Assembly (NCBI GenBank): GCA_964016885.1
Contig: OZ024741.1
Coordinates: 290,222,001-290,286,000, forward strand
Direction: 5' to 3'
DNA: 64,000 bases
Source of the DNA: Eledone cirrhosa
Taxonomy: Eukaryota
A program made the position numbers and the translations under genes. Below, in pieces: positions 1-64,000 of the stretch. How positions within the stretch are numbered: position 1 is the stretch's first letter; each line of letters starts with the position of its first letter. A model generated the notes under the pieces. That model worked only from the letters and a program-made list of their open reading frames with translations, did no database searches and was not told where the DNA came from.

Positions 1-29
1 TAACCACTACTACTGCTACTGTTTGCTAG

Positions 30-235
30 AACCGGAAGAGATGTCGGACCATATGCTTTACGGCATAGAGTTATGACCCTTTACGTTCTGTGTTCGAATC
101 CCGACAAGATTAGCTTTGCCTTTCATGCTTACGGGATCGAGAAATAAAGTACTAGTCACGCTCTGGAGTCGATTTAACCGACTTCCCCCACCTCCAAAAA
201 TTGTTTGCCTTGTGCCAAAAGTAGAAACAATTTTT
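30..235 (+). mobile_element. tRNA-derived SINE, family A (long-tail variant, diverged)
   Basis: B-box-like GTTCGAATCCC, central TTTGCCTTTCATGCTTACGGGATCGAGAAATAAAGTAC, tail GCCTTGTGCCAAAAGTAGAAACAATT; the same layout recurs about 20 times in the window. Confidence 0.8.
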
Positions 236-307
236 ATTAGTATTGTAAAGTACCAGTAATGCACTGGGATAATTGCTGGCCTTGCGCCAAAAGTAGAAAC
301 AATTATT

Positions 308-470
308 TTGCAGCAAAGAGTTACGGCCCTTTATGGTCTGAGTTCAAATCCCGCCGAGGTTAACTTTGCCTTTCATCCTTACGGGGTCGATAAAATAAAG
401 TACCAGTAATACACTGGCATAATTGCTGACCTTGTGCCAAAAGTAGAAACAATTATTATTATTATTATTA
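308..470 (+). mobile_element. SINE family A, 5'-truncated, with (ATT)n tail
   Basis: GAGTTCAAATCCCGCCGAGGTTAACTTTGCCTTTCATCCTTACGGGGTCGATAAAATAAAGTACCAG...AGAAACAATTATTATT. Confidence 0.85.
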
Positions 471-3400
471 TTGTTGTTCTTTGAGTTTCAGACATTGATG
501 TTAGATAACTGGAAAGTTTGTTGAAATGAATAGCCACTACCTGCAGCCTCAGATATTCAGGACGTATCGGAGGGTTCTTGCTGTTCCCAGTAAACATGCC
601 TTTGAAGTGTTCCAAAAAGCGGGGCGGGACCAATTTTCTTTAACGATCCTTGGAAACTTTTTGAGATAGTACCTAGTGCGTCTATGACAATCGGGACCAC
701 TTTGACTTCATGGCAGTTCCAAATCCTTTTTACCTCCCACTTTAAGTCCTGGTATCGGTTAATTTTCTCCTTCTCCTTCTCTTGCACTCTCGTGTCGAAT
801 GGGCAGGCTACATCCACAATCAGGCACGATCTTTTTTCCTTGTCCAAAACCGCCAGGTCAGGTCTACTGTGTTCCAGTATCTTGTCCGTCTGTATCCTAA
901 AATCCCATAACACCTTCACTTGATCGTTTTCTATCACCGACTCTGGCTTATGCTCATACCACTACTCAGAATGGGGTAAATTGTTTACTTTGCATAGGTG
1001 CCAGTGGATCACCCTGCCCATCACATCATGTCTCCAGCCTTTATAGTGAGTCTAGGATAGGTGTTTACACTCGGATACAATGTGAGCCACAGTCTCCTCT
1101 CTCTCTCTCTCCACAGATCCTACACAGTGGGCTAGCCTCCTCCTTGTAAATATGGCGTTTCACCCACTTCGTTTTGAGGGCCTGCTCTTGCACAGCCATT
1201 AGCATTCTTTCTGTAGCCTTTTTAAGGTCTCCTCTTTTCAACCAGTTCCATGTCTGTGGATCTCTAAATTCAGTTTTCTCAAAGAAGGTACTATGAAGGG
1301 ATTTTTCATGAAGGTTGCTCTTTCTCCTTGTTGTTATTTCCTCCTTGGACATCCCCTGGTCTATTGTCCTCTCCTTCAGTACAATTCTGAGCATTGGCTC
1401 CCTACTATCAGTCACGTATTTGTGTAGGTTGTTTTTCTCTATCTGAACACAGTCCTCTATGCTGATAAGATCTCTTCCACCTTCAGATCTCCTTAAGTAG
1501 AGTCTATTGACATCACTCTTCTTGTGGAACAAAAGCTTCCTAGTCTTCCTATCCATTTTTTTTTTGTTCAGCAACATTCCATCTCAGAATTCCCGCACTG
1601 TACCTAATAATAGACACAGCTCGGGAATTTACTGCACTTATGACATTCCTACTGTTCAGATGTGATTTTAATACGCTCCTTACTCTCCGAATGTATTCAG
1701 ATCTTATCAATTCCTTCATTTTTTTTGTTCTTGATATCATCAGCCTCCAGAACACCTAAATATTTTATCCTTCTTCAGTATCAATTTCCTTTATCATCTC
1801 ACCTGTTGGTACCTGGATTCCGTTGCTTCTGCTCAATTTACCCCTCTTCATCACAAGGACTCCACACTTACTAATACCAAATTGCATACATATATCATTG
1901 CTGAAAATACGGACAGTGTCAACAAGCACATCCAACTCTTTCTCACTCTTCCCGAAGAGCTTAAGATCGTCCATGAAGAGGAGGTGATTGATGGTAAGCT
2001 CTCCCTTTCCCAACTTGTATCCTGCTCTCACTTTTCGCAGTATAATGGTCAGGGGGATCAGGGAAAGGACAAACAACAGAGGGGACAAACTATCTCCCTG
2101 GAAGATACCTCTCTTGATCTTCACGCCTCCCAAGGATTCTCCGCCCGATGTTAACTCTGTTTTCCACGACTTCATACTTTTGCTCAACAACTGTCTGATG
2201 TTATCTGCCACCTTGAAGATCTCTAGGCTTTTGGTTATCCAAGAATGAGGTACCATGTCGAATGCCTTTTTGTAGTCTATCCATCCCATGGCAAGACCAG
2301 TGTGTCTCCTCTTGCAATTCCTCATTACCATCTTATCAATAAGTAACTGGTCCTTTGTACCACGAGACTTCTTTCGGCATCCTTTCTGTTCGTCCGGTAA
2401 CAAGTTGTTTATGTGGAGGTGATGGTAGATTTCCTCAGACACTATACTTGTCAACAGTTTCCACATTACGGACAGACATGTGATAGGTCTATAGTTGGTA
2501 ACATCATTACCCTGATTCGGTCTTTCATTACCAGAACTGTGGTACCTTTTGTCAACCACTCTGGTACCTCACCTGACATCAAGCAGTCATTGAACATGGT
2601 TGTCAGTTTCGGGTGGAGGGATGTTATATTTTTAATCCAATACCCCTGCACACCATCTGGGCCTGGTGATTTCCAGTTGGTTAGTTTTTTGGCCTGCCCC
2701 TTAAGAGTTTCAACTGTGATACTCAAATCAGTTTGTTGGTGTGCCTGTTCACTAATCTCATTTTGTACTGTCTCAATCCATACTGCCTGGTCATTATGTT
2801 TAACATCCTGCTCCCATATTCCTCTCCAGAATGTCTTAGTTTGTTCCGCCTCATGGATCAAGTCGTTGCCTCTTTCTTTGCCTTCAAGCTGTCCAAACAG
2901 CATCTTCTGGTTGTTGTCAAACATGCGGTTCTGTCTATACTGACTGACTCTGCTCTCGTATCGCCTAATTTTTGCACTCTTTGCTACAATGCGTTGCTTC
3001 AGTTCCTCTATGATAATATTTAGCTTTTTCCTCCTAGTTTTGTACTTTATTTCCAGTCTATTTTTAGTGTCTATGTTTTTTAGTGTCCCATTCAGTAGGC
3101 ACTCAAGCTTTCCAATGTCATTTCTCATTTCCCTGATTTGACCATTCAGTCGTTTCTTCCACCAAGGTTCTGATCTTTCTTGTTTGTTGTTTCCTCTCGC
3201 TTTTATGCCAAGTAATTTCCTCACCGCATTTGCTGTTGCTTTGAGGATATTGTTGCACTGGTGAAGGCTCCTCACCTCAAGGTATGGGATGACTTTGTTT
3301 ACCTTAGATGTTGTTTCTTTTAACTTTTTCCTGTCTACAAATCTTAGGTTCATAGGTTTCCCACTATCATTGTTCAATTCATCTACCACTAAGTTTAGGA

Positions 3401-4010
3401 TATCAACCAAATCTTGTCCTAGCCCGTCAGCATTCATCTCCTCAATGCCAGTATCTTTGTTCCAGGTATTATTTATTTCAGCATTCAGATCATTGTCTGC
3501 TTCGGATGGTTCCTCCGTTCTCTCAACCTCTTCACCTTCATTTCCCACTGACTCGTTTGCCTGGCATACTCCACTCTCCATTTCCAACCTAATCTCTCTG
3601 CTCAGTTCCTCCAGTTCCAGCTCGCTTATCCACCCATTAGTTCTTATTACTCGAGCCTGCCCGGCCAATTTTTGTTCATCTAATTTAAATAAATCAATCT
3701 CGTTCCAGATGTTATGCATCCGTTTCCTATAGCCTTTTTCCTTGGGGTTACTCTTCAGGTGACATTGCATAACAGTTCTATTCAATTCTTTCGTCCAGTT
3801 GGTTCTGGTCCCTTTCCTTCTTCTTCTTCCTCCGACACTAGCAGTATTTGGTTCACAGCCAGGTCCCTGCTGCTGAGCCAGGGAGCACCTGCTGGGTGAG
3901 AGTCTGTCACATGACATTCCAGTCTCCACTTCACCGTTATTCGAACTGTTTAGGTTCGACATGTAAACACTCTTATCGAGGATTGGTGAATGTATGGTTA
4001 CATGACTACC
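452..4010 (-). mobile_element. R4/Dong-type non-LTR retrotransposon (RT plus C-terminal restriction-like endonuclease), near full length, degenerate
   Basis: Collinear minus-strand ORF pieces: [65 protein letters not shown] zinc knuckle, RPDLAVLD..LIVDVACPFD..EKINRYQDL; (TAA)n 3' tail at 452-472; 5' boundary approximate. Confidence 0.9.
557..3962 (-). pseudogene. Frameshifted single-ORF RT/zinc-knuckle/REL polyprotein of the R4/Dong-type LINE
   Basis: ORF track pieces 2466-3962, 1765-2559, 1549-1755, 1065-1577 and 557-937 join by frameshifts (including a poly-T run near 1560 and a (CT)n slip near 1100). Confidence 0.9.
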
Positions 4011-4358
4011 GGTGATTTCATCACCTCCGATGATTTCATCACCCCCGGTGATTTTAGTGTGGCACTATCACGCTGTAGACGAACATAAATAAACAAACAA
4101 ATAGGTAAAAAAAAAAAAAAAGAATAAGCATAAGTTTCATTGTAATGTAATGTTTGAATGTCTGACTTAGTTTTTTTCCCCCTTCTCTGTCTGTCTGTTT
4201 GTTTTTCTTTTCATTTTTCTTTTCTTTACGATTTTCGTTGCTGCTGTGCTGTTTTGATTTTGATTTTTGGTTTTTTGATTTTTTGACCGGGTCATCAAAT
4301 CAGTCTATTTATATCTTTTGATGCCTTCCTCTTTTAGTGGGGGTACTACGATGCATGT

Positions 4359-4505
4359 CTTAGCAGGAGGTAGCGGGAGAGAATAGCGGCGGTAGCGATA
4401 ATGAGGCAGTGGTGGTGGTGGTGCTGGTGCTGTGCTAGTAGTACTTAGCAGGAGGTAGTGGGAGAGAATAGCGGCGGTAGCGATAAGGAGGCAGTGGTGG
4501 TGGTG
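4359..4505. repeat. About 85-bp direct tandem duplication in a GGT-rich tract
   Basis: CTTAGCAGGAGGTAG(C/T)GGGAGAGAATAGCGGCGGTAGCGATAA at about 4359 and 4444. Confidence 0.8.
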
Positions 4506-4884
4506 ATGTGATCGTAGTACTGTAGTGATGATGGTGTTGAAGTTGAAGTAGAAATAGAAGTTGAGGTAACTTGACTAGAGTTTTTGGCGTGGTAGTGGTG
4601 ATGGTGGCGGTGGTGGTGTTGGTGGTGAAATTATTTAGCCATTTTGCCATTTTCCTCTTTTTCGACTATAACATTTCTGATCCAAAATTAAATATTAAAT
4701 ATTGGGGCCCTATGCCGTAAAGTGATGCGTTGTGGCTTGCTGAGCGTAAAAGTGTAATCTTATACGTCATTTGTAATAAGAATTATTCTATCACAGTTGT
4801 TTTAAATAAGTAAAAATCAAAAACTTACGGGAGCGATTCCATAACGATATATATCCACCATGTGCGTTTTCTTCCATTATTCTT

Positions 4885-6155
4885 ATTCTTAGTGGAACGG
4901 CTCCTCTTCAAATTCTCCTGGAGGGGATAAGTTCCGTTGGTGAGGCGGTCCATCTGCTGCCAGCACCCTCTACGCGGAGGGCTGGGCATGCCGTGGCTAA
5001 TGATGCGCAGACATGCGTTGTGGCTGCGACATCTCCAGATATTCTGCCTCAACGGTGAACAGGTGTGGTCGCCGTTTATCAGACGGGCCTTTCCGCAGCT
5101 CATTTCTTTGACTGAGCTGCAGTACTGGATCAAGAAGAGACCGAGACTGGGTGACTGGCACCTAGAATGTTGCCAGGCACTCACTGCCCTCTACCAAGCG
5201 GGCAATGCGATCAGTGGAACTTCCACTCTCGAGTTCTATAGAGGATTAGTGGTGGGCAAGAGCGATGACGCACTCGGAGAAGCTTTGGGCCTCGACGAAG
5301 TCGAACTGACCAGTCTGTACCGGAGGACTTTTGAGCCGAGGACGATGGACAATTTCCAGAAATCCCTCACTTGGCAGTGCTACCGGGGGGCACTGCCGGT
5401 TCGGGATAAACTCTACAGGCACGGAAGTGCTGTCAGACGGACCTGCCCAAGATGCGCACAAAACGACGAAAACGTTCTGCACGCACTTGTCCAATGTCCG
5501 TGCATTACTGACTTGTGGAGTTATGTCGAACAGCTACTGTCGCGTGTGGAACGAATCCGGCTATCGGCCGAGTCCATAGTGAAGATCGATCCACCGCCTT
5601 CCTTAGGTCAGGAAGAGCAGGAAATTTTCCTCTGTCTGATGGCAGTTGCGAAAGAAATTATATGGTGGACCAGGTTGAAAGGACTAAAGACAGACAATTT
5701 TCTCTTCGGCCAATCCCTCATCAACTTCTTTAAGTTTCACCTGGAAAGGAAGGTGAGGGTGGAGAGAGAAGTGCTGACCCCAGTACATTTGCTAAAAGGT
5801 GGGTAAATGTGGCGAGAATGGCTCGTGTGAATGGGCCTACTCTGACCATGCGCCTATAGGCTAGCTAACTTGAGGAGAGGGGTGCTCTCCCTGGGTGCCC
5901 TAGAAGCGCAGGGTGGTTCAGGATTGGTGAGGTACCCGAGTCACCCCAGGGTCGTCCACCCACTATCGGGGAATTTATTTTGTTATATTTATGCATAGTT
6001 TATTTTATATTTTTATATTTTCATTGTTAAATTAGTCTTGCCATTGTGCACTTTTACTCCACCTTATTGTAAACCCCCACTGTCCCTGTCTTTGTATTGT
6101 CCCCTACATGTCGGCCCTTGTGGCTAATAAATGAAATCATTATTATTATTATTAT

Positions 6156-6157
<2 letters not shown>
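4885..6157 (+). mobile_element. Tx1/L1-clade LINE, 5'-truncated (post-RT region, zinc finger, 3'UTR, (ATT)n tail)
   Basis: LLFKFSWRG*VPLVRRSICCQHPLRGGLGMP thumb-type motif, W...GALPVRDKL, CPRC..DENVLHALVQCP (zf-RVT-type CCHC); AATAAA then (ATT)n at 6140-6157. Confidence 0.85.
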
Positions 6158-6198
<41 letters not shown>

Positions 6199-6202
6199 TG
6201 TT

Positions 6203-6258
<56 letters not shown>
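6157..6258. repeat. (AGT)n microsatellite
   Basis: Direct reading. Confidence 0.95.
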
Positions 6259-6259
<1 letters not shown>

Positions 6260-7614
6260 AGTTTGTAATTATTCCATCTTAATTTTCGGCAATTATCTTA
6301 ACGAGTCATATGATGAATTTCGCTAATAGTGCATTGATTCTGTCACGTAATATTGACACACACGCACACACACATTCAGAAACACACACGTATATGAGCT
6401 AACTGTGGTTAACTAAGAAATTGTGATTAAAATTTCACCTGTAATGGAAAAAAAATAAATCATGACTGTCTAGACAACTTATTCTGAAAGATGAATATAT
6501 ATGAACGAAACAACACTTCATCTTCAGAATTTGAAAATACGTCAGCCGTTATTATTACAAGTCAACTTTCTGTTTGATCTTATGATAGTTGACACTATAG
6601 AGTCTATAGATCAAACATAGTCTAATTTGCATTGTTTATATTTTCAAAAAAATGTTGATCAATGTATCTTGATGTAGTTAACTCCCTTATGTTGTTCTGT
6701 ATATGTTAAACGCACACGAATGAAGTTTCTGTCGTATTAACTTCTTGGTATATCAACGTTATTCAGCTTACTATATTACGTACCAATCCAGGTGAGTTGG
6801 ATTTGCGGAATCGTTAAAAATGAGACCCAAGGAATATTTTGCCTTATCGGTTACCGATGCGTGCATTCTGAGTTCAAATCTCATTATCAGTAATCAGTAA
6901 GGCATTCTGCCTAGAATTACGACTGATAGATAATATAGTGCGTCTCCAGCAGACTGGCCTCCTGTTGGGAGTAATCGACCTTTAAAAGTGATCATGAAGA
7001 TTCTCAAACACCACGGGGAGATGTTCATAACATTTCTTACTCTGCTCTAAGCAGAAATAACGAGTAAAAAAATACATGTGACGCCTAACCGTATTTGTAT
7101 ATAACTTGCAGAACACTCCTCTGAATTACTCCTGCCAGTCATACTTATGACAAAAAAGAACGAATGAGTTCAGTTTACCCAATTCCTCAAACGAATTTTT
7201 CCTTTGCCCTACTCATACTAATTTCATTTTACTCCTCTCCTTCTCTTACATCATCAACGTATTTTCTAAGCTCTTTTGTTTCTGCCCCCCTCCCCCCACC
7301 TCTCTCTCTTCCTCTTTCTCTTTCCTGCTTCCGTATTTCATAACACACATCCTTTAAATTTTCTTCTGATTTGCAATCCCCATATTTCCAACTCCCCTTT
7401 CTATCCCGTCTATGTTATTTCTTGCTATCATAAACCTTGGTGATCTTTAGAGCCCTACAAGCCCTCCATGTGCTAGAAGGCTGCATTGGATTATGTAGTC
7501 GTACTACATCTTAACAAATTATGGAAAATACTACATCTTAACAAATTATGGAACGCCTTTGATTATATGTAGCCAGGCCTGTTTAGGCTAATCTGTGATT
7601 AAACAATAACAATG

Positions 7615-7806
7615 ATATTTGTTTCTACTTTTGGCACAAGGCCAGCAATTACCCAGTGCATTACTGGTACTTTATTTGATCGACCCCGTAAGGATGAAAG
7701 GCAAAGTTAACCTCGGCAGGATTTTAACTCAGATCATAAAGGGACGTAACTCTATGCTTCAAAGCATGGCGTCCGACTCTCTGCCGATACTGCCAATCCA
7801 CCGCCC
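7615..7806 (-). mobile_element. SINE family A, full length
   Basis: Reverse complement of GGCGGTGGATTGGCAGTATCGG...GGCCTTGTGCCAAAAGTAGAAAC. Confidence 0.85.
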
Positions 7807-8397
7807 TTTATATAACAATTATAATGGTTTCTAACATAGGCAGAAGATTAGAAATTTTAAGGCAAATTTTTGGTCAACTTGACCCCAGACTGATACTTTA
7901 GTTTATAGACATCGGAGATATGAATGGCAAAGGTAAACTTGGCAGGAAATTCCCCAGTAACAATAACAATGCTTTCTAAATTTGGAACAATTCCTGTAAT
8001 TTTAAGGGGAAGAAAATGTCGATGATATAGATTTAAAGGTTCAAAAAGCTGAAAGGTAAAATTGACCTCGGCGGGATTTGAACTCAGAAGGTAAAGAACC
8101 ACGAGTAAATGCTGGAAAGTATTTTGTTTGCTGCTCTAACGATTCTACAAAATCTTACCCTGTAGAATTACTTTTTATCACTGGCTAGCAATTCGAGGGA
8201 AGGGGAAATCGGTTATATCGAACCAAGTTCTTTACTAGTACCTTTTGTATTACCGGCCCCGGAAGGGTGAAATGCGAAGTTAACCTCAGTGAGATCTTAT
8301 CTCAAAACGTAGAGAGCGATAACTAGATATTGCAAATCATTTTATCTGAAGCTTTCCTGACTCGACTAAACCACCGCTTTTACAATAACAAAAATAT

Positions 8398-8610
8398 TGA
8401 TTTCTTGTATAGGCAGAAGGTCAGCAATTTTGGGGGAGGGGAAAGTCGATTAAACCGACCCCAGTGTGTAACTGGTACTTTATTTTATTGACCACGTAAA
8501 TCCTTACGAAAGGCAAAGTTAACCTCGGCGAGATTTGAACTCAGATCATAAAGGGCCGTAACTCTATGCTGCAAAGCATGGCGTCCGACCCTCTACCGAT
8601 ACTGCCAATC
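8398..8610 (-). mobile_element. SINE family A, long-tail variant
   Basis: Same head and core, with an extra GGGGTCGGTTTAATCGACTTTCCCCTCCCC segment before the tail. Confidence 0.8.
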
Positions 8611-8879
8611 TTGACATCAACAAACTTCTAACTCTTATTTTCTATAACTCATTCCATTCCTCTTCCCATTCCTCTCATACTACCATACTTACCTCTTTAC
8701 CGTTCTCCTTTTTATCATTTTACTCACTATTAGTTGTCATTGTCGCTGTCTTATTTCTCACAATTTCTCTCTCTCTCTCTCTCTATAATTTCATACCAAC
8801 CAAATCTCTCTTTATAAATGTCCAACAAACTTCTCACAAAAAACATTACACTCTACTCGTATTTCTATTAACTTCTGCA

Positions 8880-10100
<1,221 letters not shown>

Positions 10101-10521
10101 TAGCCACACACTAAAACAGTCACACACTGACGAAGAAAAGCAAGGCCACCTGGGAGACGCCCATAACAATTTTGGAGTGAATAGTTGGGGAATGAATCCT
10201 AGAAAAGATACACATACAGTCAGAATTCTCTAGAATATTTCTGAAGTAGCGGTTCATGGACTGGAATAAAGTTTCGGTATTTTCAGCTAAGATTGTCATA
10301 AGGGTGCTGTAAAATGGTTTAAGAATTTTTCTTTCTGTATTTTCTGTATTTCGCTTTCGAGTCGTTTCATTTAGTGTTTGGGTATTTAGAATGTTACATT
10401 CTTATTGAAGGTATTTGTTTAATTTTAGTATTTTTCATTTTTGTCTTCCATTTTTACGTTAGAGTATTGGGTACAATTCAAGAAAGTTAATATTTGGTTA
10501 TTGATGAATGGTAGTAAGTAT

Positions 10522-10553
<32 letters not shown>

Positions 10554-10610
10554 CACACAAGTACACACACATACACATACGCACGCACACACAAACATAC
10601 ACACCCACAT

Positions 10611-10646
<36 letters not shown>

Positions 10647-10758
10647 GCTTATACATACATCATACAAGAAGAAGAAGAAGAAGAAGCAGAAGAAGAAGAA
10701 GATATGGTCATTCCATGAGAGTGTCTTGGAGAGCCTATGAATTTTTCCGCCAACGTTC

Positions 10759-10806
<48 letters not shown>

Positions 10807-10818
10807 AATATATATATA

Positions 10819-10948
10819 TCACGAAGGAAGTGTGGTAAGAAACCAGGTGGACCATAACGCACCAGAGTACTCAATACTTAGGGTAGTGGGTTATATGAAA
10901 ATGTTCAAGATCCCGACGGCAGAGATCTGCCGTCGGGATCTTGAACAT

Positions 10949-10957
<9 letters not shown>
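10819..10957 (-). mobile_element. Minimal Penelope-like insertion (3' tail plus perfect fold-back)
   Basis: 10819-10890 is the reverse complement of the element tail at 13227-13303; perfect palindrome 10892-10957; flanked by (TA)n. Confidence 0.7.
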
Positions 10958-11011
<54 letters not shown>

Positions 11012-11102
11012 TGGTGGTAACACACTGTTGTGTAACCACTTCTACCTAACTCGCCCCATGGACTGAGTACTCTACCACTACAGATATTACCTCCCAGTGT
11101 TC

Positions 11103-11256
<154 letters not shown>

Positions 11257-11549
11257 AACGAGTAGGACCCCGACGGCTGAGCTCACGCCGTTTCAACGGC
11301 TAATTCTGGACTAAATGAACATTTTTATCCTGGTATATGAATAGCCGAGCTTCTCAGGGGGTAATTCCATATATGGTAAAAGTGATTGTCACAAGGATTG
11401 GTCAAAAGTTTGTTGTTGAGACACATAATTCTATCATGGCAATTTGTGGAAGGAAGGGGTAGCTGAACCTGCCAGTAGAAGAAAGAGGGAGAGGGAGTGG
11501 TGGAAACCCAGTCGTGCGTTGATAGTGCCAACTACAGCAGGGCAGGAGG

Positions 11550-11990
11550 TGCAACTGTCTTGATGGATCCATTTGCCCCCTCGACAATAGATGCAGAGAT
11601 CGTAATGTGATCTACCAGTGCAACGTGAGGACGGACACCTCTAACAAAGCTTATAAAGGATTAACCGCATGTGACTTCAAGATCCGGCTATACCAACACA
11701 GACATACTTTCCGAAACCCGGCCCGGCGTCACGCCACCACACTTTCGGGCCACATCTAGGACCTCAAAGATAACAATATTACCTATGATCTCACTTGGAG
11801 CTTACTGTCCAGAGCCAACTCTTACACGGGAGGACACCGTCCGTGCGATTTATGCTCGGAGGAAACTTTACAAATGCTGTTTTCGACGGACCAACTCCTA
11901 AACAAGAAAGACGAACTGGTAACTGCATGCAAACACAGATTGCGTAGGACTTACCTCGCCCTCAATCCCCATAATGACCCAGGGGGTTAG
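11550..11990 (+). pseudogene. C-terminal GIY-YIG endonuclease of a Penelope-like element (frame not in the ORF track)
   Basis: Manual translation: CNCLDGSICPLDNRCRDRNVIYQCNVRTDTSNKAYKGLTACDFKIRLYQHRHTFRNPARRHATTLSGHI*DLKDNNITYDLTWSLL...CDLCSEE...LLNKKDELVTACKH; one TAG at 11757. Confidence 0.85.
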
Positions 11991-13115
11991 ACAAGGGCTG
12001 TAACACCCCACTTGCCGACTTTGTAATGGGTAACCCCTGCTTGCAAAGGTAGACGTAAGATCTTTTATATCTTTTTATCGTTTCCTCTATATTTCCTTCT
12101 TACCCCCATCCCTTCCTAGTCCTTCCACCCCAGTCCTTCTTTGTCGTCGTCCTTTTCACTTTCTCGCCCACCCGAGGCAGCCCCTCGGTCCTTTGTAGCC
12201 TCAGTACCCCCACCCCCATCCCCTATTCTATGATAGAATTGGCTGACTCCGCTGTTTATAGCAGATATGATAGACCCCAGATACTTGCTTTCTTATCCGA
12301 TGGCTGCCCCATTTCCGTGCTTTCTACATTTCTTAGTGGTATCTCTGCTTTAATTTCTCGTATATCAGTATTTTTTTTTGGGGGGGGGGGGATTCTGAAT
12401 TAATTTTCCGTAGCAAATTTTTCATATACTTCGTACGAGCATTTATGTAGTTTACACTAGAATTTTTTGTATCGTAGCGGCACCCTTAGAGATAGTATTA
12501 GTATTCATTTTCGGGATTCTGAATTATTATTTCGTATTAGTTTATTTTTTGCACTGGGTGGTTGCTGGCCTTGTGCCTAGGGTAGAAACAATTATTTCGT
12601 ATTAGTTTTGGGACTCTGAATTATTATTTCGTGGTAGTTTCTTTAGTATATTGGCCCTCCACTTGTTGACCTGTCACCGTAAGGTATACTCGGTTGATTA
12701 CTACTAACTCTTAAAATGGTCTCACTACAATTCCGTCCCATCCAGTAAACTTTTCTATAGTTTACCAGTACCAGTGAGAGACTTGATGACTGTGGTTAGG
12801 GAATAGTAACCAGAAATTGTTTTTTTATATTTTTAACATTCTTGGTATTCTTCTATATATTTACTCCATATTGATTTACTTATTGTTTCGACTTCCACCC
12901 CCTCCCTCTCCCTAGTATACTTGCTTGACCTCCTGCCCTGCTGTAGTTGGCACTATCAACGCACGACTGGGTTTCCCCCACTCCCTCTCCCTCTTTCTTC
13001 TACTGTCAGGTTCAGCTTCCTCTTCCTTCGACAAATTGCCATGATAGAATTATGTGTCTCAACAACAAACTTTTGACCAATCCTTGTGACAATCACTTTT
13101 ACCATATATGGAATT

Positions 13116-13211
13116 ACCTCCTGAGAAGCTCGGCTATTCATATACCAGGATAAAAATGTTCATTTAGTCCAGAATTAGCCGTTGAAACGGCGTGAGCTCA
13201 GCCGTCGGGGT
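13116..13211 (+). ncRNA. Hammerhead-like fold in the pseudo-LTR (long stem II, atypical core); inverted copy at 11267-11362
   Basis: ACC(T/C)C-CTGAGAA-gctCGGCTA...TAGCCGtt-GAAA-CGGC(G)TGAGCTCAGCC-GTC-GGGGT. Confidence 0.6.
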
Positions 13212-13527
13212 CCTACTCGTTCCTATTACCCACTTTACTACCCTAAGTATTGAGTACTTTGGTGCGTTATGGTCCACCTGGTTCCTTACCACATTTCCTT
13301 CGTTATATATATATATATATATATAAGTATATATAAGAACAAAGTGGAGGTGTTACATAGCAGTACATAGGTGTTACATTGCTCAATCCTGGTTACAAAT
13401 GTTTCTCAAGCAGCCGACTCATGATCTGAGTTGACACCCCAGACCAGACACCAAGTCTGCCTGATCCACAGACCAGTGTTAACACCACAAACATCATACC
13501 AGTTTTCTTCGGGCTTATTGAACTTTG

Positions 13528-13616
<89 letters not shown>

Positions 13617-13791
13617 TGTAACGTCCAGTTACTGTAGGTTCACCAGAGTGAGCACTCTGTCATTAGCACAACAGAGGCTCGAAGAGCTTTTGATTCCAGT
13701 GTCGGGCTAGATCGATACAGATCGAAACTATTTATGATCAATAGCGAAACGGGTGTCACTACTCAATAAAAGTAAAGAAGACATGACAATT

Positions 13792-13985
13792 CGGTGGATT
13801 GGCAGTATCGGTAGAGGGTCGGATGCCATGCTTTGCAGCACAGAGTTATATCCCTTTACGGTCTGAGTCAAAATCCCACCGAGGTTAAATTTGCCTTTCA
13901 TCCTTACGTGGTCGATAAAATAAAGTACCAGTAATGAACTGGATGGTTGATGGCCTTGTGCCAAATGTATAAATAATTATTATTA
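13792..13985 (+). mobile_element. SINE family A, full length
   Basis: CGGTGGATTGGCAGTATCGGTAGAGGGTCGGA head, core and (ATT) tail. Confidence 0.85.
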
Positions 13986-14009
13986 TATAACAATTATTAT
14001 TATAAACAA

Positions 14010-14202
14010 TGGCAGTGGATTGGCAGTATCAGTAGAGGGTCGGACGCCATGCTTTGAAGCATAGAGTTGAGTCCCTTTATGATCTGAGTTCAAATCCCGC
14101 CAAGGTTGACTTTGCCTTTCATCCTTACGGGGTCGATAAAATAAAGTACCAGTAATGCACTGGGTAATTGCTGGCCTTGTGCCTAAAGTAGAAACAATTA
14201 TT
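14010..14202 (+). mobile_element. SINE family A, full length, tandem to the previous copy
   Basis: A-box TGGCAGTATCAGTAG, B-box GAGTTCAAATCCC, core and tail. Confidence 0.9.
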
Positions 14203-14256
14203 ATATATATATATTATATATATTATATATATTATATATATATATATATATTTATT

Positions 14257-14302
<46 letters not shown>

Positions 14303-14644
14303 ATACTTGGGGAGAGTCATATTTGTATAATAATATTGCCAGAATTAATAACAGAACACACTCACTGTTTGGTTGGTTTACGCTTCTGTGTCTTTTATAT
14401 CGGTTGATTTAATTTATTCGGTCCTTAATGTTGCCATTGACTGACCAACGGTCAACATACAGATATAATATAGACACAAACACATATATATAGTCTAACA
14501 AAGTTCTTTCGCTGCACATCTGCAACATTGTCAGTGGTGCTATTGTTTCCTCCTGTTGTAATGTATGCCTACGCCATCTTTATTTAGTCTGTTTATTTAT
14601 TTATTTATTTCATATCAAAAACATCGCAAAACTAATATATATAT

Positions 14645-15840
14645 AAATATTTATTAAAATAACAGATTAAAGTTTAAGCAAAGAATCGCTGCTTTCACCC
14701 TTAACGAGATCTTCTGAAACTAACAAAGTCAATCTGTAAACGCAGAAGTGGATATTTCAAAAAACGTTGCAACCGGAGGAAGACAGGAAGACGATACTTT
14801 GGTTCGTGGAAACGTTCCCTGGCAAAGAACGGGAAAAAACGAATATAATACGTCATTATTTGGATTGGTGAAAAACAATTACGCGCAAAGACAGAACCAC
14901 GTTTATGGTATAAAAGAGGTCGTAGACTAATGTTCTCTTAGGTAGTTCATAGAGACGTTCTCTGACAATGAACGAAAAAAACGAAGATAATACGTCATAT
15001 GTGGAGCGTGGAGAACAATTGCACGCAAAGACAAAACCACGTAAATGGTATAGCAGAAGTCGTAGACTAAATTTCTAACTAGGAGACCGAATGAATCTCC
15101 GCTTCAGAGTTAAGAACAAAGTAAATAAATACAATACAGAGGTAATAGAAATTAAATAAATACATACACGCATACAAATACGTATATACACAAGCATACG
15201 CGAAAACACTTACCATAGGTATACAAAACCACGCACATATAAATATGTGCGTGTGTGTATGCGTGTATACAAATAAATAAATAATTAAATAAACGTATAT
15301 AAATAAATAAATACGTATATAACAAGCGCACGCGCATACCTACATGTAAATACACAAATGTTCGGAGACGTTAGTCAACCAAATCATGAAGTACACATAT
15401 ACACACACCCTACATACGTACGAACCTGCATACTCACACAGACGCAAAACACCCGTATACACATAACCAAACCATATGTACTAGAAAATATAAAATTATA
15501 CTCTATAACATATACAATCAAATTGTTTTCACCAATCCAAATAATGACGTATTATATTCGTTTTTTCCCGTTCTTTGCCAGGGAACGTTTCCACGAACCA
15601 AAGTATCGTCTTCCTGTCTTCCTCCGGTTGCAACGTTTTTTGAAATATCCACTTCTGCGTTTACAGATTGACTTTGTTAGTTTCAGAAGATCCCGTTAAT
15701 GGTGAAAGCAGCGATTCTTTGCTTAAACTTTAATCTGTTATTTTAATAAATATTTGCTCTACGGTTCTTATATATTTGATATATATTTATCCTTAACGAG
15801 CTTTCTTTGGATTTTAGTCTTCAAATTTATTATTATTACT

Positions 15841-15845
<5 letters not shown>
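14645..15845. mobile_element. Non-coding Penelope-like fold-back element, family B
   Basis: Inverted arms about 14645-14880 / 15520-15755, 3' tail 15755-15845, (TA)n flanks; other copies at 39135-39712, 44690-44990, 19365-19412, 61095-61215. Confidence 0.7.
15679..15729 (+). ncRNA. Hammerhead-like fold, U4A core variant (family B)
   Basis: AGTTT-CAGAAGA-TCCCGTTAA(T/G)GGT-GAAA-GCA gcgattctt TG-CTT-AAACT; stem I AGTTT/AAACT; cleanest copy at 39159-39209 (minus). Confidence 0.55.
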
Positions 15846-15877
<32 letters not shown>

Positions 15878-16097
15878 ACATATGTATTGTTGTTGGACGA
15901 CCCATTTGAAAATTAACATGCAATTAGTTGAGCTTTCCAAAGACCCGTTATGAAATGTTCAGGGACTTGACACACTGATTGAGGAAAGTGGCACATTGAA
16001 CTGCAGACACATCTTATTGTTGACAGATATAACACAAACATATGTATAAATATATGCATGTGTGCGTGTGTGCGTAGGTGTCTGAGTGTTTATATGC

Positions 16098-16149
<52 letters not shown>

Positions 16150-16156
<7 letters not shown>

Positions 16157-16627
16157 AATGGCAATATCTGCCTGTTTGTTTGTTTGTGAATCTAAAACCT
16201 CAAAAACTACCAAACCGATCTTGTTGAAACTTGACCCGTGTGTTGGGCTCCTGCTCATTTGATTTCTTACGAATATTTCATTTTAATCAAAGGCTTTTCC
16301 GGGTGTTCAAACCCCCGCTGAAAACCTTCGCTTGACTTTTTCCTTCGATTTATATGAAATTTAAACCATAGGTAAATGAAAATATGTGATGCCAATTCAC
16401 AACATTTCAGCAAATTTCAATAATGAGGGTTAAACCCCCTATAGTGAAAATTTTGGCCAATAAATGGAACAAGATTTCACGAACTCCTCCTATGGTTTTG
16501 GAGATAGACCCCCATAACCATATATATTCTGAAACTACATTGCCCAGGGTACTTGGATAAGTATATTTCATTCTAATGGGAACTGGGAATACCCCCGCTC
16601 CCGGATACTACCGGGTACCTCAGCTAG
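16150..16627 (+). mobile_element. Non-autonomous Helitron-like element
   Basis: 3' end CCCGG-ATACTA-CCGGG hairpin followed by TACCTCAG-CTAG|T; sits in (TA)n; no TSD. Confidence 0.65.
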
Positions 16628-16649
16628 TATATATATATACACGTTTTAT

Positions 16650-16707
<58 letters not shown>

Positions 16708-16762
16708 TTTATTTGTATATATATATACCTCAGCTAGTGTATATATATATATACATTTTATT

Positions 16763-16799
<37 letters not shown>

Positions 16800-16937
16800 A
16801 CACAAATAAAAATCTTATTTCTCGCCCTGGCACAGACGATCGGTCATCTACATGGCGCAGTTTGTTTACAAACAAATCGAACATTATTATTAATGTTCGA
16901 TTTAAACCATACGTACATATGTATATATGTGTGTGTG

Positions 16938-16972
<35 letters not shown>

Positions 16973-16977
16973 GATAT

Positions 16978-17190
16978 AGATTTCTAGTATAGGCACAAGG
17001 GCCAGTAATTTGGGGGAATGGATAGTCAATTAAATCGACCCCAGTACGTTACTGGTGCTTTATTTTATCGACCCCGTAAGGATGAAAGGCAAAGTTAACC
17101 TCGGCGGGATTTGAGCTCAGACCGCAACGGGCCGTAACTCGGTGCTGCAAAGCATGGTGTCTGACGCTCTACTGTTACTGCCAATCCACT
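16978..17190 (-). mobile_element. SINE family A, long-tail variant
   Basis: Core match; TATAAATGATAT duplicated on both sides (TSD-like). Confidence 0.8.
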
Positions 17191-17615
17191 TATAAATGAT
17201 ATTAATAAATGGAAACTATATTTATCAAACCATATTTATTCTATTATATATATTTCAAGGGTACCAAAACATTGGTACGCTCTCATCAGATAAAATACAA
17301 AGTTTGTTTTATAAATATTGACATACCCAGGAACGAGATCATAACGGTTCAAGTTTTTCCTGAACCGTTAAGATCTCGTTCCTGGGTATGTCAATATTTA
17401 TAAAACAAACTTTGTATTTTATCTGATGAGAGCGTACCAAAGTTTTGGTACCCTTGAAATATACATAATAGAATAAATATGGTTTGATAAATATAGTTTC
17501 CATTTATTAATATCATTTATATCATTGATATTATACTCCAGAAAACTTGTCGAGCGCTTCGAATCAGTTATAAATATATATATTTGTTGAATTACCAACA
17601 AATTAAATCCCTTTG

Positions 17616-17620
<5 letters not shown>
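17191..17620 (+). mobile_element. Penelope-like fold-back insertion, family C
   Basis: Inverted arms of about 160 bp (17191-17521, centre 17356), unique tail to about 17620, then (TA)n; another copy at 26150-26312. Confidence 0.75.
17418..17472 (+). ncRNA. Type I hammerhead ribozyme, canonical core; mirror copy 17240-17294 on minus
   Basis: TTTAT-CTGATGA-GAGCGTACCAAAGTTTTGGTACCCTT-GAAA-T ATAC-ATA-ATAGA. Confidence 0.75.
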
Positions 17621-17693
<73 letters not shown>

Positions 17694-17696
<3 letters not shown>

Positions 17697-18986
17697 GGTG
17701 TTCGGGATAAATTTGACAGTTTCATCAGGAAAAAGAAAAACTGCTTGGTAATCTACAAAATTTATTTGATTTAAAAGAAATTCAATGGACAAGGAAATTA
17801 CACTATTGTCAAAGAGTTTTACTCAAAATAAACGCCATTAGCGTCTATTACAGCCTCAATCCGGGCAAGCTGATTTTACATTTTCCCTGGGAAGGCCCTC
17901 AAAAACTACTTTAATTCTGTCGATTAACTGGGCTTTTGTAGTACTGGCACGGCGATTGGTGTCTTTCTCTACAGCGCCCCATACAGAATAGTCCATCGGG
18001 TTAAGATCAGGAGAGTTCGGAAGCCAAACATTGGGACTGGTGTAGTCGTAAAAATTGGCTGACAACCATTTTTGACTTTTCCCCGAGGTGTGGCAGGGGG
18101 CCGAATCCTGCTGCCATACATACGGCCTATTATTGGCTACCCTTGTTATCCAGGGCTTAACTACAGTGGTTCGCAATTCCACGTAGGCATCTGAATTCAA
18201 CATGAGACCCTGTTTGAAAAAATGCGGAGGCATCACATCACCCTCGGAGGACACACATCCCAAAACCATGACAGTTTGGGAAAATTTAGTCTGCATGACT
18301 CGAGGAGTGTCCTTTGGACTGTATGCAAGTCATCTGTTATTCTGGATGTTGTGTTTTTGATCTTGGCACAAGTTTTTCTCATCGGAAAAGAACCAGATTG
18401 TTTGTGCTTCAGCAGGATATTTCCCTTTGCTCAGAAGTTTCTTCGCCTTTGTCAGACGATTTTCGCGGGCCTTTTCTGTGAGAAGTTGACTTCTGCGACG
18501 CTTGTATGAGTAGTAGCGAAGGTCTTTATTGAGTGCAATTTTCATAGTAGAGGCTGAAACATTCAATTCACGCGACAAAGACCGAATTCCGATGCCAGGG
18601 TCCTCCAACACTTTTTTCTGCAGATTTTCGATGAATTCTGCTGTGCGAGAGCAATCAGATCTTCTGTTATGTTTCTTTCTTCTAGCCACAGCCTTGCAGT
18701 CTCCATTGCAATTCTCCAGTTCATGCCGGATTGTTTTTACAGTGTTCAGGGAGCATTGAGCAGCGACCATAATCTTCTTATTTTGATGGCCGGCGCGAAT
18801 CATCATGATACAAGTTATTCTCTTCCATGATTCAGGTGGCTCCCAGTCATCCATTCTCGTTGTCATCACATATATGAATGAAGGAGGGTTTAAACTTTCA
18901 AATAAAGCCTAGTGGGCATGAATGAATTTAAAACATCTGAAAAAACAACCAAATATTATTCTGTCAAATTTATCCCGAACACCCTG
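17694..18986 (-). mobile_element. Tc1/mariner superfamily DD37D (maT) transposon, full length
   Basis: Perfect 26-bp TIRs CAGGGTGTTCGGGATAAATTTGACAG, TA flanks inside (TA)n, internal transposase. Confidence 0.95.
17819..18869 (-). pseudogene. DD37D transposase with one in-frame TGA and a C-terminal frameshift
   Basis: HTH region, FSDEK, QQDSAPCH, SPDLNPMDY with 37 residues between the 2nd and 3rd Asp; ORFs 18330-18869 and 17856-18296 are in frame; RIEAVIDANGVYFE* lies in a shifted frame. Confidence 0.9.
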
Positions 18987-19265
18987 TATATATATATATA
19001 TAAATGTGTTCACTTTTCTCCTAGTTTATTTTACACCTAATTCTGTTTAATTGACTGTATATCTGGGCGATTACGCTGTCGAAATATTCGATAAATATTC
19101 CGTCGCAGCCGGCGCGAAGGGCTGGTTTCGGTTATTTGTTGGAGATTTCTTCATAGAAGCCTTATTCTTATAGCTTGGTCTATTCGATTTTTTATATGGT
19201 TAATTATGCTAATTGGGAGAGGAAATGGTATATATTTTATCTGGTGATTCTATAGACATGTTTTA

Positions 19266-19313
<48 letters not shown>

Positions 19314-19422
19314 GTGTATACACGAATATACACACACATACATGCATATAAACATATATATATTATAAGAACAGATTAAAGTTTAAGGAAAGAATCGCTG
19401 CTTTCACCCTTACTATATATAT

Positions 19423-19594
19423 GTGGGAGCCCCTACATGAACACACCGGAAGAGGAAGACCAAGGTTAACGTATGTTGATGCCCTAAAGACAGACACTAG
19501 TCTGTTGGAGACGCAGGACATGACAGCGATAATGAAGGACAGAGACCGCTGGAGAGAACTCGTCCATGCATCTCGGGAATTTTACCCACCCTAG
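19423..19594 (+). mobile_element. RTE-group LINE, extreme 3' fragment
   Basis: Manual translation WEPLHEHTGRGRPRLTYVDALKTDT...MKDRDRWRELV. Confidence 0.7.
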
Positions 19595-19610
19595 AAAAAT
19601 ATATATATAT

Positions 19611-20900
19611 TCTCTTTTACTCTTTTACCTGTTTCAGCCATCCGGCTGAGGCCATGCTGGGGCACCGCCCTTGTGGCTACACATTTATCTCCAGCCTGTA
19701 TAGGTTGGCCACTGGTGTAAGAGGGAGTTTGTTGCTGCTGCCCTTAGTTTTCCCTCGTGTCTTGCTGTGGGATCATCCGGGATCCTGGATAACAAGGTGT
19801 CGAGATGTTTCTTGAAGACATCCACCTCCACGTCATGCAAGTCTCTCAGATCCCTCGGCAGCCTGTCGAAGAGTTGAGGGCCCTTGAATCCCAGGCTATT
19901 GCAATACCTGCTCCTTATTCTGGATGTGGAAGACGGGACCTTTGGCACCACACAGTGACGTCCTGTTCGACGGTTGGTCCAGCTCCCAATGCCAAAGTTT
20001 GGTGCTAGTCCCTCCAGGACTTTCCACATGTAGATCACTGCGTATCTCTCCCGTCTTCGCTCCAAGGAGTGGAGGTTCAGTTCCTTTAGTCTCTCCCAGT
20101 AGCTTGTCTCCCTCATCTTGGCAATCCTCTTGGTGTAGCTTCGCAGGATTGCCTGAAGCTCCGTGGTTAGTTTGACACTATGGGGTGACCACAACTGGGA
20201 GCAGTACTCCAGGCGGCTTAGGACAAATGTCCTCCATAGTGTCAACATGGTGTCTCGATCTCTTGTCCGGAAAGTCCTCAAGATCCAGCCAGCGAGTCGT
20301 CTGCACATTGTCGCCACTTTCATGATATGTGAAGAAAAAGATGCATCATCACTCATGTCTATGCCCAGGTCTCGTATCGATTTTGACACGGGGATATCGG
20401 TCCCTCCTGGTCCTGTGTTGTTGTGTTGTACTAAATTTGTGTTTGCAGGTTTGTTTGGAGGTTTGTATTGTAGGTCTTGGAATTTGCCAGCATTAAACTG
20501 CATGTTGTTTTCTTCCGCCCATTTGTATATGGCATCCAGATCCTGCTGTAAAAGGGCAGCGTCAGCCGGGTTTTTGATTGCCTGTGCTACCTTAGTGTCA
20601 TCAGCATAGCTAGTGATGGATGTTGTTGTATGCACTACAGAGGGCATGTCTGAGAGAGCCACCAAAAACAGTAGTGGTTCCAGGACTGTCCCCTGGGGCA
20701 CCCCACTTGTTATTGGTGTTTCCCTCGAGAGGGCCGCATTTACTGCGACTGCCTGGCTTCTGTCCCTTAGGAAGCCATGCAGCCACTGACCTACTTTTCC
20801 AGTTATGCCGAGTCCGTGTAGTTTGTGACATATCATTACGTGGTCGACCTTGTCAAAGGCCTTCGCAAAGACAAGATATATCACGTCCACATGTGAGCTG
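19611..20900 (-). mobile_element. CR1-group LINE, 5'-truncated, with (GAGTAAAA)-type tail
   Basis: Uninterrupted 401-aa frame 19685-20890: DVIYLVFAKAFDKVDH, SGVPQGTVLEPLLF, YADDTK, RDLGI, LEYCSQLWSP, LERRRER; short 3'UTR. Confidence 0.9.
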
Positions 20901-20912
20901 TCTAGTAGTTGT

Positions 20913-20966
<54 letters not shown>

Positions 20967-21440
20967 GGGAAGAAAGAGGAAAACTGCGTGGTTGCACATG
21001 GGTTACATATTATAAAATTAGTCCCTCATCAGTGATTTGCCAACCATCATTGGTATTTCATCGCATTATATATATATATATATATATTGTCTGTGTGTTT
21101 ACATACAGAATAGCTGGCCACTCACAGTAAAGTGATCAGTGAAAAAAAACTTGGTACATCTACATATGTATACGTGTGTGTATTCATATACATACTAGTA
21201 TTTCAGTATACATATATGGATGTACATCTTTGACTTAATTGTTTGAGCGTCAGTCATACAAAAGTGAGTTACAAACGAAACGAAATTTAATTTCGTTTCG
21301 TTATTTGTTTTTATCGTCTCCGTTGAACCGGTACTTACTCACACTCTATGCAAGTTGGTCTGCCCACTACTAATTTTCATAGAAAAAGCATATAGCGATA
21401 TGTGCTTTTACGATTCTCTAGAGAGGCCGGAAGATAGGTA

Positions 21441-21485
21441 AATATTGCTGATGAGTTGTAACAACAACGAAACTAGTTCAATATT
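21441..21485 (+). ncRNA. Minimal type I hammerhead ribozyme, copy 1
   Basis: AATATTG-CTGATGA-GTTG taacaa CAAC-GAAA-C TA-GTT^CAATATT: 7-bp stem I, 4-bp stem II, palindromic stem III ACTAGT; cleavage predicted after 21478. Confidence 0.9.
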
Positions 21486-21909
21486 CCTTGTCTGGCTTTC
21501 TAGAGAATAGAGGAAAGGTGTTTCCTCAAAAACCAGTATGACTCTAAAAACCGGTTTGTCTGTGTGTTTACATACAGAATAGCTGGCCACTCACAGTAAA
21601 GTGATCAGTGAAAAAAAACTTGGTACATCTACATATGTATACGTGTGTGTATTCATATACATACTAGTATTTCAGTATACATATATGGATGTACATCTTT
21701 GACTTAATTGTTTGAGCGTCAGTCATACAAAAGTGAGTTACAAACGAAACGAAATTTAATTTCGTTTCGTTATTTGTTTTTATCGTCTCCGTTGAACCGG
21801 TACTTACTCACACTCTATGCAAGTTGGTCTGCCCACTACTAATTTTCATAGAAAAAGCATATAGCGATATGTGCTTTTACGATTCTCTAGAGAGGCCGGA
21901 AGATAGGTA

Positions 21910-21954
21910 AATATTGCTGATGAGTTGTAACAACAACGAAACTAGTTCAATATT
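21910..21954 (+). ncRNA. Minimal type I hammerhead ribozyme, copy 2
   Basis: Identical to copy 1; cleavage predicted after 21947. Confidence 0.9.
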
Positions 21955-22174
21955 CCTTGTCTGGCTTTCTGGAGAATAGAGGAAAGGTGTTTCCTCAAAA
22001 ACCAGTATGACTCTAAAAACCGGTTTGTCTGTGTGTTTACATACAGAATAGCTGGCCACTCACAGTAAAGTGATCAGTGAAAAAAAAAACTTGGTACATC
22101 TACATATGTATACGTGTGTGTATTCATATACATACTAGTATTTCAGTATACATATATGGATGTACATCTTTGAC

Positions 22175-22336
<162 letters not shown>

Positions 22337-23000
22337 AGGATGAATATAAAATGAAAGTGCTTTTTTTAAAAAAGGAATTTATTAGGTATTGACATATGTT
22401 TCTGTAACAGACTGAATACCTATGTATCGCTGCTTGCGTAATCATATAATGTTAGCAAGTATTCGATAGCAAATGTATAATCAGTTGTCACATCTTCAGA
22501 GATTTTGGATAAATTGGATAAAATCAGAAAAATTGAAGTATTTATATTAGTAATAGAGGAAGAAACAGAGGGGATAGTATATGACAGATGGTAAATTAAT
22601 TTACTGCTAAACAAGTATATAATGGGTTTCTAATGAGAATACCATGAGTAAATCTAAATAAGAATTTTGGGAGTGCCAATTTTAATCTCTACTTGACCAA
22701 CTGGACAGTGGACAGGACTGGTCATTTGGTGCAGTAGTATTAATTATAAAGTGTCAATTGGGGAAGGGGGAGATTTCGATTGCTACTAAATAACATCAAT
22801 GCTAGAAGCCAGCTGGTATATGCATTAGGGAATTGAATCAAGAAATCAGAAATCTCATTTTATCTATAGCAGTTTGTATTAAAAGGTAAATAATAGAAGA
22901 GTTGATAGAATTAAGACTAATAAAGAATGTTAATATCTATTTTGACAATCAAACGGGGATAGAGACAGGCGTTCAATTGCATTATTGATAACCTGAAATT

Positions 23001-23508
<508 letters not shown>

Positions 23509-23722
23509 GAAGGCGTGTGGCTGAGTGGTTAGAGAATTGGATTAACAATCTGGAGGTTGTGAGTTCGATTCCTGAACCGGGCGATGCGTTATGTCCTTGA
23601 GCAAGACACTTTATTTCACGTTGCTCCTTCTACCTGGAGTTGCGACCGATAGATAGTACTAGCAACTGGAAAGACCAACGGAAACATTGTTTCCTCGGTC
23701 CGATTTGACGAAAGTCGATCGC
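23509..23722 (+). mobile_element. tRNA-derived SINE, family D (CORE-like central motif)
   Basis: A-box TGGCTGAGTGG, B-box GAGTTCGATTCC, TGTCCTTGAGCAAGACACTT; second copy at 44309-44506 (minus). Confidence 0.8.
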
Positions 23723-24061
23723 TAAAAAAAAAAATATATATATATATATATATAAAGAAGTAAAAGTTGAAAAATCGAGAAGTTGGAAATATGTTCAGAT
23801 AGTTGTGTCACAGTGATAAAAACGATTACGAGATAAAATAATAGCGTTATACGGAATAAGCAAAGAATATGAGACTGACGGAATGTGAGATAAGCAAACA
23901 CGACTAAATGGAATGATTCTGGATTGTGTGATAAAGATACTAAAAGGACGAATATAAAAGAAATTGTGGTGGTGCTGGTGGAGGTGTTGGTGTTGGGTAA
24001 GATAGGAAGTAAGAAGATGTATTTATCAGTATAAATTAGCTTATGTTTATAAACATATATG

Positions 24062-24110
<49 letters not shown>

Positions 24111-24193
24111 ATATTTGCATAAACATATACAAATATATATATATATATATTACAGGGTATTAACGCCAGTTTTTAACTCCGTTTTTCATATAA

Positions 24194-24226
<33 letters not shown>

Positions 24227-24368
24227 CTATATAAGTATAATTATGTGTATACGTATGTATATTTGTATGTATATATATATATATACACACACATATATAT
24301 ATATATATATATACACATATATATACACACATATATATATATATACACACACTTATAATATATATACG

Positions 24369-24462
<94 letters not shown>

Positions 24463-24848
24463 TGTATGTATATACATCCATATATGTATGCGTATGTATT
24501 TGTGTGTACATTCATATCGACAAATATTTATATATATGTATGTATATGTTTCTTTATATAATGTAGCCCTTGAGAGGAAGAAAACATAGAAATCTGTTAT
24601 ACAACATTGAGTGTACAAGTGAGAAAAGCTGCAAAGTGTAATCTATAAAATATTACATCTGTAATACAAATATATTTTATATTACACGAGCTTGTCGTAA
24701 ATTTAGACAAACGGTTCTATATTCTCTCCCATACACCCTCTTGCCCACTTCCTCCGCCTCCACCATCTTCTCCACTTTCTTCTCCCCACTCCCATACCAT
24801 GTCTCTTCTCTTTTTACTCTCTCTCTCTCTCCCTCTCTCTCATCTCTC

Positions 24849-24952
<104 letters not shown>

Positions 24953-24958
24953 TCTTTC

Positions 24959-25007
<49 letters not shown>

Positions 25008-25134
25008 ATATCTGTCTATCTATGTTCCCTCTCCCTCTTTCTCTCTCATTCTTCTTCAAATGTTATTTACTCTGAGAATTTCGTTTTATACACTTAGATT
25101 TCTTTAATCTCCCCCTCATCACATTTCTCGCCTT

Positions 25135-25410
25135 TACCCCATCGCCATCCTCTTCCTCCCTTTCCTCCTCCTCCATATCATCATCATCATCACCATCATC
25201 AGTGTCGTCGCCATCGCTACCATAAATATCATCGTCATCGCCACCATCATCATCATCATCATCAGGACCGGTGTTATCACTATCATCATCATAATCATCA
25301 TCATTATGATCACCATCATCAACGCCATCGTCATCGTCATCATCATCATCATCATCATCTTCATCAACAATATAATCATTATCATCAACAACATAATCAT
25401 TATCATCAAT
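25135..25410. repeat. Degenerate (CAT)n microsatellite
   Basis: Direct reading. Confidence 0.9.
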
Positions 25411-25569
25411 AGTTGCAGAATTAGCAAATTTCTTTCTCTAGTCTTTATTATTTCTCTTTCTTTCTTTCTTTCTTTCTTTCTTTTCCAAGTTGTTTTTTTT
25501 TTAAATATGTATTCTGCTTGTTGGTTCTAGCTCTCTTATAGTTGGAGGAGGGAGTGAAGAAAGAGGATG

Positions 25570-25606
<37 letters not shown>

Positions 25607-26005
25607 ATAGTGGTGGTGGTGCTGGTACGAGGAGGAGGTACAACTATCAAGAAATATTCAGAACTTCCCTCTTAAACCTGCTAGAGATTAATTTTCATCT
25701 GAAACGTTTATACGGTATTGATCTCTGAGAGATAGACTTGCGCGAAAAACTCTATGTGGTCACTCACTCTGTTAGAAATAGCAGAGAAATATCTCTCAAA
25801 TTACACCCAACCGTCACAATTCTTTTTAAGAGAAAGAAAGACAAGTTACATGATGTTTTGTTAGATAAACAATAAGAAAATAAATTAATTCCACCCAAAT
25901 ATAATATGGCAGGAACAAAAAACAACAAACCGCAAGCAGAGTGTAAGTAATGTTAAACAATCATGATTTTAAAGGTAAAGAGTCCTTAAATATTGATCAA
26001 GTCGT

Positions 26006-26142
26006 AGGGGCGTCGTCATGACACACAGAGTTACGTAGCGGCATCATCATGACACATAACGTATCTTATGGGCATCACCATGACACACAGAGTTACATAG
26101 AAACATTGTCATAGCACAGCGCAACTTAGGGGCATCGTCATG
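26006..26142. repeat. Degenerate minisatellite, about 31-bp unit, about 4.5 copies
   Basis: Recurrent GGCATCRTCATGACACA...TTA motif. Confidence 0.7.
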
Positions 26143-26211
26143 CCAAACGGAACTTGAACCGTTAAGGTCTGATTCCTGGGTATGTCACTATTTATAAAAC
26201 AAATTTTGTAT

Positions 26212-26266
26212 TTTATCTGATGAGAGTGTACCAAAGTTTTGGTACCCTTGAAATATATATAATAGA
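26212..26266 (+). ncRNA. Type I hammerhead ribozyme, canonical core (family C copy)
   Basis: TTTAT-CTGATGA-GAGTGTACCAAAGTTTTGGTACCCTT-GAAA-T ATAT-ATA^ATAGA. Confidence 0.75.
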
Positions 26267-26309
26267 ATAAATATGGTTTTATAAATATATTTTCCATTTA
26301 TTAACATCA

Positions 26310-26351
<42 letters not shown>

Positions 26352-27285
26352 CATACACGCATATCTATAAATACACATACATGCAACACGTATTCTGAGA
26401 AGGATACACAAAAACACAACACAGGTAATATAATCAAATACTCACAAGCTCGCACTCATGAAAACATATCACCCATTCATACACGCACATATACACACCC
26501 ACACATGCGTGCGCAAACACACACATTCAAAAAGAAAACCCATTGATCCGACCAAGATAAGAGATGACAAATGTTTTTTTACGATGTTTGCAGCTGTTTA
26601 AGAGGAAGTAATTTATGTGATGAAGTCATAAGGAATTGATGAATGCAACTGGGCACACACACTCCACTTAATGTCTCCACTGGGCTAATAACAACATCAA
26701 TACCGAATAATAGCTTCACTACGCAAAACATTCTTAGTAATGGCTGTGCTAAATCATCGCTTGGTGCAATGTTTTCTTAGAAACAATCAAATAACGGACG
26801 ATCTGCTCTATTGATAGGGAGATATGAGAAAAATGGAAGTAAGAAAATATGAAAGACAGAAAAATGTGAGACAGAAAGAAAACGAAATCCATCAGTGGTT
26901 GTAATAGATCTAAAATTTACTGGAATTTGAATATTTATATGTATTGGATGTCCGTGTGTGTGTTTGTGCCTATATAAATAGGAAAGAGATATAGAGGCGG
27001 AATCAACCACAGTACGTGACTGGTACTTATTTTATCAACTTCGAAATGATGAATGACAAAGTCGGCCTTAGGGGAAGTAGTGGGATTTGAACTCAGGTCG
27101 CAGAGAGAACAAATACTGCAAAGAAATCTATCTGATGTTTTAAAAACTGTATACACACTTTCATTACCTGTACAGGCAATATTTATTAAGATGGTATATA
27201 CATTTTGGAGGACAACCTGTATATTTACATTTGTATATGTGTGTGTTTCTGCGCGTGTGTATGTGTGTTTGTGTGTGTATTCGTA

Positions 27286-27494
27286 GGCACATGGCGTAGT
27301 GATTAAGGTATCCGGCTCACGATCGTATGGTCGCGAGTTCGATTTCCGGTGAAGTGTTGTGTTCCAGCGAAAGACACTTTAGTCCAATCTATTAGAAAAA
27401 ATCAGTTGTACCTGTTATTCAAACGAGTTATACTGAATTTCCTCGAGAACTACGTTAAGGATGAACGAGTCTGTGAAATGTTCATCCACTAGAG
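27286..27494 (+). mobile_element. Decayed tRNA-derived SINE, interrupted by the hAT insertion
   Basis: TGGCGTAGTGATTAAG A-box, GAGTTCGATTTCC B-box, AAGACACTTT. Confidence 0.55.
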
Positions 27495-27960
27495 CAAAGG
27501 TTCTCAACGGGGGGCATATGCACCCCCGGGGGTGTTTCGGAACTCCAGGGGGGGGGGGTGTTAGTGGGGTGTTTGGAGCTTTGAGGGGGGCTAGAGGGGT
27601 GCTGGAAGGCTCTTTACTTTGGTAAGTTTTATAAGCCATATTTGTATGTCTTTGAGACAGCCAGTGTGAATGCATTTGAATGAGCATGCAGACAGAATAA
27701 CTATGGTCTGGCTGTAGGTGTGCAGGCGTGTCTACACATTAACCGGCAATTGAGATCCTAAAAATGGAAAACCCCACAGTCAACTAGATCGAGGACACTT
27801 TGAGCGCAGCCAGTTAGAATCTTGTCTTTCCTTCACAGATAACAATGTATTTCATGTCTGAAATTATTGACTCAACCGTAACGAGTTAACACTATGTAGA
27901 TCTATTTTATTCCCTATTGTATTTTACAAATAAAAAAAAGAAAAGAAAACACAGAAGTGG

Positions 27961-28431
27961 GTAGCACACACATCTAGGACAACATACAACACATAATCAG
28001 ATAATACACACATCTAGGACCACATACAACACATAAGCAGGTAATACACACATCTAGGACAACATACAACACATAATCAGGTAATACACACATCTAGGAC
28101 CACATACAACACACAAGCAGGTAATACATTCAGCTGGGACCACATGCAATACATAATCAGATAATACACACATCTAGGACAACATACAACACACAGCTAA
28201 TACATACATCTAGGACCACATGCAACACATAAGGAGGTAGCACACACATCTAGGACCACATACAACACACAGGCAGGTAATACACGCATCTAGGACCACA
28301 TACAACACATAATCAGGTAATACAAACATCTTGGACAACATACAACACATAATCAGGTAATACACACATCTAGGACCACATACAACACACAAGCAGGTAA
28401 TACATACATCTAGGGCCACATACAACACACA
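27961..28431. repeat. 40-bp minisatellite, about 12 copies, inside the hAT element
   Basis: Unit GTAATACACACATCTAGGAC(C/A)ACATACAACACA(T/C)AA(T/G)CAG. Confidence 0.9.
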
Positions 28432-28433
28432 TT

Positions 28434-29405
28434 GTATCATGTGCTACGGACGACGCAAGAGCAATGGTCGGCCAACATAAGGGTTTTGTCACTCTTCTGA
28501 AGAGAGAAAATCTATCTGTTTTTGCTGTTCATTGTGTCATTCATCGACAACACTTGACTGCGAAGAAACTCAGCGAGCCGCTGAGCAAGTCCTTGCAGGT
28601 GGCCATTGATGTCATCAATTTTATCAAACGGCATTCCCTCAATGAACGAATTTCCGGCAACTGTGCCAAAATAATGACAAATAATTTGTCAAGTTGCTTC
28701 TTCATACTGAAGTTAGGTGGTTTTCAAAGGGCAAGTGCCTTACTCACTTCTTTAAACTCTTCGACTCTATCATTGAGTTTCTGCGAGGACGCAACATAGA
28801 ACTGTACAAGAAAACCCTCGATGTGAGGCAAGACTGCGCCTACCTCACCGATATCTTCGACAAATGCAATAGCGTCATTTTGGTTTTGCAGGGGAAGAAG
28901 ATCACCTTGCTTAAAGCAAGGAATGCTGTAAAACATTCCTGGCCAAATTGAATGTCATCGAAAGGAATCTTTGTTAACGGGAATTCTATAATTGAGAGAA
29001 CGGTTTGTCGACCTTTTGCCGATGGACATCCCAATGTGGATAGCAGATCCCTTCATAGCTAACGTCGATGATTTGGACGATACATTTCAGGAAGAATTCA
29101 TTGAACTTTAAGCAGATGACATGATCAAAATTAGATTTCCCAAAATAGGTGAACCCCTTTTTGGGATGCAAGAGGAAATTCAGCGTCGATTTCCACACCT
29201 ACATGCAGAGGCTAAGAGATTTGCTCTGCCTTTTCCCAGCTCATACTTAGTAGAGAGGAGGTTTGGTGCTGTTTCCAGACTGCACAGTAAGGCTAACAAC
29301 CGCTACAATGTAATTACACGTGGAGATCTCTGGCTACATCTTAGGAAAATTCAGCATGATGTTAAAGTGTTAGCTAGACTCCATGAAGCTCAAGGGTCCC
29401 ATTGA
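28434..29405 (+). pseudogene. C-terminal half of a Buster-type hAT transposase (ZBED5/SCAND3-like), frameshifted
   Basis: ATDDARAMVG, HCVIHRQHL, LLHTEVRWFSKG, AYLTDIF, FPSSYLVERRFG, RGDLWLHL, QGSH* motifs. Confidence 0.9.
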
Positions 29406-31944
29406 AATGAGGTCAAAGTTAAAGTAAGTTGATTTATCCGAAAACTTGGATATGCTATTGTTACAAAGCAAACTAACAATTTTTTTTACTTGTAGTTGCA
29501 GTCTACTATAATTCACCATCTACTATAATTCACTTACTCATTTGTTTTATATATTTTACCATTTACTAATGAATATACCCTCCCGTGTGGTCATGAAAGC
29601 CCTCTTCCGTGGTCTCTAAGCTCACAAAGCAGAGGGGGCATCAAGTTAGATATCAACATTTATTCTGTCCGTTTCATTAAAGGGAAAATTGGAAAGCTTT
29701 GAAATTATATAATTGCATTTTCTTCCAGATAAGAGCACCCTTGTGACAGACAGATTTGCTCTTGTATAAATGTTCAAAATAGCTGGTAACGCCTGGTGGG
29801 AATAAAACAAATTCAACTGGTCCTTATTCATAAAAAAGAACATTTATGTTCCTTTTTTTGAAATTTATATATTTCCTTTCAGGGAATGTATTTATACTCT
29901 CAGCTGCCTGCAATGGTATTTTTGGAATATTTTTAATCAATTTTTTAGTAATCTACTGATATCAAAATCAGTAGTATATTGAAAAATGGAAAAATAGGGT
30001 GGGGGGGAGGGGGGGGGGGGTCGTGATTTCGAGTGACAAAAGGGGGCGTTTGGCCTAAATAGGTTGTGAACCTGTGCACTAGAGAAACTATTGATATTGA
30101 AAAATATTTTTATTGAATGTTTTGAAAAATATACCTCTTCTCGCGGGATCTAATGATCTAATCCATTAGGGACAAGCAGTTAGAAATTTAAAATCTAATT
30201 TGATTGAGAGCCAACTAGCAAAGTACGGATTGGATGAGAGGCAGAATCTAGATAGAAAAGGCAAAAACATGCTGAACACAAAAAATGTTTTGAAGTTTTA
30301 TCAATTAATAACAGGATATAAACTAGGTTTAAATATATCACCTAAGTATACAATACGTTTCAGTTGATACAAGGAACTAATACATTGATATTAAAATTCA
30401 AATCTAACTTGAAAGAGAATTATTAAAAATATTTATTTTACATTCTAATATGAAGGATGTTTGTGTGTATATTAAACTACTGGGAGTGAAGGACCCCTAG
30501 CCTTTGTCAGGGCATTCTTCTAGGAGAAGGCAACTCAGAAAACTGGGATAACTCCGATATAAAACCTGCGACTCAGTAGTTACCGATGATGCTGATCTTT
30601 TCTTCTTTTCGGGTTATAGCTACTGTCGCTCAGAGAGTGGGATTGGCTCAGTGCACAGTCTTTCCCCACTTTAAAAAAATGTTCACGCACAGGCATTGCA
30701 CGATAACATTAATTGATAACTGTTAATAATGTTATATCGTGCAATAGCCATACTCGATAACGAGGGGGCAGCCATCATGTATGTATGTTTGATTACATGA
30801 ACGCGTATATCCTGAGAGGTCGTAGAGGTGCTGTGGTGACATACGGCGTTCCTTCGAATTTTAAACCTGACTGGGCCCATCACTTCTGCAGGTCTAAACA
30901 TAAACGATTGTTTCCAGTGATGGCGAAAGAGTGAGAGAGGGAAAATAGGAAAGAGATATAGAGGACGAATCAACCACAGTACTTGACTGGTACTTATTTT
31001 CTCGACTTCGAAATGATGAATGACAAAGTCGGCCTTATGGGAATTAGTGGGATTTGAACTCAGGACACAGAGAGCCAGAACAAATACCGCAAAGAATTTT
31101 ATCTGATGTTTTAAAAATTCTTATAATTTACCGTCTATAGAATAGAGGAAGACATCCTCAAACGGGAGAGCTGCCCTGAATTTTAGGAGCAGAACAGATA
31201 ACTTTAAAGACAACTTAGGGTTAAGAGGTAGTTTTAAGCCTAGCAACGGATTATATCCACCACCCAAAATAACCCAAAATGAGATTCGAACTCAGAACGC
31301 AGAAGTAAATATAACGCATATGCGCCTGCGATTTCGCCAAAACCCCGCTCGAAAGGACGAAAAGCAAAATTAACTTCTGTTGAATTTGAACTCAGAGTAC
31401 AGAGAACCAAATAAAAAAACGCAAAGTATTTTGTCTAACGACTCTGCAATTCGCCACTAACAAATAATGTACACGCCTAAATTTTAACCGCTAGGCATGA
31501 AATAACATGGAGACTATCACAATAACCTTATCGGGACAAACTCAACACGACAGATGAGGGCAGTGGTTTTATAAACATAAATACTGGGTTATTAACACAA
31601 GCTTATGAAGATGCCACACTACCGGGAAGTGGAATTTGAACAATATTTCGCAAAACATGTTATTCGATGCTCTACCGATACTGCCCTAGTGTGTATAATA
31701 ATTGTTTCTACTTAAGGCCAGCAATTTTGGGGAAAAGGAAAATCGATTATATCGACCCGGAAAGGATGAAAGGCAAAACAAACCTCGGCGAGATGTGAAC
31801 TCAACTAGTGTGTATAAAAATGATTATATAGAAGAGCATGTGTTATAATTACGGCATGGTTAAATAAATCGTAGTTTACTGAAAAAAAAAGGACATTTAG
31901 TTTACCTTTCATTCTTTCATTGTACAGTGCTTTGTAATTTTTAC

Positions 31945-31980
<36 letters not shown>

Positions 31981-33159
31981 GAGTGTGTAATGTGTGCGTG
32001 CGTGTATGTGTCTCTACGTATTCGTATATAAATATATACATATATGTTTCTTCTTACATATATATATATATATATATATACATATGTTTTGCATTTAAGG
32101 TCAATGTGATTCGACTCCCAGATGATTTGCCGAACGTGTCATTTCGTGACCTTTCGAATTTAGCAAATCACTCCAACCCCTGACCCCCTTTTAATTAATG
32201 CAGCTGAACATTCCAGCAAAACGCACACACACGCTAACACGCATAACAAACACGTTCTTTTACGCACCCCATCATATATATATATATATATACTCATAGT
32301 CTCGCTGTGAGTATTTTATCACGTCTTAAACTACTCCCAGTGAGCATATATATGCATGTTTACTATACATAAACTTATATTATATACGCACATATACACA
32401 TGTATTCTAGACCACATGGTGCTGCAGCTATCACTAATTAATACTAGCTCATCAAGCTCGGTCTGTATCGAAATAAACTACCAAATTTACAAAACCCATA
32501 TAGAAATATATTGTTTTCCGTACTTTAGTATCTAGAAGCAAACAAGCCTCTACTGATGATAGATACAAATGTTGGAGTACGTATATAATGCTCTTACACA
32601 GATACTGACGTAGCTGTGAAAAGATCACAGATGAACATTTTCATAGCTAGACTATATATATGTTTATTAGAGTACACATATTGTATATGTATCCGTAAAC
32701 GCTTTTATTCTTGGACATTTTAAGCCTGGTGAAGCCCATCACTGTCTAGGAATTAGAGCTAATTTCTTCCAGAGAAGGATAGAGATTGAGGGAAAGGAAG
32801 TAAGAAATGGGTACAGAGGAAGAATCAACCCCAGTACTAGATTTTTACCTTTTATATCGACTTCGAAAGGATGAGAGGCAAAGCTATGTTCGAAGGGATT
32901 TGAACTCCAGAACGATTAACACAAAGCATACTATCCGAAGTTCTAATGACTCTGCCAATTCGCTGCCTTTTAAATGCTAAAGTTGATAATCTTTTATCGT
33001 CATATGCTTTCCTCCACAATATCCAATGTTTCTTTCCGCCTTCTAAGTCATTTTAAATTTTTTACTAGATTTTCCATATTTTAGGAAAAAGAACTGAACA
33101 TTCTGAAGCCTTCATGTTTGTTTGGCTTTTATTTTGTTCTTGATTTGAATACAACAATA

Positions 33160-33372
33160 ACGGTTTCTGATTTAGGCACAAAACTAACAATTTGGGGTGC
33201 GGAGAGTCAATTAACTTGACCCCAGTGTCTTACTGCTATTTTATTTTATCGATCCCGTAAGAATGAAAGGCAAAGCAAACCTCGGCAACATTTGAACTCA
33301 GAAGATAAAGGGCCGTAACTACATGTCACAAACATGCCTGACGCTCTACCGATTACTGCCAATCCACCGCTT
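33160..33372 (-). mobile_element. SINE family A, diverged
   Basis: Core and head match. Confidence 0.75.
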
Positions 33373-34219
33373 GTTTTAATACAACAATATTGTAAATGTA
33401 ATTAAAGCATCCGATAAGGTATCCAAATAGTTTTACACTTTTATTTTGTCGGAAGATAATCTCTCCCGTCATTTCAACTTTAGATTTAATAATGGGTTTA
33501 AAATAATAAGTAAGTTTATTACATATCCCATATTTAGTATGTAAGTCAATAAGTTTCACATATTTAAACTTGTAAGTTAATTAATTTAATATCAGAATAC
33601 GTTTTGTCTAGAACTAGAGAGTAACCAAAATATTTGTGACTCCGACATTTTGACTTAATTGGATCTCATGAAGATTTTGGCCACTTATAACTACGCTTGC
33701 TCACTCTATTTATATTTCCGTTGTTAAGTCAATAACCAAAATAACTGTTTCCGGTCGAGTTGATTTGGCAATCAATGTACAACAACACATTAAATAGCAT
33801 ATGGAATTAATTCAATAGCAAAATTTATTCCTAGCACTTGCGCTAAAATAGTTATATTGTTATGAAATTATACATGCGGGTATAACAATTGAAGTAACAT
33901 TGTTTTGACTGAGTTAGCTCTCATTCAACGTAGCTGTATAAACTAGGGATTATTCCTTAATGAAACTATTCATAACGAAGATGGATGAGGAAGATATAGG
34001 ACAGTAGAGTAACTTACAGTACTGAGGTATTCCTTTTACAGTCAAAATTAAGCAAAGGGAAGAATCGTTAGTCTGTCAGATAAATGCCTTTTCTTTCACC
34101 CTTTCTGATTCGGTAAAGTGCCAATCAAGAACTCTCTCTCTCTCCAGACCTGCCAACCAATAAAAATCCAAATGGGGAGTACCATGAAAAAAGTGAGGCA
34201 AAATGGGGAGATTTTAAAT

Positions 34220-34331
34220 AATAATTTCTACTTTTGGCACAAGGCCAGCAATTACCCAGTGTATTATTGGTACTTTATTTTATCGACCCCATAAGGATGA
34301 AAGGCAAAGTTAACCTCGGCGGGATTTGAAC
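34220..34331 (-). mobile_element. SINE family A, 5'-truncated
   Basis: Tail and core match. Confidence 0.8.
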
Positions 34332-34919
34332 ACACACAATCACACACACATACATACTTACACACACACACACACCGTGTCCTAGGTTGGGAGGCGAATT
34401 TATCTAGAAGAGATCAACAGCTTCTCATCTAGCATGCTACATAAAACCTTTAAAGATAGAGATTATGGCAGACGTGGGCAGAACGATGCATTGTACGAAC
34501 GGTTCGCTTAAAAATTCAAAGTTAATAAAGATTATGCTGGAATGGAATTGTTTGCCGGTGTAAAATTGCTGGCCTTGTGTTAAATTTATAGACAATTAAT
34601 AATAGTAATAGTAATAGTAGTACATTTTTAGAATCGTTAGAGCGTCAGACAAAATCCATTTCACTATTTGTACCTGTCAAATACTGGAGCGATGTGATCG
34701 ACTGCTGTTCTATAGATTGTGTGGTATTGTGTGCATATACGCTAGAAAGACCGAATCCAGTTATTCAATAGTAATGACCTACAAACTTTATAGCTGTTGA
34801 TATTATTGCTGTTGTTGTTATTGATTTCATGTTATTTGCATTATGTTTATTGTCTCATTTACGCTCAGCTTTCCTCCTCCCCCTCCTCCTCCTCCTTCTT
34901 ACTCCCCCTCCCCCTCCCC

Positions 34920-34950
<31 letters not shown>

Positions 34951-35322
34951 TAAGTGTCCCCTTATCTCGTTTCCCCACCCATTTCTCTATAATTCTCCTA
35001 CTCCATGCATCACTAAATTCCCACCTCTCCTTATCTAGCCATTAACGACCATCTTATATCGCCATTACGACGGCCAAATAAGCCGCCATGACAATTCATT
35101 AAAGTCCTTATATTAACATTTAATAAGGGAGCTAATTTAATAAAGGACATATGTCATCATTGACCTAACAGTCTAAATCTCTCATTCCCGCTCCCTCATT
35201 TGTGGCCTCTCTCTTATTGTTTCATTTTCTTTCTCTCTCTCTCCCTCCCTCTCTCTCACTTTCTAATACCTCCTTTCCTCTCTTTCGTATGATTTATTCT
35301 ATCCCCTCGTATTACTAATATA

Positions 35323-35400
35323 TTGGGTTGTCAAGTATGAAATCTGTAGAAATTTGTGTTTTTTCTACAAATTTCTACAAATTTCTTACTTGACGACCAA
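35323..35400. mobile_element. 78-bp mariner-like MITE
   Basis: Inverted ends TTGGGTTGTCAAGTATGAAAT / ATTTCTTACTTGACGACCAA with TA on both sides. Confidence 0.55.
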
Positions 35401-36715
35401 TAATTCTTGATTTCTTACTGCTATTGAAATTGTTTTTGTTTTTGGTGGTAGTTGTTTCTATTATGAAAATGTTCGAACTCAGCATATATATCCTAATAAC
35501 AACAGTGACAAGAAAAACAAGAATAATCATTTCTAATCTAGGCACAAGGTCTGCAATTTTGGGGAAGGCAAATGTCGATTATATCGACCCCAGAGTTTGA
35601 CTGGTACTTAATTCTATCGACCACGTAAGCTAACCTCGGTGGCATTTGGACTCAGTACGTAAATGTTAACTATGGACTTTTCAATATAGTTTATTATAGA
35701 ATTTTGCTCATGCTTAATATAATGTAGATTTTTAACAACGTTTAAATAGGAGGGTGAGTTGAAAAGTTCATCAGCTGACTATGAAGGAGTGACGCTAGCG
35801 ATGTGAAATCTTCTATGCATTAATTTCGACTCTTCTTATTTATATCTATATTGTTTCTTTCTAGTGAATATGTTGAAAAATAAACCTCATTCGGGCATTC
35901 CATGAGAATATCTTTCTCAACCTATTAACGTTGCAGCCTATACTCTTATGTATGTTTAAATTTGGTTAGCTATATAGTTTTATCCAGAACTGATCATGGA
36001 TTTTTAACTGTGGTTAACATTCGCTTTATAACTACGTTAACTATAGTTAAATAAATACTTTTAAATATAGCTAGCTGTGAATTTTAACTATGGGTTTTAA
36101 CTATTATTAAATATCGACTTGATTAACATCAAGTATAGCTCTCTAACATTAACTATAGACTTTAAATATGGTTAATCAAACAATTTAATAAGGATAAGCT
36201 ATAGAATTTTAGATATGATTAATTACAGATTTTTAACTAATGATAAATATGGAGTTTTGTGTAGTTGTTTGTACCTTATACACTTCAAATTTAATTTTGG
36301 TTTCACTTTCCTTTTTGAAAGTTTTTGGTGAATGTTCTACTTTGTGATAGTTGTTTCTATATTCTGTTGGGGTGGGGGATATTTTTGGTTTGTTTGCCGT
36401 TCTTTTTTTAAAATAAAAGTATACTCCACAATTAAAATTAATTTTTCTTTTCTGAATTATACATAAAAAGTAACTGATTGATGTCATTGAAGTCACTTAT
36501 ATTTCAAGTATGTATCAACATAAGTATGTAGGGGACTATCATCTTTTGAAAAAAAAAATAAATATATTATAACGAAGATAAGATAATATTGAGTATGACT
36601 ATAATGCGAAGTAAACCGATAATGATGATGATGATGATGATATCTATAACATTGACCATCACGACGATAATAATGATGATGACGAAAAGGAGGATGCGAG
36701 GGAAAAAATAATAAT

Positions 36716-36883
36716 TGTTTCTACTTTTGGCACAAGGCCAGCAATTACCCAGTGCATTACTGGTACTTTATTTTATCGACCCCGTAAGGATGAAAAGCAA
36801 AGTTAACCTAGGCGGGATTTGAACTCAGAATGGCAAGGGCCGTAAATCTATGCATCAAAGCATGGCGTCCAACCCTCTACCGA
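36716..36883 (-). mobile_element. SINE family A with 19-bp TSD
   Basis: CGAGGGAAAAAATAATAAT at 36697-36715 and 36881-36899. Confidence 0.9.
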
Positions 36884-37154
36884 GGGAAAAAATAATAATG
36901 TAGAAGAAGAAGCTACAACAAGGCTTATGTTTCCATCCTTATAATTTAATTTTAGAGTTTCACGTATATTATATAAACTATGAACTTTATATACACTGGA
37001 GTAGTTTATCTATATATGTACATAAATTAAATATATATATTTATATAAGAACATTTGTGTCCATGTGAGTGTCTGAGGGCGCGCGCGTGTGTGCGGATGT
37101 GTGCACGTGTGCATACATACATATATACATATGCATATAAACATACATATCGCG

Positions 37155-37188
<34 letters not shown>

Positions 37189-37253
37189 CACGATATGTAT
37201 ATTTATATATATATATATACAAATATATATATGTATGTATATACATGTATAAA

Positions 37254-37291
<38 letters not shown>

Positions 37292-37293
37292 TG

Positions 37294-37324
<31 letters not shown>

Positions 37325-37328
37325 GTAC

Positions 37329-37359
<31 letters not shown>

Positions 37360-37361
37360 CA

Positions 37362-37409
<48 letters not shown>

Positions 37410-37446
37410 TATATACATATATATATATACATATACATATATATAT

Positions 37447-37587
<141 letters not shown>

Positions 37588-37877
37588 TATATAATTTCGA
37601 TAGACCGACATAGAGAAAGAAATTCCTTCAACAATATTCCGTTAGAAATTTAAATGAAAAAAAAAACTAAATATATTATTTATTTGGGTGCGGGGGTAGG
37701 TACAATGATATATTTATTTGTTTTCAATACTTTGAGATTACTTCAGATCTCAAAATACATTCAAATTTATTAGCAGTAACTGAAATATAATTTGAAGATT
37801 ACAAGGATGTTAAATTTATGCCAGGGTTTAGGTACTTCAAATATTGATGGGAAAACACTCACACTAACACACGTACA

Positions 37878-38009
<132 letters not shown>

Positions 38010-38203
38010 TGTGTGTGTGTGTGTGTGTTTGTATGTCGCTGCACGTGTGTGTGCAGACTAATATAAATAATTATAAATTTTTTCCAGCTAATATCTTATC
38101 CTTTAAGTTCGAGTTGCTTCCAATTATTTCTATATTTAATTTAAATTTCATATATAAGTATATATGTATATATATATATATGTGTGTGTGTGTGTATGTG
38201 TGC

Positions 38204-38284
<81 letters not shown>

Positions 38285-38560
38285 TATATATATATGCATA
38301 TATATATGTATATATAAGTATGGGCGGGGGGTGCGATGAAGTGAGTTCATGTTTATGCGAAATTGTGTTACTGTAACCATGAGATATATGTGGACTTTAT
38401 GTACATGTTTGTCTACACATAGGTTTTGGTGAAGACGCACAAAAGTGTATGGTTCTGTGTGTGCGTGTGTGTGTGTGTTTGTGTGTGTGCGTGCGCGTGT
38501 ATCGTTAATTTTGCTTCTAAGTACCTCCGTAATTTGTAAACTTTTCAAACTCTATATACT

Positions 38561-38682
<122 letters not shown>

Positions 38683-38946
38683 CGTGTGTGTGTGTAATGT
38701 GCATAACGTGCACCGATAAGATTCTTCTAAAATATTACCCCAATCTTGGATGAGGAAGAATATATATAAAAAAAAAGAATGAATTTGAAAACATACATGA
38801 ATTTGTATTTGGAAATTCTTTCATTTTATCATTAAAACTTTGCAAACTATTTTTCATGAAATTATGTCAAAATGAACCTAAAACCCAAGAAATTAAATAT
38901 TGAAAGTTTTGAACCTAAGAATGTTCAAATATATATATATTTATAC

Positions 38947-39013
<67 letters not shown>

Positions 39014-39014
39014 A

Positions 39015-39105
<91 letters not shown>

Positions 39106-39106
39106 A

Positions 39107-39134
<28 letters not shown>

Positions 39135-39142
<8 letters not shown>

Positions 39143-39711
39143 TAAAATAACAGATTAAAGTTTAAGCAAAGAATCGCTGCTTTCACCCTTAACGGGATCT
39201 TCTGAAACTAACAAAATCAATCTGTAAACGCAGAAGTGGATATTTCCAAAAACGTTGCAACCGGAGGAAGACAGGAAGACGATACTTTGGTTCGTGGAAA
39301 CGTTCCCTGGCAAAGAACGGGAAAAAACGAATATAATACGTCATTATTCGGAGCGGGAAAAACAATTACGCGCAAAGACAGAACCACGTTTATGGTATAA
39401 AGGAAGTCGTAGACTAATGTTCTATTAGGTGGTTCATAGAGACGTTCTCAGGCAATGAACGGGAAAAAGAAGATAATACGTCATATGTGGAGCGGGAGAA
39501 CAATTGCACGCAAAGACAAAACCACGTAAATGGTATAGCAGCAGTCGTAGACTAAAATTCTAACTAGGAGACCGAATGAATCTCCGCTTCAGAGTTAAGA
39601 ACAAAGTAAATAAAATAGAATACAATATTTGCTATATTTTTATATATTTGATATATATTTATCCTTATCGAGCCCTCTTTGGATTTTAGTCTTCAAATTT
39701 ATTATTATTAC

Positions 39712-39712
<1 letters not shown>
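39135..39712. mobile_element. Penelope-like family B copy (inverted body plus tail) in (TA)n
   Basis: Closely matches 14645-15130; tail 39625-39712 matches 15750-15842. Confidence 0.75.
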
Positions 39713-39784
<72 letters not shown>

Positions 39785-39854
39785 TATATATATATATATA
39801 TATATATATACTATATATATATATATATATATATACTATATATATATATATATA

Positions 39855-39916
<62 letters not shown>

Positions 39917-39957
39917 TATATATATATATATATATACATACTATATATATATATATA

Positions 39958-40018
<61 letters not shown>

Positions 40019-40063
40019 CTATATATATATATATATATATACTATATATATATATATATATAT

Positions 40064-40603
40064 ATAAAATATTAAACAAATAATGAATAAACAATGAAAC
40101 AGTTCCTTATATTAAACAAAAAAAGTTCATTATTTAACGATCGTTTCTAGGATATATATGTGTTAGAATTGGCATGCATATTCAACAGATCTATGTACAA
40201 AATTATACAAAATTATACAAACTATCAAGATTAAACATACATACCAACACATATATACGCCGTCTTCTGAAGACGGCGTATATATGTGTTGGTATGTATG
40301 TTTAATCTTGATAGTTTGTATAATTTTGTATAATTTTGTACATAGATCTGTTGAATATGCATGCCAATTCTAACACATATATATCCTAGAAACGATCGTT
40401 AAATAATGAACTTTTTTTGTTTAATATAAGGAACTGTTTCATTGTTTATTCATTATTTGTTTAATATTTTATCTTGACTCTGTATACCGTTTATCTTTCA
40501 CCGAAAGTGATTTTTCATTACATCTCTTCTTTCCATGATATCCGGAATACATTGAGTTCTTCATACGGATTGGACACTACCGTAAACTCTTGGTAGATTT
40601 ATC

Positions 40604-40605
<2 letters not shown>
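40064..40605 (+). mobile_element. Penelope-like fold-back insertion, family E (204-bp perfect arms plus tail)
   Basis: Palindrome 40064-40472 centred on T40268, unique tail to about 40605, (TA)n flanks; hammerhead-like CTGAAGA (40267) ... GAAACGATCGTT (40389-40400). Confidence 0.75.
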
Positions 40606-40693
<88 letters not shown>

Positions 40694-40830
40694 GACAAAG
40701 AGGGTGTGGTAATATACCAGGTGGAGCATAATGCACTAGAGTACTCAATACTTAGGGTAGTATAGTGGGTAATAGGAAAAGAATCAGGGCTCCAATGGGT
40801 GAGCTCAGGCCGTTTCGAACTAAGCCAACA
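40694..40830 (-). mobile_element. 3' tail fragment of the Naiad-like Penelope family
   Basis: GAGTACTCAATACTTAGGGTAGT and GAGCTCAGGCCGTTTC match 13184-13303 in reverse complement. Confidence 0.7.
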
Positions 40831-40859
40831 GTTTGTTCAGCAATACAAACACACACACA

Positions 40860-40940
<81 letters not shown>

Positions 40941-40949
40941 TGAAATATT

Positions 40950-41122
40950 TAATAGCGTCAGACAACATGCTTTGCAGCATAGAGTTATGGCCCTTTACGT
41001 TCTGATTTCAATCCCCGCTGAGGTTAATTTTGCCTTTCATCCTTACCAGGTTGATAAAATAAAGCACCAGTAATGCACTGAGTTAATTTCTGGCCTTGTG
41101 CCAAAAGTAGAAACAATTATTC
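40950..41122 (+). mobile_element. SINE family A
   Basis: Core and tail match. Confidence 0.8.
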
Positions 41123-41825
41123 TTATGGTTCATAAGAAAAGGGGATTGGCAGATGCGTAAGAGCATTGGTCAAAATATTTTGCAACATTTCGTTGCGACC
41201 TTCTCGTTCCGAGTTCAAATCCTGCCGAGTTCACCTTTGCTTTTCCTCTGACCTGGGTCGATAGACAAAAGTACTAAAATTTCTGATCTTGATAAATACT
41301 AGAAATAATTATTGCTACAGTTTAGATGGACGTAGAATCGACATATTCCCAGGGTCTGACAAGACATCATGTCGTATCTAGTTGTACCTCTCACGGAGGT
41401 TAACTTTGACTTTCATCCATTCAGGATATATAAAGTTAAGTACTAGTGTTCTACTCGGTACGATTCATCCGCCTCATACGTGTCATGCATTTCTCTGAGA
41501 TGATTGAAAACGATTTTATTACTCACATTCCTTTCTATCATTAGGTTTGATAATTAAATTATCTGGATAGCTACTTGTTAATTGGTCAAGCATTATTGAA
41601 CGGCCATTAAAGGTTTTTCAATAATTTATGAACATACTAATGCGAAGTGTTCATTAATGTAATATCAGTACATATTACATCATTTCCAATACACCAGCAG
41701 TGTTAGTGAAGCGTCGGACAAATTCCTTTGTGATATTCAGTTACGACTTTCTACGGTCTACATTGCAAACTCAGTGCAGGCTAACTTTACCTTTCCTCCT
41801 TCCGGGTTCGATAAAATAAAGTACC

Positions 41826-42095
41826 TTCTTCTTCTTCTTCTTCTTCTTCTTCTTCTTCTTCTTCTTCTTCTTTCATTTTTCCCGGGGTCTACCCCTGGAT
41901 CTCTTGCTGGTTGGTTTTGCCCGTAAAATCCGTCCAGCGATTTTCTGAGACATTCTAACCGCATGCCTATAGTATTGGAGCTGTGGTCTCTCAATTCTGA
42001 GTAGTAACGACTCTATCCTGAATGACTCTCTGACCTCCGATGTACGCATTTTATCGAGTAACGTCAATCCAAACACCCTTCGGATGAATCCCATT
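41826..42095 (-). mobile_element. RTE-clade LINE 3' fragment with (GAA)n tail, nested in an old SINE
   Basis: MGFIRRVFGLTLLDKMRTSEVRE...KRSRGRPR; AAGTACC duplicated at 41819-41825 and 42096-42102. Confidence 0.8.
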
Positions 42096-42617
42096 AAGTA
42101 CCATTAAGTAAAAAATATACGTTGATATAATCAACTTTCCACTTCCCCTAGATACCTGGCATTGTGCCAGTGTTAGAAATAATTATACACATATTCTACT
42201 AATTATTAAACTCAAAAGCTCTTCCACATAATATGAATTCCTATGAAGTATACAGCAAACACATCAAAGGAGATTGTAATGTCAATTAAATCGTCTGTTG
42301 CATATGAATAGTACATATTTATTGATAACTAATAGTTTTCATTATAGGCAGATGTTGAAGAATTTTTAAAGGAGAAGGGAAGTCAACTACGTTACTCAAA
42401 TGGTTATTAATCCTAGAAGTGTGAAAAGCAAAGTTGATTTTCGTGGAATTTAAACACATAACCTAAATATCTAGCATTGTACACGAGGATCTAACTTTTC
42501 CACCAATACACCGCCTTAGTTTACCAACTAATCATTTTTACTAACATTGGCACAAGGTCAGTACTTTGAAAGTCACGTATTTAACTGGTACATTATTTTT
42601 CTCGATTCCGGAATAAT

Positions 42618-42764
42618 TGTTTCTACTTTTGGCACACGGCCAGCAATTATCTCACTGTATTACTGGTACTTTATTTTATCGACCCGTAAGGATGAAAGGC
42701 AAAGTTAACCTCGGCGGGATTTGAACTCAGACCATAAAGGACTGTAACTCTTTGCTGCAAAGTA
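42618..42764 (-). mobile_element. Young SINE A nested in an older SINE A, 16-bp TSD
   Basis: TCGATTCCGGAATAAT at 42602-42617 and 42765-42780. Confidence 0.9.
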
Positions 42765-43500
42765 TCGATTCCGGAATAATGAAATACAAGATTAACCTCA
42801 GTGGGATTTGAGCTCAGAACATTTATCTCAAACCATTTTTCCAATTCTCAAACAGTTCCGCTAATCCGACAACCTAGTGTGCTATCTAATATTACAATCA
42901 TTATAAATATGATAATTAACAGTGGGATAAACCACTGTAAACAAGAAAGATAAAGTACCAACGACAAAACTTTAACTTACGGCATTGTACGGCATGAACT
43001 AGATTATCACATAAATTTCTTCACTCATACCTTTCATATGTTACTTATATTCTTACAGAAATAACCTCACATGTCACACCTACATATACATACACATATA
43101 CGCGTGCATATATAAATTCATATATACATACATATATCCATATAAACATTAATACATATGCTAATATACACATACAGACACACCATATATATATATACGA
43201 CCTACTTAAATCTAGAACCTAGAAATGATAGCTTACTAATAGCACACTCATGCTTCCTTTACTTAAGAAACTGGCCACAACTCCACCACTCCACCACGTC
43301 AAACCCATCATTACCATACAATCAAAAGAAATGCAACAATTAGATTAGGAACAATAACTACAACAAAAACAAGAAAACTTTTAAACATTACTTGTGACCA
43401 TTGTTAACTGGCACGAGCTAGCCTTCGGGTCTCGTCCCCCTCACACCCCAAGCAATTAAAGAAAAGAAAAAGCCTTTTTTTTTTCAATTGTAAGTACATC

Positions 43501-43568
<68 letters not shown>

Positions 43569-43734
43569 GTTGCTGAACGGTAGATCTTTACAAGTGGTAG
43601 AAGAAGAAAAAGAAGATAAGTAGTATGAATAAGAATCATAAATACGACCTGAAGAAGTCAAAACAAGGTTATCTTTAATTGCTAAAAGGATATATAACAA
43701 TCCAGGCCAATGATATACAACACCGAATTGACAA

Positions 43735-43873
<139 letters not shown>

Positions 43874-43934
43874 TATATGCATATATATATGTAGAGAGAC
43901 ACACATATATGTAGAGAGACACACATATATGTAT

Positions 43935-43967
<33 letters not shown>

Positions 43968-44112
43968 AATTTCAGTTGGTCTTAATTTTAAAAAAAAGTA
44001 TCAAATACATATAGAATTAGTACATTTTATTTGTATTGTTCATCTACGGTGGAATTTCATGTTTTACTCACCCATTGGACCAACACATTACTCAGTGTTA
44101 TATATATATAGT

Positions 44113-44295
44113 CGGTGGATTGGCAGTATCGGTAGATGGTTTGACGCCATGCTTTCCAGCATAGTTACGTCCCTTTATGATCTGAGTTCAAATCCCGCCG
44201 AGGTTGACTTTGCCTTTCATCCTTACGGGGTCGATAAAATAAAGTACCAGTAATGCACTGGGTAATTGCTGGCCTTGTGCCTAAAGTAGAAATTG
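44113..44295 (+). mobile_element. SINE family A, full length, 19-bp TSD
   Basis: TGTTATATATATATAGTCG at 44096-44114 and 44294-44312. Confidence 0.9.
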
Positions 44296-44308
44296 TTATA
44301 TATATATA

Positions 44309-44506
44309 GTCGATCGACCTTCGTCAAATCGGACCGAGGAAGCAATGTTTCTAATATTATCTATCGGTCGCAACTCCAGGTAGAAGGAGCAACGCAAAAT
44401 AAAGTATCTTGCTGAAGGACATAAACGCATCGCCCGGTCAAGGAATCAAACTCACAACCTCAGAATTGCGAATCTAATTCTCTAATCACTCAGCCACACG
44501 CCTTCA
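44309..44506 (-). mobile_element. SINE family D
   Basis: Reverse complement of 23509-23722 with an internal deletion. Confidence 0.8.
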
Positions 44507-45149
44507 CTTATCTACTATATAAATTGGAAGGGGTCGGACGTTGTATATTTAAGTAAGTAAGTAAGTGTAGTCGGATAAACGTCGAAACGGCTTGGTGGAA
44601 TGCAGCGAAAATTTACAGTATGCAAAATGACCTGAGAAGGCGTTGGGTCGACTTTTAGGGTACAAGCTTCCATGGTTACGGAGAAAATCGATGAAAATCC
44701 CATTCAAATTGAACTGAGAGTAATCTGTGAACGCAGAAGTAAATATTTCGAGAAACTTTCCAACCGAACGAAAACAGGAAGACGATATTTTGGTTCGTGA
44801 AGACGTTCCCTGGCAATGAACGGAAAAAAAGCGAGGATAATACATCGTTATGTGGAGCGAGAAGAACAATTTCATGCAAAGACAAGACCAAGTTTATGGT
44901 ATAAATGGAGTCGTTAGACTAATATTCTATTTAAAATAACAGAATGATTTCCAGCTCCGGAGTTTAAGAATGATGTAAATAAAATTTAAAACGAAAATGA
45001 CAGAGGTTATTAAAATAGTAAAAGTAAATAGTGAAGATTTAGGCCAGTACATACGTATGCCCCTACAGATATACACATACACACGCACACACAAATAACC
45101 CCCCCCCCCCCACACGCACACACACACAGAGCGCGCGCGTGTATAAACC

Positions 45150-45567
45150 TTATGCATTTCTACAGTATTTTCACCAAACTTAAGACATAGGTTACTTATG
45201 TACTCCGGATGGTCATGGACATTTTTATTTTTCCAGATATTGATCATAGGGCAGATAACCCCCTTTAACCACTTCCTTGGAGTCGACTGAAGAACTGCAG
45301 TGCAATGCAACAAAACGTCATAACTTCTGGAGTTCGGAAGCGATTTTCACAAAACTTGACACATGGGCTACGTTTGTCCTACAGATGAATGTGAACTCTC
45401 AGAATTGGCACATATTGAGTAGGGGACCCCTGTGGGCAGGAACCCTCTTTTGGAAAAAGCCGATGATTTTGTAAAAGTATAGTTTTCGAAGTAGCACTGA
45501 AGTATTGACATAAATGATATACACAACTGCTATTTAATACCCGAGCAACGCTGGGTACCTCTGCTAG
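45150..45567 (+). mobile_element. Non-autonomous Helitron-like element (3' end clear, 5' end approximate)
   Basis: ACCCGAGCAACGCTGGGT hairpin, then ACCTCTG-CTAG|T. Confidence 0.6.
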
Positions 45568-47176
45568 TATATATATAGAAGAACATTATTGAAACAACTT
45601 TCAAGCTATTTGTTTAATTCTGTATATTTTAGGTCTTTAGGTTAAATATAGTTATTCTATTTCTGTTCAGCATAAACAAATGTTCATTTGGTCATATTTC
45701 TCTTATCTCATGACTGTACCGGAGCTACAGAACAATGCCATCATACCTACAGTTTATCGAATTCATTATGGAAAAATCCATCTACATGGTGGGCACTCTT
45801 TAGAGGTTTTTATTTAATAGCCATATCATTCGCTAGCTCTGACTCCCGACATCCACATTCCTTTCAAATCACCATTCAATCCTTTTGATTGAGTTATGCA
45901 CCTTAATCTTTGGTCAGTCTAACATTCTATGAAATCAAACACTGTCAATTTAAGAATTGATATATAAGTTAAGGTATTTGTGGGAGTTTTCTGTCTGAAA
46001 ATAAGTGTAATATGTGGCTCTTGACGGTATGTTCAGAACTAATCAGAACTAATCTGTAGGTAGACTAATACAAAAGCTTAATATACATAGTATTGAAGTC
46101 GGTGTGTCACCTTAACCTTGGTCTCTAAGAAGGAACATAATTATGGAAGTAATAGAATAACTTATATAGATTTAAACTTGGCATGTCTTGAGCATTTGAT
46201 TTTTTTATTATGAAGGCTGACAACGATAAAATAGGAATTTTGGCACAGCTGGATCAAAGGGTCTTTTGAAGATCTTCTGTTTTTACACTCTTCTTTACTA
46301 TTAACGCTGCATATTCTCCCCAAGGTATAAAGAGCACACTAACTAACACTTACAGATATCAAGGGAGACTACTACAAATAATTGGGAAACCTCCATCGGC
46401 ATACTATTGGAAAACATATCGAAGACATTAGATAATGTAGCCTTAGATACATTATATCTGAAAAAACTATGGGACTGAAAGCTCGTTTCTAGATCATGTT
46501 TGATCATAGCTCTCCTCAATCAAGTATAACCTGGGACATCTTTTATTACTTAGTAGGAAAGGACACTGCCAATGTCTCTTCTCTGGGCCTCTGAAAACGG
46601 TTGGACGAAGCACAACTGAGCTAAAACTGAGCTGTTACATAATCCAACAGTGGTAGTTTTAAAGTTATTGACGAATTGACTCTAATGACACGCTCTCATT
46701 CAAGTATATCACGGTGGCATATGAACTCAGAACGCAGGTACAGGAAAATATGCTGAGTAGAATTTCGTTCAACACTGACGGTACAACAACTAAAATGTTA
46801 AATTATCCTGAAATAACAGTGAATGGAAACGAACTCAAATACCCAACAACACACCTCTTTGGTGGTCACTTTCTAGAGGACCTATTAAGTAGCCATATCA
46901 TTCGCCCACTCTAATTCTCGACAGCCACAATCACACTTTCAGCACACCATGAACTCATTTTGATTGAGATATATACCTCTGGCTTTGTTCAGTCATAAAC
47001 GTAAGTGCCGTATTCCTACAACTTTATAACGGAAAAAGTAAGTAGATTTAAAAAATAGTACAATACAAAAATACCGTAACCCCTCAATGAAATAAATGAT
47101 GTATATATATATATATATGCGCATATATATATACACACAGACACAAACATACACAAACACCACGCATATATATATA

Positions 47177-47241
<65 letters not shown>

Positions 47242-47293
47242 ATATATATACACACAGACACAAACACACACAAACACCACGCATATATATATA

Positions 47294-47341
<48 letters not shown>

Positions 47342-47385
47342 TATATGTTTATATATATATATATATGTATATATATATACATATA

Positions 47386-47428
<43 letters not shown>

Positions 47429-47712
47429 ACATACATACATACATACATACATACATACATACATACATACATACATACATACATACATACATACATACAT
47501 AAAATTAAAAAAAGATAAAAGATGCTAGAAGGAGAAATAAAATAAGAAAGTTGTTGGTAGGAAGGAAAAAGGAAACGACAAACGAATTAAGAAATGAGAC
47601 AAATAAATAAATATAGAAAAACAGAAGAAATAGAACGCGGAAAAAAGATAAAAGAGTTGCAAAGGATAACTTATTAATATATACGTATGTGTGTATGACT
47701 GTGTGTGTATGT

Positions 47713-47798
<86 letters not shown>

Positions 47799-48346
47799 GT
47801 ATAATGTCAAAACTTCAATGAAAACAATTGTATAATTAAAATAAAAGAGTCATCGTATACAACAACGGAAATGTAGTGGACAGAAACATGTAAAAGAAAA
47901 TGGCGGATAAGTATTCTAATTTATATATGTATGTTTGTATGTATACGTAACGTATTATGTATGTATGATGTATGTTTTTATGTATATATATATATGTATG
48001 TATTATATATCTATTATGTATGTATTTTTGCATGTATGTATGCATTATGTATGTTTGTATGCATATATATATGTATTAATGTATTAGAGTTGCCGCGATT
48101 AATAGGCAAATAATCAGTATCGACATTATCGACCATTTTACTGATTACTCGGTATCAGACTTTTTGCTGAATAGTCGGTTTTGATAGTCGCCCATTGATG
48201 TTTTTTTAATTATTACTTATGGGCAGATATGCTGGAGCAAGAAAACCTTGGGCGATAGAGAAATTCAGAAACTCAAGGCATTCAATATGTAGGAAAAACA
48301 TTTTCCGACTTCGTTAACATATATTAAGAATGATCTAGACTGCTAT

Positions 48347-48811
48347 TTAGTCTTAGTCTTAGATTCTTCCGCGCCGTTCGGCGCATCGAGCACTAAGTAC
48401 TCGCCAACGGTCACGATCAGCGGCAACTTTTTCGCGACCGTGCCAGGTGATGTTGGCTGCCATCAGGTCCTTCCGGAATGTTCGTCGCCAGGTGATCATT
48501 GGGCAACCCCGCCTCCGTTTACCGCCAGGCGGAGTCCAGTTCATCGCTGTTTTCGAATGCCGTTCATTTGGCAGACGCAGAATATGGCCAGCCAAACGGC
48601 ACCGACGCTCCTTGACCACTATCTGTTGCGTCCACGACTCGGCTCTCCGCAGGATCTCCTCGTTTCGCACTCGGTCGCGCCAGGACACACGAAGGATCTT
48701 TCGCAGACACCGCTGGTGGAAAGCGATCAGCCGTCTCTCTATTTTTGCCGTACTCTTCCAGTTCTCGCTCACATAAAGCACTAGACTGCTACACAATGCT
48801 GTATTTACCAT
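48347..48811 (-). mobile_element. RTE-clade LINE 3' fragment with (CTAAGA)n tail
   Basis: LYVSENW, AFHQRCLRKILRVSWRDRVRNEEIL, RLAGHILRLP, PGGKRRRGCP, AADRDRWR. Confidence 0.9.
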
Positions 48812-48909
48812 ATGTCCTCACGAGAGAGAAAACTACGGAAGTCGTGGTATTTCATCATTGAAGACGCATATTACACTTTGAGCGTCGCAACGACAAGTGC
48901 CAATTATAA

Positions 48910-49128
48910 AATGGTTTCTTATATAGGCACAAGGCAAGCAATTTTAGGGGAGGGGAAAGTAGATTTAATCGTCGCCAGTGCGTGACTGGTACTTTATTTT
49001 ATCGACCCCGTAAGGATGAAAGCCAAAGTTAACCTCAGGGGGATTTGAACTCAGATCATAAAGAGCCGTAACTCTATGCTGCAAAGCATAGCGTCCGACC
49101 GTCTACCGATACTGCCAATCCATCGCCC
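48910..49128 (-). mobile_element. SINE family A, long-tail variant, full length
   Basis: Head, core and tail match. Confidence 0.85.
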
Positions 49129-49364
49129 ACCAATGTGTGTTACTAAGCTATCTGACAGCATAAACATTTGTACTTTTTGAAATGAGTCTATGAGTGTCTG
49201 TATATGTGTGCACACATGATTATATTTGTGTGTGCATGGGATTAGTAGTGCATGACAGGGTTAACGTGTGTTTAAGTAAGGGTGTTTATATGTGAGTGTG
49301 TGTCTGCATGTGTAGTATTTCTCTGCGTATTTATATGTATATCTGATCGTGATTATTTTCCTAT

Positions 49365-49552
49365 GTGGATTGGTAGTATCGGTAGAGGGTCGGACGCCAT
49401 GCTTTGATGCATAGAGTTACGGACCTTTCCAATTTGAGTTCAAATCCCGCCGAGGTTAACTTTGCCTTTTATCCTTACGGGGTCGATAAAATAAAGTACC
49501 AGTAATGCACTAGGTAATTGCTGGCCTTGTGCCAAAAGTAGAAACAATTATT
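49365..49552 (+). mobile_element. SINE family A with 16-bp TSD
   Basis: ATTATTTTCCTATGTG at 49352-49367 and 49547-49562. Confidence 0.9.
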
Positions 49553-49688
49553 TTCCTATGTGCACAAGCGCAAGTGCAGGAGAATATGTCTAAGAGCGAA
49601 AGCGAGATTTTTCTAGCACCTATCTCTCTCTCTCTCTCTCTATGTAAATATATAAATATATATATACATATATATACATATATATATA

Positions 49689-49724
<36 letters not shown>

Positions 49725-50050
49725 GAAAGCAAAAGGAGCCGACTGATACAATCTGCCGATAGCTGCTTCCGCCAGAGTCACCACCGCTTTTTCCAGTAAT
49801 ATTGACAGGAGGTGGGATTTGAACTCAAAACGAACACAACCGGAATAGACATTGCAAAGCATCCCAGACGCTCCAACTATGTTGCCAATTCGCCTCATTC
49901 AGAGCGCTTCATTTTGAAACTATGAAAGCTCAGTGTATGTGAACATTTCTGAATTACAAACTGTGTTTATAATCCCCTCTCTTACTCTCTCATTCCCCAA
50001 TATCACTCTATGAATATATGACATGTGTGTATGTGTCTGTCAGTGAGGTT

Positions 50051-50110
<60 letters not shown>

Positions 50111-51409
50111 GAGAGAAAGCAGAGAGTATGTGTGTGTGTGAATTATTAAGCTGTTATTCCAGAGATAATAATCTGTTAAGTAGAATTTAACACTTCACTG
50201 AAAGAAACTTGTCTTAAATAGGCTCCTGTATGGACCTAAGTACAGGGCATATGATACGTTGTACCTATTAATCTATCGGTCTGTGTGTCTGTCTGTCTAC
50301 CTATGTATTTATGTATCAACACTTCCATCTCTCTCTCTCTCTCTCTCTGTAAATATATATATATATATGAGTGTGTGTGTGTGTGTGTGTGTATTTATCA
50401 ATTTACCGGCAGTGAAAGCTTTACACTGTTCTCTCGTTACGCCAGTTCTCACATTTGGCGATCATTCCAACATTTACAAACTCAATTCCACATGTGAGTG
50501 CGCACGCGCACTCACATGTCCATACATATATACCCAAACAGGATCACAGAAATATATGCATATATATTTACATTCATACATTCAAATGCATACGCATTTC
50601 TGTATATTGGTCACGCGAATATAAACGAATTCGTGTCACAATCACGTGGTACTTAGTTCGATCTGATAGCACGCCCACTTTCAAATTCTTTATCACAACC
50701 TTGAAAAATGAAGTTCGCTCATCTCTAATACTAATTTCAAATTAAACAAAAGGGCAGAAATTTGTGGGAAGTGGAATGCCGATTGTATAAGCCCCAGTTC
50801 TTTACTGGTACTTCATTTTATCGAACTAGGAACGATGAATGGCGAAGTTGACCATGGCGAGATTTGAACCAGAACGTAGAAAGTCGTAACTAAATGCTGC
50901 ACACGTTTTGGTTGACCATCTCACAACTCTGACAATGCACCACCCTCTTATCGATTATCATTCAGGCACAAAGCCAATAGTTTTAGGGCAAAGGAAAGTC
51001 GATTAAATCAACCTAAGTGCCTGACTGGTACTTTATTTTATCGACCACGGAAGGATGAAAGGTAAAATTTACCTCAGGCTCATTTGAATTGTGAACGCAA
51101 TATTTGTCCGTTGCTCTAACTCCTCTGCCAGTCCACCGCGTGTCTTTACCAATGAGACCAGTGCATAATAAAATACGGATGTGCTATAGAATGAAAACCT
51201 GATGTGTTATGAACAAATGGATGCCATATTTGAAATCAGCACCTCAAAATTAGTTATAAACAACAACAAAAACTAAGTCAGCAAAAAGTGTGTTAACTAG
51301 TGCTATCTATAAAGATTCTCCATTCATGAGGACCATACTGTAGAGCAGCCAACACTTTTAACAGTCCCGTCATTTTTAAACTCAGCGTCCACAAATTACT
51401 CTAGAAGGG

Positions 51410-51628
51410 TGCTGGATTGGTAATATCGGTAGGGTGTCGGACAATATGCTTCGTGACATAGAGTTGCGGCCCTTTACGTTCTCATTTCAAATCCCGTGAA
51501 TATTAGCTTTGCCTTTCATCCTTACGGGGTCAATAAAATAAAGTACCAGTCACGCACTGGGGTCGATTTAATCGACTCCCCATCCCCATAAAACAATTGG
51601 GCTTGTGCTTAAATCAAGAGTCCATTAT
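51410..51628 (+). mobile_element. SINE family A, long-tail variant, diverged
   Basis: Head, core and tail match. Confidence 0.75.
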
Positions 51629-51724
51629 TCTACTGAATTTCGAAGTGCCTCGTCAACTCTTTCACATGGACATATATTAGTTTTCTTAGATTGCAAATGT
51701 TGACTCCAGATGTTTTTGTGAATA

Positions 51725-51948
51725 CAGTCTGTTCACTTTATAAGAGAAGTTGCTTTCGTGAACGCGGCGCGTAAAGCAAATTCGCGTAATTCAACTCTAA
51801 TGTTATATTATATTTCTGATAAATAAAATCATTACAAGCCACAAGCGTTATAGCGTGTTATTCGCGCAAAGTGAATATTTAATATTTTTTCAAGAGGCGT
51901 TAAAGCGAATGCGCGTAGTTCAAGTTCGCGTAAAAAGCAAACATACTG
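51725..51948. mobile_element. pogo/Tigger-like MITE
   Basis: TA|CAGTCTGTTCACTTT ... AAAAGCAAACATACTG|TA imperfect TIRs; internal CGCGTAA repeats. Confidence 0.55.
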
Positions 51949-52386
51949 TATATATCATTGAAAAATATGAGTGCCGCTCGACACAACACTATGGCAATAT
52001 GGGTTAACGTTAACAAATTCGCTATTAGTAGGTGGGTTTTAAAATCTACTATTCATGAAAGCATTGTCTTAAAAGTTTGTACCCAATTACAGAAGATGGA
52101 TAAAGAGATGAGGTTTAATAACTAGTTTATTTTGCCGGAAATATGCTTTTAATCTATTGTTTCAAGTGTCTATAGTGTTAAGTAGGGGTATCAGTTTACT
52201 TTACTAGTTTATGATTAAAGTGTATGCATGAAATTACTGCTTACTACTTAGAAAAGTATACACACACGAACACACACAAGCACACACACACATGTATATA
52301 TATATATATATATATAAATGTGTGTGTACATATACATATGTTTATAAACTTATATACATACATATATATATGCATAAATAGATATT

Positions 52387-52491
<105 letters not shown>

Positions 52492-52673
52492 ATAGATATA
52501 TGCAAACACCATATATACATGCTACATACATACATTTATATATACGCGATTCTCTGTACTCTGCGTTCAAATTGCACGGAGGTCAACTTTAACTTTTATG
52601 ACTTCCACATCGATAAATAAAAAACTAGTTCATCATTGAATTGACATTTTTACCCCCCCCCCCCTCTCTCTCT

Positions 52674-52726
<53 letters not shown>

Positions 52727-53759
52727 CATACATACACTGTATATGTATATATATATATATATATATATAAGAAAAGATTGTCTGTGTACCGACCTGGAAT
52801 GGACTTCACCAGGTTAAAATACCAAAGATCTATTTAACAATGGCGGAGATGAAAGGACAAAAGACAAAGATGTCAGGATATGTGTGTGATGTGTACAGAA
52901 TGTTAGGGATCGATAATAATGGTGCGGTAGTAATGCATTTCAAATCAATTGTCATTTCACTTTTCATCAGAATTCCACAGCCCAGTATCCCATTGCTTGT
53001 TCGCACAGACCGGTAGTCATTGAAATCGACTCCACCCCAAAATAAAACAGTTATTTTTTATATTGAGCCCACAAGACTAACACTAAAGCTGAGCACAACA
53101 GGATCTGAACTGTAAACGAAGAATATGACTGAAAAAATATACCGTAAAGCAGACATCTTATTCAAAACTCTCACGATTCTCTCAAATTACTACCATAAAC
53201 CAGGTAAATTGTGCTGCCTAATTTTGGCCCAAGTTGAAAGATTTGTAGCGAGGGAATGTCGGTTATACCGACCGCAGTACTTTACTGACAATTTCATTTA
53301 TTCACCCCCAAAAGGATGAAAAGTAAAGTTAACCACGGTGGGTGGGAACTCAGAACGTAAAGATTCGGAACAAATGCCACAAAGTTGACAGCATTTTGTT
53401 CAAGATTCCAGCAATTCTACGAATCCACCGCCATCAGATAAATAAATAATAGTCAATTAAAAAGTCTAGGGAGACGAAGAGAAAAATGGAGAGAGTGAAG
53501 AGGGATAAATTATTTCTTTCTTTTTTCTCTTCTACTTATCTTTTAAATCACGTGAAAGGAAGATAAGGGAAGTAGAAATAAGGAAGAACTAAGAATATCT
53601 AAAATAAAGTAAAAACAGATAAAGTAATAATAATACACACGCAAGCAAACATGCATTATCTCTCGCTCTCATACACAAATACAAACACACACACACATAT
53701 ATATACTTGTATATATATATATATATATTTATACACACACACATATATATATATATATT

Positions 53760-53924
<165 letters not shown>

Positions 53925-54036
53925 GATATAAAGAGTAAGAGAGATGTACACACAAAATGATAAATGGAAATGTAGATAGAGAAGGAGTTAAACATAATGA
54001 GGCAAACATGCATATCGTCTATATATTTATATATAC

Positions 54037-54077
<41 letters not shown>

Positions 54078-54619
54078 CGCATACATACATACATACATAC
54101 ATACATACATACATACATACATACATACATACATACATACATACATACATACATACATGTGCGTATGTATACAGAATGAGAAAGAAAGTAATGGAAAGGG
54201 AAAAAATTTGGAAGTTAAATGTTGGTGTGGACTTTTCAGTAATAGCCTTCAGTGGAGATTTATTTTCTGTAACCAGTTTATTTTTTCTATTTCAATTATC
54301 TCCCTCTTCGTAGTATTTCACAATCACATTCATTTGTCCCGTTGGTGGAGTTATTGACGCAATTTTGTGAAATCAATTTCACATGCAATTGATAGGATTT
54401 CTAATTTATATTTTAAAAGTTTATTTAGGGAGTCTATCAATATGTGTCCACCAGTATTTTTGGGGGTGGAGAGATGCGTACGCACATGTGTGAGAGAGGG
54501 AGGAAATGAAAAAAAGAGGAGGACCTAATACACTACGCGATTATGTCTTTACACACATTTTCAGTGCCAGTATCCCTATGCAGCGTTTACCTTTCACCCT
54601 TACGAAGATGCCAAAACAT

Positions 54620-55000
54620 CACCTGACCATCTTGTGTCTTGGGGAGTCAGAATGATTCCATTGGGCACTCTGTCCATTGGTCTTTGGATCATATCATTAG
54701 ATCCAGCTCATGTCACAGTTTACGAGAGACTCAAGGACACTTTGATTGGAAGCAATCCACTCGATCATTTCCTCTTGTCATCGATGCGTCTCTACCTTTG
54801 ATCTTCACTGAGCCCCCGGGAAACAACTTTACACATGTTCAGATCACAGTACTGTGCACTGTACCCTTAGCCACTTCAAATTATTTAGCAATCGTCAGAA
54901 GAGCTGCACAACTGTCCTCGCCCATGAATTTGTGAATTTTGTCGACCAACATTGGCGTCCGGATGTCGCTCTCACTACCACACTCTCGTCAAACCTCACC
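54620..55000 (-). pseudogene. Decayed mariner transposase fragment (not in the ORF track)
   Basis: Manual translation: VDKIHKFMGED..LTIAK*FEVAKGTVHS, DLNMCKVVSR, LSEDQR, LESLVNCDMSWI**YDPKTNGQSAQWNHSDSPRHK (compare TGDE.W...YDPE.K.QS..W). Confidence 0.7.
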
Positions 55001-55479
55001 TGCTCTCTGCCCTCATGAAATCTCTTATGCCTGCGGAATTAATACTACATATCTGGGGTCTAACACAGCAGCTGTGTTAAACCCCAGATATGTAGTATTA
55101 ATTTTTAATTCTAAATTTTTCAGTTATTCTCATCTAGCAACTCATTCTGTGGCTTTGGCCGAAATATAGCAGCTGTGTTAGACTCCTTATTTCACTTCTC
55201 ACTTTCCAATCTTACTTTCTGTTACATCTTTCTCTCATTTTTTATTATATTCTTTTTTAGTATATTTTTCTTTGTCCCCTAATCGCATTTGTTTAACTAT
55301 TTCTATAACGTCCCTTCTCCACTTTCTAAAGATACCTTTTTTCGCCAACCTCCTCTTGCCTACTTTCATACACATTCCTTAGAATTTGCCGTGTAGATTT
55401 CACCTTCTACGCTTGACCGGCTCTACCCACTCCCCTATCGTTCTACAGGCAAGTTAAGCCATCCCCACCCCGCACCCAC

Positions 55480-55664
55480 TGCCATGATAGACTTTTCTGT
55501 GTCCGCTACAAATTTTGACCAATCCCCTTGACAACTACAATCTTCCCATATAAGGAAGTACCCTTGAAAAGTTCGGCTATTTATTTACCAGACTAAAAAA
55601 ACTTTTACTTTAGTCCAGAAATAGCCGTCGAAACGGCTTGAGCTCTGCCATCGGGGTCATACTT

Positions 55665-55668
<4 letters not shown>
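55480..55668 (+). mobile_element. Diverged pseudo-LTR of the Naiad-like family with hammerhead-like fold
   Basis: Aligns with 13035-13225; ACCC-TTGAAAA-gttCGGCTATTT...AAATAGCCGtc-GAAACGGC..GAGCTC.GCC-ATC-GGGGT; followed by (TA)n. Confidence 0.65.
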
Positions 55669-55712
<44 letters not shown>

Positions 55713-56122
55713 GTATACATGCCAAACCGCTCCGTACTTTTGGTGGTGTGTGAACTGAAGCAGATTCTCAAATACCATTTCCTTTCATAGTATTACAACT
55801 GCATTTTTATTAATTTTTTTTCATATCATTTGCTTAGTATTTTGTTTCACCACGGCCTTATTATAACTCTCCTTCTCTTTTGCACAGACATTTCTTAGAC
55901 ATTACTTTCCTTCATTTAATCATTCGTTTATTCATTCACTCACTAAATCAGATTCAATCGCTATTCTTTCCAGTCTTTCTCCCACGAAATGAAAACGTTC
56001 CGTATTTCACATTTTTCATAGAATTCTTGTTGTTGTTGCTAATGCTGGTGCTTTTTGTTGTTGTAATTATTGTTGTTTACTTGTTTTTGTTCCATAATCT
56101 GATGAAACCTAATCCAATCTTC

Positions 56123-56154
<32 letters not shown>

Positions 56155-56218
56155 TTATTTATTTGGCTATCGACGATATATATATATATTTATATATATA
56201 TATATATATATAAATGTA

Positions 56219-56286
<68 letters not shown>

Positions 56287-56291
56287 TATAC

Positions 56292-56377
<86 letters not shown>

Positions 56378-56405
56378 TCGACACATATATATATATATAT
56401 GTATA

Positions 56406-56442
<37 letters not shown>

Positions 56443-58929
56443 GACTATTTGACTATAATTTTTTTTTATGTATATATACAAATTATAGCCGAAAATTCTC
56501 TTTACTATTTTCTTAATCGTTTCAAGCGATTTCTTTTATTCTTTCTTCCTAAAATATATCTGATGTAAATGCCGGAATTGGAATAATACCGATCATCGAT
56601 TACTCTATATACCTCGATGGTTTCCAGATTAATCGGTTCTGGTTTGGCAACAAATTGTCGTAGAAATGTTTTATAGTTGTTTTCGTAAATCTCTATTGTG
56701 GTCTTTTTTTTATATTAAATCAATTTCTTGTAAAAGAAAATGAAAATAAATTCATCTATTCTTCTACACAATCTCGAAGTCAAATCGAAATAATTGTAAG
56801 TTCTTTTGTAAAGTTTAAAAGTATTTCCTTTTTGGTAAATAGATCGGTTCAACCTTGTCCTGTTATAGGCTATAATAGTACTTTACTGGAGGTTTTTGAA
56901 AGTATGTCATCACGATGTCACTATTGAAAAGATATCATTAAATGTAGTTGTTATCATTGGCGGTGATATTGTTGTCTCTTGACAAGGATCAACGATATAA
57001 ATGTGCAACGGAAGAGCAAAAGTTTAGTAAAGCAACATCAGTATATAACTGCTATTTCTTAAAGCTAAATTGGAGGTACATATGTAGATGTTTAACCTGA
57101 TACCTAGAGCAAAGAAATACCCATCAAATAAAATCCTGCGGTTCTTCCTCCTGTTTTCTTTTTGAAGCTTATGTCTTGTTCTATTTGTGAACATGTGTCA
57201 TGAACAAATGACGAATATATACAGGATTACTTGAACTGCTTGGAAAGGGCAGCAGATCTTTTAAAAAATGGAAATAGGATAATGTCTATCTGAGATACAA
57301 AACAAGGACCGTCTGGAACGTCTATGAAAATAGATTGACTTGATTGGGACTGACAATCAAGAATATATTTTGGGTAGGAATTCCTGACTTTCAAGTGATT
57401 AAGTATATATTAACTTAAATCTGCTTCCATGCAAGCAAGTCCATCCGATCGATTGTTAAGTCTCTCATAGAGTCATTACTTTGATAATGGGTTTTTAAAC
57501 CCAAAAATATTTGGGATCGTTAAATTTGCTAAGGTAAGATTCTTTTGTTATCTTCGCAATTTAACATTCTTCATACGCATTGTTTTGGTCTTCAAAATTA
57601 AAATTTGTGTTTGCTATTAAACAATGCTTCAAGCAAGCTACAAAACTCTGTTATATTTTATTAATTTGAAAATTCATCAATATCATTCTTGATGCTGAAT
57701 CCTCTATCAATTTCGACGATGAGAGATTCCAGCTATTCGATCAAGTGAACGACATACTCATTGATGTATAGTATGTATGGTCATTGATGTATAGTATGAG
57801 TGGTAGAGTATACAACAGACGGCTGTACTTGTAACGTAATTGCCGAGCTGAGTTAACATGGTACAGTGTGACTGTGTTACAAAACTGGATTTTGAATTAC
57901 AGCTATAATTCATCCTACAGTTTTACCTATTTTCTGTTCGCACGATTTCATTAACAAAGCAAAGCTAACCTCTACCGTTTTTTACCGTAGAGAACAGAGA
58001 GCTGGAACTAATACCGCAAAGCATTCTTTCTAACGAATCTACCAATTCGCCGACGGTTCTACTTAATACAATAATTTAAAAAAAAAACACGTGCTTCATA
58101 TACCACGCATTGGGATAGAATTTGAGACTTCCTGATTGGGGCCATGCCTTTATTATTTCATCGTATTGGACTTCCGAGCAAGTAGTGGTGTATCTTAAAC
58201 ATGTCATTCTTTCTCCTAAAAAAAGATATGGTTTAGGAGATTTCTCTACAAACATTGGTTTATAACATAGACTCAAAACCTCAAATTTAGAAAATAGGCA
58301 GAATAATCGAACACGCATTTTGTTTGACAGAATTTTAACACTGAAAATTAATATAATACAATTCACTACTCAAAACCTCAAGGCAATTTGTCCACCAATC
58401 TATCGATTCCGCCAATATTAAAAATCAATATTGCTCATTGTAATAAAAAAAAACAAATTAAGAGAAAAATATATTACATAAATAAATAACTAAATATGTA
58501 AATGGAAATTCAATAGTAATGACATCTTTCGAAATAAAGTTAATTTTTTAAAGCCAGAAGGACTTATAAAATAATAATGATAACAATGAGAAGAAGAAGA
58601 AGAAGAAGAAGAAGAAGAAGAAGAAGAAGAAGAAGAAGAAGAAGAAGAAGAAGAAGAAGAGATAAAGAAAGAACAAAAGAACAAAAGAAAGAAAAGAAGT
58701 AATAGAAAAAAACATAGTCTAAGAAAAGAAATGAAATTTTCAGTTATCTCAGAGGCAAAATACCTCAGTACACATATTTTAATCAACACCCAGGTTTTTC
58801 GTGTTATATATTTTCGTGTTATATATATAAGTTGTAACATAGTACTTAATAAACCTATGAAGATATATGTACATCTATACTGAGTGAACTCTGTATATTT
58901 AATAGTCATTTTAGTATTATCATTATTAT

Positions 58930-59004
58930 TGTTAGTAGTATTAGTAGTAGTAACAGCAGCAGCAGCAATAGCTGTAGTAGTAGTAGTAGTAGTAGTAGTA
59001 GTAC

Positions 59005-59055
<51 letters not shown>

Positions 59056-59126
59056 CGGTGGTGGTGCTGTTGGTGGTGGTGGTGATGCTGGTGTTGGTGC
59101 TGGTGGTGGTGCTGCTGGTGGTATTT

Positions 59127-59183
<57 letters not shown>

Positions 59184-59210
59184 CACCAGCAGCAGCAGCA
59201 GAAGCAGCGT
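58930..59210. repeat. (TAG)n/(TGG)n/(CAG)n compound microsatellite
   Basis: Direct reading. Confidence 0.9.
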
Positions 59211-59529
59211 TATTTACTTTTTAAAAATACTTTGCATCCGAACTGCCTGGAGCGACCGAGTGATGATATGCAATAACTATTTCGAAGAATTTATTCGTTC
59301 GCTACCCTGGTACTTCTTTATACTCTCCTCCGTATCTTTATTCTCTCTTGCTTGTTGTACATCTCGATTTCTCCTCTCCCTCTTCCTCCTTCTTCTTCAA
59401 GTAAGAGTAGCATTTATGATGGTGGGGGGATGGCGGTCATGGTGACAATGTTAACAATAGTAGTATTAGCGAACATAATGGTGCAGGTAATTTTATAAAA
59501 TTTCTTGTAAAACACTCAATGTATACTTT

Positions 59530-59568
<39 letters not shown>

Positions 59569-60139
59569 AATCAACAAAGAAGCCTTTAATACATTAAAAA
59601 TCTTTATTCGCTGACAATGTTTCGTCCCAGTAATTAGGACTCTTCAGAGCAAGGAAAAGACAAAAAATATCATCGGCTAGAACAAGCCAAAATTCAGAAG
59701 AATAGAGAAGGATATTTCGGAAAATTATCATGGAAAGACGTGTCAAACCTAATAGGGTGCATTGGTACATAAAAACTATAGGGCAAGAGAGCAAGCAAAC
59801 ATTAAAATAGCCACGTTAAAAGTACAATACAAGTCTAATACTCGAAATACAACAACGTAGTATAATGCGAGAAATAAGTTATAAAAATTACAATATAATA
59901 TACAATACAATGCAATACAAATACAGAAATAAAATTTAATAAATATATATACACGCACTCACACACACATATATACACACATATATACACATTTACACAT
60001 ACACATATTAACACAAATATATAAATAGAATAATCACCCTGACGGTATGATTAAACAATACTAAAATCAATGAAAACAATATTGACATTAAAAAAAATAT
60101 AAATACTTCCAACGTACCATGCAAAGTCAATATTTTTAT

Positions 60140-60169
<30 letters not shown>

Positions 60170-60175
<6 letters not shown>

Positions 60176-60456
60176 TTGGAGCTCTGAAATAGCAATATAT
60201 ATATGGATGTATATATAATGTATTTTGCAATACACTTTATGCTTAATTAAAAGCATTTTGAAGACCGTAAGCTATTGTTTTAGAGTAGTGACAAATTCAC
60301 TTACTTTGATCTCAGCAAACAGGGGAGATAAGCCGACAAGGCCTTGTTTCGCTTTTGTTGAAGCTTATCAAGGCTAACTACTCCCTCCTGTCTACCGGTC
60401 TTCAAAATGCTTTTAATTAAGCATAAAGTGTATTGCAAAATACATTATATATACAT

Positions 60457-60468
<12 letters not shown>
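60170..60468 (-). mobile_element. Penelope-like fold-back insertion, family F
   Basis: Perfect inverted arms of about 72 bp (60195-60267 / 60396-60468) enclosing a hammerhead; (TA)n flanks. Confidence 0.75.
60331..60375 (-). ncRNA. Type I hammerhead ribozyme with U3-A8 covariant core
   Basis: Minus strand: AGCC-TTGATAA-GCTT caacaa AAGC-GAAA-C AAGGCCTT-GTC^GGCT; all three stems pair and stem III is palindromic. Confidence 0.8.
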
Positions 60469-60545
<77 letters not shown>

Positions 60546-60705
60546 CATGGGTACGTACATGTGTGTGTGAATAGGCATAGCTGTATGTATGGTTAAAACG
60601 TTCACTTGGTGCCCTACGCATGTCGTTCAGGACTTCTTTTATATCTAAGGTCTGACCAATAACTTATGAATGAATATTAGCGCACGGGAACTCTTCAGAA
60701 ACCCG

Positions 60706-60739
<34 letters not shown>

Positions 60740-60741
<2 letters not shown>

Positions 60742-61051
60742 GGCATACAAGGATGCAATTCACTTCTAGCACTCAACGCCATATTCCCAATGACAGGGGT
60801 GACGGAGTATATTAATAAAGATGAAAATGCGAACTTGACGGTGTTAGAGTCCTTGATTATTTGAGCCGTTATATATATTTCAATGACGATAAACATCGTG
60901 ATCTCCGAATAAAATTGCCTCAAAAATGTTACCTTTTAATCAATTTTTGCTGTCCGAAGAGATCACGATGTTTATCGTCATTGAAATATATATAACGGCT
61001 CCAATAATAAAAGACTGTAACACCTTCAGCTTCGCATTTTCATCTTTATTA
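60740..61051. mobile_element. Penelope-like fold-back insertion, family G
   Basis: Imperfect inverted arms 60813-60917 / 60941-61051; (TA)n flanks. Confidence 0.65.
60949..60999 (+). ncRNA. Hammerhead-like fold, U4C core variant
   Basis: GCTGT-CCGAAGA-GATCACGAT gttt ATCGTCATT-GAAA-T ATAT-ATA^ACGGC. Confidence 0.65.
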
Positions 61052-61269
61052 TATATATATATATATATATACAAATGTAATCTGAGATTTTTCGAAATAT
61101 ATATATATTTAATCTGTTATTTTAATAAATATTTGCTCCACGGTTCTTATATATTTGATATATATCTATCTTGCCCTCTTTGGATTTTAGTCTTCAAATT
61201 TATTATTATTACTATATATGTATATATATATATATATATACAAATGTAATCTGAGTTTTTTTTCGAATT

Positions 61270-61442
61270 ACTGGCACAAGGCCAGCAATTACTCAGTGCA
61301 TTACTGGTACTTTATGATATCGATCCCGTAAGGATGAAAGGCAAAGTTAACCTCGGCGGGATTTGAACTCAGAATGGCAAGGGCCGTAAATCTATGCGTC
61401 AAAGCATGGTGTCCGACCCTCTACCGATACTGCCAATCCACA
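61270..61442 (-). mobile_element. SINE family A
   Basis: Head and core match. Confidence 0.85.
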
Positions 61443-61565
61443 TTAATAATAACATTCGATTCGTTTGCTATTATGCAAACAAGCCTAATTTTTAAATACA
61501 TATATACATTGTTTTTATTAAAATAACAGATTAAAGTTTAGTCTTCACATTTATTATTATTACTA

Positions 61566-61606
<41 letters not shown>

Positions 61607-61702
61607 TGTGTGTGTATGTGCATGGGAATGTGTGTGTGCGTGTGTCCAAAATAGCTCTATTCCATCAAATATCGAAAACAAAGTTTGAACAAGTGAGCAA
61701 CA

Positions 61703-62112
61703 AATAATTGTTTCTATTTTAGGCACAAGGCCAGCAATTACCCAGTGCATTACTGGTACTTTATTTTATCGACCCCGTAAGGATGAAAGGCAAAGTCAAC
61801 CTCGGCGGGATTTGAACTCAGATCGTAAAGGGACGTAACTATGCTGGAAAGCATGGCGTCCGACCCTCTACCGATACTGCCAATCCACCGTGAGCAACAA
61901 ATAATGGTTTCTTATATAAAGCCAGCAATTTTAGGGGAGGGGAAAGTAGATTTAATCGACCCCAGTGCGTGACTAGTACTTTATTTTATCGACCCCGTAA
62001 GGATGAAAGGCAAAGTTAACCTCGATTGGATTTGAACTCAGATCGTAAAGGGCCGTAACTCTATGCTGCAAAGCATGGCGTCCGACCTTCTACCGATACT
62101 GCCAATCGACCG
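61703..62112 (-). mobile_element. Two tandem SINE A copies (short-tail and long-tail variants)
   Basis: First copy is flanked by TSD GTGAGCAACAAATAAT (61693-61708, 61890-61905). Confidence 0.9.
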
Positions 62113-63020
62113 TACTTAGTCAGCAACAAATAATTGTTTCTACAGTCAGCAACAAATAATGATACTAATTTCGTTTATTTATTTACCAAGGACACTTGCA
62201 AATATCTTTATTTATACATTCAAAGCATGAAACAATAAAAAAAAGTCTGTTGGAAAATATCTGGGGTGAGAAAAAACAAATTATATAAAAATTAGGGGAA
62301 AGAGTGTAAATCGCTCTACTCTAAATGTATCTCTAAATATAGATGCAGCATACAAGGTATAAAATAGAATAATCAAAATATTATAATAAAATACACACAC
62401 ACACTAAACTAATTTTACAGAAAAAGGTGCAACACCGATATATATATATGTAAGAAGCTGCCATCTATGCTGTTCAAGGCACCGTGCAAACATCATTTCG
62501 CAAGAAAAATAACAATTTAAACAAACAGAAAAGTGTAATTTGAAGGAAATGTTTTTAGCAGGTGGAGTATGACAACAATGAGGCTCTCTAAACCAATCTG
62601 TAAGAAAATCAGTAGAATAATAACAAGAAGAACGACGATGATGACGACGAGGACAGCAGCTCAAAAGAAAAAAAATACAAGCAAACAGTTGAGTAAAATG
62701 GAGTGAAATGAATATAATCCAAAGATCCACAGAGGAATGTTGCACTTAGTTTAGTTTTAAAGCATAGAATTGGAACGGACGAACTCTTTAGATAAAGGAC
62801 ATTGAATTTAATGATAAACAACGTCGAAGTACAAAATTAGATTCCAACACAGCAGTGCAAAACCAGCCTTGCTCTCATCATGTATTTTAACTTCTCAAAT
62901 TAAAAGCAACAATGGCCGACGGCATTGCAATAATTTTTTGTAAAAAATCAAAGAGAAATTGACCAAATTGTCTTCATTTTCATCTGTTAATCATCAACGT
63001 TGTAAATAGTTTGTATTTTC

Positions 63021-63076
<56 letters not shown>

Positions 63077-63693
63077 AATTTCCTTATTTCTTTTCTTTCT
63101 TCCTTTCTTTTTCTTTTCCTTTCCTATAACTAACTCTCTTCCCACTTTTTTTTTCTTGCCTTTCATCGTTTGTTTCTTTCATTTTGCTTTCTTTTTCTCT
63201 ATCACTTTTTCCTTCTCCATTTTATTCTTTGTTTACATTTTTCATTCTTTTTCCCTCTATACTTCCTTCTTTCTCTCTTTATTTCTTGTTCCTTCATTTA
63301 GATATTTTCTTCTTTCTTCTATTTACATTGAAAACATTTTAAAGAGCTTTTTAGTTTTTTATTTGTTAATTGTTTATTTCTTCATATTTGACATGTTATT
63401 TATTTTTAACAATGCTTTATGTTCTATTCCAAGAATCTCGAGGAATTTCAGAATTTCAGAGAATTTCAGTATCCATTGGAAAGTGTTTAAGTCTGTGTGC
63501 TGGTGTCTTGTATTGTTACTGATTTAGTCATCATCAGCGTCTTTAATATATACATACATGCATACATACATACATACATACATACAAACATACATACATA
63601 CATACATACATACATACATACATACATACATACATACATACATACATACATTCGTACATACGTGCCAGCAAACATAAATACATACGTGCATAC

Positions 63694-63760
<67 letters not shown>

Positions 63761-63884
63761 ATGGTGGTTCCCCAGCATGGTCTCAGCCTGTCAACTGAAG
63801 CACATAACTGAGTAATACATACATACATACATACATACATACATACATACATACATACATACATACATACATACATACATACAC

Positions 63885-64000
63885 AAACAAACGACGAAGA
63901 ATATATTGAGACAGATGGCACTAAGGAATACTGGTGGAACCTGAAAATAGAAACTGCCACCAAATTAAAGCACAACCGGCCTGATATGTTGTTTGGGACC
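63885..64000 (+). mobile_element. Fragment of a REL-endonuclease LINE running off the window
   Basis: Manual translation TNDEEYIETDGTKEYWWNLKIETATKLKHNRPDM, the same motif as LWDFRIQTDKILEHSRPDL in the R4-type element; follows (TACA)n. Confidence 0.65.

Follow-up and report, generated by a model that had tools for sequence, protein, structure and literature searches.

The DNA at positions 21087 to 22180 of the window (the whole stretch of 64,000 nucleotides that was analysed) is probably a recently inserted animal non-LTR retrozyme of the type I hammerhead kind, the fold of which has been kept by selection over a 469-nt unit. The tandem 2.33-mer, its two intact hammerheads, the lack of an ORF, the (TA)n flanks, the very stable plus-strand fold and the mostly pair-keeping differences in related copies are direct evidence; the life cycle is reconstructed from the published retrozyme cycle. 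The insertion and its surroundings contain the following features.

21087..22180, plus strand: candidate retrozyme insertion, a 469-nt unit repeated head to tail 2.33 times (TRF period 469, 2.3 copies, 99%)
21479..21947, plus strand: non-coding monomer of 35.6% GC that runs from one predicted cleavage site to the other, the only complete one
21430..21501, plus strand: type I hammerhead 1 (Rfam HH9, 37.7 bits, E 1.2e-7, full model 1-77)
21899..21970, plus strand: type I hammerhead 2, identical to hammerhead 1 (Rfam HH9; predicted cut after 21947)
21066..21087, no strand: (TA)n tract at the left junction (from the sequence)
22180..22333, no strand: (TA)77 tract at the right junction (from the sequence and TRF)
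21971, plus strand: G in the third, partial unit, the sole substitution between units (A at 21502; unit comparison)
22080..22089, plus strand: A-tract of 10 A in the third, partial unit, 8 A in units 1 and 2 (unit comparison)
About 19685-20914, minus strand: 5'-truncated RT fragment, presumably LINE-type (domain scan, RVT_1 E 3.6e-15)
59607-59653, minus strand: another type I hammerhead, matched by Rfam Hammerhead_1 (E 0.0013, 23.9 bits against a gathering threshold of 34)

The unit is a plain tandem with no LTR arrangement, is non-coding and has a GC content below 50%, as is expected of retrozymes. On the monomer circle the longest ATG-initiated ORF has 19 codons' worth of amino acids (19 aa) on the plus strand and 23 aa on the minus strand; the longest stop-free frame in the unit spans 57-60 aa, with no ORF remnant, and AATAAA is absent from both strands of the 469 nt. 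Two head-to-tail units carry a complete type I hammerhead with all core positions intact (retrozymes are defined by at least two). The insertion is circularly permuted with respect to the cleavage site, starting at monomer position 78 and ending at position 231 (junction positions), and a target-site duplication is unreadable inside the (TA)n microsatellite. That the right junction coincides with two bases predicted to be unpaired (P unpaired 0.95) was given no weight, the hairpin around them being poorly defined and n = 1.

The unit sits in chromosomal DNA, in a microsatellite-rich animal sequence with LINE and Tc1/mariner fragments and with short repeats that we take to resemble octopus SINEs. 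The RT fragment at about 19685-20914, which we assign to the LINE type by our reading of its motifs, ends in (TA)23 about 130 nt to the left of the insertion. No Penelope-like element (PLE) reading frame was detected in the window among the 9 of 103 listed ORFs that were scanned (RVT_1 in two, GIY-YIG in none), and no PLE body adjoins the insertion. Retrozymes are expected in many dispersed genomic copies alongside an autonomous PLE; the window contains a single locus of the unit. The minus-strand hammerhead at 59607-59653 lies in a non-coding stretch of about 370 nt (about 59570-59940), and after the hammerhead come AATAAA and a (TA)n tract; from its sequence, this stretch looks like a Penelope-type pseudo-LTR remnant.

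In hammerhead 1, stem I is formed by 21441-47 and 21479-85, with a UA bulge at 21439-40, and stem II by 21455-58 and 21465-68; the core consists of CUGAUGA (21448-54) and GAAA (21469-72). Helix III is the palindromic ACUAGU at 21472-77, that is, a single A-U pair carrying a palindromic loop. The cut, placed by the HH9 alignment, is predicted between GUU and C, after 21478; a GUU triplet is cleaved more slowly than GUC. The HH9 score of 37.7 bits is below the gathering threshold of 52, at which Rfam gave no match in the whole window. The minus strand of 21000-22200 gave no Rfam hammerhead match, and no core pattern was found on it within the element. Rfam miRNA and sRNA matches on the hairpins fell far below gathering and were rejected as chance. 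When the 2.33-mer was folded, the double-hammerhead fold (-370.0 kcal/mol) lay 8.6 kcal/mol below the two single active folds (-361.4), and the unconstrained MFE (-376.6) lay 6.6 kcal/mol below the double-hammerhead fold. Opening the hammerhead core in the circle was computed to cost only 1.5 kcal/mol, so that the core is hardly blocked.

The circular monomer was predicted to fold into the elements listed here.

21479..21508, plus strand: 5' side of stem I plus extension (7+3+6+12 bp), pairing with 21882-21916 in the monomer, where it joins both ends, and with 21413-21447 in the precursor
21882..21916, plus strand: 3' side of stem I plus extension, as paired in the monomer (unit-1 coordinates 21413-21447)
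21510..21527, plus strand: 7-bp hairpin (mean P 0.98)
21536..21728, plus strand: multibranch domain with 21536-43/21721-28 as its closing helix (z of the segment: plus -5.9, minus -3.2)
21623..21694, plus strand: long AT-rich hairpin (21154-21225 in unit 1); run X12 has G-C in place of the A-C mismatch
21733..21811, plus strand: arm closed by 21733-38/21806-11, holding a perfect 13-bp hairpin at 21743-21771 (helix list)
21814..21878, plus strand: two adjacent hairpins, 21814-21852 and 21853-21878 (segment z -5.0 plus, -0.9 minus)

The multibranch domain is composed of an arm (21551-21586), two weak hairpins (21588-21610 and 21697-21716) and the long hairpin. All five arm pairs named in the preliminary description of this DNA were found in unit 1 and recur 469 nt on, and all five helices are present in the circular MFE structure with mean pair probabilities of 0.91-0.99, including the extension of stem I across the cleavage junction (21413-21431 with 21491-21508). 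Together they cover 137 nt, or 29% of the monomer; the hairpin at 21814-21852 was missing from that list.

The circular MFE was -152.3 kcal/mol. Sixty dinucleotide shuffles averaged -96.8 +/- 5.1, and none of them folded as well (z -10.9), so the proposed comparison with shuffled controls came out strongly in favour of structure; the linear monomer gave a z of -9.5 in one comparison and of -9.2 in another (0 of 100 shuffles as good). The reading as a retrozyme monomer with a stable branched fold is supported. Retrozyme monomers are expected to be stable and highly self-paired while the hammerhead can form freely, as is predicted here (z -10.9; 1.5 kcal/mol). As background, 16 of 24 tiles picked from 82 microsatellite-free tiles were folded with 12 shuffles each; their best-strand z averaged -1.6 with a minimum of -7.7, and the monomer was more extreme than all 16. 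The statement that the monomer is almost entirely hairpins was, however, too strong: the MFE structure pairs 312 of the 469 nt (66.5%), 220 nt (47%) are paired at P>0.9, and the shuffles reach 61% on average and up to 69%. The paired fraction was rejected as a test, being inside the shuffle range; the excess of the fold is one of helix length and stability.

The minus strand folded with a circular MFE of -119.5 kcal/mol (z -4.7). The plus strand had z values of -2.1 to -6.4 in all seven segments (partly nested) and was the better strand in six of them; the arm with the 13-bp hairpin folds equally well on the minus strand (z -4.5 against -3.3). G-U pairs make up 14 of the 156 MFE pairs. With DNA parameters the two strands were nearly equal (-61.6 against -59.0, values that carry no shuffle control). 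Since the plus strand is favoured with RNA parameters and the strands are near equal with DNA parameters, the signal points to RNA.

The preliminary description had taken A21502 to G21971, the only substitution between units, as evidence of selection on structure. It is indeed the only one, and it turns a U-A into a U-G pair, but the units also differ by the 2-nt longer A-tract, and G21971 lies outside the only complete monomer. Every paired A faces U, so that A-to-G always keeps the pair (89 of 89 paired A sites, P = 1), and the substitution is empty as structural evidence. Selection on RNA structure instead draws its support from the plus-strand bias and from the variants of related copies.

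The 31-mers of the unit were present in 20 of 24 listed runs, representing 16 studies and 17 coded organism labels; no RNA run was among the listed holders. Seventeen runs (X1-X9, X11, X13-X16, X18-X20) are known by shared 31-mers alone and were treated as leads only. Four runs (X10, X12, X17 and X21) were aligned to unit 1. X10 (label H) gave a single contig of 416 nt at 98% identity, with 7 substitutions and a 3-nt gap; X12 (label J) a single contig of 496 nt at 97% identity, carrying a 3-nt gap and 15 differences, of which 14 are listed; X17 (label N) gave fragments, in pieces 91-100% identical. A further X17 record (record 5; 37 nt, 6 differences, in a 10-kb contig at depth 53) was dropped as spurious. 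The A-tract is 3-4 nt shorter in X10, X12 and X17. The set of variants is small, with two contigs fully scored; the contigs are shallow (depth 2-5; X10 and X12 at 4.5-5), and X10 and X12 share 6 sites and are not independent. Relatives were scored site by site against the structure of the window. Pattern scans anchored on the hammerhead returned 0 loci in metagenome contigs and 0 in viral contigs.

Of the 15 listed sites in X10 and X12, 9 are paired in the MFE structure of the window, and none breaks a pair, against 6.1 breaks expected (P 6e-5; 1e-4 to 2e-4 with the centroid structure or without the hammerhead). As G-to-A at a G-U site may be A-to-G in the lineage of the window, and hence always pair-keeping, this one-direction null was set aside. 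Under a two-direction null, 1 of the 15 sites breaks a pair against 5.3 expected (P 0.011); the break so counted is at 21216, A-C in the window and G-C in X12. The pair 21419/21502 is U-A in the window, U-G in unit 3 of the window and in X10, and C-G in X12 and in a loose end of X17; the pair 21423/21498 is G-U in the window, A-U in X12 and G-C in the same loose end. One partner pair among 14 sites has a chance probability of about 0.12, and the double change to C-G at 21419/21502 is not decisive alone. In X17, the listed changes at 21171, 21441 and 21456 and the change at 21503 in the loose end break pairs unless their partners have changed too; the partners of all four lie near piece ends, where differences seem to be unlisted (two pieces have 2 and 5 such differences). 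With X17 included, these changes give 5 breaks in 21 sites against 8.1 expected when counted as breaks (P 0.10), and P 0.0002 when counted as kept. It is likely, and not proven, that selection keeps the RNA structure across the whole unit.

The preliminary description placed this selection in a circular form, for which the fold gives no support. The linear and circular monomers share the same MFE structure, no helix needs the circle, and in the 2.33-mer each hammerhead already closes its own stem I and extension. Because these helices form in the linear precursor and the MFE structure is unchanged, the fold cannot tell a circle from linear RNA. Two other observations speak indirectly for a circle. 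The X12 contig consists of 466 + 30 nt joined head to tail, has no flank and forms a closed cycle in the assembly graph. A contig cannot itself show an RNA circle, and a closed 466-nt cycle is also expected from a low-depth tandem array. Reverse transcription of a circle is predicted to give permuted insertions of more than one unit (PMC7761336), and the ends of the present insertion, permuted, more than two turns apart and unrelated to the cut site, would fit the copying of a circle.

The loose end of X17 starts, with GATC, at the very position where the unit has a GANTC site, presumably the form of a Hi-C ligation junction, so that the unit is DNA at least in that holder. A fold-back joint in X17 (21264/21343) sits exactly on the predicted helix 21264-69/21337-42; it was rejected as a sign of RNA, as X17 also shows the Hi-C-type junction, and is probably a snap-back library artefact.

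A cycle for the element can be proposed along published lines. Read-through transcription would give a multimer, in which the hammerheads would cut between GUU and C, probably as a double hammerhead, given a helix III of only one A-U pair on a palindromic loop. Animal retrozymes with a weak palindromic helix III are described as working as dimers, with ligation by RtcB (PMC7229834); eight of the nine retrozyme dimers tested in the 2026 preprint 10.64898/2026.07.22.740005 failed to cleave. The intervening monomer would already be folded, with its 5'-OH and cyclic-phosphate ends kept together by stem I plus extension; a host ligase of the RtcB type may then close the circle, as set out for retrozymes in section 16 of PMC7229834. 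In the circle, the single weak hammerhead, with no partner and a GUU site, would reopen it slowly, and the branched fold may protect it. A Penelope-like RT/endonuclease could prime at a nicked (TA)n tract and copy round the circle more than twice, leaving a permuted insertion. This mobilisation by a PLE is suggested by the literature, by the (TA)n target and by the Penelope-type hammerhead remnant at 59607-59653; insertion in (TA)n is reported for Naiad and hypothesised for Neptune (10.1101/2021.04.23.441226, 10.64898/2026.07.22.740005).

Three other explanations were weighed. The element may be a structured RNA derived from a pseudo-LTR or mobilised by a PLE, spread as a linear tandem transcript or amplified locally as DNA, with circles incidental or absent; selection on the fold would then act in linear RNA, on the folding of the hammerhead, on stability or on recognition by the RT. 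We regard this as unlikely. Homology of Xenopus retrozymes to PLE pseudo-LTRs, with local tandem amplification proposed (10.64898/2026.07.22.740005), speaks for it, as do the formation of stem I and its extension in the linear precursor and the identity of the linear and circular MFE structures; yet the unit has neither an ORF remnant nor AATAAA, unlike the PLE-type hammerhead at 59607-59653, the insertion is adjoined by no PLE body and its neighbouring RT fragment has motifs that we read as LINE-type, and permuted ends with near-identical copies fit rolling copying. That the hairpins are DNA-level palindromes, or chance in AT-rich, microsatellite-like sequence free of RNA selection, is extremely improbable and already largely refuted. 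Two hairpins are indeed near-perfect and rich in A and T, the arm with the 13-bp hairpin is equally good on the minus strand and one background tile reached z -7.7; against this, the strong plus-strand bias comes from G-U pairs (-152.3 against -119.5 with RNA parameters), the signal runs across all seven segments, two intact hammerheads lie on one strand and the variants exchange G-U, A-U and G-C pairs.

It is also very unlikely that the window records one recent integration of a circular RNA that moves between host species, as a viroid-like RNA or a horizontally spreading retrozyme, and is occasionally written into genomes; a retrozyme circle crossing species boundaries as RNA, halfway between a retrotransposon and a viroid and caught just after its integration into (TA)n, is an equally doubtful proposition. 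Copies 97-98% identical under labels H and J and fragments under label N would agree with such spread, the more so as retrozyme sequences are called species-specific in PMC7229834, and so would the flank-less 466-nt cycle of X12 and differences that resemble structure-preserving RNA variation. In 1,938 million letters of raw Hi-C data under label E there was no real read of the unit, the two partial reads in X21, less than 90% alike over 21374-21411, being taken as spurious; another label E run lists 0.51 of the words of the unit (a word match alone). Each copy should, however, yield 2.7 reads if the genome has 2.5 Gb and 0.7 reads if it has 10 Gb; zero reads are compatible with 2-4 copies at 5-10 Gb, and filters can cause such depth blanks. 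The organism labels are coded, and close relatives, contamination or diet are possible and simpler than spread; the Hi-C-type junction marks the unit in X17 as DNA, and a closed cycle arises from a low-depth tandem array too. A ribozyme in one polarity only is, moreover, a retrozyme signature (PMC11721086).

The recently inserted retrozyme remains the preferred reading, and its fold is the one expected for an already known class, the metazoan non-LTR retrozymes, which Cervera and de la Pena 2020 (PMC7229834) describe from energy prediction as highly self-paired circRNAs. The members from coral, mussel and axolotl (PMC7229834) are likewise short non-coding tandem repeats with less than 50% GC, with one type I hammerhead per unit and no LTR, PBS or PPT, and their monomers are predicted to be self-paired with the hammerhead unblocked in the circle. 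The unit of 469 nt compares with 150-450 bp (expressed circles of 170-400 nt) in that source, and lies within the range of 51-972 bp of 10.64898/2026.07.22.740005, the working definition of which it also fits. The GUU triplet, and near-identical copies under other organism labels where sequences are called species-specific, set it apart from the retrozymes in PMC7229834. The hammerhead resembles HHR_Amex1 of axolotl and that of newt satellite 2 (section 15) in its one-bp helix III, palindromic tetraloop and canonical stems I and II; HHR_Amex1 cuts poorly alone and well as a dimer (section 15). In contrast to HHR_Amex1, the present one comes from an apparently invertebrate genome, most invertebrate hammerheads having a stable helix III (PMC7229834), and its dimer dependence is computed. 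A literature search for octopus or cephalopod retrozymes returned, in the text available, only work on other elements.

PLE pseudo-LTRs share the type I hammerhead, the partial tandem and the insertion in (TA)n (10.64898/2026.07.22.740005; 10.1101/2021.04.23.441226); unlike them, the unit contains no RT or GIY-YIG frame and no AATAAA, and its hammerhead is canonical, not minimal. Avsunviroidae and viroid-like RNAs are alike in size range, lack of coding, branched stable fold and hammerhead processing; they differ in that the present ribozyme has one polarity, is of type I instead of III, is found in chromosomal DNA and is not sequestered by a complementary strand. A viroid or viroid-like infectious circRNA was rejected, as such RNAs have ribozymes in both polarities and no DNA counterpart (PMC11721086). 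The description of the element as viroid-like thus holds for its shape only, the ribozyme being in one polarity and the element genomic DNA.

What is added to the known class is evidence from variants that pairing is kept outside the ribozyme too; a search for analyses of compensatory variation in an animal retrozyme, the 2020 supplement aside, returned only one of a citrus viroid-like RNA. The question why animal circles with an unblocked hammerhead persist has been raised (PMC7229834), and a testable answer for the present element is that a hammerhead needing a dimer would work in the tandem precursor but hardly at all in the circle. Should the near-identical copies come from distantly related hosts, they would offer a direct handle on horizontal retrozyme spread and on the retrozyme-to-viroid hypothesis.

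Several other elements were observed in the window. A repeat family at about 17190-17520 and 26150-26310 contains a motif like the hammerhead core (17423 and 26217 on the plus strand, 17289 on the minus strand), with no Rfam hammerhead match at E<=0.01; two of its copies together make up an almost perfect inverted repeat some 300 nt long, and the family may represent the end of a MITE or else a ribozyme of atypical form. The background tile at 5160-5628 (minus strand), in a retroelement fragment bearing zf-RVT, gave the folding z of -7.7 (12 shuffles only). A long, broken non-LTR element occupies 557-4064 on the minus strand (RT frame, RVT_1 E 2.2e-24), the C-terminal part of which we take to recall restriction-like-endonuclease (R4/Dong-type) elements. 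A broken Tc1/mariner-like transposase is found at 17856-18908 (minus strand; weak DDE_3 and HTH_Tnp_Tc3_2 matches below cut-off), and related tandem repeats of about 140 nt are present at 14812-15070 and 39288-39562.
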